From Dehalococcoidia bacterium (GTDB lineage Bacteria; Chloroflexota; Dehalococcoidia; Plut-88900), in assembly GCA_965197585.1 (NCBI GenBank), contig OZ240215.1:2240001-2304000 (forward strand): 64,000 bases of DNA, read 5' to 3'. Below are positions 1-64,000 of this stretch, in pieces (position 1 is the stretch's first letter; every line of letters starts with the position of its first letter). Under the pieces are notes generated by a model that saw nothing but the letters and a program-made list of their open reading frames with translations, had not been told where the DNA came from and ran no database searches. The position numbers and the translations under genes are program-made.

Positions 1-2
1 GT

Positions 3-546
3 GCCATCTCCTCATCCCACGGGTCCCGCGTGCCCCCTTCCCCGGTAGTCAGGCGATGGAAAGACGCCCTGGACAGAGCCATAGCGGACCGGCCATTCCC
101 CGCCGAGACGGGGTCTCGGCGGTCGGTTAGCAGCGAGCTTACGCTATATCAAGCTAGGGGTGGCGGACCGGCTATCCCCGGCCGAGACTCCCTCTCGGAG
201 GTTGGCCCGCCTGCGAGCTTACGCCATATCAAGCAAGGGGCCGTTGGGCCGCGTAGACCCTCGGGTGGCCCACGCAAATACAATATCTGAGGGGGCTATT
301 GCCCGATCACTGGCCCCCACCATGCCTGCGGGCATTCAGAGGCGGGGTCAAGGCTCGACTGTCTGCCCGGACAGTCGGAGCCCTCCATCGAGCGCTAGGG
401 CGCGGTCGGCTGCAATCCGCCCTCGGCGGACCTCCAGGCCCCCGACAGCCGGAACACCGCACGAGCGTAGAGGCTGACAGGCTCAACGGACGTCTTCCAT
501 CGCCAACCTCCCCAACAGACAGAACCGAAACCCACAAACCCCACAA
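3..546 (+). ncRNA. Candidate large structured non-coding element, copy 1 (5' part probably truncated by the window edge)
   Basis: 5' block (3-72) and 3' block (491-546) closely match the reverse complement of 59503-59570 and 59076-59131. Inverted repeat GGCGATGGAAAGACG (52-66) / CGTCTTCCATCGCC (491-504) encloses many hairpins. No credible ORF; a 2-nt indel in the shared block argues against coding. Confidence 0.55.
84..240 (+). repeat. Two tandem 77-78 nt structured units (84-160, 163-240)
   Basis: Both follow GCGGACCGGC..CCCC..GCCGAGAC..TCTCGG..GCGAGCTTACGC.ATATCAAGC.AGGGG; a related third unit lies at 59358-59436 (-). Confidence 0.85.
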
Positions 547-632
547 TCGAAGATGCTGCAAGTCCGTCGTAGGCGGGGACCATCCGCCTCGCGCTGGTCC
601 GCCTCAGGAGGACTGAATAGCCCCCTACTCCA

Positions 633-678
633 TCATCCCGAGGCGCCGCGAGGGATCTGGGGTGGGGGTTCCCACCCC
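633..678. repeat. REP-like palindrome (TCATYCCGAGG..GAGG[G/A]ATCTGGGGTGGGG family)
   Basis: Near-identical to 12100-12135; related to 13217 and 55135. Confidence 0.7.
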
Positions 679-697
679 GGCAGTCTTACTTGCGCCC

Positions 698-726
698 TTG
701 ACACCGCTTTGGCATAACAATAATCT
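698..726 (+). promoter_or_regulatory. sigma70-type promoter of the CoA-transferase pair
   Basis: TTGACA-17 nt-TAATCT, about 45 nt upstream of ATG 772. Confidence 0.6.
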
Positions 727-771
727 TCACACTACATTCCAGTCTCAAGCGACGCCCGGGAGCAGCAACCC

Positions 772-1977
772 ATGCCCATGGTTCTCGAAGGTATAACGGT
801 CATCGAGTTAGCCACAGATCAGCAGGGGCCTGTGGTCGGCGCCCTCCTCGCCGACATGGGTGCCGACGTCATTAAGATCGAGGACAAGGGCCTCGGCGAC
901 CCGGGCCGCAACGTCCGCGGCGATACCCCTGGCCAGGAACCTTCCCCCCTCTCCTACTACTTCGAAAACAACAACCGTAATAAACGCGGCGTTGCTCTCG
1001 ACTACGGCACCGAGGCCGGACGCGAAGTTATTCGCAATCTCGTCTCCCGCGCCGACATATTCCTCTCCAATTTCCCCATTGCCACCCTCGCAGACATGGG
1101 CCTCGACTACCCGAGACTCTCCGCCGCCAATGACAAGCTGATCTACGCCGTCTCCACCGGTATGGGCCCGGCAGGTCCCGACAAGGACAAGCCCATCAAC
1201 GACATCGCCGCTCAGTTCCTCGGCGGCATCCTCAGTCACGGGAACTCGGATGGCCCCATTCCATTCTGGGGTGGCATGGCCAACCAGGAAGACGCTCTTC
1301 TGCTGGCCTTCGGCATAGTGACTGCCCTTATAGCTCGCGAACGGCATGGGGTTGGGCAGGAGGTCTACTCCGCTTTGCTCGGCAGCCAGATTAACTGGGC
1401 TGCCCTCAACGTACAGAGCAACATATTCAACAAGAAAGAGCCTTGGGGCATGAGGCGCGAAGCCCCGCTGAGTCCCTTCTGGAACTACTACCAGGCCAAG
1501 GACGGCGGGTGGCTCTGCCTCGGCTTCCTCCAGGAGAGCCGAGACTGGCACACCCTCTGCCAGGTCCTCGAACGCGAGGACTTGGAATTCGACCCCCGCT
1601 TCGATTCCAACCCGAAGCGCACCAAGGAAAACAACCAGGTTCTCATTCCCATCATGCGGGAGGCCTTCGCCCAGAAGCCCCTCGCCGAGTGGGAGGAGAT
1701 TCTGGGCAAGCATGATCTGGGATGGTCCAAGCTGAATGACTATGAATCGCTCACTGACGACCCCCAGGTAGTGGCGAACGACTATGTCGTAGACTTCGAG
1801 CACCCCAAGGTCGGGCCTGTGCAATTGGTCGGCATCCCCGTCCGGCTGCAGGAGACACCTGGCAGCGTACGAACCCCAGCCCCCGAGCTTGGCCAGCACA
1901 CCGAAGAAGTCCTGAACGGCGTCGGAGGATACGCACCCGAAGACCTGCAAAAGCTGCGGGACCAGGGCGCGATCTGA
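772..1977 (+). CDS. Family III (CaiB/BaiF) CoA-transferase, catalytic Asp apparently replaced by Asn
   Basis: LADMGADVIKIE, GDPGR, NRNKR and APELGQHTEEVL motifs. Confidence 0.92.
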   Translation: MPMVLEGITVIELATDQQGPVVGALLADMGADVIKIEDKGLGDPGRNVRGDTPGQEPSPLSYYFENNNRNKRGVALDYGTEAGREVIRNLVSRADIFLSNFPIATLADMGLDYPRLSAANDKLIYAVSTGMGPAGPDKDKPINDIAAQFLGGILSHGNSDGPIPFWGGMANQEDALLLAFGIVTALIARERHGVGQEVYSALLGSQINWAALNVQSNIFNKKEPWGMRREAPLSPFWNYYQAKDGGWLCLGFLQESRDWHTLCQVLEREDLEFDPRFDSNPKRTKENNQVLIPIMREAFAQKPLAEWEEILGKHDLGWSKLNDYESLTDDPQVVANDYVVDFEHPKVGPVQLVGIPVRLQETPGSVRTPAPELGQHTEEVLNGVGGYAPEDLQKLRDQGAI

Positions 1978-1996
1978 TAGCGAGGAGGAGCGGACA

Positions 1997-3211
1997 ATGG
2001 TAATGGCACTGGAAGGAATCCGAGTCGTAGACATGACCGTCTGGCACCACGGGCCGGGCGGAGGCACGTTCCTCGCCGACATGGGCGCCGAGGTAATCAA
2101 GGTCGAGGAGCGCCTGTCCGGCGACCCCGGTCGTCACGGCGGCTCCCTGGGCGGTGTCGAGAACGACCTGGGCCTCTCCTACTACTTCGAGAACAACAAT
2201 CGGGACAAGAAGAGCCTCGCCATCAACCTCAAGACCGAGAAGGGTCACGAGGTCATCACCCGGCTCCTCAAGAAGTCCGACATTTTCTTATCCAATATGC
2301 GCAAGAGCGGTCTCGGGCGCCTGGGCCTCAGCTACGACGAGGTGAAGGAGATCAACTCCGAAATCGTCTACGCTCACGGCTCTGGACAGGGCGACAAGGG
2401 CCCCTTGCTGAATCGGCAGTCCAACGACATCATCGGCCAGTTCTGGGGCGCCTACGTCAGCTACGGCTCTGCCGAGGGCCCCATGTCCGTCTGGTCCGAC
2501 TTCGCCGACCGCGGCGGAGCGGTCATGCTCGCCTACGGCGCGGCCCTGGCCTTTCTCGGCCGGGAAAGGCACGGCATTTCCCAGGAGGTCAATACGTCCC
2601 TCCTCGGCGGACAGGTACATCTCGGAGCGCTCAACTTCCAGCAACGCCTCTTCGAAGGCAAGGCCGTCAGCCCTCTCTCCAATGGTGAGGGCCATTTGCC
2701 CAATCCCCTCTACAACATCTATCAGGACAAAGACGGGGCATGGTTCTGCATCGGTGCCGAGGGTACCGACGAGGAATGGGGCTCCCTCTGCCAGGCCGTA
2801 GGCTCACCCGGCCTGGCATCCGACCCCCGCTTCGACACCCAGGCCAAGCGCACCAACGGCAGCTCCACCGACCTATTCGAAATCCTAAAGGCCCGCTTCG
2901 CCGAGGAGACCATCGAGCATTGGGCTCCGGCCCTCGATGCGACAACTCTCCCCTGGGCCCGCCTTCGCAGGTATACCGAGGTCATCAACGACCCCCACGT
3001 CCTCGAAAACGAATTCATCGCCGAGCTTGACCACCCCAACAAGGGCAAACTCCACTACGTCGGTCTTCCCGTCAAGCTGAGCAAGACACCCGGCAAGCTG
3101 CGTATGCCTGCCCCCGACCTCGGCCAGCACACCGAAGAGATCCTCACCGAGATCTGCGATTACTCCTGGGATGAGGTCATAGACATGAAGCTCGCCGAGA
3201 TAGTCAACTAA
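1997..3211 (+). CDS. Family III (CaiB/BaiF) CoA-transferase
   Basis: LADMGAEVIKVE, NRDKKS, FADRGG and APDLGQHTEEIL motifs; SD GAGGAG. Confidence 0.93.
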   Translation: MVMALEGIRVVDMTVWHHGPGGGTFLADMGAEVIKVEERLSGDPGRHGGSLGGVENDLGLSYYFENNNRDKKSLAINLKTEKGHEVITRLLKKSDIFLSNMRKSGLGRLGLSYDEVKEINSEIVYAHGSGQGDKGPLLNRQSNDIIGQFWGAYVSYGSAEGPMSVWSDFADRGGAVMLAYGAALAFLGRERHGISQEVNTSLLGGQVHLGALNFQQRLFEGKAVSPLSNGEGHLPNPLYNIYQDKDGAWFCIGAEGTDEEWGSLCQAVGSPGLASDPRFDTQAKRTNGSSTDLFEILKARFAEETIEHWAPALDATTLPWARLRRYTEVINDPHVLENEFIAELDHPNKGKLHYVGLPVKLSKTPGKLRMPAPDLGQHTEEILTEICDYSWDEVIDMKLAEIVN

Positions 3212-3241
3212 CCCTCATTTCTCCAATCTTTCCAACAGGTA

Positions 3242-3283
3242 TGACGATATGGCGAAACACCAAGTGTTTTCGCCATATCGTCA
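3242..3283. terminator. Strong hairpin after the CoA-transferase operon
   Basis: TGACGATATGGCGAAA / TTTCGCCATATCGTCA inverted repeat. Confidence 0.55.
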
Positions 3284-3431
3284 GCCCCGTTTCGAGCGTG
3301 GGCCCGGGAATAATCCTTCTTATTCATCCCGTTACTCTCCGTATATAGTCCTGAAACGGACCGGAAATAAACACCAGCTTTTGCTACAATGCAATACTGA
3401 TATCGGGAAATGAGATGGAAATAAACCGGAA

Positions 3432-4658
3432 ATGACCTCCGCAGCAACCAGCCTATATGCACTACCTAACCAGTGGATCCGCTACGATAAGACCGCCATC
3501 CTGGATCGCTTGGTCGAAGCTAAGACCGCCGCGGGAACGTTGCGCCGATTACCTTATCTGCCTCAGTGGATCGAAGAGGTGCGCCAGGAGCAGTTACGGC
3601 TGGAGGCCGCCGGCACTTCCCGCATTGAAGGAGCCGAGTTCACCCCTCAGGAAGAGAGCGAAGCCCTGACCCCCGAATCTGCAAACCACACCGATCTCAC
3701 TTACTCTCAGCGGCAACTGCGGGCCGCCGACACGGCCTACCGATGGATGAGTTCCCAACCATCGGACCGTCCCGTCAATCGTGAGTTTGTACTGGAAGTC
3801 CACCGGCGCATCGTTACCGGATGTGAAGATGATCACTGCGAGCCCGGGGCACTCCGAGGACACGGGCGCAACGTCACCTTCGGGTCGCAGCGTTGCCGGG
3901 GTGCAGAGGGTGGAGACTGCTGCAATGACGCCTTCAATGGCCTCTGCAGCGCTATACACAAGGAGTTCTCAGCCCATGACCCCATTATCCAAGCCATGGC
4001 CACCCATTATCATATCGGCGCTATGCACCCCTTTGACGACGGCAACGGACGTACTGCTAGGGCCATCGAAGCCTTTATGTTGAGACGGGCCGGCGTAAAC
4101 GACCACGTCATGGTCAGCATCTCCAACTACTACTACAACCACAAGGATGATTACTTGGGTGCCCTGTTCGAGTCCCGCCAACAGCACCACGACCTCACCC
4201 CCTTCCTCCAGTTTGCCCTGCCTGCGATTACCGATCGGTGCAATGCCGTCGCCGAGGAAATCCTGCTCCACCATAAACGGAGCCTGTTCAGAGAATTTGC
4301 CGGAGCTTTGTTTGGACAACTCCGAAACCCGCGGAAGCGTATTCTGGCAGAACGGCAAATAGAAATACTGGAGGTACTGCTGCAGAACCCATCCGTAGAC
4401 CAGCGCGACTTCTTTACCCGTGCCTTGCCCTACTATCGAGACCTGAAGCACCAGGAACGGGCACTGCTGCGCGACTTAATTGCACTCCTTGACTTGGGCG
4501 CAGTGACGCTATCTGACGATCAGATTCGGGTCAACTTGGAATGGCCGTATCGGCTTTCCCAATCAGAGCTTTTGGAGTGGTATGAAAAAATGCCGTCGGC
4601 CGTATCTGCTAACCATCCAGCTATGCCATCGTTGTCCCGGCTGCTGCGCCACCGATAA
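3432..4658 (+). CDS. Fic family protein (putative AMPylase)
   Basis: Canonical HPFDDGNGRTAR motif; TSRIEG N-terminal motif. Confidence 0.92.
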   Translation: MTSAATSLYALPNQWIRYDKTAILDRLVEAKTAAGTLRRLPYLPQWIEEVRQEQLRLEAAGTSRIEGAEFTPQEESEALTPESANHTDLTYSQRQLRAADTAYRWMSSQPSDRPVNREFVLEVHRRIVTGCEDDHCEPGALRGHGRNVTFGSQRCRGAEGGDCCNDAFNGLCSAIHKEFSAHDPIIQAMATHYHIGAMHPFDDGNGRTARAIEAFMLRRAGVNDHVMVSISNYYYNHKDDYLGALFESRQQHHDLTPFLQFALPAITDRCNAVAEEILLHHKRSLFREFAGALFGQLRNPRKRILAERQIEILEVLLQNPSVDQRDFFTRALPYYRDLKHQERALLRDLIALLDLGAVTLSDDQIRVNLEWPYRLSQSELLEWYEKMPSAVSANHPAMPSLSRLLRHR

Positions 4659-4719
4659 TCGCCCTCTTCGCCCACCCGTATAATCATCGTACACTCAGTA
4701 TGCCCTCCCAGGAACCCCC

Positions 4720-5745
4720 ATGTGCTACCCCTGGGCCAACATCCTCCTCCTACTCTTCATCCTCGCCGACATGCTCTCAGGCTTCTTCGGCCTAATCTCC
4801 GGCTCTCAAGACCGCGCCATCTACATCCTGGTCCACCGCGTCTCCGGCTACGGCATCCTCGCCGTGCTTGCCTGGAAAGTCGCCAATATCGCCCGCTCTT
4901 TCAAATGGCCGAAGAAGAAGCCCGTTCGTATCGCATCCCTGGCCTTGGCGGTAGTCCTAACCGTGACCCTGGCCCTCGGCCTCGTATGGTCCATCTTCGG
5001 CGACTTCAGTTGGTGGATGTTCAGTGGTCTGAGCTGGCACATCTACGCCGGCGTTGTGCTCGCTCCCCTGCTTCTCTGGCACGGCTGGTACATGTTCCGG
5101 GGCCCGCCCATTTCCTTCTGGGCCGAGCGCCGGTCCGTCCTCAGACTAGGAGGCCTCGCCGTTGTCGGGTTTCTCGCCTGGCAGCTCTCCGAAGGCATAG
5201 CCCGTGCGGGGTCGTTATCCGGTTCTACAAGGCGCTTCACCGGGTCCTACGAAGCAGCCAGTTTCTCCGGCAACGACTACCCAGTCGTCTCCTGGCTCAA
5301 CGACCGCCCCCAACCCATCAACCCCGACACCTGGACGCTAAAGGTATTCGGTGAGGTGGAGAAAGAGCTAACCTTGACCTATGTTGACCTCACCCGCCTC
5401 TCCGAAGAGACCGCGACAATCGACTGCACTGGAGGTTGGTTTTCCAAGCAACACTGGGACGGTGTTTCACTCTCCCGAGTCCTGTCCCAGGTAGGCCCTT
5501 CTGACACTACGCGCAGTGTTCTGGTGCGCTCGGTGACCGGCTATTACAGGCGCTTCCCCCTCGACGACGCTCAACACTTCCTGCTGGCTACCCACGTTAC
5601 CGGCGAGCAGTTGTCCCACGGCCACGGCTTCCCGGTTCGCCTGGTCGCCCCCGGCCGCCGAGGCTTCGAATGGGTCAAGTGGGTCACCGAAATCGAAATC
5701 ACCGAGACCCCATCCTGGTGGCAGCCTCCCCTCCCCACCCAATAG
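4720..5745 (+). CDS. Sulfite-oxidase-family molybdopterin oxidoreductase with N-terminal transmembrane domain
   Basis: IDCTGGW Mo-ligand Cys, HGFPVRLVAPGRRGFEWVKWV; hydrophobic His-containing N-terminus. Confidence 0.88.
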   Translation: MCYPWANILLLLFILADMLSGFFGLISGSQDRAIYILVHRVSGYGILAVLAWKVANIARSFKWPKKKPVRIASLALAVVLTVTLALGLVWSIFGDFSWWMFSGLSWHIYAGVVLAPLLLWHGWYMFRGPPISFWAERRSVLRLGGLAVVGFLAWQLSEGIARAGSLSGSTRRFTGSYEAASFSGNDYPVVSWLNDRPQPINPDTWTLKVFGEVEKELTLTYVDLTRLSEETATIDCTGGWFSKQHWDGVSLSRVLSQVGPSDTTRSVLVRSVTGYYRRFPLDDAQHFLLATHVTGEQLSHGHGFPVRLVAPGRRGFEWVKWVTEIEITETPSWWQPPLPTQ

Positions 5746-5767
5746 CTTGCCTGTGGCAGGCGTCTCC

Positions 5768-6514
5768 CTACAACCCGGCCAGCGCCCCCGGCAACTCCGC
5801 GAGCTGGGCCACGCAGGCGTCCGGCGTCGCCGGCACATGGTCCCAGCTAGCCCCGCCTATCAGCACCGCTAGCATCCCAACCCGTTGTGCCCCCAGTATG
5901 TCCGTCTCCGGCCTGTCCCCCACGTGCACCGAACTTTCAGCCTGAACCCCTATAGCCTCTAGGGTGTCCAGGAACAGGCTGGGCGCGGGCTTGGCCAGTC
6001 TTTCCTCGTCCGAAAAGGTGAGGTGCCTCAGGTACTGAGCGATCCCGATGTCGGCGAGGAACTTGCGGGCCAGGCTGCCCGGCGTAGTCCCCGAGTTGCA
6101 GATCAACGCGATCTTGTACCCTTCATCGGTGAGTGTGGAGAGAGTCTCCAACACGCCGGGCATCAATGCCGGAGGATGCTCGAGAAACGCATGCAGGTGC
6201 CTCTCCGAAACCCGCTCCCTCCCTTCGGCCACCAGCGATTTCGAAAGTCCCGGCTCTATCGAGTCCAGGAAGTCGTCGAGTTGCACGTCGAAGGCGGTGT
6301 CCAGGCCCCGTATCCTAACGTTCTCAAACTTCTGCTGTGAGTCCCAGTAGACCTTCCCTACCTTCTCCCTTGTGCAGTCCACACCGTACTCTGACAGGAT
6401 GTGTGTCGTAGCATCGATTCGCTTCTTCGCCCGAGCAACACCACCCCCCGCCATGTCCACTATCAGCGTATTCCACAGGTCGAAAGTGATGCCTTCTATT
6501 GCGCTGTTTCTCAT
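5768..6514 (-). CDS. HAD-superfamily hydrolase
   Basis: FDLWNTL motif I, KP, VGDRPETDILGA. Confidence 0.9.
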   Translation of the reverse strand: MRNSAIEGITFDLWNTLIVDMAGGGVARAKKRIDATTHILSEYGVDCTREKVGKVYWDSQQKFENVRIRGLDTAFDVQLDDFLDSIEPGLSKSLVAEGRERVSERHLHAFLEHPPALMPGVLETLSTLTDEGYKIALICNSGTTPGSLARKFLADIGIAQYLRHLTFSDEERLAKPAPSLFLDTLEAIGVQAESSVHVGDRPETDILGAQRVGMLAVLIGGASWDHVPATPDACVAQLAELPGALAGL

Positions 6515-6649
6515 ATCCCTATTCAGTCAGCCTTTCCCGCGCCTTGGGACCGTGTCCCAACTCCGCTTGTTCTGCCCCCTCCTTAGTCTCACCCTTGATT
6601 TGTCTCAGAGTCCCCAAAATGGAAGGGGGGCGGGTGTTTTCCCGCCCCT

Positions 6650-7162
6650 CTAGTATTCGATGACGGTTGTTATCGGATAACCCTTGATACGGTCTCGACC
6701 TCCCAAGTCCTTAAGCTCGACCAGGAACGCCAGCCCCGCAACCACCCCACCCAGCTCCTCCACCAGCCTCACCGTCGCCTCCGCCGTGCCCCCCGTCGCC
6801 AACAGGTCGTCTACTACCAGCACCCGCTCCCCCACCGAAACCGCATCTCGATGCAATTCCATGGCATTAGACCCGTATTCCAGGTCGTAGCTCACCTTCA
6901 CTACCTCCCTGGGCAGCTTCCCCTCTTTCCTTACCGGCAGCAGCGGCTTGTCCATCTCTAGGGCAAGGGGCGCAGCTATCAGAAACCCCCGAGCATCTAT
7001 CGCCGCGAACGAGTCAATCTCCCTACCTGCGATACTTTCCTTAATCAAGTTTAGAGCGTGACGAAAGGCAGGGGGATATTGGAGAAGGGGTGTTATATCT
7101 CGGAAGAGGATGCCGGGTTTCGGAAAGTCCGGCACCTCGGCGATGTATTTCTTCAGGTCCAT
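6650..7162 (-). CDS. apt: Adenine phosphoribosyltransferase
   Basis: PDFPKPGILFRDITPLL, LEYG, VDDLLATGGT. Confidence 0.97.
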   Translation of the reverse strand: MDLKKYIAEVPDFPKPGILFRDITPLLQYPPAFRHALNLIKESIAGREIDSFAAIDARGFLIAAPLALEMDKPLLPVRKEGKLPREVVKVSYDLEYGSNAMELHRDAVSVGERVLVVDDLLATGGTAEATVRLVEELGGVVAGLAFLVELKDLGGRDRIKGYPITTVIEY

Positions 7163-7303
7163 TTAGGCAAATTCCGTAGACCGTAATTCGCCACGAATGT
7201 ACATCAACGGATTTCGGGGTGTCAATCTGAATATGGCTTTTCGCCGGCAGTCCCTTCTCAATACTGGATTGCATAGCCGTAAACATGCTGTCATAATGCT
7301 GTC

Positions 7304-7540
7304 ATGCCAGTGCAGATTACAATAAGAAACGTTTCCGAGGAAGTGCGTGACGTATTGGCGGCGCGTGCATCTCTTCAACGGCAGTCCATGCAGGAGTTTC
7401 TACGCGGCGAACTGGAGCGGATCGCTTCCCGCCCGTCGGCAACCGAGTGGGTCAAAGAAGTGCGGGCTCGGAAGAGGGCTTCTGGAACCCGAATACCAGC
7501 GTCGGTCATTCTTGAGGCGCGGGACGCAGACAAGCGTTGA
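7304..7540 (+). CDS. vapB: FitA/VapB-like ribbon-helix-helix antitoxin
   Basis: QITIRNV..RA....SMQEFLR pattern; overlaps the PIN-domain gene. Confidence 0.8.
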   Translation: MPVQITIRNVSEEVRDVLAARASLQRQSMQEFLRGELERIASRPSATEWVKEVRARKRASGTRIPASVILEARDADKR

Positions 7541-7941
7541 CGGTAGTCGTCGACTCGTCAGTGATCCTCGCTGCGCTGGTGGACTCGGCCCGCGAAGGTC
7601 CCTGGGCGGAAACTATAGTCGAAAGAGAATCCCTCTTCGCCCCCGAGCTACTGTTTGCCGAGACTACCAACGCACTGCGACGTCTTGAAAGGGAGGGCAG
7701 AATTTCTACCTCCGATGCCAAAGGCGCTCTCGATGACTTACTTAGATTGCAAGTGAACCTTTATCCCTACTCTCCGTATGCCGACCGCGTTTGGGACTTG
7801 CGGTTCAACTTGACGGCTTACGATGCTTGGTACGTTGCGATGGCGGAAACAATGGACTGCCCTTTGGCCACACTCGATCTGAGATTGGCACGGGCTAGTG
7901 GAACGAAGTGCGAGTTCCTCCTTCCCCATCCCACCGCCTGA
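7537..7941 (+). CDS. vapC: VapC PIN-domain toxin
   Basis: VVDSS, E, AYDAWYVAMAE, LATLDLRL acidic PIN residues. Confidence 0.9.
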   Translation: MTVVVDSSVILAALVDSAREGPWAETIVERESLFAPELLFAETTNALRRLEREGRISTSDAKGALDDLLRLQVNLYPYSPYADRVWDLRFNLTAYDAWYVAMAETMDCPLATLDLRLARASGTKCEFLLPHPTA

Positions 7942-7986
7942 ACGCTATAATCCCCCCACACCGCCCCCCACCCGAAAGGCCTTGCC

Positions 7987-8937
7987 ATGACTACCAAGCC
8001 CCGCATGAAGTTCGGCGTCTCCATAGGCCAGGAACGGGTCACGTGGCCGGAAATCGAAGAGGCCGCCGCCCTAATCGAGGAGCTTGGCTTCGACTCCCTC
8101 TGGTGCCATGACCACCTCATCCCCTCTGACCCCGGCCGCAACGAAGGCCCGTGCCTCGAGGCCTGGGCCCTTCTCGGGGCTTTGGCCCGCATGACCAAGA
8201 ACGTCACCATCGGCCCTATGGTTACGGGCAACACCTACCGCAACCCTGTCCTCTTGGCCAAGTCCGCTACTACCGTCGATATCATCAGCAAAGGCCGGCT
8301 CATCTTCGGCATCGGGGCCGGGTGGTTCGAGATGGAGCACACCGCCTACGACTTCCCCTTCTACACCGTCGGCGAGAGGATCAGCCGCCTCGACGAGTCC
8401 GTAGAACTCATCAAGAAGCTCTGGACCAGCGACGGGCCCGTCAACCACTCGGGCAAGTATTATTCCTTAACCAACGCACCTTTCGACCCCCAACCCGTCC
8501 AGCAGCCCCACCCCCCAATCCTCATTGCTGGCGGCGGCGAGAAGCGCACCCTCAAAGTCGCTGCCAAGTGGGCCGACATGATGAACATCTACGGCACTCC
8601 CGAGATAGCCGCCCACAAATACCGAGTCCTCAAAGAACACTGCCGCAACGTCGGGCGTGACCCCTCCCAGATCGAAAAGACCGTCAACGCCGCCTTCATC
8701 CCACCGGAAAAGATGGACGACTGGAACTGGTGGATGGACCGGCTTTCCAAGGCCATGCCGGAGCAGATGGTGGCACGAGGGAACGGCGGAGTAGTAGGGG
8801 ATATGGACGCCATCCGCGACTGGGTCCGCGGCCACTCCGAAATCGGGACCCAGCACATTATCTTGACCATGCGCTCCCCCTACCCCCTCGAGTCCCTCAC
8901 AACCTTCGCCCGCAAAATTATGCCGGAGTTCAGATAG
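7987..8937 (+). CDS. LLM-class (probably F420-dependent) oxidoreductase
   Basis: DSLWCHDH, YRNPVLLAK, GRLIFGIGAGW, GGGEKRTL. Confidence 0.92.
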   Translation: MTTKPRMKFGVSIGQERVTWPEIEEAAALIEELGFDSLWCHDHLIPSDPGRNEGPCLEAWALLGALARMTKNVTIGPMVTGNTYRNPVLLAKSATTVDIISKGRLIFGIGAGWFEMEHTAYDFPFYTVGERISRLDESVELIKKLWTSDGPVNHSGKYYSLTNAPFDPQPVQQPHPPILIAGGGEKRTLKVAAKWADMMNIYGTPEIAAHKYRVLKEHCRNVGRDPSQIEKTVNAAFIPPEKMDDWNWWMDRLSKAMPEQMVARGNGGVVGDMDAIRDWVRGHSEIGTQHIILTMRSPYPLESLTTFARKIMPEFR

Positions 8938-8947
8938 GAGAATCGCA

Positions 8948-10111
8948 ATGGCCGAGCACAGAGACATCCCCTTTCCCGTCGAGGAGTACAGGACTCGTCT
9001 GGATTCAGTCCAGGAGCGGATGCGCTCCCGAGACATAGATATCCTTCTGGCCTACACCCCGGAGAACATCAACTACCTCACCGGCTACAACACCACCGGC
9101 TATTACGTATATCAGTGTCTACTCATCCCCGCCGACCGGGACCCGATCATGGTCACCCGTGAGCTGGAGACCGACAACGTCACTCTGGGAACATGGCTCG
9201 ACGACTACCGCATCTTCTCCGATACCGAAGACCCCGTGGTGACCACATGCAACGCCATCGCCGAGTTTGGCTACGCCGACAAGCGCGTCGGCTTCGAGTC
9301 AACTTCCTGGTTCCTCCAGCTCCGTGACTACCAGCAGACCGTCTCCCTCCTCCCAAGCGCCGAGATCAAGGACGGCGGCAACATCGTCGAAGAGAGCCGA
9401 GTTGTGAAGTCTCCCCTGGAAATTGAGGCTATCAGGGAAGCCTCTCGTATAGTAGCCAAGGGAATGCAGGCCGGCATCGACGCTGCGCGGCCCGGCGTCA
9501 CCGACAACTACGTCGCCGGTGAGCTCACCCGCACCCTCTACGCCGAGGGCAGCATCTACTTCGCTGGTCAGCCCTACGTCGCCTCGGGCAAACGCACGAG
9601 CCGGGGCCACATCACCTTCGCCAACGTCACCCTGGAGCCGGGCGACCCCGTCTTCTTCGAAATATCCGCCAACGTTAAGCGTTACAGCGCATCCCTCATG
9701 CGCACCATCTCCCTCGGCCCGCCTGACGACGAGGTCAAGCGAGTCGCCGAGGCCTCCATAGCCGGGGTTACCGCTGCCGTCGAGAACATGGGCCCCGGCA
9801 TGACCTCCCACGATGCCGACGCCTTCTGCCGCGACGCCATCACCAAGGCCGGATACGGCCACCTGTTTAACCACCGCACCGGCTATTCCATCGGCGTCGG
9901 ATACCCGCCGGGATGGGGCGAGGGCCATATCATGGACATCAAGCCCGACGACCAGCGCGTCCTAAAGCCGGGCATGACCTTCCACCTCACTCCCGCCCTT
10001 CTCATACCAGGCGTCGCGGGCCCCGGCTTCAGCGAAACCGTCCTAATCACCGACAACGGCGCTGAAACCCTAACCAGCTTCCCAAGGGAGTTCCTTGTCA
10101 AGCAGATCTAA
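8948..10111 (+). CDS. M24-family hydrolase (creatinase / ectoine-hydrolase-like)
   Basis: ENINYLTGY, RVVKSPLEI, HRTGYSIG, GFSETVLIT. Confidence 0.85.
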   Translation: MAEHRDIPFPVEEYRTRLDSVQERMRSRDIDILLAYTPENINYLTGYNTTGYYVYQCLLIPADRDPIMVTRELETDNVTLGTWLDDYRIFSDTEDPVVTTCNAIAEFGYADKRVGFESTSWFLQLRDYQQTVSLLPSAEIKDGGNIVEESRVVKSPLEIEAIREASRIVAKGMQAGIDAARPGVTDNYVAGELTRTLYAEGSIYFAGQPYVASGKRTSRGHITFANVTLEPGDPVFFEISANVKRYSASLMRTISLGPPDDEVKRVAEASIAGVTAAVENMGPGMTSHDADAFCRDAITKAGYGHLFNHRTGYSIGVGYPPGWGEGHIMDIKPDDQRVLKPGMTFHLTPALLIPGVAGPGFSETVLITDNGAETLTSFPREFLVKQI

Positions 10112-10141
10112 CCTTACTCTCATACCCCAGAACCCATCACT

Positions 10142-11092
10142 ATGACCTCCAAAAGGCGTATCGAATTCGCCTGTTTGGTCGGCGCTTCCAACATCTCCTG
10201 GCCTGAGTTCCGCCGCATGTGCGAGACCGTCGAGGACCTGGGCTTCGATCACCTTTGGGTTGCCGACGTTCTTACACCCGCCGACGCCGACTTATCGCAT
10301 GGCCCGGTCCTCGAATGCTGGAGCCTGCTCTCCGCCGCAGCCTCCTTCACCCGGAACATACCCATCGGACCTTTGGTTTGCGACAACACCTACCGGCACC
10401 CCGTCATGCTCGCCAAGATCGCAACTACCGTTGACATCATGAGTGAAGGCAGGCTCACCTACGGCATAGGGGCGGGCTGGGCCACGGAGGAACACCGAGC
10501 CTATGGCATTCCCTTCGATCGCATCGGCGCCCGCGTAGCCCAAATGGAAGAGGCCGTCCAGTTGACCAAGCTCCTGTGGCAGTCCCCCGACCCCGTAACC
10601 TTCCACGGACGCCATTACACCCTGGAAAACGCCCCTTTCAACCCCAAGCCAGTGCAGAAGCCCTACCCTCCCATCATGATCGCCGGCGGAGGCGAGAAGC
10701 TCACCCTCCGCGCCGTGGCCCGACACGCCGATCAGATGAACGTCTACGGCGACCCAGAGCTAGTTGCCCACAAATTCGACGTCCTACGCCAACACTGCCT
10801 CGACGCAGGCCGCAACTATGACGATATCAAGAAGACTGTCCTCGTCCAGTTCGTGCCTCCCGAGCGTCAGAAGGCCTGGGACGAGTTCGTCGCAAAGCTC
10901 GCCATCGATCAGCCCGACCTCCTCGCACGAGGCCAGAGCCAGGCCATGACCGGCGACGTAGACGATTGGCGCGAGTGGGTACAGACCCGTGCCGACCTCG
11001 GCGTCGACCAGGTTATCATCAACCTCTATACTCCCTACCTGTACGACGCAGTAGCTCGCTTCGCCAAAGAGGTAGTCCCCGCCTTCCACTAA
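10142..11092 (+). CDS. LLM-class oxidoreductase
   Basis: YRHPVMLAK, GRLTYGIGAGW; paralog of 7987. Confidence 0.92.
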   Translation: MTSKRRIEFACLVGASNISWPEFRRMCETVEDLGFDHLWVADVLTPADADLSHGPVLECWSLLSAAASFTRNIPIGPLVCDNTYRHPVMLAKIATTVDIMSEGRLTYGIGAGWATEEHRAYGIPFDRIGARVAQMEEAVQLTKLLWQSPDPVTFHGRHYTLENAPFNPKPVQKPYPPIMIAGGGEKLTLRAVARHADQMNVYGDPELVAHKFDVLRQHCLDAGRNYDDIKKTVLVQFVPPERQKAWDEFVAKLAIDQPDLLARGQSQAMTGDVDDWREWVQTRADLGVDQVIINLYTPYLYDAVARFAKEVVPAFH

Positions 11093-11110
11093 AATGACCT
11101 CCCTCTCCTT

Positions 11111-11134
11111 GTAGGGGCGACTGGCCGGTCGCCC
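11111..11134. repeat. GTAG-type REP
   Basis: GTAGGGGCGACTGGCCGGTCGCCC; sisters at 41023-41046, 48431-48454 and 23516-23555. Confidence 0.7.
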
Positions 11135-11153
11135 GTCCCAGCTGGAGCACAAT

Positions 11154-12083
11154 ATGACTAAAGTAAAGTTCGGCCCCATCTACACCCGCATCGAAGACCT
11201 CATGGGCCCCGTAGAACTCGCCGAGAAGGCCGAGTCCTGGGGCTACGACTCCTTCTGGGTCCCGGACTACGTCCTCAAGCCCCGCCTGGACGCCCTCATT
11301 GTCCTCGGCGCCGCGGCCCAACGCACCTCCACCATCCAACTCGGCACCGCCGTCATGGTCCTTCCCTACAAGGACCCTCTTCAACTCTCAAAGTCGGCCC
11401 TGTCAGTGGATGTGCTTTCCAACGGGAGGCTCCTCTTGGGCGTCGGCATCGGCGCCAACCCGAGGGAGTTTGACGTGATGGGACTCGACATCCGATACCG
11501 GGGCCGCGTCTCCGATGAGCGCCTGGACATCATGTCCCATATCCTGGATGGCGAGACCGTCACCCACCACGGCAAGTTCCACTCTTTCGAAAATGTCTCG
11601 ATCGGGCCTCCCGCCGTCAGCAAGCCCAGAATACCCATATGGGTGGGCGCGCACTGCGGTGACGGCTGGGCAGAGGGTGCACTTAGACGCACCGGCAAGT
11701 ACGGCGACGGATTCATCCCGACCGAGGCCACAATCGAGCAGTACAAAGACGCCATGGACCGCATCTCCCGATACGCAGAAGACGCGGGCCGAGACCCCTC
11801 CTCCATCGAATGGGGGATATTCATCTTCATAATCATGGAAGACTCCCGTGAGTACGCCGAACGCAAGGGATTTGCTGAGCTGGCTGACAGGCTTGACCGG
11901 GACTACCCGCTGGTTCACGGTCGGGCTGCTGCAGCCGGCACCGTCGACGAATGCATCGAAGCCATCCAGGCCTACGTCGACATCGGAGTCACCCACTTCA
12001 TCTTCGATTCCGCATCCCCCGCCGAAGAAATCGTCGAACAATACGAACGCGCCGCCAAGGAAATAGTCCCCCACTTCCGCTAG
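11154..12083 (+). CDS. LLM-class oxidoreductase
   Basis: LGTAV..LP, SNGRLLLGVGIG, IPIWVG. Confidence 0.92.
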   Translation: MTKVKFGPIYTRIEDLMGPVELAEKAESWGYDSFWVPDYVLKPRLDALIVLGAAAQRTSTIQLGTAVMVLPYKDPLQLSKSALSVDVLSNGRLLLGVGIGANPREFDVMGLDIRYRGRVSDERLDIMSHILDGETVTHHGKFHSFENVSIGPPAVSKPRIPIWVGAHCGDGWAEGALRRTGKYGDGFIPTEATIEQYKDAMDRISRYAEDAGRDPSSIEWGIFIFIIMEDSREYAERKGFAELADRLDRDYPLVHGRAAAAGTVDECIEAIQAYVDIGVTHFIFDSASPAEEIVEQYERAAKEIVPHFR

Positions 12084-12099
12084 CCACACCCAAATCCCT

Positions 12100-12192
12100 G
12101 TCATTCCGAGGCCCGCGAGGAATCTGGGGTGGGGTTCTGTCCCCCTCCCCTGTGGAGGGGCCGCTCGTGCTAGGCTCTCGAAGTATGAGCGC
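12100..12192. repeat. Composite REP-like repeat
   Basis: GTCATTCCGAGG..GAGGAATCT plus CCGCTCGTGC..TCGAAGTATGAGCG, the latter also at 32552-32605. Confidence 0.65.
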
Positions 12193-12238
12193 GGAGGGAA
12201 GTCACGTTTCCCCTCCCTCTACGAGCCGTACGTGCGCC

Positions 12239-13177
12239 TTAGGCCGGAGAGGGTGAAATCCCCCTCACCAAAGGCAGCACCTCACGCGCAAACCGCTCAT
12301 ACTGCTCCATCATCTGCTCCGGCACGACACCCGCATTCATCACAAAGTGCATAACCCCCGCATCGACGTACTCCTGTATCGCCTCAGCACAGTCCTCCGC
12401 GTTCCCCGACACATTCGCCTCCCCCCGAATCGTCGCCGTATGGCTCCGCCGACGGTTCGACTCCGCTTCCAGGGTCTTCCACGCCCACTCCCGGTCGTCG
12501 TCCAGGCAGAACCAGAGCACCGTCCCAAACTCCAGCGAGTCCGGGTCTCGGCCAAACCCTTTGGCGTAAGCGCGCACCTTGTTGCGTACTGCCCCGTATT
12601 CGGACACGGGAACAAGGGTCGGCACGAAGCCGTCCGCAAGTCTTCCCGCCCTTACGAGCGTCGATTCTACGAGTCCGTTTCTCCACAGTGGCCCCGTCCA
12701 AATCGGAGGGTGAGGACGTTGCACGGGTTCCGGCCCCACCACAACCCCATCCATCTGATGAAACTTGCCCCGGTGGGTCACACTCTCCTCCGAAAGCAGT
12801 CGTCGCAGCAAAGCCAGTTTCTCGTCAGCCATCGCTCCCCGTTGGTGAATGTCTAGCCCCATGGCGTCGAACTCTTCCTTGCGGCTCCCCACCCCCAACC
12901 CCAATATCAGCCGACCCTTCGATAGCGCGTCTACGGTGGCTACAGTCTTGGCAAGGGCGAGGGGATGCCGGTACGGAAGTACAATCACCGCCGTTGCCAA
13001 CAGAATGCGCTCCGTCTTCTGGGACGCCGCCGCCAGGAGAGTCATTGGGTCGGGAGTCGACCCCAGGGCGAAGTCCGTCACCCAAAAAGAGTCGTACCCA
13101 GACTTTTCTGCCCGGACCGCCATGTCTACGCCCTCGTTTGAGTCGTAGATGTGCGAATGCATTATCCCGAATTTCAT
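12239..13177 (-). CDS. LLM-class oxidoreductase
   Basis: MKFG start, YRHPLALAK, SKGRLILGLGVG. Confidence 0.9.
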   Translation of the reverse strand: MKFGIMHSHIYDSNEGVDMAVRAEKSGYDSFWVTDFALGSTPDPMTLLAAASQKTERILLATAVIVLPYRHPLALAKTVATVDALSKGRLILGLGVGSRKEEFDAMGLDIHQRGAMADEKLALLRRLLSEESVTHRGKFHQMDGVVVGPEPVQRPHPPIWTGPLWRNGLVESTLVRAGRLADGFVPTLVPVSEYGAVRNKVRAYAKGFGRDPDSLEFGTVLWFCLDDDREWAWKTLEAESNRRRSHTATIRGEANVSGNAEDCAEAIQEYVDAGVMHFVMNAGVVPEQMMEQYERFAREVLPLVRGISPSPA

Positions 13178-13386
13178 TTCTTCAATACCCCCACTTTGCA
13201 AAACCCCTCTTGCATGTCATCCCGAGGCCCTGTGAGGAATTTTGACAGCCTTCATTGGAAGGCTATACTCGCCTGGGTTGTGACACCATGCCGCCGAGTC
13301 CCGCCCCGTGCCGCCGCAGAGCCCTCTGTATCGCAAGTACCAGGGACTAACTTTATGTCTACCTGGTGGTCAGAACGGAAAAGCCG

Positions 13387-13587
13387 ATGCCTATATTCGT
13401 ATTCCTTGCGACATTCTTTGGGTGGATCTTTGCCGTCAGGCACCTGCTGTGGAGAGATAAAGAGAGGAAACTCACGGGCCCGAAGATGCACATGGTGACG
13501 AAGAGAGCCGAACTTGCCACAATAGGGCTAGGTCTATGTATTCTTGGTTTCGTCGTGCTACTTCTTTTCTTCGCCCGTAGTGGGTAG
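13387..13587 (+). CDS. Small two-TM hypothetical protein
   Basis: Two hydrophobic stretches, followed by a terminator hairpin. Confidence 0.35.
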   Translation: MPIFVFLATFFGWIFAVRHLLWRDKERKLTGPKMHMVTKRAELATIGLGLCILGFVVLLLFFARSG

Positions 13588-13604
13588 AACGGTAGATAAT
13601 TCCC

Positions 13605-13643
13605 AAAGGAAAGGGTTGGCACTATGCGCCAACCCTTTCCTTT
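13605..13643. terminator. Bidirectional intrinsic terminator
   Basis: AAAGGAAAGGGTTGGC / GCCAACCCTTTCCTTT between convergent genes. Confidence 0.7.
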
Positions 13644-13679
13644 TATTTGTTATTTCAGGTTGTAGTCGATGAACCTACC

Positions 13680-14843
13680 CTACAGCTTCGCCACAAACTT
13701 CCGTATCCCCTCCACGCCCTTCTCCAGGTTCTCCATGCTCGTAGCGAAGGAAATCCGTACGAATCCCTCTCCGTATTTCCCGAAGGAGATGCCCGGAAGC
13801 ACCGCCACTCCGTTCTCGTAGAGCAATCGGTCCCCGAACTGTTGCGCTGAAAGCCCGAGGTCCGAAACGTTGGGGAACAGGTAGAAAGCCCCCTCGGGCT
13901 TGAAGCACCGGATACCGTCTATCTCGTTCAGGGCGTCGCAGGTCATGTCCCGCCGTCTGCGGAACTCCGCGACCATCTCCTGGGGCTCTTCCTTGGAGCC
14001 TTCTAATGCCGCGACGCCCGCCTTCTGCACGAAGGCCGCCGTACAAGAGACGCTGTTCACCATCAGCTTCGAGATATGGGGCACTAGCTCCGACGGGAAC
14101 ACCCCGTACCCGAGCCTCCAACCGGTCATGGCGTAGGTCTTCGAAAAGCCGTCCAAGATTATGGAACGCTCCAGCATCCCCGGTAGCTCGGCAATACTCG
14201 TGTGAGTGCTGTCGTAGACTATGTCCCTGTACATCTCATCGGAGAGCACCAGGATATCGTTCTCCTTTGCCATTTCCGCAATGGCCTCTAAGTCCTCTTT
14301 GTCCATCATCCCGCCCGTCGGGTTGTGAGGCGAGTTCAGGATGATCAGCCGCGTACGGGAGGTTATGGATCGCCTCACTTCATCCAGGTCGGGCTTGAAC
14401 CCCTCTTCTTCGTACAGGCGCATGGGTACCGGCGTAGCCCCCGAGAATTTGATCATCGACTCGTAGATTGGGAACCCGGGGTTCGGGTAGATGACCTCAT
14501 CCCCTTCTTCCACGAGGGCCGTCAGGGTGTAGAACATTATCGGCTTTGCGCCCGGCGTGACGATTATCGAGTCCGGCGAAACTTCAATGCCCCGGGTCTC
14601 GGAAGTGTGCTTGGCAACCGCGGCACGGACGTCGGGAAGACCGGCGGCAGGGCCGTAGTGGGTAAACCCGCCGTCCAGCGCATCCTTTGCCGCGCCGATA
14701 ATGTGGTTGGGGGTGTCGAAATCTGGCTCTCCTAGTTCAAGGTGCACCACGTCGACTCCCGTGGCGGCAAGGGCGTTGGCTTTTACCAGGACCTCAAACG
14801 CGGTCTCGGTCCCCAGGTTGCTCATTCTAGAAGCCAGTTTCAT
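13680..14843 (-). CDS. PLP-dependent class I/II aminotransferase (aspartate aminotransferase-like)
   Basis: GEPDF, NSPHNPTG, DEMY, GFSKTYAMTGWRLG. Confidence 0.95.
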   Translation of the reverse strand: MKLASRMSNLGTETAFEVLVKANALAATGVDVVHLELGEPDFDTPNHIIGAAKDALDGGFTHYGPAAGLPDVRAAVAKHTSETRGIEVSPDSIIVTPGAKPIMFYTLTALVEEGDEVIYPNPGFPIYESMIKFSGATPVPMRLYEEEGFKPDLDEVRRSITSRTRLIILNSPHNPTGGMMDKEDLEAIAEMAKENDILVLSDEMYRDIVYDSTHTSIAELPGMLERSIILDGFSKTYAMTGWRLGYGVFPSELVPHISKLMVNSVSCTAAFVQKAGVAALEGSKEEPQEMVAEFRRRRDMTCDALNEIDGIRCFKPEGAFYLFPNVSDLGLSAQQFGDRLLYENGVAVLPGISFGKYGEGFVRISFATSMENLEKGVEGIRKFVAKL

Positions 14844-15098
14844 TTCAGATGCTCCTCCCAGGTCGCATTTGTCGTGGCTGACGGGTCACTGATTATATCA
14901 TGGTGCAGATTACATCCACCCCACCCACCGAGTCTTCGCCTCTATCCCCGTGGGGGAGGGTCCTCGTGCCCGCCATGGTCTTGTGGCAGGCGCAGCTTCA
15001 GCCTCCCCTCCGACGCACTAAAGGGGTGCATCCCCTGACATACACCCAGCCTTTCCGTTAAAATGACCCCCGAATCCCCACCCCGAAAGGGTCTTGCC

Positions 15099-16046
15099 AT
15101 GACCAACGTACAGTTCGGTCCCCTCTATACCACGATGGAGAAATACATCGGCCCGGTGGAGTTCGCCCAAAAGGCCGAGCAGTGGGGCTACGACTACTAC
15201 TGGGTCCCCGACTACGTGACCCTCAGCCCCATGGACGCCTTCGTTCTCCTCTCCGCCGTCGCCCAGAACACCACTACTCTCAGGCTGGGCACCGCCGTGG
15301 TAGTCGTCCCATTCAGGACGCCCTTCCAGCTAGCCAAGGCCTCGGCCACGGTGGACGTGCTGTCGGGTGGCCGGTTCACGCTGGGCGTCGGCATCGGGGG
15401 CGCCGTGCCCCGGGACTTCGATGTCGCTCAGGTCGACATGCGAAAGCGCGGCCGAATCTCCAACGAGACCCTGGACATCACACGAAGGCTCCTCAACGAA
15501 GAGAACGTCAGCCATCGGGGCCACTACTACTCCTTCGACGACCTTACTATGGAGCCGAGGCCCGTCCAGGAGTCAGGCATCCCCATCTGGATTGGGTCCA
15601 TCTGCAACAACGGATTTCCCAACGGCGTCATCGACCGGGCAGCTCGCTACGGAGATGGCTTCTACCCCGCCGACGCCTCCATCCCGGAGTTCCAGAAGGC
15701 CCAGGAGCGCATCAGGGCCCGCGCCGCCGAGATCGGTCGCGACCCTGACTCCATAAAGTGGGGACTCCTCGCCTGGACTTGCCCTGGAGGTTCGAAGGAG
15801 GAGGCCCGGCAGACCGCCAGCCGGGAGATCAGCAAGCGCCTCGAGTCCGAGTGGGACGTACAGGCAGAGAACGGCTATATCCTCGGCACGCCCGAGGAAA
15901 TGGCCGAGACGCTGCAACGCTACGTCGATATCGGCGTCACCAATTTCGTCATCGACCCTGCCTGTGCCCCCGCAGACATGCTCGAAATGTTTAAAGTCTT
16001 CGCCAAAGAGGTCATACCCCACTTCAGGACCGGAGACGATTCATGA
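15099..16046 (+). CDS. LLM-class oxidoreductase
   Basis: Paralog of 11154 and 17934; SGGRFTLGVGIG. Confidence 0.92.
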   Translation: MTNVQFGPLYTTMEKYIGPVEFAQKAEQWGYDYYWVPDYVTLSPMDAFVLLSAVAQNTTTLRLGTAVVVVPFRTPFQLAKASATVDVLSGGRFTLGVGIGGAVPRDFDVAQVDMRKRGRISNETLDITRRLLNEENVSHRGHYYSFDDLTMEPRPVQESGIPIWIGSICNNGFPNGVIDRAARYGDGFYPADASIPEFQKAQERIRARAAEIGRDPDSIKWGLLAWTCPGGSKEEARQTASREISKRLESEWDVQAENGYILGTPEEMAETLQRYVDIGVTNFVIDPACAPADMLEMFKVFAKEVIPHFRTGDDS

Positions 16047-16993
16047 GCCCCTTGGAATTCGGCGTCACCCTGTTCGACTCCAACGAGCGGAGCGCAATGC
16101 AGCAGGGAATCGACGCCGAGGCCTGGGGATATTCAATATTCTGGGCCCCCGAGTTCCTGGGCATCCCTACGATGGAGCCATTCGCCGTTCTTTCTGCCGT
16201 TGCCCAGCACACCAGGACCATTAAGCTCGGGACCGGAATCGCGGGCCTGGCCGTTCGAAGCCCCGTCCAGCTCGCCAAGGCAGCGGTGACCACGGACATC
16301 CTCTCCAACGGTCGGTTGGTCCTTGGACTGGGATTGGGGGGGCTCATCCCCATAGACCTGGAGGTCGAGAACATCCCCAATCTCCGGGAACGTGGCCGAG
16401 TCTCCAACGAACGCCTCGAAATCCTTTACCGTCTTTTCACTGAGCGTACCGTTTCCCATTCCGGCAATTACTACAATTTTGAGAACTTCACCCTCGGCCC
16501 CGACCCCGTACAGAAACCCCACGTCCCCATCTGGATCGGGGCCCGTTACCTGGGAAAGCTGACAGAGGCCGCCCTCAAGCGGGCCGGGACCTACGCCGAC
16601 GTATTCATCTTCCCCGCCGACACCCCCACCAGCTACTATCCCTACGCCCAAGATAAGATCCGCGCCTATGCCGAGGCCGCAGGCCGTGACCCCTGCGCAC
16701 TGCAATACGCCAGCACCATGTGGACGTGCCTCGGCTCCTCCCGGGAGCAGGCCACGGCGGTTGCCAACCGGATAATACCGGAGATGCTTAGCGTACCCTG
16801 GGTGGTCCCGGATAACGCCTGCTACGGCATGGGCACCCCGGAGGACTGCATAGAAACGGCCGAACAGTTTGCTGACCTGGGCGTCTCCCACATCCTAATG
16901 AATCCCTGCTGCGATTACGAAGAGGTTACTGCCCAGACCGAACAGTTCGGACGTGAAGTAAACTCCCATTTCAGATCGAGTGTTGCATCATGA
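16043..16993 (+). CDS. LLM-class oxidoreductase
   Basis: SNGRLVLGLGLG; ATGA overlaps on both sides. Confidence 0.92.
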   Translation: MSPLEFGVTLFDSNERSAMQQGIDAEAWGYSIFWAPEFLGIPTMEPFAVLSAVAQHTRTIKLGTGIAGLAVRSPVQLAKAAVTTDILSNGRLVLGLGLGGLIPIDLEVENIPNLRERGRVSNERLEILYRLFTERTVSHSGNYYNFENFTLGPDPVQKPHVPIWIGARYLGKLTEAALKRAGTYADVFIFPADTPTSYYPYAQDKIRAYAEAAGRDPCALQYASTMWTCLGSSREQATAVANRIIPEMLSVPWVVPDNACYGMGTPEDCIETAEQFADLGVSHILMNPCCDYEEVTAQTEQFGREVNSHFRSSVAS

Positions 16994-17934
16994 CCGTCAT
17001 GGAGTTCGGAGTCACACAAATCGGCGGCAATGAACGGAGCGCCGTTCAGCAGGGGATCGATGCCGAGGGCTGGGGCTACGCCATCTACTGGGCCCCCGAG
17101 TTCCTGGCCATTCCCACCCTGGAGCCCTTCGCCGTCCTCTCTGCCGCCGCTCAACACACCAAGACCATCAGGCTCGGCACGGGTGTTGCTGGCTTGGCTC
17201 TTCGTAGTCCCGTCCAGCTCGCGAAGGCCGCCGTAACCACTGACATCCTTTCCGATGGCCGGCTGGTTCTCGGCCTCGGGCTCGGAGGAGTCGTTCCCAA
17301 GGACCTGGAGGTCGAAGGAATCCCCAACCTCCGGGAGCGGGGCCGCGTCTCCAATGAACGACTCGATATCCTCTATCGCCTCTTCACCGAGAAGTCCGTC
17401 TCCCATTCCGGCGACTACTACAAGTTCGAGGACTTCACCCTATCCCCCGACCCCGTCCAGAAACCACACGTACCCATCTGGATCGGTGCCCGATGGACCG
17501 GCAAAATTGCCGACGCCGCCCTCAAGCGCGCCGGCACATACGCCAACGTCTTCATCTTTCCCGCCGACACCCCCACGAACTATTACCCCTACGCCAAGGA
17601 AAAGGTCCGCTCCTACGCAGAAGCCGCAGGCCGAGACCCCGACACCATTGGCTACGCCGGCACCATGTGGACCTGCCTTGGCCCCACACGCGAACAGGCA
17701 AAGGCCACTGCAAACCGGGTAATCCCCAAGATGCTCAGCGTTCCGTGGGTAGTTCAGGATAACGCCTGCTACGGCCTCGGCACCCCAGAGGACTGCATCG
17801 CAACCGCTGACCAGTTCGCCGACCTAGGCGTCTCCCACCTCATCCTAGCCCCCTGCTGCGACCCCGAAGAGACCACCGCCCAGACCGAACAATTCGGCCG
17901 CGAAGTGATCCCATATCTTAAAGGTGCTGACTAA
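16990..17934 (+). CDS. LLM-class oxidoreductase (close tandem paralog of 16043)
   Basis: Long identical peptide blocks with 16043-16993. Confidence 0.92.
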   Translation: MTVMEFGVTQIGGNERSAVQQGIDAEGWGYAIYWAPEFLAIPTLEPFAVLSAAAQHTKTIRLGTGVAGLALRSPVQLAKAAVTTDILSDGRLVLGLGLGGVVPKDLEVEGIPNLRERGRVSNERLDILYRLFTEKSVSHSGDYYKFEDFTLSPDPVQKPHVPIWIGARWTGKIADAALKRAGTYANVFIFPADTPTNYYPYAKEKVRSYAEAAGRDPDTIGYAGTMWTCLGPTREQAKATANRVIPKMLSVPWVVQDNACYGLGTPEDCIATADQFADLGVSHLILAPCCDPEETTAQTEQFGREVIPYLKGAD

Positions 17935-18863
17935 TGAGTAAGCTACAGTTCGGCCCCCTCTTCTTCCCGACCAAAGAAGGTCCCGAGGCCCTTGAGCTAG
18001 CCCGGATGGCCGACGACCTCGGCTATGACTACTTCTGGGTCCCCGACTACGTGACCCTTCCCTACCTCGACGCCTTCGTCCTCCTCGCAGCCGCCGCCCG
18101 TGAAACCAAGAACGTCAGGCTCGGTACCGCCGTGACCCTCGCCCCCTTCCGCTCCCCCTTCCAGATGTTCAAGGACGCCGCCTCCGTGGACGTCCTCTCC
18201 GATGGTCGGCTGACCTTGGGCATAGGCATCGGCGCCGTGGCCCGTGACTTCGAAATAGCCCAGGTCGACTTCCGAAAGCGCGGTCGTATCTCCGATGAGT
18301 ACATCGACATCACCCGCAGACTCCTCGCCGGTGAGAACGTGGACTATGACGGTGAGTTCTACAGTTTCCGGGACCTCACGATGGGCCCTCGGCCCGTCCA
18401 GCAGCCCGTCCCTATCTGGATTGGCGCCAACGGCATGAACGGCTTCCCAAAGGGCGTGTTGCGAAGGGCAGGACGCCTCGGCGACGGCTTCTTCCCCACC
18501 GAGACCCCCGTCGAGACCTTTACTGAAGCCCAGGCCAGCATCCAGGAACACGCCGAGGCCGCAGGCCGGGACCCCGGCACTATCGGTTGGGGCCTCCTGA
18601 CCTGGAGCGCCCTCGCCAACAGCCGAGATGAAGGCATCAAGACCGCCGAAAGGGAAATCGGCGCCCGCCTCAACAAGGTCCACTCCGTCAACCCGGACGC
18701 AGGCTACGCCGTCGGGCGCCCAGAGGACATGATCGAGACCATTGAGTCCTTTGCCGCAATCGGCGTCACCAACTTCGTCATCGACCCCGGTTGCCACCCC
18801 CGAGACATCCGCACCCTCGTCGAGACCTTTGCCAAAGAGGTCATGCCCCACTTCCGTAAGTAG
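17934..18863 (+). CDS. LLM-class oxidoreductase
   Basis: WVPDYVTL, SDGRLTLGIGIG. Confidence 0.92.
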   Translation: MSKLQFGPLFFPTKEGPEALELARMADDLGYDYFWVPDYVTLPYLDAFVLLAAAARETKNVRLGTAVTLAPFRSPFQMFKDAASVDVLSDGRLTLGIGIGAVARDFEIAQVDFRKRGRISDEYIDITRRLLAGENVDYDGEFYSFRDLTMGPRPVQQPVPIWIGANGMNGFPKGVLRRAGRLGDGFFPTETPVETFTEAQASIQEHAEAAGRDPGTIGWGLLTWSALANSRDEGIKTAEREIGARLNKVHSVNPDAGYAVGRPEDMIETIESFAAIGVTNFVIDPGCHPRDIRTLVETFAKEVMPHFRK

Positions 18864-18890
18864 CCGACGGTTCAAGCCGAGGAGACTGAC

Positions 18891-19871
18891 ATGGCGTTGA
18901 AAATAGGCATCCACGCGGGCCCCCAGGACTGCTCATACGAAGACCTGAAGCGGCTCTGGCACATGGCCGACACCTCAGGGTTCTACTGGGTATCCGTCTG
19001 GGACCACTTCTACGAGACCCCCGTCATCAATGGCAAAGGCCCATGCTTTGAGGCCGTTTCTATAATGACCGCCCTCGCGGCGGAGACCAAAAACGTCCGC
19101 GTGGGCTGTCTCGTATTCTGTGTTGGTACCCGCAACCCGGGCCTACTGGCCAAAGCCGCCGTCACCATTGACCACGTCAGCAACGGGCGTTTGGAGCTGG
19201 GAATCGGCTACGGCCCCTGGGGGCCGGAATACGTCGCCTATGGACTCGATCTACCTGCCATGAAGACCCAGATGGACATCCTGGAGGAAGCGGCGCAAAT
19301 CACGCGCTCCATGCTCCACAACGGGACCACCACCTTCCAGGGAAAACACTTTCAAATCGAAAACGCCCACGTGTACCCCCGACCCGTCCAAGACCCTCCG
19401 AGACTCTGGATAGCCGGAATCGGGGAAAGGCGCATCCTCCCCATGGTCGCCCGCTACGCCGACGGCTGGAATGCAACCTACATCCCCGACGCCGCCTTCG
19501 AATCAAAAAACCGGCTCTTAGATAGGCTGTGCGAACAGGAAGGCCGGGACCCCGCCGACATCGTCCGCTCCTGCAACGTAGGCTTCTACATGGGCGCCGA
19601 CGAAAAGTCAGCCCGGCGAAAGCGCCGGGAGTTCGAAGAGAAGTGGGGACGCGGGGAAGCCGGACCAGATGACGCCAACTACGACAAGGACCGGGACTAT
19701 CTCTCGGAGTTTGAACAGGGAATGATCTTAGGCACCGCCAAGGACGCCATCGAGCGCCTCGGCGCTCTGCAAGACGTCGGCGCCGACCAGGTCAACATCT
19801 CCGTCCGCGCCCCCTTCGACTGGGAAGGCCTCCAATCCTTCGTAGAAGAGGTCATACCGGCCTTCAATTAA
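18891..19871 (+). CDS. LLM-class (probably F420-dependent) oxidoreductase
   Basis: SVWDHF, RNPGLLAK, IDHVSNGRLELGIG, ARYADGWN. Confidence 0.92.
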   Translation: MALKIGIHAGPQDCSYEDLKRLWHMADTSGFYWVSVWDHFYETPVINGKGPCFEAVSIMTALAAETKNVRVGCLVFCVGTRNPGLLAKAAVTIDHVSNGRLELGIGYGPWGPEYVAYGLDLPAMKTQMDILEEAAQITRSMLHNGTTTFQGKHFQIENAHVYPRPVQDPPRLWIAGIGERRILPMVARYADGWNATYIPDAAFESKNRLLDRLCEQEGRDPADIVRSCNVGFYMGADEKSARRKRREFEEKWGRGEAGPDDANYDKDRDYLSEFEQGMILGTAKDAIERLGALQDVGADQVNISVRAPFDWEGLQSFVEEVIPAFN

Positions 19872-19891
19872 ATGGCCCTTCCGTAACACCC

Positions 19892-20104
19892 ATGAGTACA
19901 GCCCACAATGCGAAGGTCACATTCATAGTCAGTGTGGACGAAATCGACGGCGGCTATTCCGCCAGCGCTTTGGAGTACGGCATCCACACCCAGGCCGAAT
20001 CCCTAGACGAACTGCGCCACAACATCAGAGAAGCCGTAGATTGCCACTTCGACCCTGGGCAGGCCCTACCAAGAATTCAATACGCTTTTGGCACTCCAAT
20101 TTAG
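19892..20104 (+). CDS. HicB-like antitoxin domain protein (orphan)
   Basis: DGGYSA..IHTQAESLDELRHNIREAV HicB-fold pattern. Confidence 0.7.
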   Translation: MSTAHNAKVTFIVSVDEIDGGYSASALEYGIHTQAESLDELRHNIREAVDCHFDPGQALPRIQYAFGTPI

Positions 20105-20133
20105 TTTCGTACGGGATGGCGCGTCCTGCTAGA

Positions 20134-21477
20134 CTACCCCTCCCCCACCACCCGATCCACGAACTCCTTAGCCAACCCTAGGTAGGAGTCCGGGTCCAGC
20201 AGCCGATCAATCTCAGCCTCCGACAGAACGTTCGTCACCCTCTCATCCTCCATCAACAGCTCCTTCAGCCACCGACCCTCTTCGAACGCCTTCTGCGCCG
20301 CCTCGTAGACGACGTCGTGGGCGGTGAACCGGCCCAGGGTCTCCGCGAGCCCGATCATCACCGCCTCCGACATGATCAACCCGCGGCTGTGGTCGAGGTT
20401 CCGGCGCATGGCATCCGGTTTCACCTGCAGGTTCTCGAATATCCCGATTGACAGGTTCAACACCCCCGCGGCCAGGATGCACCCCTCCGATACGAAGTGC
20501 CACTCGCTGTGCCACACCGCCGAGTCCCGCTCGTCCTCGTGTTCCAGCCCCTCCAGCGCAACGCCCGCCAGCCCGCGAATAGTACGAGCCACTGCGATAA
20601 CCTGCTCCGACCAGGTCGGGTTCCGCTTCTGGGGCATCGTGCTGCTCCCCACCTGCCCCGGCCCGAACTTCTCTTCCAGTTCGCCCATCTCCGTTCGCTG
20701 CATCAGCACGACCTCGTGGGTCATCTTCGCAAGGCTGCCCGCAATCATGGAGAGTATCGCCATGAACTCAACAAGATTGTCCCTCGCCGAGTGCCACGTT
20801 ATAACAGGATTGCCGAGCCCCAGCTCCTCCATCAGCGCATCCCTCACCTCGGATGCCCGCCCCCCCAGTGATGATAGCGTCCCCGCTCCCCCGCTGAACT
20901 GCCCCACTAGCAGCCTGGGCTTGCACTCCTTCATCCGTTGAATGTGCCGACTCATCTCGTCCGCCCATACTGCCACCTTGTACCCGAATGTGATCGGCAA
21001 CGCCTGTTGTCCATGCGTCCGGCCCGCCATCAGTGTCCCCCGATGCTCCTTTGCCAGATTCACCAACGCTTGCTCCACACGGCCCAGGTCTCGCATCAGG
21101 ATCGCCAGGGCTTCCCTGATTTGAAGCACCATCCCCGTGTCCATGATGTCCTGGGTAGTCGCTCCCCAGTGGATATACTCCCCCGAGTCCCCCGGACAGT
21201 GCCGCTCAAGCTCCTTGATTACCGGCACGATCGGGTGCCGGGTCACGTCCATGTCCCGCTTGATCGCTTCGATGCTCATCTCATCGGCATTACAGTGGGC
21301 CGCTATGGCGTCTGCGGCTTCCTGTGGAACAATCCCCAGCCGCCCCTCCACCCGGGCAAGCGCCGCTTCGACATCCAGCCACCTCTGTAGCTGATTGCGC
21401 TCCTCGAAAATCGTCCGCATCTCGTCGGTGCCGAAGAGGTCCTTAAAGAACGCCGAGTCCAGGGGTGTAGAGCCCAT
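20134..21477 (-). CDS. Adenylosuccinate lyase / 3-carboxymuconate cycloisomerase family (fumarase superfamily)
   Basis: HWGATTQD, GRTHGQQA, GSSTMPQKRNP signature. Confidence 0.92.
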   Translation of the reverse strand: MGSTPLDSAFFKDLFGTDEMRTIFEERNQLQRWLDVEAALARVEGRLGIVPQEAADAIAAHCNADEMSIEAIKRDMDVTRHPIVPVIKELERHCPGDSGEYIHWGATTQDIMDTGMVLQIREALAILMRDLGRVEQALVNLAKEHRGTLMAGRTHGQQALPITFGYKVAVWADEMSRHIQRMKECKPRLLVGQFSGGAGTLSSLGGRASEVRDALMEELGLGNPVITWHSARDNLVEFMAILSMIAGSLAKMTHEVVLMQRTEMGELEEKFGPGQVGSSTMPQKRNPTWSEQVIAVARTIRGLAGVALEGLEHEDERDSAVWHSEWHFVSEGCILAAGVLNLSIGIFENLQVKPDAMRRNLDHSRGLIMSEAVMIGLAETLGRFTAHDVVYEAAQKAFEEGRWLKELLMEDERVTNVLSEAEIDRLLDPDSYLGLAKEFVDRVVGEG

Positions 21478-21669
21478 CTCATGTTCCTTTCGATCTGAGG
21501 TGGATTTTGGTAACGTCCGCCTAGCCTAATCCCGACGAATCGGTATGGCAACAGTGGCCGGCATTTATGTTCCTATGTTCCCTGCACCAGATGATTGGTC
21601 GCCCTCTTTTGAAGATGCTATAATGGAATGTGTCCCAATTGGGGCACTAAACTGTATAGGAGGTGCGTG

Positions 21670-21933
21670 ATGCCCAAAACCGCAATGGTTCGTGCTCGCG
21701 TGGAGCCGGAACTGAAACGACGTGCAGAAGAACTCTTTTCTGAGCTCGGCCTCTCAACCACAGAGGCCATAACTTTGTTCTACAAGCAGGTCGCCATCCA
21801 CCATGGCCTCCCCTTTTCTGTAAGGATTCCCAACGCAGTAACTGTCGAGGCAATGCGACAAGCAGAGAACCGAGAGGACCTTATCGAATACTCCAGTCTC
21901 GATGAGTTTAAGGAAAGCCTCGAGCAAGCATAG
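21670..21933 (+). CDS. dinJ: RelB/DinJ antitoxin
   Basis: VRARV..LK..AEELF..LGL...AI.LF...GLPF..IPN; SD GGAGG. Confidence 0.88.
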   Translation: MPKTAMVRARVEPELKRRAEELFSELGLSTTEAITLFYKQVAIHHGLPFSVRIPNAVTVEAMRQAENREDLIEYSSLDEFKESLEQA

Positions 21934-22200
21934 ATGCGGCTTCTCCAAACGAGGCAGTTTAGAAGGGACGCCATCAGGGCAAAGAGGCGAGGCAAGTCCC
22001 TCGACAAACTGTGCGCGGTAGTAGAACTACTTTTGTCAGGCGAGCCCCTCTCTGAACGGTACAGGCCCCACCGTTTGTCCGGTCGGAGGTCTCATTATTG
22101 GGAATGCCATATTGAACCGAATTGGCTTTTGATCTGGTTTCGAGAAGAGGGTGACTTGCTTTTGGTACGTACTGGTACACACTCCGACCTATTCGATTAA
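21934..22200 (+). CDS. yafQ: YafQ-family mRNA interferase toxin
   Basis: H.LSG, ECHIEPNWLLIW, RTGTHSDLF. Confidence 0.9.
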   Translation: MRLLQTRQFRRDAIRAKRRGKSLDKLCAVVELLLSGEPLSERYRPHRLSGRRSHYWECHIEPNWLLIWFREEGDLLLVRTGTHSDLFD

Positions 22201-22261
22201 CCCGTTAATCCCCACCCTCGCGCTATAATGTCCCCACCCAACCCCACAGGAGGACCCCGAC

Positions 22262-22663
22262 ATGAAGAAAGAGGTCGTCAATTCACCCAAGATCGGCAAG
22301 GCTTTTTCCAGCACCACCTGTCACGCCACCAAGGCCGGCGGCTTCCTGTTCATCACCGGCCAGGTCGCCAACCCCCCGGACGTCGGCGGCAACCCCCATT
22401 CCACCCCCGAGATGGGCAGTATAGAGCAGCAGGCCACCCAGGTCATGGAGAACCTCAAGGCCATCCTCGAGGAGGCCGGTACGTCTTTCGACAACGTCCT
22501 CAAGCGCAACGTCTATCTGACCCACATCAACGACTTCGACCCCGTCTACAAGGTCATGCAGACATACCTCACCTCGCCCATGGCCAGCACCGGCATCCTC
22601 GCCGGCCTGATCCCCCCCAGCGCCCGACTCGAGATTGAGCTCATCGCCGTCATCCCTGACTAA
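22262..22663 (+). CDS. RidA/YjgF family protein
   Basis: LFITGQVA, NLKAILEEAG, VYL, LEIELIA. Confidence 0.88.
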   Translation: MKKEVVNSPKIGKAFSSTTCHATKAGGFLFITGQVANPPDVGGNPHSTPEMGSIEQQATQVMENLKAILEEAGTSFDNVLKRNVYLTHINDFDPVYKVMQTYLTSPMASTGILAGLIPPSARLEIELIAVIPD

Positions 22664-22693
22664 CCCCCCATTCACACATAGGAGAATTCCTAC

Positions 22694-23119
22694 ATGTTCA
22701 TCCGCCTGCACCACGTCGGCCTCCTCGTCAAAGACCTCAACGAGACCAAGAAGCTCTACTGCGACCACTTCGGTCTCACACCCGGCCGGGAGTTCGACCT
22801 CGTCGAAGAAGACGTTCGCATCCTTAACATCCCTATCGGCGAAAGCATGATCGAGGTCAACCAGGTCATCAATGACGACAGCGGCGTGGCGCGTTACCTC
22901 GGAAAAAGGGGCGATGGCCTCCACCACATCTGCCTGGAGTCCGACAACCTGGACGCCGACCTGGAGATGCTTAAACCCCTCGGCTACGACCTCATCAAAC
23001 CCATCGGCTCCAACGACTACGGCTTCCGAGTCGGGTGGATTCACCCCAAGCAGGCGCAGGGCGTCCTAATCGAACTCTGGGAGAACCCCAAAGGCAAACC
23101 CGACATCTCCCGCTCGTAA
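22694..23119 (+). CDS. VOC family protein (methylmalonyl-CoA epimerase-like)
   Basis: HHVGLLV, GLHHICL, IHPK..GVLIEL. Confidence 0.85.
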   Translation: MFIRLHHVGLLVKDLNETKKLYCDHFGLTPGREFDLVEEDVRILNIPIGESMIEVNQVINDDSGVARYLGKRGDGLHHICLESDNLDADLEMLKPLGYDLIKPIGSNDYGFRVGWIHPKQAQGVLIELWENPKGKPDISRS

Positions 23120-23130
23120 CCCGGCGCTAG

Positions 23131-23505
23131 CTACCCGTACAACCCGTCCGTCTTGGCGGCCATAATGAAGTCGTTGCGGTGCAGGTTTCTGATTTTGTGC
23201 GTCCACCAGGTCACACGCACCTTACCCCACTCGGTCACCAGTCTCGGGTGGTGACCCTCGGCGTCTGCCGCGCTCCCCACAGCCTCGGTAAAGGCCAGCG
23301 CATCCCCGAAGTTCGAAAACTTGAACGTGCGGTCCAGCTTGGGAATTCCCCCCTCGTCTATCAACTCCCATTCCGACACCTGCGGGTGAAGCTCGGCGAT
23401 CTCCTCTTCAGTAACATGAGGCGCATCTCTCCGACAGGCCACACACCGCTCCTGCGTCAATGTTGTCAACGTTCTTTCCTCCAGCCTTATCCAATGCCCC
23501 CACAT
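23131..23505 (-). CDS. phhB: Pterin-4a-carbinolamine dehydratase (start uncertain)
   Basis: EGHHP, WWTHKI..LHRNDFIMAAK. Confidence 0.9.
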   Translation of the reverse strand: MWGHWIRLEERTLTTLTQERCVACRRDAPHVTEEEIAELHPQVSEWELIDEGGIPKLDRTFKFSNFGDALAFTEAVGSAADAEGHHPRLVTEWGKVRVTWWTHKIRNLHRNDFIMAAKTDGLYG

Positions 23506-23564
23506 GGTACCGGACTAGGGGCGAGCGTCGGGGCAATGCCCCGACGCTCGCCCCTGTTCATTCT

Positions 23565-23618
23565 TCCCCCTCTCCCTTGAGGGCCCTAAGGGAGCGGGGG
23601 ATAAAGGGGGAGAGGGTT
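23565..23618. repeat. CCCCCTCTCCC..GGGAG[A/C]GGGG palindromic repeat
   Basis: Near-identical copy at about 40113-40166; partial copy near 32618. Confidence 0.65.
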
Positions 23619-23724
23619 CTTGCCCTTCCCCTTGCCGCCCCCCGTCTTCTACGATATATTACATCGGCTGATAGCCGTAACGACCTGCATTTCGGCTCAA
23701 CCTTTACCAATCCGGGTGATTTCT

Positions 23725-23922
23725 ATGGCATACGCCGAGCAAGACAGCATAGCGGCCGACATGCAGTTCAAGAGCCCCAGCGGGCTTACCATCAAGACCA
23801 CTGGCAACACCGTCTACCTGGACGCCGACAGCATGTACGTCCACGAAGTCGAAATCGCCGATGGTGAATGGACCGGCGAAAAGTTCCTCCTCAACCTGGA
23901 CTTCGCCGAAGCCCTTTCCTAG
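23725..23922 (+). CDS. Small hypothetical protein
   Basis: 65-aa ORF with host-typical C-ending codons. Confidence 0.7.
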   Translation: MAYAEQDSIAADMQFKSPSGLTIKTTGNTVYLDADSMYVHEVEIADGEWTGEKFLLNLDFAEALS

Positions 23923-24049
23923 CCTGCACCGGCACTTCCCTCTTCGGTCATTCCTGTGTAGGCAGGCTGTAAGTGCGCCAAGGCGTGAATCCATCCCCCC
24001 ATCGGCTAGAAAGCATCACTTATTACGGCGCAATTAGTGATGCTTCAGT

Positions 24050-24502
24050 TTATAAGTGGGGTGGAGCGGAAGAGAGCCCCCTCCCCACCCCCTCAAAAAA
24101 CCGCCCCGCCATATTGTTAGCAACCCCCTCGAACATCCGCCCCCCGAGCCACCCCAACCCCCCGCCCATCTTCACCTCGACTCGGTACTTCACCATAGTT
24201 CCCTCCCCCGACGGTGAAAACCACACCTCCCCGTCCCCCGACACCGGCCCCAAAGGCCCCTCCCCCAAGATCAGCACCCGGCTATACGAATCCGGTGTCT
24301 CTTCACGGTATCGAATCTCTCCCTCGTAACTGCCCTTCATCCCTCCGAAATCCGCCTCGAAGACTGCCTTGAAAACCCCATCATCAACCCTCTCGACGCC
24401 CTTGCAAGCAGGTATGGAACGAGCCAGGGTGTCGGGATCGTGTAGTGCAGTCCAAACCTCTCCCGGCGAGCCTGCGAGCGTCACCGCGCCTTCTATCTTC
24501 AA
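24050..24502 (-). CDS. CoxG (SRPBCC) family protein
   Basis: VW.AL.DP..LA.SIP.C pattern; GGRMFEGVA..FF. Confidence 0.85.
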   Translation of the reverse strand: MKIEGAVTLAGSPGEVWTALHDPDTLARSIPACKGVERVDDGVFKAVFEADFGGMKGSYEGEIRYREETPDSYSRVLILGEGPLGPVSGDGEVWFSPSGEGTMVKYRVEVKMGGGLGWLGGRMFEGVANNMAGRFFEGVGRGLSSAPPHL

Positions 24503-24512
24503 ACCTTCTCCA

Positions 24513-25607
24513 TCACAACGCCCGCAGAATCTCGCCCCTCAGCCGCTCTACCCAACCGGCAATCGACCTGTTGGACAACACCCTCACCCCCGACACCCCC
24601 ATCATCCGATAGACCCACCCCCGGCTCACCTTGCTCCTACTCGATGGATCGAGCCACTCCTTATTTCTCGCTAGCTCCGCCAACGTCCCCAGTCCCATCA
24701 GCAACGGCCAAGCCACGGCCAACCGAAGCCGATAGTGCTTTGTCGGAATCGCTTGAAGGTATCCGCTTGCGGCTCGGTAGTTGTCCAGTGCCCTGTTGAT
24801 ACCCCACACCAGCGCGGGCCTTGCCTTGGCGCTCGCCCCGGCATCGAGCAAGTCTTCCGCCGAGAGCCCACACCCTTCAAGCACTCCCCTTGGCAGGTAG
24901 CACCGACCCAAGCGCAGGTCCTTCGGCACGTCCCTGAGGATATTCGTCAACTGCAATGCCTTACCGAACCTGACTCCCTTCTTACTCATCTCCCTGGCAT
25001 CCCAGCCCCCGAGCCCAGGATTGTGGTCCATGCTCATCTCGGTCCAGAACTGGCCCACGCAACCCGCCACAAGGTAGGTGTATTCATCCAGCTGCTTCGC
25101 CGTCTCAAAACCCGACACCCCTTCCCGGCGGAAATACGTCAGGTCCATCTCCATCCCCTGTGTCAGCGTCACCACGACTTGCCGCACCCGAAACCGGTCC
25201 ATCTCCCCAAGACCCTCAAGCATCGATATGACCTTGGGCATCGACCTGATCAACTCTCTCTCCGCTCGCTCTGACTTGGGCGAAGCTCCCACCCTAACCG
25301 ACCGTGCCAGTGCCTCAATCTCCCCTAAGTCCCCCGGCCCGTCCACTTGCCTCCGAAAGTCGAGGAGCGCAGTCAGCCTGTCCTGCGCGGAGGGGGTGTT
25401 CGTATCGGCAATCGTGTCCGCTGTCCGCGCCAGCAAATAGGCGAGTCCCACAGGAGTCCTGAGGTTTCCTGGAAGTACGCGAAGAGTGAGATAGAAGGCC
25501 CGGGACGTCTCTTTTAGCGCGGGCCCCAGCAGCCGGGCCTGTTCATCCGGCGTTACGGGTGGCAGCCCTCCCCCGACCCTCGATTCTTCCAAGTCCCCAA
25601 CTGCCAT
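24513..25607 (-). CDS. Squalene/phytoene synthase family protein
   Basis: SRAF, YLLARTADTIAD, YTYLVAGCVG, LQLTNILRDV..DL..GRCYLP. Confidence 0.92.
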   Translation of the reverse strand: MAVGDLEESRVGGGLPPVTPDEQARLLGPALKETSRAFYLTLRVLPGNLRTPVGLAYLLARTADTIADTNTPSAQDRLTALLDFRRQVDGPGDLGEIEALARSVRVGASPKSERAERELIRSMPKVISMLEGLGEMDRFRVRQVVVTLTQGMEMDLTYFRREGVSGFETAKQLDEYTYLVAGCVGQFWTEMSMDHNPGLGGWDAREMSKKGVRFGKALQLTNILRDVPKDLRLGRCYLPRGVLEGCGLSAEDLLDAGASAKARPALVWGINRALDNYRAASGYLQAIPTKHYRLRLAVAWPLLMGLGTLAELARNKEWLDPSSRSKVSRGWVYRMMGVSGVRVLSNRSIAGWVERLRGEILRAL

Positions 25608-25730
25608 TTTAGCTAGGCTAAGCCTAGACCCACCCCCTCATGCTAAGCCCGCTGAAAGTGAGCCTTTGGCGGAAAGGATCGAAGTATGAGTGATGCGCCC
25701 AAACCACACTTGCTGAAGTAAAGCCCACCC

Positions 25731-27278
25731 CTACCCCACCAGCCCCGAGGCCACCTTCATCCCAATCAGCATGCTCGTCAGATTCGTGTTGGCCAAGGGT
25801 ATTAACGGGATTATCGAGGCATCTGCAACGTACAGGTTTTCGATCCTATGCACCTTCCCCGCAGCATCCACAACCGCCCCTGGGTCCGAGGCAGGCCCCA
25901 TCTTGCACGTCCCCGACGCATGGCTATAGTTCACTATTGACTCCCGAAGCTGGCCTAATATCTCCTCGTCGGTCTGCTTACTTCCCCAGGGTTCAAGCTC
26001 GCTCTCAATAAGCGAGGACATCGGCGCCGCCTGTGCCACTCTGCGCAAAAGCCTGAGTGCGTATATCAGGGCAGCCGTGTCCCGGCCCCCTTCGTCGGTC
26101 AGGTAGTTGGTTGCGATTCTTGGGGCGGCGTTCGGGTCCCGGCTCGTAATCCACACCCGGCCCCGGGACCGGGCCGCCATGTGACAGACGAACCCTTGCA
26201 GGGTGCGTGACTCCAAGGTTCTAGGCACCTGGGAAGGCAGCAAATGCAGATCGAAGGGCAGGTCTTCCTGGCACACGGGGCTCCGAGCCCGTAGGATCAC
26301 CTGACCCCGGTACACGCTATCCTCTCCCAAGTCCCGGACCACCCGCTCCCAACCCTCGTCTGTCGGTTTGTAGCTGATATAGAAGGACGGGTGATCGTGC
26401 AGGTTGCGCCCGACACCCTCTATCACCACCGACTCCGGGATTCCAACCTCCTTCAACACCTCCCGCGGCCCCACCCCCGACCTCATCAAAATCGGCGGTG
26501 TACCATGGGTCCCCGTTGAGAGCAATATCGTGTCTGCCCGAAGCTCCACATCCTCCCCCCGAGACTTCACGATCAACGCCTCGGCCCTCGCCCCTTCAAT
26601 AACCACCCTGTCAACCATCGTGTGGTCCCAGATGGTCAGATTGGGGTTGTCTCTAACCGGGTCGAGAAACGCAAACGCCGCGTTCCAACGCTCCGTGTCC
26701 TTGACGTTCCCATGGTAAGAGGCCACGCCCTCGCCCGGTTCCGGCCCGCCCATGTCCACCACCCTGCCGAAACCCTCGTTTAGGCTTGCCGCTATAAACG
26801 CCCGCTGGTACAGCGAAAGCTCCTCTTCCTGCATCCTCTTCGTATACAACGGCCCCTGCGTGCCCCTGTAAGGCGTCACCGAGTCCCCTGCCGTCCCCTC
26901 AATCTGCTGTATCAGTGGGAAAAGGTCTTCATATCTCCAGCCGGGATTGCCGGCCTCGGCCCAGGCATCGTAGTCCCGGGGCACGCCCCAGATCGCCGCG
27001 CAATCGTTGTGGGAAGAGCACCCGCCAATAACCTTCGCCCGAAGCTCTATGAAGCTGGACCCATCGAGTCGGTCCGCGTAATAGCCCCAGTCGTGGCTGT
27101 CTGGATCGAACCGGGGGTCGAGAAGGTCTTTAGGCCAGCGTCCCTCGGCCTTTGGCCCATAGTCGGGCCCCGCCTCTAGCAGCGCCACCGAAAGCCCGGC
27201 CTTGCAGAGAACGTTGGCCGCCGCGCATCCCGCCGACCCCCCACCCGCAACTATCACATCGTAACGCAGCTTTTTCAT
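25731..27278 (-). CDS. GMC-family (choline dehydrogenase-like) oxidoreductase
   Basis: GGGSAG, GGCSSHN, GRNLHDH, HASGTCKMG, ANTN. Confidence 0.93.
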   Translation of the reverse strand: MKKLRYDVIVAGGGSAGCAAANVLCKAGLSVALLEAGPDYGPKAEGRWPKDLLDPRFDPDSHDWGYYADRLDGSSFIELRAKVIGGCSSHNDCAAIWGVPRDYDAWAEAGNPGWRYEDLFPLIQQIEGTAGDSVTPYRGTQGPLYTKRMQEEELSLYQRAFIAASLNEGFGRVVDMGGPEPGEGVASYHGNVKDTERWNAAFAFLDPVRDNPNLTIWDHTMVDRVVIEGARAEALIVKSRGEDVELRADTILLSTGTHGTPPILMRSGVGPREVLKEVGIPESVVIEGVGRNLHDHPSFYISYKPTDEGWERVVRDLGEDSVYRGQVILRARSPVCQEDLPFDLHLLPSQVPRTLESRTLQGFVCHMAARSRGRVWITSRDPNAAPRIATNYLTDEGGRDTAALIYALRLLRRVAQAAPMSSLIESELEPWGSKQTDEEILGQLRESIVNYSHASGTCKMGPASDPGAVVDAAGKVHRIENLYVADASIIPLIPLANTNLTSMLIGMKVASGLVG

Positions 27279-27305
27279 CGTTGTATTCCGGGTGGACGGG
27301 CCGGA

Positions 27306-28193
27306 CTAAAACCCCAGCCGTTCGATATGCTCTATCAGCTGCTTCACGGTCGCCTCCCCGGCTCGTGGCCCAGGCTGCCGTACCGCCGGATTCCCTATCA
27401 GCCCTCGGTAATGGAGCGCGCTCTTCCGTATGCTCAGGTCTATTCCCTCCTGCACTTCGAACAGGACCAGCGGCAGCCACTCATAGAAGAGCTTTTCAGC
27501 TTCCCCCGTCTCACCCTCCGCCATGTGCCGGCATATCCGCACCAGTGTCTCCGGGAACGCGAAACCTGTCATCGCCCCCGACGCCCCCTGCGCCAGCTCG
27601 TCGACCAGGAACAGCCCCCCCAACCCCCCGAACAGTGCCAATCTGTCGCCGGCTAGTGCCTTTATCGCTCGAATCTTCGGCGGCGTCGGTGGCGCCTCGA
27701 TCTTGCAGTACTGCACCGACGGAATGTTGTCGGCCAGCCTCATGAAGAACTCCGGCGGCATGTGTACCCCCGTGGTCTTCGGGTAGTCCTGCACCACTAA
27801 GTCGATATCGACTGCCTCCGCCAACCGGTGGTAATGAGCGTATACGGCTTCCAGGTTGGTCTTGGGCATCGGCGGAGGCGCGACCATAACAGCGGCTGCG
27901 CCCATCTCCTTGGCTTCCCGTGTCCGCGCTATCGCAACCATCGTGCTCGGCCCGGACGTTCCCAGCGTCACCGGCATCCCGTTCGCCGCCGAGATCACGG
28001 CCTCTGCCACCCCCCTCCCCTCAGCGTCGGTCAAGCGGTGTGCTTCTCCCATTACACCCAGCGCCACCACACCCTCACACCCCGACTCCCGCGCCTTTCC
28101 GACAAGGTTCGGGATGCTCGCCTCGTCCACCGTTTCGTCTTTGTTGAACGGCGTAGCCAGCATCCAGTGTACACCCTTGAGTTTAGCTGCCAT
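27306..28193 (-). CDS. Dihydrodipicolinate synthase family aldolase/dehydratase
   Basis: TPF, GVMGE, QDYP, KIE Schiff-base Lys. Confidence 0.9.
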   Translation of the reverse strand: MAAKLKGVHWMLATPFNKDETVDEASIPNLVGKARESGCEGVVALGVMGEAHRLTDAEGRGVAEAVISAANGMPVTLGTSGPSTMVAIARTREAKEMGAAAVMVAPPPMPKTNLEAVYAHYHRLAEAVDIDLVVQDYPKTTGVHMPPEFFMRLADNIPSVQYCKIEAPPTPPKIRAIKALAGDRLALFGGLGGLFLVDELAQGASGAMTGFAFPETLVRICRHMAEGETGEAEKLFYEWLPLVLFEVQEGIDLSIRKSALHYRGLIGNPAVRQPGPRAGEATVKQLIEHIERLGF

Positions 28194-28485
28194 CCGAGAC
28201 CTCCCTGTCAAATACGCGCATCCGCTGACCCATGCCGTTGGAGATGCTGAAAGTACGCCTACGGCGTGCGCCGCATTATGTTTGACCCCCTTCACGGGTG
28301 TCAACAGTGCCCCCTTGCATCCCCCACCTCCCCACCCTATCCTTTCCAATGTAGAAAAAGCACTGAAGGTCCATTAAGTGGCGCGCAAAGTTTCTCGAAA
28401 CAATCAATAATCGTGCCTGAGTTAGCGATTCAATCAAAGGTCCTGATGCCCTGATTATAGTCAACCCCCCGGAGGCCCTAACCTA

Positions 28486-31401
28486 GTGACCCTAGCCGCC
28501 AGCGCCGATACCGCCCTCGCCCGAGACCTCGCCGCCGAACTCGAAAGACGCGTCTCCGGAGAAGTCCGCCTCGACGATTTCTCCCGCACCCTCTACAGCA
28601 CCGACGCCAGCATCTACCAGATGAAGCCCGTCGGCGTCGTAACGCCCCGTGATGCCGACGACGTCGTAGCCGTCGTCGAGCTCGCCAACCGGGAGGGTAT
28701 CCCCGTCCTGCCCAGGGGCGCCGGCACCAGCCTCTCCGGCCAGACCGTCAACCACGCCATCGTCCTGGACTTCAGCAGGTACCTCAACCGGCTTCTGGAG
28801 GTGAACCCGGAGGAGGGTTGGGCCCGAGTGGAGCCGGGCATCGTAGTTGCTGCCCTCAACCGCCAGGTCGCCGGCCATCGTCTCCATTACGCCCCTGACC
28901 CCTCGACAGTAAACCGCGCCACCGTCGGCGGTGGCATAGGCAACAACTCCTGCGGCACGCACTCCGTCCTCTTTGGCAAGACCCTAGATCAGGTCCTGGA
29001 GCTCGACACCATACTCTCCGACAGTACAAGAGCCCGGCTAGGCCCCATATCACCAAGTAGCTTGGAGTACAGGCTTTCGGGGCCCGGCCTCCTCGGTAAC
29101 GCCTATCGTGAGACCGCCCGCCTCGCCGAGGCCAACCGCTCAGAGATAGAAGCCCGCTACCCAAAGATTATGCGCCGTGTCAGCGGCTACAACCTCGACG
29201 AATTCCTGGACCCGGACCCCTTCAACCTTGCCCGCATCGTCGTCGGCTCCGAAGGCACCCTCTGCACCATCACCGAGGCCAAGGTCAAGCTCGAACCCTT
29301 GCCCAACGCCACCGGCGTCGCCGCCCTCCACTTCGAGGACATCTTCCAAGCCTGCGACTCCACGCCCGCAATCATCGAACACGGACCTTCCGCCGTGGAG
29401 TTCATAGACGATATGATCATCCGGCAGACTCGTGCATCCCTCGGACTCAAGCGCTACATAGACTTCCTGCAGGGCGACCCCGGCGGCCTCGTTCTCGTCG
29501 AGTTCTTCGGCGATTCGGAGGCGGAGGTCAAGTCCAAGCTGGAGAGCTTCAAGGCCGACATGGAGCGCAAGAGGCTAGGCTACGCCTGCGTCAACCTCCT
29601 CGCAAAGGAGGACCAGGCAAAGGCTTGGGCCGTCCGCAAGGCGGGGCTCGGGCTGCTCATGGGCGTCCGCGGCGACGCCAAGCCCATCCCTTTCGTTGAG
29701 GATACAGCCGTGGATCCCAACCGGCTCGGAGAGTTTGGCCGCCGCTTCGACCAGATCGTCCAAGCCCACCATACCACTGCCTCCTACTACGGCCACGCCA
29801 GCGTCGGCTGCCTCCACATCCGACCCCTGGTCAACCTCAAAAATGGCCCCGGCATCCGGCAGATGGAGTCCATCGCCGAGGCTATAACCGACCTCGTCCT
29901 CGAGTTTGGCGGCTCCCTCAGCGGCGAACACGGCGACGGCATAGTCCGCGGCGTCTGGACCGAGAAGATGTTTGGCCGGAAGCTCTACGATTCCTTCGTC
30001 GAGCTCAAGGACGCCTTCGACCCCAAGCGCATAATGAACCCCGGCAAGATCATCGAGTGCCCCCCCATGTCGGAAAACCTGCGCTACGGCACGGACTATC
30101 GGGCCCAGAGCCTCAACACCCGCATGGACTTCTCGTCCTTCGAAGGCTACGCCGGGGCCGTCGAGATGTGCAACGGCATGGGTGAGTGCCGAAAGTCGGA
30201 CGGTGTCATGTGCCCTTCTTTCCAGGCTACCCGTGAAGAAGAGCACTCCACCCGTGGACGCGCCAACCTCTTGCGGGCGTCCCTCTCCGGGGCCCTGCCC
30301 CACGACACCATGATCAGCAAGCGCCTCCACGACGCCCTAGACCTCTGCCTCGAGTGCAAGGGCTGCAAGGCCGAATGTCCCTCCAACGTGGATATGGCCA
30401 AGCTCAAGTATGAGTTCCTGGAACGGTACAACGCCGCCAACGGCACGCCCCTCCGGGCCCGGATCTTTTCCGAGATAAGCCTGATAAACCGGCTGGGTTC
30501 CGCTCTCGCTCCCTTCTCCAACTGGCTCGCCAACTTCCCCGGGGTCCGAAGCCTCAATCACCGATTCCTCGGCATCCACAAGAACCGCTCACTGCCCCCC
30601 TTTGCCAGCCCCGGCCTAGGGCAATGGTTCAAAAACCACCAACCCCTCAGCTCCGGGTCCCGAGGCGAGGTCATCCTCTTCAACGACACCTTTATGACTT
30701 ACAACTACCCATCCGTCGGTATAGCTGCCGTCGAGTTGCTGGAGCTGGCAGGCTATCGAGTGCGTCTCGCCAACGTGCGATGCTGTGGCCGCCCCATGAT
30801 CTCCAAAGGTATGCTAAAGCGCGCCCGAGGCAACGCCCGCTACAACGTCGACCGTCTGTTTGAAGCCGCCTCCAAGGGTACCCCCATAATCGGCTGCGAG
30901 CCCAGCTGCCTCCTCGCCTTCCGTGATGAGTACCCCGACCTCCTCCAGGACGAAAAATCCAAAGTCGTGGCCGAAAACAGCTTCATGATCGACGAGTTCC
31001 TGGCCAAGCTATCGGAAGAGGGAGCCTTGGATTTGGCCTTCTCTGGACAACCGCGTAAAGTCCTATTCCACGGACACTGTCATCAGAAGGCCCTCGTCGG
31101 CGTAGAAGCAGCCAAGACCGCCCTCTCTCTCGCCCCCGGTCACCAGGTGGAAGTGATCGACTCCGGGTGCTGCGGCATGGCCGGAGCCTTCGGCTACGAA
31201 AAGGAGCACTACGACCTATCGATGCAGATAGGCGGCATGAAGCTCTTCCCAGCCATCGAGGCCAAGGGTCAGGAGTGGGACGTGGCGGTCATGGGTGTTT
31301 CCTGCCGTCAGCAGGTCGAGCACGGCACAGGCCGCCGCGCCCGTCACCTCGTAGAAGTCCTCCGCGACTCCGTCCTCACCGAGGGCATCCCCCTAGCCTG
31401 A
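28486..31401 (+). CDS. FAD-binding plus Fe-S oxidoreductase (YdiJ / GlcD-GlcF fusion type)
   Basis: RGAGTSLSGQ, GEHGDG, CxxCxxCxxxCP and CCG domains. Confidence 0.93.
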   Translation: MTLAASADTALARDLAAELERRVSGEVRLDDFSRTLYSTDASIYQMKPVGVVTPRDADDVVAVVELANREGIPVLPRGAGTSLSGQTVNHAIVLDFSRYLNRLLEVNPEEGWARVEPGIVVAALNRQVAGHRLHYAPDPSTVNRATVGGGIGNNSCGTHSVLFGKTLDQVLELDTILSDSTRARLGPISPSSLEYRLSGPGLLGNAYRETARLAEANRSEIEARYPKIMRRVSGYNLDEFLDPDPFNLARIVVGSEGTLCTITEAKVKLEPLPNATGVAALHFEDIFQACDSTPAIIEHGPSAVEFIDDMIIRQTRASLGLKRYIDFLQGDPGGLVLVEFFGDSEAEVKSKLESFKADMERKRLGYACVNLLAKEDQAKAWAVRKAGLGLLMGVRGDAKPIPFVEDTAVDPNRLGEFGRRFDQIVQAHHTTASYYGHASVGCLHIRPLVNLKNGPGIRQMESIAEAITDLVLEFGGSLSGEHGDGIVRGVWTEKMFGRKLYDSFVELKDAFDPKRIMNPGKIIECPPMSENLRYGTDYRAQSLNTRMDFSSFEGYAGAVEMCNGMGECRKSDGVMCPSFQATREEEHSTRGRANLLRASLSGALPHDTMISKRLHDALDLCLECKGCKAECPSNVDMAKLKYEFLERYNAANGTPLRARIFSEISLINRLGSALAPFSNWLANFPGVRSLNHRFLGIHKNRSLPPFASPGLGQWFKNHQPLSSGSRGEVILFNDTFMTYNYPSVGIAAVELLELAGYRVRLANVRCCGRPMISKGMLKRARGNARYNVDRLFEAASKGTPIIGCEPSCLLAFRDEYPDLLQDEKSKVVAENSFMIDEFLAKLSEEGALDLAFSGQPRKVLFHGHCHQKALVGVEAAKTALSLAPGHQVEVIDSGCCGMAGAFGYEKEHYDLSMQIGGMKLFPAIEAKGQEWDVAVMGVSCRQQVEHGTGRRARHLVEVLRDSVLTEGIPLA

Positions 31402-31510
31402 CCTCGATACGCTTATCATCATTCCTGCGGAGGCAGGCCAAAGGTGCTGAAAGTGCGCCTATGGAGTGCGCCGTGGCGTGAATCCAGAGGCGGGGTTCGG
31501 GGGCGGGGCC

Positions 31511-32485
31511 CTAGACCAGCGGCACTACCTCTTCCGCAAACCGCTCTATCTGCTCCCGCGCGTACTCCGCAGACGCCGACCCCCGATAGCTGAAGTCCAG
31601 CAGTAAGTGGTCCACACCCGCGTCCAGAAAGCCCCTTACCCTTTCCGCACACGTCTCCGGGGAGCCGACTATCGTCATATCTTCCGGCTTCACCCCCGTC
31701 GCAGTCAGCCGAATGCACTCCCGCAACCGAGGCACAACCTCGCTCTCAACTTTGCTCTCGTCGTCCACTATGGCCACGAAATTCATCAGGCTGATCTTGA
31801 GGGAAGACCCCGTCCGCTGGTTCTCCTCCTCGATTGTCGGCATCCACTGCTCCCTTATCTCCTCGACTGGCATTGGTGCAGGGAGAATGTGGGTGGCATA
31901 CCGAGCCGCTCTCGGTATCGACGGAATACCCCCGCCGTACCATATCGGCGGGTAGGGCTTCTGCATGGGTTTAGGGTCGAGGGTTACATCCGAAAGCTGG
32001 TAATACCTACCCTCGTGGTCGACACCGTCCTCAGTCCAGAGTCGGGTGATCACTTCCATCTGCTCATCCGTGACCCGAGCCCTGCGTTTGTGATGCTCCT
32101 CCACCCCCGCCATTTTGAAGTCCCCCGGTGACCATCCCATGCACATCCCCGGTATCAGCCTCCCCCCGGATATCACGTCGATGGTCGAGAGGTTCTTGGC
32201 CCAGAAATAGGGCGGGAGCAGCGGTAGGATGAGCGAATGGATCCCGAGACGCAGGTTTTTCGTGACTGCAAAGAGGGAGGGAAGTAAAGCCAGTGGGTCG
32301 AACAGGTGGTGACTGCTGAACTGATCGAACATAGGGGCATGGGGCAGGGTCATGTGATATGGGAATCCGGCGGAGTAATACCCCAGCCGGTCCAGCTGCT
32401 TCACCACATCCGACAGCGAGTCCAGTGTTGGCGGCGTTGCGCCCCACCCGTACAAATACGCGCTGAACCTGCTTATGTCACCCAT
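31511..32485 (-). CDS. LLM-class oxidoreductase
   Basis: DVISGGRL, PKPMQKPYPPIWYGG. Confidence 0.9.
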   Translation of the reverse strand: MGDISRFSAYLYGWGATPPTLDSLSDVVKQLDRLGYYSAGFPYHMTLPHAPMFDQFSSHHLFDPLALLPSLFAVTKNLRLGIHSLILPLLPPYFWAKNLSTIDVISGGRLIPGMCMGWSPGDFKMAGVEEHHKRRARVTDEQMEVITRLWTEDGVDHEGRYYQLSDVTLDPKPMQKPYPPIWYGGGIPSIPRAARYATHILPAPMPVEEIREQWMPTIEEENQRTGSSLKISLMNFVAIVDDESKVESEVVPRLRECIRLTATGVKPEDMTIVGSPETCAERVRGFLDAGVDHLLLDFSYRGSASAEYAREQIERFAEEVVPLV

Positions 32486-32689
32486 GTACTAAGCCCATAT
32501 CCTTTCTCGGAAGGAACTACCCTCACATAACTCGTATTGGAGGGGCTGGGGCCGCTCGTGCTGTCGAAGATCCGCCGAGGCGGGAGGCTCTCGAAGTATG
32601 AGCGGGGGGAGTCTTATACCCTCTCCCTTGACGGGAGAGCGTGATCCCCAATATATACGGCCATTGTTCTTCAGGGAAGGAAAGGTCCC

Positions 32690-32893
32690 CTACGCCCTCG
32701 CCTTCATCCTCTCCGACAGCATCTCCCCGCCCATGGCCCAGTGCTCGCCTGCCGTCTCGGTGATGATAACGTGAACGGACTCCGCCGAGGGTGTGCCCGC
32801 TATGTTAACCATGGCGTCGGTCATAGCCTTGACCAGGTCCGATTTCTGAGTCTCGCTCCGGCCTGGCAGCATCTCTACTCTGACTATAGGCAT
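32690..32893 (-). CDS. 4-oxalocrotonate tautomerase family
   Basis: N-terminal Pro1, GRSETQK, WAMGG. Confidence 0.9.
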   Translation of the reverse strand: MPIVRVEMLPGRSETQKSDLVKAMTDAMVNIAGTPSAESVHVIITETAGEHWAMGGEMLSERMKARA

Positions 32894-32967
32894 ATCCGTA
32901 CTCCTTGATGTGATGGGACCTTCAATACCGGGAACGGGGAGATATTATCAGGATGAGTCGGATGACG

Positions 32968-34341
32968 CTACCGAGGCGGCAGTGCAAACGGAAACGCCAC
33001 AGATGGGTTCCTGTCCAACAGCCGACGCCATAACGACTGTCCCATCTCCTCCGCCCGCGCCACGATATCCTCCTCATCGATGGTCAGCAGCTTCCCATCT
33101 CGCATCAGCCAATGCCCGTCCACCATTACCGCTTCCACGTCGTCCGCCTGCCCGTTGTGTATGTACGCCGACACAATCCGGTGGTTCGGCGCCAGGTGAG
33201 GCCTGAACGTGTCTATCATGAACAGGTCGGCCTTCTTACCCACCTCCAGGCTCCCCACCTGGTCCCCGAGCCCCAAGGCACGGGCGCTCCCCATAGTCCC
33301 CCACTCCAATACCTGCTCAGGCTGCGGCGACATCGGTGTGTGCCGGCGCACCCTCTCGGCGAACAGCCCGGTCCTCAACACGTGGAGCATGTTCTCGTCC
33401 ATGTTGTCCGACCCCATTCCGATGTTGGAACCCGCCTCTTCCAATTCCCTGGCCGGGGCCGCCGCCCCTCGTCGTGCGGCAATGGCCGGGTTGAACGACA
33501 CATTCGTCCGCGTCTGCCCCATCAACGCTATCTCCGAATCATCCAGGTAGCGACAGTGTGCAGCAACCACCCTCGGGCCCAAGGCGCCGTTAACGTACAG
33601 GTACTGGGTCGGCCTCACCCCCCTTGTACGCATCACCGCCTGTATTTCGTCGTAGCTTTCGCTCAAATGCACCGTCATCCCAATGTCGTACTGGTCTGCT
33701 ACCCGGCGGCACTCCTGCAACAGCTCTGGCGAGCAGTATTCGGGAGTAGACGGGGAAGTCATGCACGTCACCCGACCCTCGGCTCCGTCATTCCAACCCT
33801 CGATCAGATCAACACTCTTCCGCATCCCTTCGTCCGCCTTGGCCGGGATGAAGCTGTACTCGCTCCTTCGCACCAGCTCCATATCCACGTCCTCGACATA
33901 CTCCGCCAGCGCCATCCTCATCCCCGTGTCGGCGAGACTTTGCGCGTAGTTCGCTATGTCCTTCTCGATCTCCAGCACGCATGTCGCCCCACTCCGGATC
34001 GACTCTATAACCCCGAGAACGGCAAAAACGTTGTCTTCCTCTTTGCCCATCAATGACCGGGTGTCCTCGGGGAACCTGAGTGTTGTAGGAAATCCCGTAT
34101 CCTCCAGGATTCCCCGATTGATAGTCTTCAGAAGATGAGTGTGGGCGTTAATCAGCCCCGGAAACACCGCCTTTCTTCGACCATCCACCACCTCCGCCCC
34201 AGGGAACCGCGCCCCTACCTCTTCCGAGTTTCCCAGCGCGGCAATCTTCCCATCCTCAATCGCAATCGCCTTATCGTGAAGAATGGTCCTACCAGGCCCC
34301 CCCGTCACAATAGTCGTATTCTTGATTACCGTCGCCGTCAT
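32968..34341 (-). CDS. Amidohydrolase (MtaD/AtzA-like deaminase family)
   Basis: PGLINAHTH, HLSES, AHC, GSD, GSLEVGKKAD. Confidence 0.92.
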   Translation of the reverse strand: MTATVIKNTTIVTGGPGRTILHDKAIAIEDGKIAALGNSEEVGARFPGAEVVDGRRKAVFPGLINAHTHLLKTINRGILEDTGFPTTLRFPEDTRSLMGKEEDNVFAVLGVIESIRSGATCVLEIEKDIANYAQSLADTGMRMALAEYVEDVDMELVRRSEYSFIPAKADEGMRKSVDLIEGWNDGAEGRVTCMTSPSTPEYCSPELLQECRRVADQYDIGMTVHLSESYDEIQAVMRTRGVRPTQYLYVNGALGPRVVAAHCRYLDDSEIALMGQTRTNVSFNPAIAARRGAAAPARELEEAGSNIGMGSDNMDENMLHVLRTGLFAERVRRHTPMSPQPEQVLEWGTMGSARALGLGDQVGSLEVGKKADLFMIDTFRPHLAPNHRIVSAYIHNGQADDVEAVMVDGHWLMRDGKLLTIDEEDIVARAEEMGQSLWRRLLDRNPSVAFPFALPPR

Positions 34342-34417
34342 TTCAGAGTTCCTTGTGATCCGAATGCCTGCTCCCTAACACCACGCGTACCCAGTCGGGC
34401 TATAATAACCCCAACCC

Positions 34418-35140
34418 ATGATCAACAACAGATGGTCCAAACTTTCCGCCGCCTTACTCCTCGCCCTCATCCTTGTTGCCACAGCCGCCTGCGCCACGCC
34501 CGTTGCCGTCGAAGAAACCCCACCCTCCACCTCCGAGCCGACGCAAGAAGTCCCACTCCCCACCCCCAAGCCAACGGTTCAGCCCACCCCCACCCCCCTA
34601 CCGACAGTGACACCGGCGCCGGACCCCACTGCCGAGCAGGATCCATCCACTAGGCTCGGCATTAAGGAAACCCCCAACCCAGACGGCCTCCCCATCGGCT
34701 CTGAGATCGGCTACCTCGCCCCCGACTTCCGCCTGGAGACTGAGCATGGTGACATAGTAGTCCTTAGTGATTTCCGTGGCCGGCCCGTCTTCATCAACTT
34801 CTTCGCCGTCTGGTGTGGCCCCTGCCGCTTCGAAATGCCGGAGATCGAGAGTATCTACAACTCTCTCGGGGACGACTTGGTGGTGCTTACGGTGGATGTC
34901 CGGGAATCGTCGGAGAGGGTCAAAGCCTACAAGGAGTTGCTGGGACTAACCATGCCGACGGTCATGGACACCCACCGGCAGGTCGCCACCGCCTACCAGG
35001 TCCCCGGCCTGCCCTGGACCTACATCCTGGACGATACGGGCGTGGTCCGGCACATAAAGTTCGGCGCATTCCTCAGCAGGGAAGAGATAATCGCCGCCCT
35101 CGGCACGGTCGGCATCGCCGAAGAGTCGGACTCCGGCTAA
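34418..35140 (+). CDS. TlpA-family thiol-disulfide redoxin lipoprotein
   Basis: Lipobox TAAC, Pro/Thr linker, WCGPCRFEMP. Confidence 0.9.
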   Translation: MINNRWSKLSAALLLALILVATAACATPVAVEETPPSTSEPTQEVPLPTPKPTVQPTPTPLPTVTPAPDPTAEQDPSTRLGIKETPNPDGLPIGSEIGYLAPDFRLETEHGDIVVLSDFRGRPVFINFFAVWCGPCRFEMPEIESIYNSLGDDLVVLTVDVRESSERVKAYKELLGLTMPTVMDTHRQVATAYQVPGLPWTYILDDTGVVRHIKFGAFLSREEIIAALGTVGIAEESDSG

Positions 35141-35433
35141 ACTACACTCGGCTCGGCGAATCTTTCTACCTTGATCTCCTTGACCCTGTCCCGGGCCTGC
35201 CACAGATCGTAGGCCATCTGCATTCCCAGCCAGGTCTCCGGCGTAGAGCCAAACGCCTTCGAAAATCGGATCGCCATGTCCACCGACACCCCAGCCCTTC
35301 CATTAATCACGTTTGAAAGCGCCTGGCGAGTTACACCCAATCCATTAGCCGCCTTAGTCACCGTCAGCCCCAACGGCTCCAAGCACTCATATTTGACTAT
35401 CTCTCCCGGGTGGCATGGGTTTGCCATAGGCAT
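35137..35433 (-). CDS. higA: HigA-family antitoxin (orphan)
   Basis: HPGEI, HTH, WLGMQMAYDLW. Confidence 0.9.
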   Translation of the reverse strand: MPMANPCHPGEIVKYECLEPLGLTVTKAANGLGVTRQALSNVINGRAGVSVDMAIRFSKAFGSTPETWLGMQMAYDLWQARDRVKEIKVERFAEPSVV

Positions 35434-35460
35434 AATCTCACCTCGTAATTGACCCCTAGC

Positions 35461-36102
35461 CTACACCACCACCGCCCCCGACACCACATACACCGGATCA
35501 CAGTAAATCCCGAGCCTCGGACTGATATCCCTCGCCTCCGGCTCCCCCCACCCTCCCGACCGGCGGAAATACGCCCCCACCAGCCGCCCTCGGTCTTCAT
35601 CCGAAAGCGCCTTCCATATCGCCGTCGCCTTTGTCGGGAACATCCGGTTCGAAAAGATCACGTGGAACCGGGCCCCTGGCTTCAAGACCCGGGCCACCTC
35701 CTCAAACACTAGTTCCGGCTTGGTCATGTACTGCACTGATACCGTCAATATCGCCGCGTCTAACGTGTCGTCTCGGAAAGGCAGTGTGGGGTTGGCGTTC
35801 AAATCGTGGACTAAGGCATCGTCGAGTTGCGGATTCTCCCGCATCTCCACTGCATTAAGACCCAGCCCCACCACCTTCCCCCTCGGCTGGCTTTCAGGGA
35901 GATGCGACCGCCAACTGCTCATCAGGTCCAATATCACCCCTCCCGAGGGCAGCGCCCCCGACAGGTACTCCCTAATCGCCTCAATAGCGAACTGATCGAT
36001 GTGGACTACCAGCCGTGGCTCGGCATAGAACACGGCATCCGGCCTCTCGTCGTCCCTGCGAAAGTGTTCAGGCCGGAATGGGGACTCAGGTTGCTCTGGC
36101 AT
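35461..36102 (-). CDS. Class I SAM-dependent methyltransferase
   Basis: LDLMSSW.SH, SVQY, FSNRMFPTKA. Confidence 0.88.
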   Translation of the reverse strand: MPEQPESPFRPEHFRRDDERPDAVFYAEPRLVVHIDQFAIEAIREYLSGALPSGGVILDLMSSWRSHLPESQPRGKVVGLGLNAVEMRENPQLDDALVHDLNANPTLPFRDDTLDAAILTVSVQYMTKPELVFEEVARVLKPGARFHVIFSNRMFPTKATAIWKALSDEDRGRLVGAYFRRSGGWGEPEARDISPRLGIYCDPVYVVSGAVVV

Positions 36103-36140
36103 GACTGTTCAGGATTCTTCCCTTCCCATTTGGCCCGTCC

Positions 36141-37403
36141 TTAGCTCTCTATCGCTCGTCTCGGTTTCCGGAGCAGCACTGAGCTCAGGACTAGGGTCAG
36201 GGGCATGAATGACGTGTAGAGCAAAGCTTGCTGCAGGTCCCCGGTGGCCTCCTGGATAAATCCCACCATCAGGGGCCCGATAGCCGCTCCCAAGGATATC
36301 GCTATCCGCAGAAATGCCTGGCTCACGGCCACTTCTCTCGGCTTGATGTTGGGCAGATAGAACACCATGCCCATTATCACCGCAAAGAACGCCGAGAACA
36401 CTCCCTTGAGCATTGTTAAAAGGATCACCAGTCCCGCAGGCTCGGTGTAGAGCAGGAGCACGATTAGTACGCATTTGGCGACACCGCACACCGTCAGGAC
36501 AAGGGACCTGTGCCGGTTGAAAAACCCTATCGCGTTTACACCTATCGAGCTCGGTGCCGCCGCAACCGCCGAGACCCCTACCGCAACTCCCACCATTGTC
36601 CCGGAAAGGTGTAGCTCGGTCTCTGCCAAGGTCGGCCAGAACACACTGAAGGCCATCTCCGCCAGCACCGCTCCCAGCAACCCGATGCTGGCGTACCACA
36701 GCTCCCGGTATTTCAGGACGCTCTTCAGCGGCGTGCCTTCCTTGGAAGGCGCTCCTTTTCGCTCCTCCCCCGTCCCCCGGTTCCTGCCGAGAACCAGCCA
36801 GGCCAGGGTCAGAGCCAGGCACACGAAGCCCCACACGTTCAGCGCCCTTCTCCAGTCCCCTGTCCAGACCACGATCAGCGGTGTAAGGAACGACACGATC
36901 CCCATCATCAAGTCCACGCTTCCAACAAGGATGCCGTTTGTCATGGCCAGTTGGCGTCTGCTGGACCACTGCTGAATCAACAGCACCCTCGGGGCTTGCG
37001 TGAACATAGTGCCCAGTGCCAGGCACCCCCTCCCGAGGAGCAGCACCGCAAACACCGGGGCCCGAGCCTGTATGAAGACCGACCCCGCAACTAAAAACAG
37101 CGCGAAGGCAAGCATTCGCCGCGGCTTGAATCGGGAACTCCACGTATTTATGGGCATCACCAGCACCAGGTTGGTGATCAGCGACGAGGAACCTACCAGT
37201 CCCTGCATCGTCGGCGACAGCCCAAGCTCTTTGGAGATGTCCGGCAGCAGCAGTCCGATGAAGAAGAGCATCGCCATGGACGTGGAGACGCCCGAGGCCA
37301 TTGCCCCAATCACCACCCATCGGTAACGGGGGATCGCATCCTGGGCGGCGAGACGGTGCGGAGACGATTCTTGAGAGATGACTGCCATGGTTACGACAGC
37401 CAT
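36141..37403 (-). CDS. MFS transporter
   Basis: About 12 hydrophobic segments; paralog of 42654. Confidence 0.88.
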   Translation of the reverse strand: MAVVTMAVISQESSPHRLAAQDAIPRYRWVVIGAMASGVSTSMAMLFFIGLLLPDISKELGLSPTMQGLVGSSSLITNLVLVMPINTWSSRFKPRRMLAFALFLVAGSVFIQARAPVFAVLLLGRGCLALGTMFTQAPRVLLIQQWSSRRQLAMTNGILVGSVDLMMGIVSFLTPLIVVWTGDWRRALNVWGFVCLALTLAWLVLGRNRGTGEERKGAPSKEGTPLKSVLKYRELWYASIGLLGAVLAEMAFSVFWPTLAETELHLSGTMVGVAVGVSAVAAAPSSIGVNAIGFFNRHRSLVLTVCGVAKCVLIVLLLYTEPAGLVILLTMLKGVFSAFFAVIMGMVFYLPNIKPREVAVSQAFLRIAISLGAAIGPLMVGFIQEATGDLQQALLYTSFMPLTLVLSSVLLRKPRRAIES

Positions 37404-37417
37404 TATAGGGGCAGCGG

Positions 37418-38671
37418 CTAGATGACCCCCGACTCCCGCATCTCGGTAACCTCATCCCAGTCGTACCCGCAGACCTCGGTAAGCACCTCTTCGGTGTGCT
37501 GCCCGAACTCCGGGGCCCCAGTACCGACCTTTGCCGGAGTCTTGGAGAATTTGATTGGCGGTCCCGTGGTCTTGGTAGTCCCCATGGTCGGGTGTTCAGT
37601 GTCTACCACGTACTCGTTGGCCAACGCTTGGGGGTCCTTCGCAGCCTCCGCAATCGTATTCACCAGCGTGTAGACGAACTTCACCTTCTTCTGCACGAAC
37701 AGGTCAGCCCACGCCGGTCTCGGCCTCGCTGCAAATGTCTCAATCAGAATGTCTCTGAATGCCGCCGCATTCTCCAGTCTGCCGGCCAGAGTGTTGAACC
37801 GCGGGTCGTCTACTAGCGCACCCAGCTCCAGCACGGAGCAGAACTCCTCCCAGACCCGTTCCGGATGAGGCTCGTTCAGCATTATCCACTGACCGTCGGC
37901 GCACCGGTACCAGTTGACGAACGGGTCCAACGACGCACGGCTCGATGTCCCAAAGGTGGCGTCGTTTTTCCAGAGGTACATGTGGTAGTTGTCGTGCTGC
38001 AGGTGAATGGCGCTCCCTAGCATCGAGGCTTCCACCGCCTGCCCCACCCCCTGCCTCTCCCTGGCAATCAGTGCCGCCATGATCCCGTAGGCCAGCATGG
38101 TCGCGCCCATCTGGTCGAAAGTCCCTCCCCCAACAATCAATGGCTCCCCGCCCTCGGCATTACCCATTCGGAACATGTAGCCGCTGTGCGCCTGTATCGA
38201 GGAATCGTACCCGTGCTTGTTCGCCAGCGGACCCCGAGTGCCGTAGGCCGTGTTGATCGCCCATATCAGCTTGGGGTTTATGGCCGAAAGGGCCTCGTAG
38301 TCCACGCCCAGCCGCTCAACCACGTCCATGGTGAAGTTGGTGAAGAAAACGTCGGCCTTGGAGATAAGCCGGCGGAGAACTTCCTTCCCCTGGGCGCTCT
38401 TCAAGTTTAGGGTTATGGCCCGCTTGCCGCGGTTCACCATCTCAAACCACAGGGCCCGGCCGCCAGGGATCTCCAGGTTGTGCCCGAAGGCCTGCGTCAC
38501 CCCCCTGCTCGGATCTCCGGTCACGGGTTGCTCTATCTTGATCACGTCCGCCCCCAGGTCTCCGAGCATGTATCCCGCGCCCCCACCGTTGTGCCAGACG
38601 GCCAGTTCAATAACCCTTATTCCGGACAGGGGCCCCATGGGTCGCGCCTCTTCTCCATTCGCCGATTCCAT
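37418..38671 (-). CDS. Family III (CaiB/BaiF) CoA-transferase
   Basis: LGDLGADVIKIE, NRGKR, FDQMG, APEFGQHTEEVL. Confidence 0.93.
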   Translation of the reverse strand: MESANGEEARPMGPLSGIRVIELAVWHNGGGAGYMLGDLGADVIKIEQPVTGDPSRGVTQAFGHNLEIPGGRALWFEMVNRGKRAITLNLKSAQGKEVLRRLISKADVFFTNFTMDVVERLGVDYEALSAINPKLIWAINTAYGTRGPLANKHGYDSSIQAHSGYMFRMGNAEGGEPLIVGGGTFDQMGATMLAYGIMAALIARERQGVGQAVEASMLGSAIHLQHDNYHMYLWKNDATFGTSSRASLDPFVNWYRCADGQWIMLNEPHPERVWEEFCSVLELGALVDDPRFNTLAGRLENAAAFRDILIETFAARPRPAWADLFVQKKVKFVYTLVNTIAEAAKDPQALANEYVVDTEHPTMGTTKTTGPPIKFSKTPAKVGTGAPEFGQHTEEVLTEVCGYDWDEVTEMRESGVI

Positions 38672-38799
38672 GTTGCGCCCCTTTTCCGTCTACTAAAAAT
38701 TGCCCGGAATGATAGACCTACCCCTATCTTTCGGCAACATTCGAAATTCGACCCAGCCCGGTATTGCGCGCGAACCGCAATTGCATTTATATTGGAATT

Positions 38800-38995
38800 A
38801 CACTCAGAAAGGAGGTGATCAATTGGATATTGATGATAGACGGACTTGTGAGGTGTCTGTAACGTAAACGGTTTGACACGTAGGGGGCGTCCCCCTGGGT
38901 TCCGTTTGCGGAATCCGTGCAGACGCCGGGCCCCGAAGCTCCCGGGTTGTCCACCGGGACGGCCATAGGCCGAAGTGCTTCGGGGCTTTCTCTTT
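38800..38995 (+). ncRNA. Candidate small structured transcript carrying a 14-codon sORF (38823-38867)
   Basis: Possible promoter TTGCGC-18-TATATT; extended SD AGAAAGGAGGTGATC; multibranch stems; closing stem GCCCCGAAGC / GCTTCGGGGC plus a U-rich tail. Confidence 0.45.
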
Positions 38996-39019
38996 CCCCC
39001 ACTTCCCCACCCCCCACAA

Positions 39020-39091
39020 GTCATTCCGGGCTCCGAACCTGAATCCAGAGGGGGGCCGCTCATCCTGAGCTGAGTCGAAGGGTCGAGCGGG
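39020..39091. repeat. Composite REP-like repeat (GTCATTCCGG..GAATCCAG + CCGCTCATCCTGAGC.GAGTCGAAGGGTCGAGCGG)
   Basis: Near-identical copy at 46797-46871. Confidence 0.8.
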
Positions 39092-39133
39092 AGTGGCACG
39101 CCATTGCTTTGTGAAAACAATCTATTGAGGTGC

Positions 39134-39934
39134 TCACCCCCTCCCCGCCGACACCAGCCTCTCCACCCTCTCCCGGTCCACGGGATTCGAAACCACCCCA
39201 CCCACCTTCACGCTCGTCCCCACTATCACCCCGTCCGCCCATTCCAGGTAAGCCCCGATATTCCCCTCCGTCACCCCGCTCCCGGCCAGCACTGGCGTCC
39301 CCTCAGGCACCGCCTCCTTTACCGCCCTTAAGTCCGACAAGTCTGCCTCCTCCCCCGTGAATGGCCCAGTCACAATCAAGGCATCGGCTAGTCCTCTGTA
39401 AATCGACGCCTTCGCCGCGTCCCGGATATCCTGCTCGCCGAGAGGAACGGCGTGCTTTACCAACACGTCGGCCAGCAGCTTCACGTCCGCCCCCAGCACC
39501 GACCGCCGTCTAACCGTCTCTGCTGCGCCACCTTCGATAATCCCCTGATCGGTAACCATCACGCCCGTGTGCACGTTCACCCGGATGAACTCTCCCCCCG
39601 TGGCATAGGCCAGCCCGAGGGCCGCTATCGGGTCGTTACGAAGCACATTCACCCCAAAGGGCACGTCAATGCTCTTGGCAACTCTGTCGATGACGACGGC
39701 CATCGCTGCAACGGCCTCAGGCGGCACCGGGCCCGTCAGAAAAGGAACGTCCCCGAAATTTTCGAATATCACGGCATTTACACCGCCCCGGGCCAGGGCT
39801 TCGGCATCCCGCATGGCATGTCCCACTACCTCGTCAAGGTCACCCTGCCAACCGGGACTACCCGGCAGCGCCGGCAGGTGAACCACCCCGATAATCTCCT
39901 TACGGATTTCTGTTCCCTCGCTTAATACAGGCAT
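39134..39934 (-). CDS. BtpA/SgcQ family protein
   Basis: GVVHLPALPGSP, ENFGDVPF, GVNVLRND, DVLVKHA. Confidence 0.92.
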   Translation of the reverse strand: MPVLSEGTEIRKEIIGVVHLPALPGSPGWQGDLDEVVGHAMRDAEALARGGVNAVIFENFGDVPFLTGPVPPEAVAAMAVVIDRVAKSIDVPFGVNVLRNDPIAALGLAYATGGEFIRVNVHTGVMVTDQGIIEGGAAETVRRRSVLGADVKLLADVLVKHAVPLGEQDIRDAAKASIYRGLADALIVTGPFTGEEADLSDLRAVKEAVPEGTPVLAGSGVTEGNIGAYLEWADGVIVGTSVKVGGVVSNPVDRERVERLVSAGRG

Positions 39935-40301
39935 GGCTCCTCCCTCCCAAAGGCTATCCCGCCCCCATACTTTTGCACAACCCTCCCCCCATCCACCCCC
40001 TCCATCATTCCGGCCGCCGAGAGCCAGAATCCATCCCCATCCCCTTCTACCCAATACTGAACTAGAGGCAGAGGTTGGCGCAGAAGCGCCAACCTCTGCC
40101 TCTGTTCTTATCTCCCCCTCTCCCTTAGGGCCTTCAAGGGAGAGGGGGACAAAGGGGGTGAGGGTTCCTCGGTGGGGTTGGGGCGGTGTCTCCCCAAAAG
40201 TGACACGAACCCCTTGACTAAAGCAAAACATCTGTACTATATTGCTCACCAGGCCCGACTCCCCAACGTCGGCCCTATCCAAGGAAAGGATCAGGACTCC
40301 C

Positions 40302-40890
40302 ATGAGTCGCACCAGCCTACATACGCCCCGTCGTAACCGAGCGGTATGGGACCGCTCGGCCACCGACACGCGCCTCCTCACCTACCCCTTTCCACCCACC
40401 GTCCCCCTACACTTCCCCCACTTCAAGCGCTGCCCCAGGGCCCAACGCCTGCGCCCCGGCAGCGATCAACCACTGTTCCGTTCCCAGCATGGAAGGTTCC
40501 CGGACAAAAAACGGCTTGCCCTTTCCAAGGGCTCCTGCCAAGTGCGCGCTGCACTCAACCGGCGCACCACCCTCGCCCCCTCGGGCGACGCCCACGAGCA
40601 CGGCGTCAAGTTGCTCACCAGGGCCATCGTGCCCAGAGACTCCACCGTCGTTGCCTTCGGAGAGGCCATCCCACACAGCGGCGGCAGAGAGTCCACGCCC
40701 CCATATCTCCGTATGGCCGGGCACTTCTGGTGGTCGAGACTGCCCCACACCGAGACTATCTCGCGTCTCCTCCACGTCCTCTCAGAAGCACGGGGCTGTC
40801 GCAAAGCCGGCGTCGATGTGGAACATCCGCGGTCGCGGACATCACCCATCGGTACAGGCGTCGCCGTCTTCCTGCGCAACCGTCCGGGAC
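40302..40890 (+). pseudogene. Degraded gene remnant, possibly hydantoinase/5-oxoprolinase-like
   Basis: Patch HGVKLLTRAIVPRDSTVVAFGEAIP resembles the DPRDFxLVAFGGAGP motif; no coherent full ORF. Confidence 0.25.
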
Positions 40891-41212
40891 CTTCCATCCC
40901 CCCCTCCTCCCCTTTTCTCCGTCTTTCCTGCGGAGGCAGGAATCCATCCCCGGAAGGGCAGGGGCCCCGCTCCTCGGGACGTACCCTCCCCTACCCCTCC
41001 CTCCCACTTGTCCACTTCCCCAGTAGGGACGACCGGCCAGTCGCCCAGGGTGTGGACGCCCCGAATGGGGTGTCCACACCCCTCCCCCGACCCAAGAAAG
41101 GAACCACCCACTAGCCCACACCCACACACCCTTCCCCCACAACTGAACCCCAACCCTCTTTTGTTGCCCGGCCCAACGTCTGGTAGAATCATCTCCACAC
41201 CCATGTCCCCGG

Positions 41213-42529
41213 ATGCAGATCTTTAGCGAGGGGTTAGGCGCTATGGTAGTAACTACACGAAAAGAACGACAGATTCCGGCCGTCCACATCCCCGATGTCC
41301 AGGACGAGTCCTATGGCGCAACGCAAATAGGCCCCTTTGACTACGTTCCCAAGGTCGGGTTCCGTGAGTACTGGTACCCCTGCGTCTGGACCAAGGAAGT
41401 GGGTCGCAAGCCCAAGAACATCAAGATGCTCGGGGATGAACTCGTCCTGTTCCGGGGCAAGAACAGCAAGATTGTTGCCCTCAACGAATGGTGCCCCCAC
41501 CGCGGCGCCCGACTCTCCCGAGGCTTCTGCGAGTTCGAAGGGACCGTCACCTGTCCCTACCACGGCTACACTTTCGACGAGACGGGTAAGTGCGTCGCCG
41601 GCCTCATTGAGAGCACCGAGTCCCCCCTGGTCAACAAGATGCGCACCCGTGTCTATCCCACCGCTGAGTGGAATGGTATCGTCCTGGTCTGGATGGGCGA
41701 GACCGACCCCGTTCCCTTCGAAGAGGACCTCCCTTACGAGTTCTCCGACTCGACCCTCACCGGCCGCAAGTACACCAGGGTCAAGACGTGGGAGACCAAC
41801 TGGACCGAACCCATGAACCAGGGCATCGACTACCATGAGTTCTACCTCCACCGCGGCCTCAACTTCTGGCGATTCGTCGATTACCGCTTACCCTTCTGGC
41901 GGCCCAAGTCCGTCTCCACCGGCGGCACCGAGATCGTCTCCGAAGGCGAGGACAACATCTGGGTCAAGACCGCCGAGGCCAAGTTCGGTCACGCCGAATA
42001 CCCGGGCCTTGGCAAATGGCCTCGAAAGACCTGGTGGCGCAAGCTCTCCGCACCCAAGACACCCAACGCAGGAATGATCGCCACCGCCACGGGAGAAAAG
42101 GCCTGGGCCACCTACAACCACAACCTCCAGCTCCCAACCAAGATCAGGGTTTGCATCGGCAGCTTGGTGCACCTGAGATGGGGCGTCCCCGTCGACGAGC
42201 AAAACACCCGGGTCTGGACTTTCACCGTCTGCAAGACTCCCAAGACCTTCCTCGGAAAGTTCTGGATGGACGTCTGGTACTACCTCTGGAACAAGCCCGC
42301 CCGGGTCGTCGCCATCAACGAAAAAGAAGACCTCATCGTCTTCAAGACCGAGCACATCAACCTGGAGCGCCCCCAGAAGCTCGGCCTCCTCGACAGGGGC
42401 CTGATCCTCTTCCGCCGAAACTTGGCCAAGCGCTCCCGAGACTTCCAGCGCCTCGGCGGCGCCCGAGGTTGCCTAAAACAGGAACCGGACCCCGCAATGG
42501 TCCGGAAGTGGGCGCGTAACCACCGCTAG
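41213..42529 (+). CDS. Rieske non-heme iron aromatic ring-hydroxylating oxygenase alpha subunit
   Basis: CPHRGA..CPYHG Rieske ligands, DYHEFYLH mononuclear Fe site; start may be 41243. Confidence 0.92.
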   Translation: MQIFSEGLGAMVVTTRKERQIPAVHIPDVQDESYGATQIGPFDYVPKVGFREYWYPCVWTKEVGRKPKNIKMLGDELVLFRGKNSKIVALNEWCPHRGARLSRGFCEFEGTVTCPYHGYTFDETGKCVAGLIESTESPLVNKMRTRVYPTAEWNGIVLVWMGETDPVPFEEDLPYEFSDSTLTGRKYTRVKTWETNWTEPMNQGIDYHEFYLHRGLNFWRFVDYRLPFWRPKSVSTGGTEIVSEGEDNIWVKTAEAKFGHAEYPGLGKWPRKTWWRKLSAPKTPNAGMIATATGEKAWATYNHNLQLPTKIRVCIGSLVHLRWGVPVDEQNTRVWTFTVCKTPKTFLGKFWMDVWYYLWNKPARVVAINEKEDLIVFKTEHINLERPQKLGLLDRGLILFRRNLAKRSRDFQRLGGARGCLKQEPDPAMVRKWARNHR

Positions 42530-42554
42530 CCCCACCTCTCCTCCCCTAAGAGTC

Positions 42555-42592
42555 AAACCCGGGAATGCTTGAAGCATTCCCGGGTTTCTTTT
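42555..42592 (+). terminator. Intrinsic terminator
   Basis: AAACCCGGGAATGCTT / AAGCATTCCCGGGTTT followed by a T-rich run. Confidence 0.75.
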
Positions 42593-42653
42593 TCCTCTCT
42601 GGTAACCCTGGAGGCCCCACTCCCACCCCGCCGGTGTTAGGATTGCCCGCATC

Positions 42654-43895
42654 ATGGCACAAGCAGTCCCGCGGATTGCCAATTCGCTCCAAAGCCCCAT
42701 TTACGGATGGGTAGTTATCCTCACCTGGATGGCAATCCACATGTGGGGGTATCTGGTGATGGAGACCCTGGGCCTTTTCCTGCCATCCATGCGTGAGGAG
42801 CTTAATCTCACCCCCGTCCGGGAAGGCCTCCTCGGAGCAGCGCCCCAGCTGACGGTCCTCATTTTGTCCATCCCTTTCGGGCTCTACCTTTCCCGCTTTC
42901 CCCCCAAACTGCTCACCCTGGTCTCCATTGTTGGAGCAGTCTGCGTCATCTTCTTTCAGGCTTGGGCCCCCGTCTACGGCTTCGTCCTGCTGGCGAGATT
43001 ACTATACGGCCTCTCCATAACCCTAAGAGAACCCGCCCGGACCCTGCTCCTCAGGATGTGGATACGGCCCCGGCAGATTCTGATTGCCAACGCCTCTATT
43101 GAGCTGCTCTGGGGCATCGGCGCTGCGTTATTTATCCTCATACCGGTCATCCTGAAGGCTCTGGACGACGATTGGCGCAAGACTATGCAGGTCCTCGGCT
43201 ATGCAACCATTGCTTTAGCCGTGGTCTGGTTCGTCGTAGGTAGAGAGCGTCCCATGCCCGACGCCGAGACCGAAAGAGAAAGTAAGGAGCCCGTATCCAT
43301 CAGGAGCGCCCTTCGCTACAAGGAGCTGTGGCTCTTGGCCATCGGATTGGTGGGAGTCGAGATGACCTTTTCCTCCTTTGCCACCTTCTGGCCCAGCCAC
43401 ATGAAAGACACATACGGCATTGATATCCAGACTTCGGCCCTGATCTGGGCCATCGGCGGCATGGTTGCCGGTCCCTCCGGCCTGGGCATCAACCTTATGG
43501 TCAACAAGACTGGTAAGCGTAGAACGGCTCTGCGTGTGGGCGGAGCGTTGATTTCTGTGACTACCGTAGCCCTACTCTATTCCGGGTCTTTCCCGGTCCT
43601 GGTGGTCTTATCACTGCTACACGGCCTCAGCTTCACTTTCTTCCCGGTGATATTCACCATACCCTTCCAATTGAAGGGCATCCGGACCCGGGAGATCGCC
43701 GTGGCAATGGGATTCTTAAGGACGGCTTTGATGGTGGGAGCTATGAGCGGCCCCATAGCGGCGGGGGTGCTTCACGAAATCTCCGACGACCGGCGCCTTG
43801 CACTGACCATCGTGGGTATGGCCGGAGTAACACTGACCATCGCTGCCTTCTTCCTCCCCGCCGAATGGGACCGCCGCCCCCGAGAGCTGGTCTGA
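42654..43895 (+). CDS. MFS transporter
   Basis: About 12 TM segments; LRYKELW and REIAVA shared with 36141. Confidence 0.88.
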   Translation: MAQAVPRIANSLQSPIYGWVVILTWMAIHMWGYLVMETLGLFLPSMREELNLTPVREGLLGAAPQLTVLILSIPFGLYLSRFPPKLLTLVSIVGAVCVIFFQAWAPVYGFVLLARLLYGLSITLREPARTLLLRMWIRPRQILIANASIELLWGIGAALFILIPVILKALDDDWRKTMQVLGYATIALAVVWFVVGRERPMPDAETERESKEPVSIRSALRYKELWLLAIGLVGVEMTFSSFATFWPSHMKDTYGIDIQTSALIWAIGGMVAGPSGLGINLMVNKTGKRRTALRVGGALISVTTVALLYSGSFPVLVVLSLLHGLSFTFFPVIFTIPFQLKGIRTREIAVAMGFLRTALMVGAMSGPIAAGVLHEISDDRRLALTIVGMAGVTLTIAAFFLPAEWDRRPRELV

Positions 43896-43907
43896 CCGGC
43901 ACTTGGC

Positions 43908-45110
43908 TTAGTAGGTCCGCCCCTTCCACCCCCCGCCCCTTCTCATCCAGGACCTCCGCGCCGAGTCCACAGTTATCAGCGTGTACAGAAGACCGGCCGT
44001 AGGCAGAAGTAGTCCCCAACAACGGTTCAGCCCGTACCACTTCAACATCGGCGTGTTTATCGCCGACATTAGCCCCCACCCCCCCACCCCCGAGACCAAC
44101 AACACCCACGTCGGTGTATCCCATACTCCCACGGCAGCTAAACCTATCCCTGCGCCAAACGCTGCCGGAGGTCCGAGATATAGCCACACCATCCCCAAAA
44201 TCGTACCCGCCAACAGGATCGGCGAGCGACGTAGCTGTACGTAAGCCGTCCTCGCTACCATGTCCCAAATGCCTCTGAGTCCGTCATAGGGCCGGATGCT
44301 TTGCACCTCCTGGCTCATCCCCAACCACAATCTCCCCCGACCCTCGGGCCCGCGTACCAACCGAGCAAGAGTGCAGTCGTCGATTATCGCGTCCCTCATC
44401 GATTCAAAACCCCCGCCCCCCACCAAGCGTGCCTTCCTAACCAGCACACATCCCCCCGCCGCAGCTGCCGTACTCTTCTCGTGATCGTTCACCCAGCGAA
44501 ATGGATATAGCTTCCCGAAGAAGAACACGAAGGCCGGTATCAGAACCTTGTCCCAGAAGGTAGACACATGCAGCTTCGCCATCACCGAGACCATATCCAA
44601 CCTCTCCTCCTCCGCCCGCGCCACTAAAGAAACCAATACATCCGGTGAGTGCGCTATATCCGCGTCGGTGAACCAGAAATATTCATGGTCGACTGTCTTT
44701 GCCTCCTCGACACCCTGCTGCAGGGCCCAAACCTTCCCCGCCCACCCCTCAGGTCTTTCTCTACCCATCACCACTTTGAGGGAAAAGCCTTTGTCGGCTT
44801 CTCTGGCGGCGGCCTTTGCGATATCAGCAGTTCTATCCGAGCTCCGGTCGTCGACTAGATATACCGACACGCGCCCCGGGTAGCGTTGCCCAAGGACTGT
44901 TGGAATTGTTTGACCAATGACCTCGGTCTCATTCCGGGCTGGTATTACCGCCACGACCCCCGGCCATGGACCACCTTCCTTGGCTTTTGGAAGTTCTAGC
45001 CGTTGGTCCGTCGCCCAGAATCGGCCCCTGAAAAACGTCAGCCAGCCCCAGGCAAGAAATGCGGAAACCGATAGGCCGACCCCAACCCACACTCCGACTT
45101 CCATACTCAT
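43908..45110 (-). CDS. GT2 glycosyltransferase, HpnB-like (hopanoid-associated)
   Basis: IPARNE, DDRSSD, GWAGKVWAL, TDADI, AAAGGC, IIDDC, WKGR C-terminus. Confidence 0.88.
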   Translation of the reverse strand: MSMEVGVWVGVGLSVSAFLAWGWLTFFRGRFWATDQRLELPKAKEGGPWPGVVAVIPARNETEVIGQTIPTVLGQRYPGRVSVYLVDDRSSDRTADIAKAAAREADKGFSLKVVMGRERPEGWAGKVWALQQGVEEAKTVDHEYFWFTDADIAHSPDVLVSLVARAEEERLDMVSVMAKLHVSTFWDKVLIPAFVFFFGKLYPFRWVNDHEKSTAAAAGGCVLVRKARLVGGGGFESMRDAIIDDCTLARLVRGPEGRGRLWLGMSQEVQSIRPYDGLRGIWDMVARTAYVQLRRSPILLAGTILGMVWLYLGPPAAFGAGIGLAAVGVWDTPTWVLLVSGVGGWGLMSAINTPMLKWYGLNRCWGLLLPTAGLLYTLITVDSARRSWMRRGGGWKGRTY

Positions 45111-45141
45111 CGGCCTAGTTTAGCGCAGCAGATGACTGGGG

Positions 45142-45426
45142 CTAGTCCGGCACACCGTCGAAGGAGGCCATCTTGTCCAGGTAGTGCTGGGGGTCCGACG
45201 TGGAAGGCGAGTTTTTGAACGCCTCGTCGACCATCTTGTCGTACTTCGGGTCGAGTTCCGCCATCTTCGTCTCGGCAGACTTGTGAAAGGCGAAGGTAGA
45301 AAACCGCCGCTCCGCTCCCGGGTCCCCACACCCCTCGCAAGCCACCTTTTCAGGCGGTGAAAAGTTGCGCCAATAACGGCTGGTCACCTGCTGACACCCG
45401 AGGCACTTGTATTCGTACAGTGGCAT
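45142..45426 (-). CDS. FmdB-family zinc-ribbon protein
   Basis: MPLYEYKCLGC..CEGCG. Confidence 0.88.
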   Translation of the reverse strand: MPLYEYKCLGCQQVTSRYWRNFSPPEKVACEGCGDPGAERRFSTFAFHKSAETKMAELDPKYDKMVDEAFKNSPSTSDPQHYLDKMASFDGVPD

Positions 45427-45435
45427 AGGGTCTAC

Positions 45436-45861
45436 CTAAGCGGCGAAGACTGTCTCCACCTGTTCAGATGCGTCGAAATAGGCTTGGAACGAAAGGTGAT
45501 ATCGAAGAAAAGATTGCCGCAAAAAGTCATCCTTGACCCGCAGAATCCCACCCTCCCGCGTCAGGTCAAGAGTGTTCAGGCTATGCTCTCCATCTGCCCC
45601 GCCGTTGGACTTGATGTTGCTTAGCAGCTCCCGCCACCCCTCCGGCGACATCTCCAGGTAGAAGTCCAAGTCCGCCAGTCCCTCGACACCAATGTCGGAC
45701 ACTTCCTCGCAGGAAAACGCCTCGAACTTCAGGGAGAAGGCCTTCTCTCCTACCTTCACGCCCATGTTCGCATCGCAATTGCCCAGGGCCCGGAACTCCT
45801 TGCTCCGGTTCACAGTCTCCTTGACCTCCTCGAACCACTCTACGGACGGAAAAACAGGCAT
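45436..45861 (-). CDS. Hypothetical protein, SCP2 sterol-carrier-like
   Basis: FPSVEWF start; host-like codon use. Confidence 0.7.
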   Translation of the reverse strand: MPVFPSVEWFEEVKETVNRSKEFRALGNCDANMGVKVGEKAFSLKFEAFSCEEVSDIGVEGLADLDFYLEMSPEGWRELLSNIKSNGGADGEHSLNTLDLTREGGILRVKDDFLRQSFLRYHLSFQAYFDASEQVETVFAA

Positions 45862-45994
45862 CTTAACCTCTCCTCTGCTCACGATGTTAAGTGTCCGATT
45901 CTCGGGGTGTCAACCGCACCCGGCCCCGTAGGCAGGTGACAACAGATACGGGGCCTGTTAGATTTCTCTCAAGCCGCATAGGAAAACCGCCGTC

Positions 45995-46368
45995 ATGCTC
46001 AACGCAATGTCCAGGAGGCCCTGGAGAAAGACCTCATCATCGATATCACAACCACCGGCAGAAAGAGCGGCGACGCCCGCCCTGTCGAGATCTGGTTCCA
46101 TAACCTGGACGGCATCCTCTACATTTCCGGCCTGCTCTTGCCCGGGTCCCGGTCTTGGTATGCCAATATCCTCAACGACCCTCGATTTACCTTCCATCTC
46201 AAAGGGACGACAAAAGCCGACCTCCCCGCCCTCGCTACTCCGATAACCGACGCCATGGAAAGACACAGAGTCTTGGAGCGGATATGCGATAACTTGGGTG
46301 AGCCGCAACTTCTCGAAGCCCGAGTTGCTGAATCCCCCTTGATAAAAGTCGACCTCGAAGCCGGATAA
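45995..46368 (+). pseudogene. Frameshifted duplicate of the DUF385 deazaflavin-dependent nitroreductase
   Basis: Aligns to 46427-46795; a 1-nt deletion a few codons after ATG separates the start from the otherwise open frame. Confidence 0.8.
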
Positions 46369-46426
46369 GCTCTTACTTCAAACCGAATCGGCTGGACCGT
46401 TGCCCCCGCATAGGAGAACCGACGTC

Positions 46427-46795
46427 ATGCTCGACCCCAAAGTCCAAGAGGCCCTGGAAAAAGACCTCATCATCGATATCACCACCACCGGCAGAAAGAG
46501 CGGCGACGCCCGCCGGGTTGAGATCTGGTTCCATAACCTGGACGGCATCCTCTACATTACCGGCCTCCCCGGCACCCGAGGCTGGTACGCCAACATCCTC
46601 GTCGACCCCCGCATGTCCTTTCACCTCAAAGAGACTGCCGTCGCCGACCTCCCCGCCCTCGCCACCCCCATCACCGATCCTAATGAAAAGCGCAGAATCA
46701 TTCATGCCATCTGCTCCAAACAGGATACCCTGGACCAGCTGGATGCCCGCGTCGCCGGCGCCCCTCTCATCAAGGTTGACCTCAAAGCCGTCTAG
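46427..46795 (+). CDS. Deazaflavin (F420)-dependent nitroreductase family (DUF385)
   Basis: ITTTGRKSG..R..EIWF, WYANI. Confidence 0.88.
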   Translation: MLDPKVQEALEKDLIIDITTTGRKSGDARRVEIWFHNLDGILYITGLPGTRGWYANILVDPRMSFHLKETAVADLPALATPITDPNEKRRIIHAICSKQDTLDQLDARVAGAPLIKVDLKAV

Positions 46796-46996
46796 CGTCA
46801 CTCCGGCCCCCGAACCGGAATCCAGAGGGGTGGGGCCGCTCATCCTGAGCAGAGTCGAAGGGTCGAGCGGGGGGGCGCGCACGCCGGCCTTGCTAAGTAC
46901 GAGCCGCCTGAAGCACTCACTAGTTTGACCCCACACCCCCATCACCGATAGCATAAAGCCGCGCCTCGACCCCAATACGAGGGAGGAACACCCCCC

Positions 46997-48163
46997 ATGC
47001 CGGGACCCGTCATAGACATAGACAGCCACATTTGGGAAAACCTGCCCCTAATGGCCGAGTATCTGGATCCAAAATACCGGGATTTGGCCCTATCTATCGA
47101 AGTCGACAAGCGCGGCCTGGAATACATGAGCGTCGAGGGCCGTATGCCCCATAACCTCTTCCTCAGGGAAGGCCGCTTCGGTCGCATGGCCGCGGGCAAG
47201 TCCATCGAGGAGAAGAGGGACCTCTACTTGAAGCCGGGAGCCGTGACCTATGAGCAGGGCCTCATCAACGTTCCCGCCTCCCACCAACCCGGCCCCCGAG
47301 TCCACGTCCTCGATCAGGAAGGCATCGACACCTCATTCATCTACCCGACCCTCGGCCTCCACTGGGAAACCGACGTTCAAGACACCAAAGTCGCCGCCGC
47401 CTACGCCCGTGCCTACAACGAATACGTCTTCGACTTCTGTAGCGACTTCCCAGACCGCCTCAAGCCCATCGCCCACATCACCCTCCTGGACATAGAGCAA
47501 GGCACCGCAGAGCTGCGCCGGGTTGCGGAGAGAGGTGTAACCGCCGCACTCATAAGTGGCTTCCCCCTGAACGGCCGCTCCTACGGAGACCCGGCCTTCG
47601 ACCCCTTCTGGGCAGCCGTTGAAGAGCTTCAAATACCCGTGACTCTGCACGTTGTCGGCGGGCTCTACCCCTTCTACAACCCGAACTTCCCGAACACCAC
47701 GCTCAATGACCTCCCCGACTCCGATATCTGGTATTTCGTGCTTCAAGAACCCCCCGCCGTTCACCTCGGCTTCGGCAGCATGATCGCCGGACGCGTCTTT
47801 GATAGGTTCCCCGACCTCAAGGTCGTGCTCCTGGAGACGGGCAGCGCGTGGATGCTCTACTGGTTCGAGAGAATGGACGGCATACTCGACGCCTTCCCCG
47901 GGACCAACGAGATGTCGATGTACCCCAGTGAGTATTTCAAGCGGCAGGTCTGGACCTCCATGGACCCCGACGAAGAGCTCGCCCCCCTGGTGGTCGAGAG
48001 GTTCGGTTCTAACAAATTCATGTGGGGCGCCGACTTTCCTCACTCGGAAGGCATGCTCGGTGCCGTCGATGAGTTGCGAGAGAGCCTGAAACCCCTCCCC
48101 CCCGACGCCCAGGCCAACATTCTGGGCCTCAACGCCATAGACCTCTATCACCTCACATCCTGA
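46997..48163 (+). CDS. Amidohydrolase_2 family protein
   Basis: DIDSH, YPTLG, TLH, LETG, WGADFPHSEG. Confidence 0.92.
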   Translation: MPGPVIDIDSHIWENLPLMAEYLDPKYRDLALSIEVDKRGLEYMSVEGRMPHNLFLREGRFGRMAAGKSIEEKRDLYLKPGAVTYEQGLINVPASHQPGPRVHVLDQEGIDTSFIYPTLGLHWETDVQDTKVAAAYARAYNEYVFDFCSDFPDRLKPIAHITLLDIEQGTAELRRVAERGVTAALISGFPLNGRSYGDPAFDPFWAAVEELQIPVTLHVVGGLYPFYNPNFPNTTLNDLPDSDIWYFVLQEPPAVHLGFGSMIAGRVFDRFPDLKVVLLETGSAWMLYWFERMDGILDAFPGTNEMSMYPSEYFKRQVWTSMDPDEELAPLVVERFGSNKFMWGADFPHSEGMLGAVDELRESLKPLPPDAQANILGLNAIDLYHLTS

Positions 48164-48199
48164 CCAAGCCCGTCCTCTCCCCCGTAGGGGCAGGTCTCG

Positions 48200-48331
48200 G
48201 AGCCTGTCTCATAAGTCCGTTAAACACAGCCCGATTGGATATTCTTGACCAATGCGACGGGTGCCGTAGGCACGAATCCAAGTCGTAAAAAAGCGAGAAG
48301 TGGGGCGTGGGGCGACTTTTGAGACAGGCTC
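48200..48331. mobile_element. 132-bp MITE, copy 1
   Basis: TIRs GAGCCTGTCTCA.AAGTC / GACTT.TGAGACAGGCTC; CTCG duplicated at 48196-48199 and 48332-48335. Confidence 0.85.
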
Positions 48332-48533
48332 CTCGTGACTGCCTTCCCCTCCCATCCTCCCGCCCCCCAACCGGTCGAAGATGCTGTAAGTGTGCCTTTG
48401 ACGTGCGCCGAGCCGTGAATCCATCCCCTCGTAGGGGCCGTTCGCGAACCGCCCGACTCCCCCCACCTCATCTCCCAACATTCGTTCTTGCCACGCTAGG
48501 ACCCCATCCCCTCCGCCGTAGGGACAGGTCTTG

Positions 48534-48665
48534 GAGCCTGTCTCATAAGTCCGTTAAACACAGCTCAATTGGATATTCTTGACCAGTGCGACGGGTGCCG
48601 TATGCACGAATCCAAGTCGTAAAAAAGCGAGAAGTGGGGCGTGGTGCGACTTTTGAGACAAGCTC
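48534..48665. mobile_element. 132-bp MITE, copy 2
   Basis: Near-identical to copy 1; CTTG duplicated at 48530-48533 and 48666-48669. Confidence 0.85.
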
Positions 48666-49024
48666 CTTGTGCCTGCCCTCCCGCTTATGAGCAAACCTTG
48701 TACTCACCCTCTCCTCATTTGACTATCCCCATACTGCTCCATATAATCCAATACCAGAACTAGCGTCATTGGCCGTAGCAGAAAGGTGACCCCGGATCCC
48801 AGTGCCGAGTCCTGAACAGACGCCCCGAATCACTGTCCCCTCCCTCCTCCTCCCCACCTTTCCCGGCCTGATGAGCTACTTAGGCAGCACGTACCGTCCC
48901 TGGGTGTTCGCTCCTATCCTGGAGGTGAATTATGGACGATCCATAACGGCAATTGAGCCGCCTGGGGGAAGATGCGTGCATTTTCCTGACACTGCTACTA
49001 TCACTTTGGAGGAGAATTCTAAGT

Positions 49025-50344
49025 ATGAGACACACAACCTCGTTATATAGGAAAAAGAGGGGGCTGGCATTGGGTCTTGTGTCCCTCGCCTTGGTCGCGC
49101 TGCTAATTGTTGCAGCTTGCGGCGAGTCCGCCACCGCCACCCCCGAGCCCGCGGTCACCGACCCTACACCCGAGCCCACAGCGGCTATGGACGAAGCCAC
49201 CGCAGAACCGGGTACAACCCTCAGACCCGTGAGCGAGTGGACCGTGGATAACCCCGGCACCTTTGCAGAGATTGAGGCGGCCCTTGAAAACCACCGCGGC
49301 GAGAGCTTCTCCTTCGCCACTTGGGGCGGCGCCTACCAGGAGATGCAGAGGCTGGCCTTCTTCGTGCCCTTTTCGGAGAAATTCGGCATAGAGATTATCG
49401 AAGACGGACCTCCTGACTACGCCAAGGTGCGGGCCATGGCCCATACTGGAAACGTCACTTGGGACATCGTCGATGGCTCCGGCCAGGCCGGTGTCACCAT
49501 GGGTCTCGAAGGCGTCCTCGAAGAGCTGGACGAGTCCATCATCGACAAGCGTGACCTCTTCCCCCACATCAGGGATGCTCCCTGGATCGGTGGCGGCGGC
49601 TCTGCCTACTCCATGGTGCTGCTCTACAGCAAAGACACCTACCCGGACGGTGGTGCTCAACCCTCCAGGTGGGCAGACTACCTGGATGACGACAAGTTCC
49701 CCGGACTTCGGGGCATGATCCCCAACGACTGGAACTGGAAGCACATGGTCCGCTGGGCCCACTTGGCCACCAACCCCTCCCTGCTCGACACGGAAGAGGG
49801 TAGAGCTTCCCTCTCCGCAATGAGCCCGGAAGAACTGGACGTGTCATGGCAAATAATCGAGGAACAACTCGTCCCGGCCATCGACCTCTATACCCCAGGC
49901 AGCAACGACTGCATCCTCTTCCTCGAATCCGGCGAAGTTGACATCTGCCAGACCGACAACGGTTTCGCCTACGATGCACTGGCCAATGCCGGTCACAACA
50001 TTGCCATTTGCTGGGAATGCGGCCACGACGTCCTGACGGACAACTGGTGGATCATAAGGGGAATCAAGGAGCAGGACCCCGTTAAGTGGGAGCTCCTAAA
50101 CCTCTTCTTCGCCTGGACCCAGGACCCGGAGATCGCAGCTAGCCAGGCCCTCTACCAGCCCTACGGGCCTACGAACCTCAAGTCCGCTCCCTTCCTCTCA
50201 GCGCCTGAATTCGACGCTCACAGGGACTACCTGTCCACCGCAGACGCCAACCTTCCCTACGCCATCCTCATGGACGAGGCGTCGGATGGAGTGATTGGTG
50301 GAGCCCAGGCAGATCTCTGGTTTGAAGCGCAAGGCAAGAATTAA
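49025..50344 (+). CDS. ABC-type extracellular solute-binding lipoprotein (PotD/PotF-like)
   Basis: Lipobox VAAC, TWGGAYQ, WDIVD, YGPTN. Confidence 0.88.
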   Translation: MRHTTSLYRKKRGLALGLVSLALVALLIVAACGESATATPEPAVTDPTPEPTAAMDEATAEPGTTLRPVSEWTVDNPGTFAEIEAALENHRGESFSFATWGGAYQEMQRLAFFVPFSEKFGIEIIEDGPPDYAKVRAMAHTGNVTWDIVDGSGQAGVTMGLEGVLEELDESIIDKRDLFPHIRDAPWIGGGGSAYSMVLLYSKDTYPDGGAQPSRWADYLDDDKFPGLRGMIPNDWNWKHMVRWAHLATNPSLLDTEEGRASLSAMSPEELDVSWQIIEEQLVPAIDLYTPGSNDCILFLESGEVDICQTDNGFAYDALANAGHNIAICWECGHDVLTDNWWIIRGIKEQDPVKWELLNLFFAWTQDPEIAASQALYQPYGPTNLKSAPFLSAPEFDAHRDYLSTADANLPYAILMDEASDGVIGGAQADLWFEAQGKN

Positions 50345-50368
50345 ATAGTTGCAGGCAAGCCAAAAGTC

Positions 50369-50396
50369 GGGGGGCCGGTCGCATGACCGGCCCCCC
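50369..50396 (+). terminator. GGGGCCGGTC..GACCGGCCCC hairpin after each SBP gene
   Basis: Repeated at 51919-51946 and 53488-53515. Confidence 0.7.
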
Positions 50397-50578
50397 TCAA
50401 TAGTAAATCATCCATTTGGGGCTCACTTTGCCCCGTTGGTTCTCAGCAAGGGCGTAGCCACGCCTCGACACCCACCCCTTTCGGGAGGCAGCTTATAAAT
50501 TATCCATAGCGGCAGACAAGCTATCTGGAGGAAGCGCCCAGCCCTTCCGAAAGTATCGGTTAGCATTAGCTGAGAGGC

Positions 50579-51895
50579 AAAAAAAAGACACATTCCGTTC
50601 CCGTCTACAGAAGAAAGAGATGGTTGGCCCTTGGGCTTTTGTCCCTCGCCCTTGTTGCCATGCTTACCGTCGTGGCTTGCGGCTAGTCCGCCACGGCTAC
50701 TCCTGACGCAGATGAGGCAATGCCCGAGCCTACGCCAACAGCGATGATGGAAGAGCCCGATGAACCATCCACCAGCCTGCGCCCCATAAGCGAATGGACC
50801 GTCGACAATCCCGGCACCCATGAAGAAGTAGTGGCAGCTCTGGCCGCCCACCGCGGCGGCAGCTTCACCTTCGCATCCTGGGGATCCGCCTACCAGGCCA
50901 TGCAGCGCCAGGCATTCCTGATCCCCTTTGCCACAGAGTTCGGCGTCGAGATTATCGAAGATGGCCCTCCCGACTACGCCAAGGTAAGGGCCATGGCCCA
51001 CACTGGCAACATAACCTGGGACATCATTGACGGCTCCGGTCAGGCTTCAATCACAATGGGCCTGGAGGGAGTCCTGGAAGAGCTCAACTTGGCCATCGTG
51101 GATAAGACAGATCTATTCCCCCACATCCGTGACGCCCCCTGGATCGGCGGCGGAGGTTCCGCCTTCTCCCACATGGTAATGTGGAGCAAGGACACCTACG
51201 GTGACGACGGTCCCAAGACCATGGCCGATGCTTTTGACAAGGAGAAGTTCCCCGGACGCAGGGGCATCTTCTCCCAGGATTGGGCCTGGAAGCACCGCGT
51301 ACGCTTCGGACTACTCATCGATGACCCTACCCTCCTCGACACCGAAGAGGGCAGAGCTAGCCTCTCCGCCATGAGCCCCGAGGAGCTTGAAAGAGCTTGG
51401 CAAGTCGTCGAAGAACGAATGATTCCCAATACCGACGTCTTCTTCGCCGGCGCCAGCGACTGCCCGGCCCTCATTCAGTCCGGCGAGCTGGACGTCTGCG
51501 AGACTGACAACGGAATCGGCTTCGACTCCGTCGTGAACACTGACCTTAACGCCCACCTTTGTTGGGAGTGCGGCCACGATGTGCTGACCGACAACTGGTG
51601 GTCCCCCAGGGGCCTCGCCGAACAGGAACCCGAGCGATGGGAGCTCATCAACCTCTTCTTCGCTTGGTCGCAGCACCCTGAGATCGCCGCAAGTCAGGCG
51701 CTCTACCAACCCTACGGCCCCACTAACCTGAAGTCGGGTCCCTTCCTCGCAGCGCCGGAATTCGACACTCACCGGCCCTACCTGCCCACCGCCGACGCCA
51801 ACCTCCCCTACGCCATCCTCATGGATGAGGCCTCAGACGGCATGATCGGTGGAGCACAAGCAGATATCTGGTTCGAAGTTCAGGGCAAGAATTAA
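50579..51895 (+). pseudogene. SBP paralog with lost start codon and in-frame TAG just after the lipobox; body (50720-51895) intact
   Basis: Reads YRRKRWLALGLLSLALVAMLTVVACG*SATATP, where paralogs have ACGESATATP; TAG at 50684-50686. Confidence 0.75.
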
Positions 51896-52152
51896 ACAGT
51901 TCTAGGTAAGCCAAAAGTGGGGGGCCGGTCATACGACCGGCCCCCCGCAATAGTTACTCGCACCTTGGGTTCTCGCCCTCTCTAGACCGGCCTTTAGAAA
52001 GACCACAGCCGTTCCCGGCCATGTTACCCGTTCTGGAGGTAGCTTATGAATCATTCGTAGCGGCCGATAAGCCGCCTGCAGGAAGACCTGCATCGCTTCC
52101 TGAGAATTTGATTAGCGTGGGCTTTGACTAGCAGTGGAGGAGAGGTTTGACT

Positions 52153-53463
52153 ATGAAGTATCTGACCCCAATATATGGAAGTAAGAAATGGCTGGTTCTC
52201 GGGCTCCTATCCTTGGCCCTCGTCGCACTCCTGATCGTTGCCGCCTGCGGCGAGTCCGCCACCGCAACCCCGGAGCCGGAGGATGCAATGCCCGAGCCTA
52301 CGCAGACAGCGCTGATGGAGGGAGAGCCGGATGAACCATCCACCGGTCTGCGCCCCATAACCGAATGGACCGCCGACAACCCCGGCACCCATGAAGAGGT
52401 GGTAGCAGCCCTGGCGGCCCACCGCGGCGGCAGCTTCACCTTCGCATCCTGGGGATCGGCCTACCAAGCTATGCAGCGCCAGGCATTCTTGGTCCCCTTC
52501 GCCACGGAGTTCGGCGTCGAGATTGTCGAGGACGGCCCCCCGGACTACGCCAAGGTCAGGGCCATGGCCCACACGGGCAACATCACCTGGGACATCATCG
52601 ACGGCTCCGGCCAGGCTTCCATCACCATGGGCCTCGAAGGAGTCCTCGAAGAGCTCAACCCGGCCATCGTGGACAAAAGTGACCTATTCCCCCACATAAG
52701 GGACGCCCCTTGGATCGGCGGCGGCGGCTCCGCCTTCTCCCATTTGTTCATTTGGAGCACGGATACCTACGGCGATAACGGACCCAAGACCATGGCCGAC
52801 ATCTTCGATGTGGAAAAGTTCCCCGGCCGACGCGGATTGGTTGGTGCAGACTGGGCTTGGAAGCACAGAGTCCGCTTCGCACTGCTAGTGGATGATCCCA
52901 CTCTCTTGGATACGGAAGAGGGCCGCGCATCCCTCTCGGCTATGAGTCCCGAGCAGCTCGACAAGGCGTGGCAGATAACCAGCGACCGAATAATCCCCGT
53001 TACTGACGTGATTTTCCCAAGTGTCGAGTGCACGGCGTTGATCAGTTCGGGTGATGTGGACATCTGCGAGACCGACAACGGTGTAGGCTTTGACGCTATT
53101 GTAAACGGCGGTCTAAACGGGCATCTCTGCTGGGAGTGCGGTCACGACGTGCTGACCGACAACTGGTGGTCCCCCAGGGGGCTGGCAGAGCAGGAGCCCG
53201 AGAGATGGGAACTGATCAACCTGTTCTTCGCATGGGCCCAGCATCCGGAAATCGCGGCCAGCCAGGCCCTCTACCAGCCTTACGGGCCTACGAACCTAAA
53301 GTCCGCTCCCTTCCTCGCAGCGCCTGAATACGACGCCCACAGGCCCTACCTGCCTACCGCAGACGCTAACCTCCCCTACGCCATCCTCATGGATGAGGCG
53401 GCGGATGGAGCTATAGGCGGAGCGCAAGCAGAGATCTGGTTTGAGGTTCAGGGCAAGAACTAA
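52153..53463 (+). CDS. ABC-type extracellular solute-binding lipoprotein (PotD/PotF-like)
   Basis: Lipobox VAAC; close paralog of the two upstream copies. Confidence 0.88.
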   Translation: MKYLTPIYGSKKWLVLGLLSLALVALLIVAACGESATATPEPEDAMPEPTQTALMEGEPDEPSTGLRPITEWTADNPGTHEEVVAALAAHRGGSFTFASWGSAYQAMQRQAFLVPFATEFGVEIVEDGPPDYAKVRAMAHTGNITWDIIDGSGQASITMGLEGVLEELNPAIVDKSDLFPHIRDAPWIGGGGSAFSHLFIWSTDTYGDNGPKTMADIFDVEKFPGRRGLVGADWAWKHRVRFALLVDDPTLLDTEEGRASLSAMSPEQLDKAWQITSDRIIPVTDVIFPSVECTALISSGDVDICETDNGVGFDAIVNGGLNGHLCWECGHDVLTDNWWSPRGLAEQEPERWELINLFFAWAQHPEIAASQALYQPYGPTNLKSAPFLAAPEYDAHRPYLPTADANLPYAILMDEAADGAIGGAQAEIWFEVQGKN

Positions 53464-53535
53464 AGAGTTTTAGGCAAGCCGAAAAAGAGGGGGCCGGTCG
53501 TACGACCGGCCCCCTTGCTTTTACCTTCCAAAAAA

Positions 53536-55593
53536 TCAGATTGCCCTCGCCTTGTCTCTCCCTCGCTCCAAATGCACTAGCAGAAGGCTCAAGTCCGAAG
53601 TCCCCACCCCCGGCACCCGAGACGCCTGCCCCACCGTCAACGGCAGAAACTTGCTCAGGTTATCCCGAGCCTCGTTGGATAGGCCCCGCACCTCGTCGTA
53701 GGCAACACCACTGGGTATCGGGCGCTGCTCCAGCTTGCGGATCCGATCTACTTCCCGATTCTGTCTCGCTATATAGTCCCGGTACTTGGCCTCTATCTCC
53801 ACCTGGCTCCTGCACTCCTCATCCAACTCCCGGTCTCCGAGCCCAAGAGCCAGGGCGGTGTCATAATCGACCTCCGGGCGCCGTAGAAACTCCAAAGTCG
53901 TCACCGCTTTCCGAACGGGCGCCAACCCCCGACTCTCCAAGTGCGCATCCATACTCCCGTCCTGCGGCAAATACGTCCCACCCAACCTACCCAGTTCCCG
54001 TGCGACTCTCTCTCGCTTCTCCTCCACCATCCCGTATTGTTCTGCGCTTAGAAGGCCAACCTCATACCCGATGGGAGCGAGCCTCTGGTCGGCGTTGTCC
54101 TGCCTCAGAAGCAGCCGGTGCTCGGCCCGAGACGTGAGCATCCTGTACGGCTCGAAGTGGTCCCGGGTCACGAGGTCGTCGATCATCACACCCAGGTACG
54201 CCTGGTCTCGACGCAGAATCAGGGGCGCGCGCCCCTTGACATTCAACGCGGCGTTTATCCCTGCCACTATCCCCTGCCCCGCCGCCTCCTCGTACCCCGA
54301 GGTCCCGCACACCTGTCCCGCCAGGAACAGGTTGGGCACCGGTTTCGACTCCATCGTGGCATTGATCTGGTCTGTCAGGACAAAGTCGTATTCGATCGCG
54401 TATCCGGGCTTCAGTATCTCGGCCCGCTCCAACCCCGCTATCGACCTAACGAACGCCTCCTGCACGTCCTCCGGCAGGCTGGTGTTTGCACCTTGAAGGT
54501 ACACCTCGTTAGTCTCCCAGCCTTCAGGTTCTAGGAACAACCCGTGGGAGTCCTTGTGGGCAAACCGCACTACCTTGTCCTCGATGGACGGGCAGTACCG
54601 TGGCCCGACCCCCTCTATAGACCCGTTGAACATAGGGGCCCTGTCCAGGTTCGCTGTTATCACCGCGTGAGTCTTCGGGTTCGTGCTGACCAGGTAGCAG
54701 GCCATCTGTGGCCGCCACCCCGACTCCGGACCCCGAGGGTAGACCGGGTTCGGCGTCGGGAAGCTCAGGTTATCATCGTCACATCCCCAGAAGCTGAAGT
54801 GAAGTGGAGTCGGGCTTCCCGGCTGAATCCGCGCCTTTCCGAAATTGATGCTCCGGGCATCGAGCCTCGGCGGAGTTCCCGTCTTATGCCTCCCCAACTC
54901 AAACCCAAGATTTCTCAGAGACCTCGATATCTCCGTAGCTGCCGGCTCTCCCGCCCGACCCCCCGTGTACGCCCTCTCCCCCATGATGATCTTCCCAGCC
55001 AGAGACGTCCCCGTCGTCAGAATAACGGTCTTCCCCAAGAAGTCCTCCCCCGCCTTCGTCTCCAGCCTAATCACCCCACCCCTCCCAGCACTCCCGCTCT
55101 CTATCCTCGTGTCAGTCCGAGCCCCTCCTTTCATGTCATTCCGAGGCTCCGCGCTGAAAGTCCGCCGAGGCGGGAGGAATCTAGGACTTGCCCCGACACC
55201 TACCTCTATGGGAACAATCCCCGTAACCAACGCCTCCCGAATAGTCAGCCCCTCCTGCCGCTCCAACGTCTTCCGCATCCCACTCGCATAAAGACGCTTG
55301 TCCGATTGCGCCCGAAGGGCCTGCACCGCAGGCCCTTTGCCCGTGTTCAGCATCCGGATCTGTATGAAGGTCTTATCTGTGTTGCGCCCCATCTCACCAC
55401 CCAGCGCATCAACCTCCCGAGCCAAGTGTCCCTTCGCCGGCCCCCCGATGGACGGGTTGCATGGCATGAGAGCAATATGGTCCAGCTTCATCGTCAAGAC
55501 CAACGTCTCGCATCCCATCCGAGCCGCAGCCAACGCCGCCTCGCACCCCGCGTGGCCCGCCCCGATAACTATTACGTCGTACACCTTCACCAT
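53536..55593 (-). CDS. mnmG: tRNA uridine-5-carboxymethylaminomethyl modification enzyme MnmG (GidA)
   Basis: GAGHAGCEAA, CNPSIGGPAKG, KTGTPPR, GPRYCPSIEDK, GTSGYEEAAGQG. Confidence 0.97.
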   Translation of the reverse strand: MVKVYDVIVIGAGHAGCEAALAAARMGCETLVLTMKLDHIALMPCNPSIGGPAKGHLAREVDALGGEMGRNTDKTFIQIRMLNTGKGPAVQALRAQSDKRLYASGMRKTLERQEGLTIREALVTGIVPIEVGVGASPRFLPPRRTFSAEPRNDMKGGARTDTRIESGSAGRGGVIRLETKAGEDFLGKTVILTTGTSLAGKIIMGERAYTGGRAGEPAATEISRSLRNLGFELGRHKTGTPPRLDARSINFGKARIQPGSPTPLHFSFWGCDDDNLSFPTPNPVYPRGPESGWRPQMACYLVSTNPKTHAVITANLDRAPMFNGSIEGVGPRYCPSIEDKVVRFAHKDSHGLFLEPEGWETNEVYLQGANTSLPEDVQEAFVRSIAGLERAEILKPGYAIEYDFVLTDQINATMESKPVPNLFLAGQVCGTSGYEEAAGQGIVAGINAALNVKGRAPLILRRDQAYLGVMIDDLVTRDHFEPYRMLTSRAEHRLLLRQDNADQRLAPIGYEVGLLSAEQYGMVEEKRERVARELGRLGGTYLPQDGSMDAHLESRGLAPVRKAVTTLEFLRRPEVDYDTALALGLGDRELDEECRSQVEIEAKYRDYIARQNREVDRIRKLEQRPIPSGVAYDEVRGLSNEARDNLSKFLPLTVGQASRVPGVGTSDLSLLLVHLERGRDKARAI

Positions 55594-55704
55594 TTCACCG
55601 CCAATCTTAATCGTCCTACTCCCCCCTCGGTCAAGAGTAGGTCGGCAATCGTGTTGATCCTCTCATAGGACGGGCGAGTATGGCAGATGGTGTAAAATGA
55701 CGAT

Positions 55705-55971
55705 ATGACATGGGAGGAGTCGGGGCTTCAGTACACCCGACACGCCCGTCGGGCCATGGAAGAGCGCATGATCCAGGTAAAATAGGTTGAGGAGACTATA
55801 TCCACACCCGATATGCGTTCAAACGACCCAGGGGATGATGAACTTGAGCGTTTCTTTAAGCGCATTCCCGAATTCGACAACAGGGTCTTGCGAGCAGTTG
55901 TGAACACTCGCGAATCCCCTTGGCGTGTAGTAAGCGCTTTCTTTGATAGTGGAATGAGGAACAGAATATGA
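55705..55971 (+). pseudogene. DUF4258-like toxin with internal stop
   Basis: YTRHARRAMEER..K*VEET..RVLRAVVN..VVSAFFD; TAG at 55783-55785; overlaps the next gene by ATGA. Confidence 0.7.
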
Positions 55972-56168
55972 AGCTATATGTCGACAAGGAAGCCGACGCC
56001 CTTTACTTGCGCCTGGACGATTCGGACATACTCGAATCTGAAGAAGTCTCGGCAGGCGTTGTTCTTGACTACAACAAATCTAAGGATGTTGTGGGAGTTG
56101 AGATGCTGTACCTCTCAAAACGCTCGCCCAAACTCAACCTGTCCACCCTTCAATTCGAGACGGTATAA
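55968..56168 (+). CDS. DUF2283 family protein (putative antitoxin)
   Basis: MKLYVDKEADALYLRL..SEEV..GVVLDY..VVGVE. Confidence 0.88.
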   Translation: MKLYVDKEADALYLRLDDSDILESEEVSAGVVLDYNKSKDVVGVEMLYLSKRSPKLNLSTLQFETV

Positions 56169-56248
56169 AGGCGGCCCGGGAACCGTAAAGGTGGGTGGGG
56201 CTACCCCCCAGTAAATCTCACCCTCAGACTCTGCCGTATAATTTCCTC

Positions 56249-57382
56249 ATGACAATCCAAACCTCGCCCGCTCAAAAGACAGCGTCGGCCGCAACCTCGG
56301 CGACCCGAAAGTCCACAGTCGCAGCCGTATTCACCACACCCGAGACCGTTTTGGACGACTACGTCCGCCTCGCCGAGCTGGCGGGCATGGAAGACCACCT
56401 CCCCAAGGACCTCCCCACCCTTCTGAAGATCAACATCTCCTGGCAATACTACTACCCCGCCTGCTCCACCCCACCCTGGCAGATAGAGGGCGCCGTCAAG
56501 GCCCTCCAGTCAAGCGGCTACACCGACCTCATCGCCGCACACAACGGCACCGTGGTCGTCGACGCCCGGGAAGGTGAGGTCCGTAACAAGCAGAAGGTCG
56601 TCACCGACAAGTACAACCTCCCAAACATGCACCTTGAGGAAGATCCCGTCCGCTGGATCGAGTACCGGCCCAAGGCCAAGATGCTCGCCCTCGACGAAAT
56701 CTTCCCCGACGGAATCCAGATCCCCGAGCCCTTCATCGGCAAAAATGTAGTCCAGCTGCCCACCATGAAGACCCACGTCTTCACCAGGATGACCGGAGCC
56801 ATGAAAAACGCCTTCGGTGGGCTGCTGAACAGGAAGCGCCACTACACCCACTCCGTCATCCACGAGACCCTTGTCGACCTCCTGGCAATCCAGAAAGAGA
56901 TACATCCCGGTATCTTCGCAATGATGGACGGCTCCTTCGCCGGAGACGGCCCCGGCCCCCGAGCCATGAGGTGGCACGTCAAGAACCTGCTATTGGCCAG
57001 CGCCGATCAGGTGGCGATTGACGCCGTGGCCGCACGGCTCATGGGCTTCGACCCCATGTCCATCAAGTTCATACGCCTAGCCCATGACGCAGGATTGGGG
57101 TGCGGAGACCCGAGGGAGATAGAGATCGCGGGAGAAGACCTGTCAGGTGTGAACTGGGGGTTCAGTGGGTCGGAGAACACCTTTGCCAGCAGGGGCCAAA
57201 AGCTGATTTACTGGGGTCCTCTCAAGCCCTTGGAGAAGCTGTTGCTTCGCTCGCCCATGGTCCCTTGGGCCTACCTGGCCTCGAACCTGTACCACAATGT
57301 CTTCTGGATGAACCTAATCGGGAAGCGTCGCATCAGGGAGGCAATGAAGACAGGCTGGGGCAAGCTGTTCCAGAGCTATTGA
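56249..57382 (+). CDS. DUF362 domain protein
   Basis: LPTMKTH..TGAMKNAFG, DG..AGDGPGP, DQVAIDA. Confidence 0.88.
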   Translation: MTIQTSPAQKTASAATSATRKSTVAAVFTTPETVLDDYVRLAELAGMEDHLPKDLPTLLKINISWQYYYPACSTPPWQIEGAVKALQSSGYTDLIAAHNGTVVVDAREGEVRNKQKVVTDKYNLPNMHLEEDPVRWIEYRPKAKMLALDEIFPDGIQIPEPFIGKNVVQLPTMKTHVFTRMTGAMKNAFGGLLNRKRHYTHSVIHETLVDLLAIQKEIHPGIFAMMDGSFAGDGPGPRAMRWHVKNLLLASADQVAIDAVAARLMGFDPMSIKFIRLAHDAGLGCGDPREIEIAGEDLSGVNWGFSGSENTFASRGQKLIYWGPLKPLEKLLLRSPMVPWAYLASNLYHNVFWMNLIGKRRIREAMKTGWGKLFQSY

Positions 57383-57690
57383 GCGCTGCTGCCGCCCTCT
57401 TCCTCGTCGAAGTCCTCGTCGCTGAACACACCGATCTCCCGGCCCTGGTACACCGCGACTATGAAGTCCCCCCGAGACGCGTCCGCCGTCATAACTAGTT
57501 CCTCGTCGATTGTGTCGATGAGCTCTTGTACGCCTTCCTGGGTTATGTTCTCGAGTACGCAGAGCGTAGCGTGTACCACGCTGGTACCAAAGTGCAGATC
57601 GACCCGTCCCGCCGAGCTTTCGTCGTCAATGATCGTATACGTCTCGGAGTGCGGGGTGCGGCATTCTCTTTCGAAGCGGTAGGGGGCCAT
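57376..57690 (-). CDS. Hypothetical acidic protein
   Basis: 104-aa ORF with SD, directly downstream of proA. Confidence 0.75.
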   Translation of the reverse strand: MAPYRFERECRTPHSETYTIIDDESSAGRVDLHFGTSVVHATLCVLENITQEGVQELIDTIDEELVMTADASRGDFIVAVYQGREIGVFSDEDFDEEEGGSSAQ

Positions 57691-57711
57691 GTGCGGTGTT
57701 TCCTCTCTGGT

Positions 57712-58989
57712 CTAGGGCCGGACGTGACCGCGGCCCAGAATTATCCACTTGTAGGAAGTCATCTCCCGGAGCCCCATCGGGCCCCGAGCGTGCATCTTCT
57801 GCGTGCTGATCCCCACCTCCGCCCCGAGGCCGAACTGGCCGCCGTCAGTGAAGCGGGTGCTGGCATTTACAAATACAGCCGCCGCGTCCACCTCGTCGAG
57901 AAATCTCTGGGCCGCCGAGTAGTCCTCGGTTATTATCGCCTCTGAATGCCCCGACCCATAGGTCTCTACGTGGTTCAGGGCCTCGTCCAGCCCATCGACA
58001 ACTTTGACCGAAGCGACCAGGGCAAGAAACTCCGTACCCCAGTCGGATTCTGTTGCGGGGACTGACCGGGCCTCGGGCACGCTCTGGAGCAGGTCGAGGG
58101 CCCTTTCGTCGCACCGTATCTCTACGCCCTTCTCGCTCCAGGCGCGGGCGATTCGAGGTAAGTATTCGTGGGCGACGGCTGAGTGCACGATGAGGGTGTC
58201 CAGGGCGTTGCAGGTGGAGGGGCGTTGTACCTTGGCATTGTAGGCTATGGCCACCGCACTGTCCAGATTGGCCGACTTGTCCACATACGTGTGGCACACC
58301 CCCACCCCACCCTCGACAACCGGCATCGAAGCATTCTCACCTACGTAGCGTATGAACTGCTCACTGCCCCTGGGCACCAGCAGATCGATCAGCCCCTTCA
58401 TGCCGAGCATCTCGCCGACCAGGGACCTGTCAGTCGACTCGACGAACTGAACAGCCTCCCCCGGCCCCCCGGCCTCCACGAGGCTTTCCCTCACGATTGA
58501 GGAGAGGATTAGGTTAGACCTGATGGCCTCCTTGCCGCCCCTCAGCAGCACCGCGTTCCCCGACTTGAGACACAGGCACGATATGTCTATGGTGACATTC
58601 GGGCGGCTTTCATATATTGCCCCGATCAGACCCAATGGCACTCGCCTCTTCCCGACCTGCAGCCCATTGGGCAGCGTCCTCATGTCAAAGGTCTCACCGA
58701 CAGGGTCGGGCAGCACGGCAATGCCCTCAACGTCCGCAGCGAGAGCTTGAATCCGCTCGGGCGTAAGCAAAAGCCTGTCCAAAAGGGACTCGGACAGCCC
58801 GGTCGCGACACCCGTCTCGCAGTCCTGACGGTTGGCCGAGACAATATCCTCCTGCTTTTCGAGGAGGGCTCGCGCTATGTTCCTCAGGGCCCGGTCCTTC
58901 ACCGCACCGCTCGCCCGACCCAACTCCCGCCCCGCCCCCCGAGCCGCCAAAGCCTGCACCCTAAGGTCTTGTTTAACACTCGTAGTCAT
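57712..58989 (-). CDS. proA: Gamma-glutamyl phosphate reductase
   Basis: IYESRPNVT, LRGGKEA, CNALDT, NASTRFTDG, STQKMHARGPMGL. Confidence 0.97.
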   Translation of the reverse strand: MTTSVKQDLRVQALAARGAGRELGRASGAVKDRALRNIARALLEKQEDIVSANRQDCETGVATGLSESLLDRLLLTPERIQALAADVEGIAVLPDPVGETFDMRTLPNGLQVGKRRVPLGLIGAIYESRPNVTIDISCLCLKSGNAVLLRGGKEAIRSNLILSSIVRESLVEAGGPGEAVQFVESTDRSLVGEMLGMKGLIDLLVPRGSEQFIRYVGENASMPVVEGGVGVCHTYVDKSANLDSAVAIAYNAKVQRPSTCNALDTLIVHSAVAHEYLPRIARAWSEKGVEIRCDERALDLLQSVPEARSVPATESDWGTEFLALVASVKVVDGLDEALNHVETYGSGHSEAIITEDYSAAQRFLDEVDAAAVFVNASTRFTDGGQFGLGAEVGISTQKMHARGPMGLREMTSYKWIILGRGHVRP

Positions 58990-59075
58990 TGCTCTCCTAT
59001 TATCAGGACTTGACCGCCGAGGGGCAAGAACGTGTACTCGTTCGGTAGATTAGTGACACACCGGGTTTTATTCAG

Positions 59076-59570
59076 TTGTGGGGTTTTGGTTTCCGTTTTG
59101 TCTGTTGGGAGGAGGTTGGCGATGGAAGACGCCCATTTGGCAGAGCTGCTTGTACGTGGACTTGCAGCCAGTATGCCCTGATGCTAGATGGTATACACGG
59201 ACAATTCTCGGGCCAGACGTCCGGCAGAGGCTCCTTATGGGGGCTGTATGCCCGTGGGGACACGTCGGGGCCAGGGATCTAGCTGTGCGAGGCCCCACAG
59301 CCTAACTAATAGTGTCCAAGTTCGCCGGAAAAGGACAGGAGCGAATATCCTCCGGGCACCCCCGCGCCGCAGCGCCAGTCTCCAGCAATGCGGCCCGACG
59401 TTCGAGACGGTTCTCCATGGGGGTTAGGCGGTCCGCGGAGCGTATGCTCTGGTCACCCTTGATGCAATCTCCCGTACAGGGAGCGGGGTGGGAGCGTGAA
59501 GGCCAGGGCGTCTTTCCATCGCCTGGGGATCAGGGAAGGGGGCACGGGACCCGTGGGATGAGGAGATGGC
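59076..59570 (-). ncRNA. Candidate large structured non-coding element, copy 2
   Basis: Same end blocks as 3-546; IR arms at 59506-59523 and 59118-59134; several H-type pseudoknot patterns inside. Confidence 0.55.
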
Positions 59571-59712
59571 GTCGGTCGCTTGTGCCGCGGGCCTGCGCGA
59601 GGGCCGTTGGGATGGGCTTGGACGTTGAGTCCTCTGGTGGGTCGAGTGTGGGCTTCCCTAGTTTTTAGTTCCTCCTTAAGGTAGTTGGGTTAGGTAGTCT
59701 AGACCTGGCTAC

Positions 59713-59742
59713 AATATAGAACATAAGTACTTATAATGTCAA
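59713..59742 (-). promoter_or_regulatory. sigma70-like promoter overlapped by a LexA (SOS)-like box
   Basis: TTGACA-18-TATATT on -; AGAACATAAGTACT (59718-59731) is one mismatch from AGAAC-N4-GTTCT. Confidence 0.6.
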
Positions 59743-59907
59743 GGGGGTGATGTCACCCCTCTATGTGAACGGGATCAAACGGCCCGACCCAACGTAAATC
59801 TCTCTCCGAAGGCGTCTCCTATGACGGGTTGGAATAGCTGACGACTAGCCAGACCTAAGCAACTCCCCTTCAAACCACCTCTTCGCACCCTCCTAACCCA
59901 CCTCCTC

Positions 59908-59966
59908 CCCACCCCCCGAGCCGCCAAAGCCTGCGCCCTAAGGTCTTGTTTAACGCTGGTAGTCAT
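59908..59966 (-). pseudogene. Duplicated 5' end of proA (about 20 codons)
   Basis: MTTSVKQDLRAQALAARG vs MTTSVKQDLRVQALAARG; DNA matches 58931-58989. Confidence 0.9.
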
Positions 59967-59975
59967 AACAGCCCA

Positions 59976-60716
59976 TCATTTGTCTTGCATACTATCGATC
60001 AGCATTCTCAATTTGCTGTCTAAAGCATCGGGGCCGAACCAGTTCGGATCGTCTTGGATGAGTACTGTAGGAGTGCGCGGGATTACATTATCGGAAGCAA
60101 TAGTGAACGGCAAGCACAAGCGCCAATCATCATACGAATTCCTTATGAGCTCCTTTTCAGTGCTGACCTTGTAATACGTCTTAATCCATGCAACGGCCTC
60201 TGGTTTATCAATCAACTGCAACCCGGGTTGCAGAGATTTACCCATAAACAAGGAGTTGGACACATTGCAAAGCAACAGGTCAAATTCCCCTACCAAATAT
60301 CTATCGTTGGTAGTTGATTGGAGTCCCAGGTTGCTGCGAGACTTGTGACACTTGACTTTGAAATGAGCACTTGGGATATTCCTCGTTTCTACTCGGAAAC
60401 TCCCTCGAACAGCATTCTTAGTTTCAACCTTTAGGCGGATACCTGTCCGTCTAAAGGTAATGCTAACATCCTCATCGCTTTTGCCTGGCTGAGGATTAAG
60501 GTTCAGTTTATCGACACTCCATTCCCTAGGGTTAAGCGTATGTTTAAGAAATGCCGCCCCAACGTACTCAGTTGCCTTGCCCCTAATCATCGGAAGAACT
60601 TTTTGGTCTTCCAAGATGTCAAGTAAGTTTTCACGGGGAATATTGTACGTATCACAATACTCCTTAATGTTTCGGTAGACGCGTAAAGCTTCGTCTTGTT
60701 CGGCTTCCTCAACCAT
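59976..60716 (-). CDS. Putative type II restriction endonuclease (PD-(D/E)XK-like)
   Basis: E..DEDV..VETK pattern; low GC; overlaps the MTase gene. Confidence 0.6.
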   Translation of the reverse strand: MVEEAEQDEALRVYRNIKEYCDTYNIPRENLLDILEDQKVLPMIRGKATEYVGAAFLKHTLNPREWSVDKLNLNPQPGKSDEDVSITFRRTGIRLKVETKNAVRGSFRVETRNIPSAHFKVKCHKSRSNLGLQSTTNDRYLVGEFDLLLCNVSNSLFMGKSLQPGLQLIDKPEAVAWIKTYYKVSTEKELIRNSYDDWRLCLPFTIASDNVIPRTPTVLIQDDPNWFGPDALDSKLRMLIDSMQDK

Positions 60717-61614
60717 AGTAGTTTCGGATAAAGAGTTCCCGTCCTTGGTATCTAGCTCTCTTGAATCCGTCCTTCATGTTCACTCCATTCCTCTGATCAT
60801 CTGTGCGATTGATAGTGTAGTTCCACTGTTGTCCCCTAATGTCCATAGCCCATCGGTAAAGGCGCCTCACCTCCGGGTGGTCATCATATGTCAAGAGAAA
60901 CTGGAGTCGATCAGAGTGCCGTCTTAGACATGCGGAGAGCCGCTCGTGGTCAATGAAGTTGAAGGTGCAGTTATAAAATTTCTGCTGGTCTGCGTTGAAG
61001 TAAGGAGGGTCCACAAACACAAAGCAACCCGAGGGCAATGCATTGAAGACTTGCTCAAAATCAAAGGATTGGAGATGTACTTCTTGAAGCTTATCCGACA
61101 CAGTACGCAGGTGGGGAGGCCAGTTTTCAGGACGCATCGAATATTTGTTTCCGAATCCCCAGTAACAGTTCTCTGGTCGCATGATTCCGCTATATGAAAT
61201 GCGATTCAGGTAGTACCATCGAAAGGCACGCTCCAAATTGGTTCCGGGCTTGTAATGGTTCTTGTAGTAATTATGCAGCTCTTTGGCCGCTGGTATGCCC
61301 TTAAGTAAAGATATTAGACCTTCTACGTTATCCCGGATGTGTATGAGCGTATTCATTACTTCTTCGTCGAGATCGTTTAGAAGGTTCCATGCTGCTTTGG
61401 TCTTTGCGAAGAATATGGACGCACCGCCCGCAAATGGTTCGCAATAATGGGAATGAGGAGGAATGAAGTCCAGGATTAGACGTCGTGCATAGAATTTTCC
61501 TCCTGGATAGCGGAATGGGGAGTTGGACTTCCCAGAGCGGGGAGCGCAGGTAGAGCCAAGAAACTTGACCGGCAAGACACCCTGTAATGCACTATTGGGT
61601 GACTCAGCAGGCAT
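60709..61614 (-). CDS. DNA adenine methyltransferase (Dam/D12 class)
   Basis: RYPGGK, EPFAGGA, DPPY. Confidence 0.93.
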   Translation of the reverse strand: MPAESPNSALQGVLPVKFLGSTCAPRSGKSNSPFRYPGGKFYARRLILDFIPPHSHYCEPFAGGASIFFAKTKAAWNLLNDLDEEVMNTLIHIRDNVEGLISLLKGIPAAKELHNYYKNHYKPGTNLERAFRWYYLNRISYSGIMRPENCYWGFGNKYSMRPENWPPHLRTVSDKLQEVHLQSFDFEQVFNALPSGCFVFVDPPYFNADQQKFYNCTFNFIDHERLSACLRRHSDRLQFLLTYDDHPEVRRLYRWAMDIRGQQWNYTINRTDDQRNGVNMKDGFKRARYQGRELFIRNYYG

Positions 61615-61738
61615 TTTTTCTCCTTAAATGCAGATCCAATTCGTCAACTAAGCCCAGATCTGCAACCGCGTCAGTAATATAACATGACGGGCTTAAATCA
61701 TTCAGCGCTCGCTCGGAGAATTTCTTGCACTCCCACCC

Positions 61739-62938
61739 CTACAACAACACCAAATTATCCCTATGCACCAGCTCCGCCCCGTACTCATACCCGAGAACTT
61801 CTATGATCTCCCCCGACTGCCGACCCGCTATCGCCTTCGCATCCCCCGCACCATAGTTCGTCAGCCCGCAGGCAATCCGGTTCCCGACCCCGTCCAGGAT
61901 GATAAGCACGTCTCCCCGCTCAAAGCTCCCCGACACCTCCACGACACCCGCAGGCAGCAGGCTCTTACCACCCCTCCTTAGCGCTGACACCGCACCCCCA
62001 TCCACCCGCACCGCCCCTCGGGAGTTCAGCCCGCTAAGCATCCACCGCTTCCGGCTCTCCATCTTTGTCGTCTGGCTGGGGAAGAACGTGCCCAGTCCCT
62101 CGCCGCTGGCCAGGCGGGGTATCACGTCCTCCATCCGACCCTTGGCAATCACCACGTCCACCCCTGATGTCGTAGCCAGGCTCGCTGCCTGCAGCTTCGT
62201 CACCATCCCCCCGACCGCCTCCGCGCTCTTAGTACCTTGGGCCAGAGACGTAATAGATTCATCGATCGCCTCCACCCTGGAAATGAGCTTCGCATCTGGG
62301 TCGAGGCTCGGGTCCGATGTGTACAACCCCGCCACGTCCGAAAGGATCATCAGCAGGTCCGCGTCCACCAGGTTCGCCACCATCGCCGATAGATTGTCGT
62401 TGTCCCCGAACCGGGTCCCTTTGATCTCCTCCACAGCGACAACATCGTTCTCGTTGACGATTGGCTGCACCCCGAGCTCCAGCAAGGTGTTGAGAGTGTT
62501 CCGCACGTTCAGATACCCCAGCCTGTCCGACAAATCCCCCCTCGACACCAAAGCCTGCGCCACCGTTATCCCGTGCTCCCCGAACAGCCTGTCGTAAGCT
62601 TGCATCAACCTTCCCTGCCCAACCGACGCCAGCACCTGCTTTAGCGGGACACCCCTATGCTCCGGCACCCGGCCCAGAATCTCCCTCCCAGACGCCATCG
62701 CCCCCGAGGACACCAGCACCACCTCCATACCTTCCCGCCTGATCGCCGCTATCTGCCCAACTAGCGAGGCCATACACCCCAGGTCGAGGCCTCGGTCGGG
62801 CCCCGCAAGCAGGTTGCTGCCCAGTTTCACTACTACCCGACGGTATGCGATTGAGACATTACGCCCGCGGCCGGATGTTGAGTTGTCGTTGGACTTAGCC
62901 ATATGCGGTTGAAGCAGGGAGGCGAGTATATCACCCAC
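61739..62938 (-). CDS. proB: Glutamate 5-kinase (start probably downstream, e.g. 62902)
   Basis: VVKLGS, VSSGA, NENDVV, FGDNDNLSA, GGMVTK, PUA domain. Confidence 0.97.
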   Translation of the reverse strand: MGDILASLLQPHMAKSNDNSTSGRGRNVSIAYRRVVVKLGSNLLAGPDRGLDLGCMASLVGQIAAIRREGMEVVLVSSGAMASGREILGRVPEHRGVPLKQVLASVGQGRLMQAYDRLFGEHGITVAQALVSRGDLSDRLGYLNVRNTLNTLLELGVQPIVNENDVVAVEEIKGTRFGDNDNLSAMVANLVDADLLMILSDVAGLYTSDPSLDPDAKLISRVEAIDESITSLAQGTKSAEAVGGMVTKLQAASLATTSGVDVVIAKGRMEDVIPRLASGEGLGTFFPSQTTKMESRKRWMLSGLNSRGAVRVDGGAVSALRRGGKSLLPAGVVEVSGSFERGDVLIILDGVGNRIACGLTNYGAGDAKAIAGRQSGEIIEVLGYEYGAELVHRDNLVLL

Positions 62939-63010
62939 CCATCAAAGCGGTGGTGGGAAAGAGCGCAGCCCTTTCCCACCACACACCATGTCTACTCTCA
63001 AGACGTGTTC

Positions 63011-63889
63011 CTACTTCCCGTTGGCCCCATCCTCATCGGCGCTGGCGGCCAGGTTCATAAATGGCTTGAGAACGTTGGTGAACTCCATCGGGAAAATGAA
63101 CTTGGTGGAGGGGCTGGCCCCAATCTCCTTCAACGTTTCGAAGTACTGGAGGCTCATCGTCTTCGCATCTACATCCTGGGCTACCTTATATATCTGGTCC
63201 AGTGCATTGCTGAATCCCTCGGCATTCAGGATCGCCGCCTGCCTATTGCCCTCAGCCTTCAAAATCTCCGCCTGTCTCTGCCCCTCGGCATTGAGAATTG
63301 CAGCCTGCTTCTGGCCCTCCGCTACGGTGATGTTGGCCTCTTTCTGGCCGTCCGCCTCGGTGACTACGGCTCGGCGTTCCCGCTCAGCGGCCATCTGCCG
63401 GTTCATGGCGTGCTGGATCTCGGCGGGCGGGTCGATCTCCCGGATCTCAACAGCCGTCACCTTCACGCCCCAGCGGCTGGTGACTTCATCCAGCTTGACC
63501 CGGAGGACCTGGTTGATCTCTTCCCTCTTCGCGAGCACGTCATCCAGGGGGATGTCACCAATTACGGCCCTTAGGGTCGTCGTCGCCATACCTACTATCG
63601 CGGCGCGGAAGTCCTGGACCTCAATGACCGACTTCTCTGCCTCATGGTCCACTACCTTGTAGTAGATCAGGAAGTCGATTCCTATAGGGGCGTTGTCCTT
63701 CGTTATGTTGGTCTGCCTCGCCACGTCAATCACGTCTTCTCGAAGATCGACCTTCTGGAAGCTGTCTATGAACGGTATCAGGAGCCGCAGACCCGCGCCC
63801 TTCAACCCGAAGAACTTCCCCAGCCTGAAGGGGACCATCCTTTCATACTGCTTTACGATGATTACTGGAAACAATACCGGTGTCGCCAT
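63011..63889 (-). CDS. SPFH/band-7 (stomatin-like) protein
   Basis: VDLRE, ITKDNA, TTLRAVIG, AERERRA. Confidence 0.93.
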   Translation of the reverse strand: MATPVLFPVIIVKQYERMVPFRLGKFFGLKGAGLRLLIPFIDSFQKVDLREDVIDVARQTNITKDNAPIGIDFLIYYKVVDHEAEKSVIEVQDFRAAIVGMATTTLRAVIGDIPLDDVLAKREEINQVLRVKLDEVTSRWGVKVTAVEIREIDPPAEIQHAMNRQMAAERERRAVVTEADGQKEANITVAEGQKQAAILNAEGQRQAEILKAEGNRQAAILNAEGFSNALDQIYKVAQDVDAKTMSLQYFETLKEIGASPSTKFIFPMEFTNVLKPFMNLAASADEDGANGK

Positions 63890-63907
63890 TTAAGGCTCCT
63901 TTCTAAT

Positions 63908-64000
63908 TCACGCCTTGCGGACTTTGATAGTCAGACCGTCGACTTCGACCACCTCCACCTTATCACCCACCCCTATTGACCCCTCCCCCGACGACACCGC
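63908..64000 (-). CDS. NfeD-family protein, C-terminal fragment (partial)
   Basis: AVSSGEGSIGVGDKVEVVEVDGLTIKVRKA*, upstream of the SPFH gene. Confidence 0.8.
   Translation of the reverse strand, partial: AVSSGEGSIGVGDKVEVVEVDGLTIKVRKA

Follow-up and report, generated by a model that had tools for sequence, protein, structure and literature searches.

Two related elements at the ends of the window

The window analysed here, a stretch of 64,000 nucleotides, holds two copies of one element in inverted orientation: copy 1 (E35), on the plus strand at the very start, and copy 2 (E36), on the minus strand upstream of a proA-like ORF that starts at 58989. The first ~130 nt of the copy 1 RNA precede the window start. 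The parts of both copies are given below, each in its own 5′ to 3′ order.

Ahead of the window start (L135 139–167): promoter of copy 1, TTGACC-17-TATTCT
1–51, plus strand: 3′ part of the conserved 5′ domain, copy 1
52–69, plus strand: 5′ strand of the closing helix, copy 1
70–487, plus strand: interior of class 4, copy 1
488–504, plus strand: 3′ strand of the closing helix, copy 1, GGACGTCTTCCATCGCC
505–620, plus strand: C/A-rich tail of copy 1, then optional hairpin modules (UCCGCC-N3-GGAGGA type) and the end CTGAATAG
59778–59782, minus strand: left 5-bp flank of copy 2, CCGTT, the presumed target-site duplication
59743–59777, minus strand: left terminal inverted repeat of copy 2, TGATCCCGTTCACATAGAGGGGTGACATCACCCCC; this repeat occurs in 15/57 copies of the genome
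59713–59742, minus strand: copy 2's own promoter, TTGACA-18-TATATT (11/12 matches)
59524–59705, minus strand: conserved 5′ RNA domain, copy 2; the start at ~59705 is predicted from the promoter
59506–59523, minus strand: 5′ strand of the closing helix, copy 2, GGCGATGGAAAGACGCCC
59135–59505, minus strand: exchangeable interior of class 1, copy 2
59118–59134, minus strand: 3′ strand of the closing helix, copy 2, GGGCGTCTTCCATCGCC
59063–59117, minus strand: C/A-rich, G-poor tail of copy 2, conserved in the family
59033–59062, minus strand: right terminal inverted repeat of copy 2, GGTGTGTCACTAATCTACCGAACGAGTACA; this repeat occurs in 25/57 copies of the genome
59028–59032, minus strand: right 5-bp flank of copy 2, CGTTC
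58999–59027, minus strand: promoter of the downstream gene, its −35 TTGCCC directly after the right flank

A preliminary description of the locus had recognised two end blocks that recur in inverted orientation and enclose unlike interiors, and our analysis bears this out. Positions 1–72 match 59760–59503 on the minus strand (81%) within a 255-nt block, which in copy 1 begins ~180 nt ahead of the window's first base, and positions 485–546 match 59137–59076 on the minus strand (86%). The framing helix was also read correctly: GGCGATGGAAAGACGCCC (52–69; 59523–59506 on the minus strand) pairs with GG(A/G)CGTCTTCCATCGCC (488–504; 59134–59118), with one bulged A, and this pairing is part of the minimum-free-energy fold of both copies. 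The interiors, 433 nt in copy 1 and 386 nt in copy 2, do not align and belong to different classes. That of copy 1 contains an internal tandem duplication of ~78 nt (84–160 and 163–240, 79% identity). The description of the family as two-copy is true only inside the window, as we counted 57 copies genome-wide. Absent from that description was the surrounding context, in which the frame formed by these blocks lies within a DNA transposon that ends in inverted repeats and is bordered by target duplications of 5 bp.

The two copies differ at their ends. Copy 1 lacks both terminal repeats and has REP-like hairpins in their place; other REP-like hairpin repeats are abundant throughout the genome. 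Copy 2 keeps both repeats, and its flanks (CCGTT/CGTTC) match at 2/5 positions in register and at 4/5 when slid by one base; its target-site duplication is degraded. A contig from metatranscriptome run X20, from a relative of ~93% identity, joins 58926 to 59904; the intervening 977 bp, copy 2 included, are absent from it. At 977 bp, the insertion is not a simple one of 750 bp: a duplicated stretch of 72 bp from the proA start bounds it. Flanking duplication of this 72-bp type was rejected as a property of the family, being found in only 2/57 copies (E15 and E36).

A genus-wide family inserted beside promoters

The genome searched (G000, the genome of the window) is a single 3.4-Mb contig, 92% complete. 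All 57 of its copies have both halves of the closing helix, and many matches to the family were obtained in 8/8 other genomes of the same genus, to which it is confined among the genomes searched. The viral contigs searched with a 28-nt core pattern gave 0 matches. In titles and abstract openings, the literature on noncoding RNA and repeats in Dehalococcoidia offered nothing relevant, the matches listed for bacterial MITEs, promoters and small RNAs dealt with general MITE work only, and papers on repeats and transposable elements of sponge Chloroflexi symbionts did not mention the element. Each copy is laid out as a sigma-70 promoter, a conserved 5′ domain of ~190 nt, a closing helix of 15–20 bp, an interior and a C/A-rich tail. 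The same −35 and −10 boxes align in 57/57 copies, and the promoter, an AAGGAGG motif and a 30-nt core are present in all of them, those without transposon ends included. There is no transposase gene: the longest ORFs reach 118 and 108 aa, 0/6 of the element's ORFs (at most 118 aa) matched Pfam, and alignment indels are not multiples of three.

Intact copies carry imperfect inverted repeats of ~30 bp (5′-TG...CA-3′) and are bordered on either side by a direct repeat of 5 bp. The left end aligns with the reverse complement of the right end with a score of 10 (z 4.2; 1/300 shuffles as good). Both terminal repeats were found in 27/127 copies examined, at 22 distinct sites, where the 5-bp flanks are identical in 10/22 cases and match at 4/5 positions in 7/22, compared with 0.6% and 2.9% for permuted partners. 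For other classes of left end, the apparent CCCAA matches, judged by eye, were conserved family sequence and not flanks, and duplications were rejected there. Beyond the right flank, the 22 sites give the consensus T19 T15 G19 A15 C13; intact copies thus sit directly 5′ of a −35-like TTGAC hexamer and are co-oriented with it, and their internal sigma-70 promoter lies just inside the left end. A clean empty site exists in G000 at 2384060, and TTTCG is duplicated at its occupied counterpart (L011). Several further 'empty' sites have diverged too far to count as clean, and a solo left end stands at the groES promoter.

The terminal inverted repeats (TG...CA), the 5-bp duplications, the siting 5′ of TTGAC and the empty sites therefore point to a non-autonomous DDE-type transposon. 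We conclude that copies 1 and 2 are probably members of a genus-wide family of such DNA transposons with a structured RNA as cargo. As for the suspicion that the recurring blocks might be the ends of a decayed IS, the outermost ends of the element are indeed IS-like, but the blocks themselves are RNA-coding parts. In G000 both terminal repeats remain in 14/57 copies and neither in 31/57 (copy 1 included); since so few copies retain both, most are fossils or spread some other way. With respect to replication, 21/57 copies are co-oriented if the GC-skew minimum is taken as the origin, which is uninformative.

The siting beside promoters also raises the idea of a mobile promoter or leader cassette, whose selected effect would be read-through into the downstream gene from the strong internal promoter, with the long structured RNA as its 5′ UTR and not a free RNA. 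The element is co-oriented with the downstream −35 and directly upstream of it, no intrinsic terminator was found on the RNA strand of copy 2, and in 46/57 copies an ORF of 150 aa or more on the same strand begins within about 490 nt downstream. Yet the downstream genes retain their own intact promoter, tRNA genes follow two copies (E20 and E40), and for nine copies the only long ORF downstream is convergent. The conserved 55-nt C-rich, G-poor tail, which is predicted to load Rho for termination or to be single-stranded, and the presence of a Rho gene in the genome fit termination ahead of the gene, and a leader would have no need of 15 covarying interior classes. We consider a leader function unlikely. 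For a non-autonomous transposon, landing immediately upstream of promoters would provide a safe haven in which the downstream core promoter is left intact. Insertion by this rule, 5 bp ahead of TTGAC and in one orientation, is a precise specificity that spares this promoter, and it could explain how an uncultured symbiont lineage with a compact genome tolerates a load estimated at about 1.3% of its 3.4 Mb (~57 copies of ~0.8 kb).

A structured RNA with exchangeable interiors

The RNA of the frame matches no known family, as the preliminary description had surmised. At the gathering threshold, the whole window gave only an unrelated Ms_IGR-5 match in Rfam; both copies searched at E up to 10 gave noise only, as did 14 representatives of the interior classes at E up to 1, where the hits fell in flanking REP hairpins. 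No model matched the RNA at or near the gathering score, including those of OLE, GOLLD, ROOL, raiA, HEARO, RNase P, tmRNA, 6S and group II introns.

Covariation supports the fold. For the closing helix, cognate partners from 130 copies (94 variants) pair at −31.6 kcal/mol compared with −26.9 for random partners, and the helix comes in flavours such as GACGCC/GGCGTC, GGTCC/GGACC and GACACT/AGTGTC. In alignment A2, 97.1% of cells are paired versus 37–51% when slid, with 8 compensatory pairs versus 0–1, and the covariation score was beaten by 0/500 shuffles. The class 1 interior has 71 predicted pairs, 98.2% of them canonical versus 38–48% with partners slid; class 4 has 98 pairs, 97.3% canonical and 9 compensatory. 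One hairpin singled out from copy 1 beforehand, GGCTC-GACTGTC/GACAGTC-GAGCC, is kept with compensatory changes in 14 class-4 copies. Covariation is sparse in the 5′ domain (4/19 pairs), because this domain is nearly invariant; among relatives such invariance is forced, since their loci were retrieved with a pattern taken from the 5′ domain itself. In copy 2, AAGGAGG lies unpaired near the 5′ end of this domain, which also contains two nested helices, GGGAA/UUCCC and GAGGA/UCCUC, as well as the invariant GAGGACTCAACG..AGCCCATCCCAA. The preference for the promoter-read strand, also proposed earlier, was recovered (folding z −1.23 versus +0.74 for the complement), and conserved G-U pairs are compatible with that strand only.

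Could the fold be incidental to GC-rich repeats or to DNA hairpins used in transposition, with a functionless transcript on purely selfish DNA? The folding energy of the whole framed region beats that of shuffles by a modest margin only (z −1.23, with 10/100 as good; z −2.25, 2/100), the ends have decayed in most copies, and this genome is rich in other REP-like hairpin repeats. Against this, helices are maintained by compensatory changes across classes and species, the G-U pairs are strand-specific, promoter, AAGGAGG and 30-nt core persist even in end-less copies, and the family is found in RNA libraries. We therefore give a purely selfish account little credence.

Metatranscriptome contigs in 4/4 runs examined cover 59008–59667 and none of 59668–59887, a gap that is no proof about the transcript start. 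This RNA evidence consists of assembled contigs only, strandless and without ends, and DNA carry-over is possible. The contigs are deepest over the 5′ domain, a depth that sums many paralogues. As a weak hint, three contigs from three studies extend 35–42 nt past 59634–59641 as diverged paralogues and stop near AAGGAGG.

The interiors form 15 discrete alternative classes of 305–553 nt, not growing arrays. Each promoter type is combined with 5–8 interior classes, and at 7/12 apparently orthologous, hand-picked locus pairs the interiors could not be aligned. Homologous recombination or gene conversion would reshuffle interiors, promoters and ends among copies. Because there is no Rfam match, helices covary and the interiors fall into 15 classes, the frame RNA is supported as an undescribed modular family of large noncoding RNAs, in which the frame is conserved and the interior can be exchanged. 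That part of the original interpretation stands, and its other part, a retron a1/a2-like or unit-accreting array, is not supported. Such an array, made by a reverse transcriptase or HUH protein whose gene lies elsewhere, would fit the inverted repeats (the closing helix) framing a variable part and the tandem ~78-nt duplication in the copy 1 interior. No RVT_1, Y1_Tnp or TnpB-type (Cas12f1-like_TNB) domain was found in the one-contig, 92%-complete genome, the interiors are discrete classes, and copying does not proceed via the transcript, because the promoter, being part of the mobile unit, is copied along with it. A retron-like array is thus scarcely credible.

The cargo would be a discrete RNA of about 0.55–0.75 kb, in which the 5′ domain and closing helix form a putative scaffold presenting one of about 15 alternative interiors. 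By analogy, the unpaired AAGGAGG would act as a ribosome-binding 5′ stabiliser, for which the STAB-SD of Bacillus is a precedent. Two other roles were considered and rejected: a sponge for Hfq (through the ARN-like tail) or CsrA (through GGA hairpins), as neither protein family was found in the 92%-complete genome, and an antisense function of the invariant core, which has only scattered 11-mer matches elsewhere in the genome. A bolder and rather improbable extension is that the scaffold carries interchangeable payloads of ~300–550 nt, traded by recombination, in a host-level multi-copy RNA system that owes its spread and its retention near promoters to a transposon targeting −35 hexamers. If so, the copies might serve, for example, as decoys or as assemblies with different specificities, and their 'plug-in' architecture would have no described counterpart among large RNAs.

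Mobilisation and relation to known elements

Some bacterial MITEs can supply promoters and noncoding RNAs, as described in a review (PMC10969869) for the Correia elements of Neisseria and for QMITE1/2 of Coxiella, the source of Cbsr3/13/16. MITE-like elements with promoters and short sRNAs are thus already known; a high-copy transposon whose sole cargo is a covarying RNA of 0.6–0.75 kb with a swappable middle would be unusual, and would link large 'ornate' RNAs with mobile DNA. Like MITEs and mobile insertion cassettes (MICs), another class of non-autonomous element, the family has terminal inverted repeats, target-site duplications and many intergenic copies. MITEs are usually much shorter, with a size limit of a few hundred bp, whereas intact copies here span 699–885 bp (0.70–0.89 kb), and we therefore class the element as a MIC-like non-autonomous transposon and not as a strict MITE. 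It differs from both MITEs and MICs in its cargo, a covarying modular RNA of 0.55–0.75 kb with about 15 interiors, and in an insertion aimed just upstream of −35 hexamers. With OLE, GOLLD, ROOL and raiA the RNA shares a length of several hundred nucleotides, the lack of an ORF and a conserved multi-helix fold, but those RNAs occur in one or few copies, compared with ~57 per genome on a transposon, and the middle domain is here swapped between copies.

Structured RNAs on mobile elements, with ORF-less derivatives, are also found among HEARO/omega-RNAs, PATE (IS200/IS605) and IS110 bridge RNAs. The RNA of our element is 3–4 times longer, and the inverted repeats and 5-bp duplications of the element are not known from those families. 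An RNA-guided or RNA-assisted element, with the RNA as recombinase cofactor in the manner of IS110 bridge RNA, IS200/605 omega RNA or CRISPR-associated Tn7, is suggested by transcription from within the element, by TG...CA ends, 5-bp duplications and one-orientation insertion by a fixed motif, all of which recall Tn7-like targeting, and by IS110-family ORFs directly upstream of E17 and E57. Near-identical class-1 RNAs (E22, E36 and E55; 92–96% identity) nevertheless sit at sites that share TTGAC only, so the RNA cannot specify the site. No Y1 or TnpB-type domain was found in the genome, IS110 and IS200/605 are not known to make 5-bp duplications, and 2/9 IS110 ORFs adjoin a copy, against 57 copies in total. 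We regard RNA guidance as very unlikely.

Because of the TG...CA ends and the 5-bp duplications, an rve-type DDE transposase (IS3/IS481/Mu/Tn7-like) is the presumed agent that would move the non-autonomous element in trans. The genome contains 29 rve ORFs; no autonomous element with the same ends as the RNA element was found. From its very tip onwards, the left end of IS-A, a resident IS of 1056 bp in about 20 copies, can be aligned with the right end of the element (score 11, z 3.8, the best of 28 comparisons); among the same 28 comparisons, the left end of IS-B reaches z 3.2. IS-A was found in 4/8 other genomes of the genus and IS-B-like genes in 6/8. With its similar ends IS-A may be the mobiliser, but it was not found in 4/8 of these element-bearing genomes, nor were IS-B-like genes in 2/8. 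Like IS3/IS481-type IS (rve DDE), the element has TG...CA termini and a 5-bp target duplication, and in both the element and IS-A, which is of this type, a promoter faces inward with its −35 inside the left inverted repeat or immediately after it. Unlike IS-A, the element has no transposase gene, and the targets differ, being the REP hairpin GTCATTCC for IS-A and the position 5′ of TTGAC for the element.

Copy number and architecture

The element had been described preliminarily as a two-copy structure, yet nhmmer, queried with the sequence of one 5' block, found 57 copies in the source genome (G000; 3.43 Mb, single contig), and in 57/57 the 3' half of the closing helix lies 0.4–0.9 kb downstream of the 5' block. 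The window spans G000:C1:2240001-2304000. The blocks of that description held for the two window copies. Window 1-72 aligns with 59760-59503 (-) within a 255-nt block at 81% identity, which starts ~180 nt ahead of the window's first base, and 485-546 aligns with 59137-59076 at 86% identity. Both copies form the closing helix (GGCGATGGAAAGACGCCC / GG(A/G)CGTCTTCCATCGCC, one bulged A) in their minimum-free-energy folds, and the interiors it encloses (433 and 386 nt) are not alignable with each other.

Queried with copy 2 DNA, 12 of 41 related genomes matched, including 8/8 other genomes of the genus (22–29 listed matches each, which are not copy numbers); the 29 others gave no match, and G010, G019 and G029 gave weak matches only (E ~1e-5). 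An exact-pattern scan for the 28-nt core in one genome per species returned at least 90 stretches, those listed all being Dehalococcoidia MAG records; in viral contigs this pattern was matched 0 times. On the promoter strand, the parts of one element are, in 5' to 3' order:

Left terminal repeat: TGATCCCGTTCACATAGAGGGGTGACATCAC, then CCCC
Internal promoter: TTGAC (-35), 17-18 nt, TAnnAT (-10)
Short palindrome around the predicted transcript start
AAGGAGG, after the palindrome and before the conserved domain
Conserved 5' domain: ~190 nt, containing the invariant GAGGACTCAACG..AGCCCATCCCAA
Closing helix, 5' strand, between the conserved 5' domain and the interior
Interior: framed regions of 305-553 nt
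Closing helix, 3' strand, after the interior
Tail: ~55 nt, C/A-rich and G-poor
Hairpin modules: 0-3 per copy, UCCGCC-N3-GGAGGA
CTGAAnAAAA, between the hairpin modules and the right repeat
Right terminal repeat: GGTGTGTCACTAATCTACCGAACGAGTACA

All 57 copies keep the promoter, AAGGAGG and the core, even those without transposon ends, and the internal promoter of copy 2 matches 11/12 consensus positions. Among relatives, one 5' domain is broken by ~2.6 kb (L057 2891-3076 and 5662-5742), and ~80 model positions of this domain are duplicated internally in all five copies fetched from another genome (L021, L054, L066, L075 and L092).

Transposon ends, target sites and mobility

We surveyed the ends of 127 copies (57 in G000 plus those in loci of relatives) and found both terminal repeats in 27, representing 22 distinct insertion sites. 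The 5-bp flanks were identical at 10/22 sites and matched at 4/5 positions at 7/22, compared with 0.6% and 2.9%, respectively, when flanks of different copies were paired randomly. Intact copies are 699–885 bp long, start with 5'-TG and finish with CA-3', the left and right ends forming an inverted repeat (score 10 in local alignment, z 4.2). Base counts in the six positions following the right duplication (T19 T15 G19 A15 C13; n=22 sites) place the element directly 5' of a -35-like TTGAC, relative to which its orientation is constant. In copy 2, the downstream hexamer is part of a promoter, TTGCCC-17-GATAAT, lying 10 nt ahead of a proA-like start; inspection by eye revealed a -10-like hexamer at the correct spacing from the downstream TTGAC in many other copies. 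Insertion just upstream of promoters could offer a safe haven, as the downstream -35/-10 would stay intact.

Insertion polymorphism was observed between locus L011 (occupied, TTTCG duplicated) and G000 2384060 (empty); the remaining candidate empty sites, apart from that of copy 2, were too diverged for a clean comparison. This polymorphism, the site of copy 2 and a solo left end (both described below) all support mobility. We conclude that the element is a DNA transposon, bounded by inverted repeats and flanked by 5-bp duplications, whose target is the position just 5' of TTGAC. Signs of mobility come from copies with intact ends, which are the minority: in G000 (n=57), the left repeat was found in 15 copies, the right in 25, both in 14 and neither in 31. 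Copy 1 has neither, REP-like hairpins standing in their place.

The site of copy 2 is less simple. The proA-like ORF has its opening 72 bp in duplicate (window 59896-59966 and 58918-58989 (-), 90% identity), and copy 2 separates the real start from the second version, 977 bp farther upstream. A relative's 2,134-nt contig from RNA run X20 (proA identity ~93%) connects 58926 directly with 59904 and has none of the 977 bp. A complex event seems likelier here than a simple insertion; perhaps an allele bearing the element was imported, with one of its junctions illegitimate.

At G000:C1:3404961-3405100, a solo left terminal repeat, 38/38 identical to the left end of copy 2, is fused to the groES promoter and followed by a TTAGCACTC-N9-GAGTGCTAA inverted repeat, which we take to be the CIRCE/HrcA operator. 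The solo end is what a deletion running from the TTGAC of the element to that of the target would leave. Elsewhere, a 1.3-kb IS encoding a 423-aa rve protein (G000:C1:659339-660650) splits copy E05 between left repeat and -35.

The predicted RNA cargo and its exchangeable interiors

The element carries an RNA gene: behind the internal promoter lies an ORF-less stretch whose helices covary. No reading frame exceeds 118 aa; those present are Arg/Pro-rich, and 0/6 had a Pfam match. Across 130 copies (94 distinct variants), pairing of the closing helix is kept through changes in both strands (flavours GACGCC/GGCGTC, GGTCC/GGACC, GACACT/AGTGTC and GGCAATGG/CCATTGCC), with a mean energy of -31.6 kcal/mol for cognate partners vs -26.9 for random ones. 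In interior class 2 (alignment A2, n=23 sequences), pairing over 42 consensus pairs is 97.1% canonical vs 37–51% with slid partners, compensatory pairs number 8 vs 0–1, and the covariation score was equalled in 0/500 shuffles. A custom script gave 98.2% canonical and 6 compensatory pairs for class 1, that of copy 2, and 97.3% and 9 for class 4, that of copy 1, within which the previously named hairpin GGCTCGACTGTC covaries. The strand proposed from G-U pairs is also upheld: conserved G-U pairs agree with the promoter strand, whose fold z is -1.23 vs +0.74 for the complement. Of the 19 consensus pairs in the 5' domain, just 4 show compensatory change; AAGGAGG is unpaired. Conservation here is mainly at the sequence level; relatives' loci were retrieved with a pattern taken from this domain, so that its invariance among them is forced.

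Six RNA runs contain small shares of the stretch, of which four, from four studies (2 labelled sponge metagenome), were examined. Contigs cover 59008-59667 in 4/4, deepest at the 5' domain, where depth sums paralogues, and 59668-59887 (promoter and upstream) in 0/4. RNA libraries thus contain the family at contig level; assembled contigs carry neither strand nor ends and may include DNA carry-over, and do not by themselves prove transcription.

The 130 framed regions form 15 classes (70% reciprocal coverage), six with 12–24 members. Helix flavour is strictly tied to interior class, while each promoter type occurs with 5–8 classes. Among 12 locus pairs taken as orthologous on the basis of shared flanks, 7 (6/11 G000 elements) had arms and flanks aligning at 72–93% around a wholly non-alignable interior; the interior was alignable in the other 5. 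In 5/5 tested elements, the nearest 5' arm lay elsewhere than at the orthologous locus. Recombination or gene conversion among copies is the simplest reading of these alignments; an identical pattern may also arise when different members insert independently at one TTGAC site. In copy 1, the interior includes a ~78-nt tandem duplication (window 84-160 and 163-240 (+), 79% identity) common to other class-4 copies.

The 5' domain and closing helix may form a scaffold on which the alternative interiors are presented. By analogy, the 5' AAGGAGG may be a ribosome-binding stabiliser, for which Bacillus STAB-SD is a precedent. Termination may be Rho-dependent, within the C-rich tail: rho is present in G000, and no intrinsic terminator was found on the copy 2 RNA strand. 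Neither Hfq nor CsrA was found in G000.

Known systems and candidate mobilising enzymes

In agreement with the preliminary description, copies 1 and 2 and representatives of 14 interior types had no Rfam match; the element belongs to no Rfam family, retron, IS200/605 or IS110 RNA class. The sole gathering-level Rfam match within the 64-kb window is RF02471 Ms_IGR-5, an actinobacterial sRNA, at 38800-38994 (+) (54.8 bits, gathering score 45). RVT_1, Y1_Tnp and TnpB-type domains were not found in G000, which speaks against the suggested retron- or cassette-like architecture. Inverted repeats, duplications, insertion polymorphism and the lack of a transposase all liken the element to a MITE or mobile insertion cassette, but its size falls outside the MITE range. 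Our literature search found no description of it; passages on Coxiella MITEs in a 2024 review mention only short sRNAs (PMC10969869). We rate the element a non-autonomous transposon with a large modular RNA as cargo.

No transposase gene enclosed by the element's ends was seen in G000. TG...CA ends with 5-bp duplications are a hallmark of rve-type DDE transposases, and the element may be moved in trans by such an enzyme; G000 has 29 rve ORFs. The RNA cannot choose the insertion site, because near-identical class-1 RNAs occur at sites sharing only TTGAC. One resident insertion sequence, IS-A (1,056 bp, ~20 copies at 99% identity, 329-aa rve transposase; e.g. G000:C1:1248220-1249275), resembles the element in having a -35 inside its left repeat. 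Aligned from the tip, its left end and the element's right end scored 11 (z 3.8), 1 of 28 comparisons. IS-A always inserts within the REP hairpin GTCATTCC|GAGGC..GGAAT, with a 5-bp ATTCC duplication, and was found in only 4/8 other same-genus genomes; genes like those of IS-B, another resident rve-type sequence, were found in 6/8. Several IS-A copies lie at most 0.7 kb from E11, E15, E45 and E53.

Of nine IS110-type ORFs in G000, two (DEDD; G000:C1:1396256-1396699 and 3412979-3413422) immediately precede copies E17 and E57 in the same orientation. These copies share an identical left-flank module (GATATATCAATAAAACAGGGCGGG...), also found before six other copies without an IS110 ORF. Intergenic DNA of G000 (e.g. 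L135 1-120, window 621-690) is dense in several REP-like hairpin families (GTCATTCCGAGGC..GGAAT, CCCTCTCCC..GGGAGAGGG and CGTAGGGGCGACCGGCCGGTCGCC). In many copies these hairpins take the place of the transposon ends, and in some relatives they lie within the 5' domain as well.
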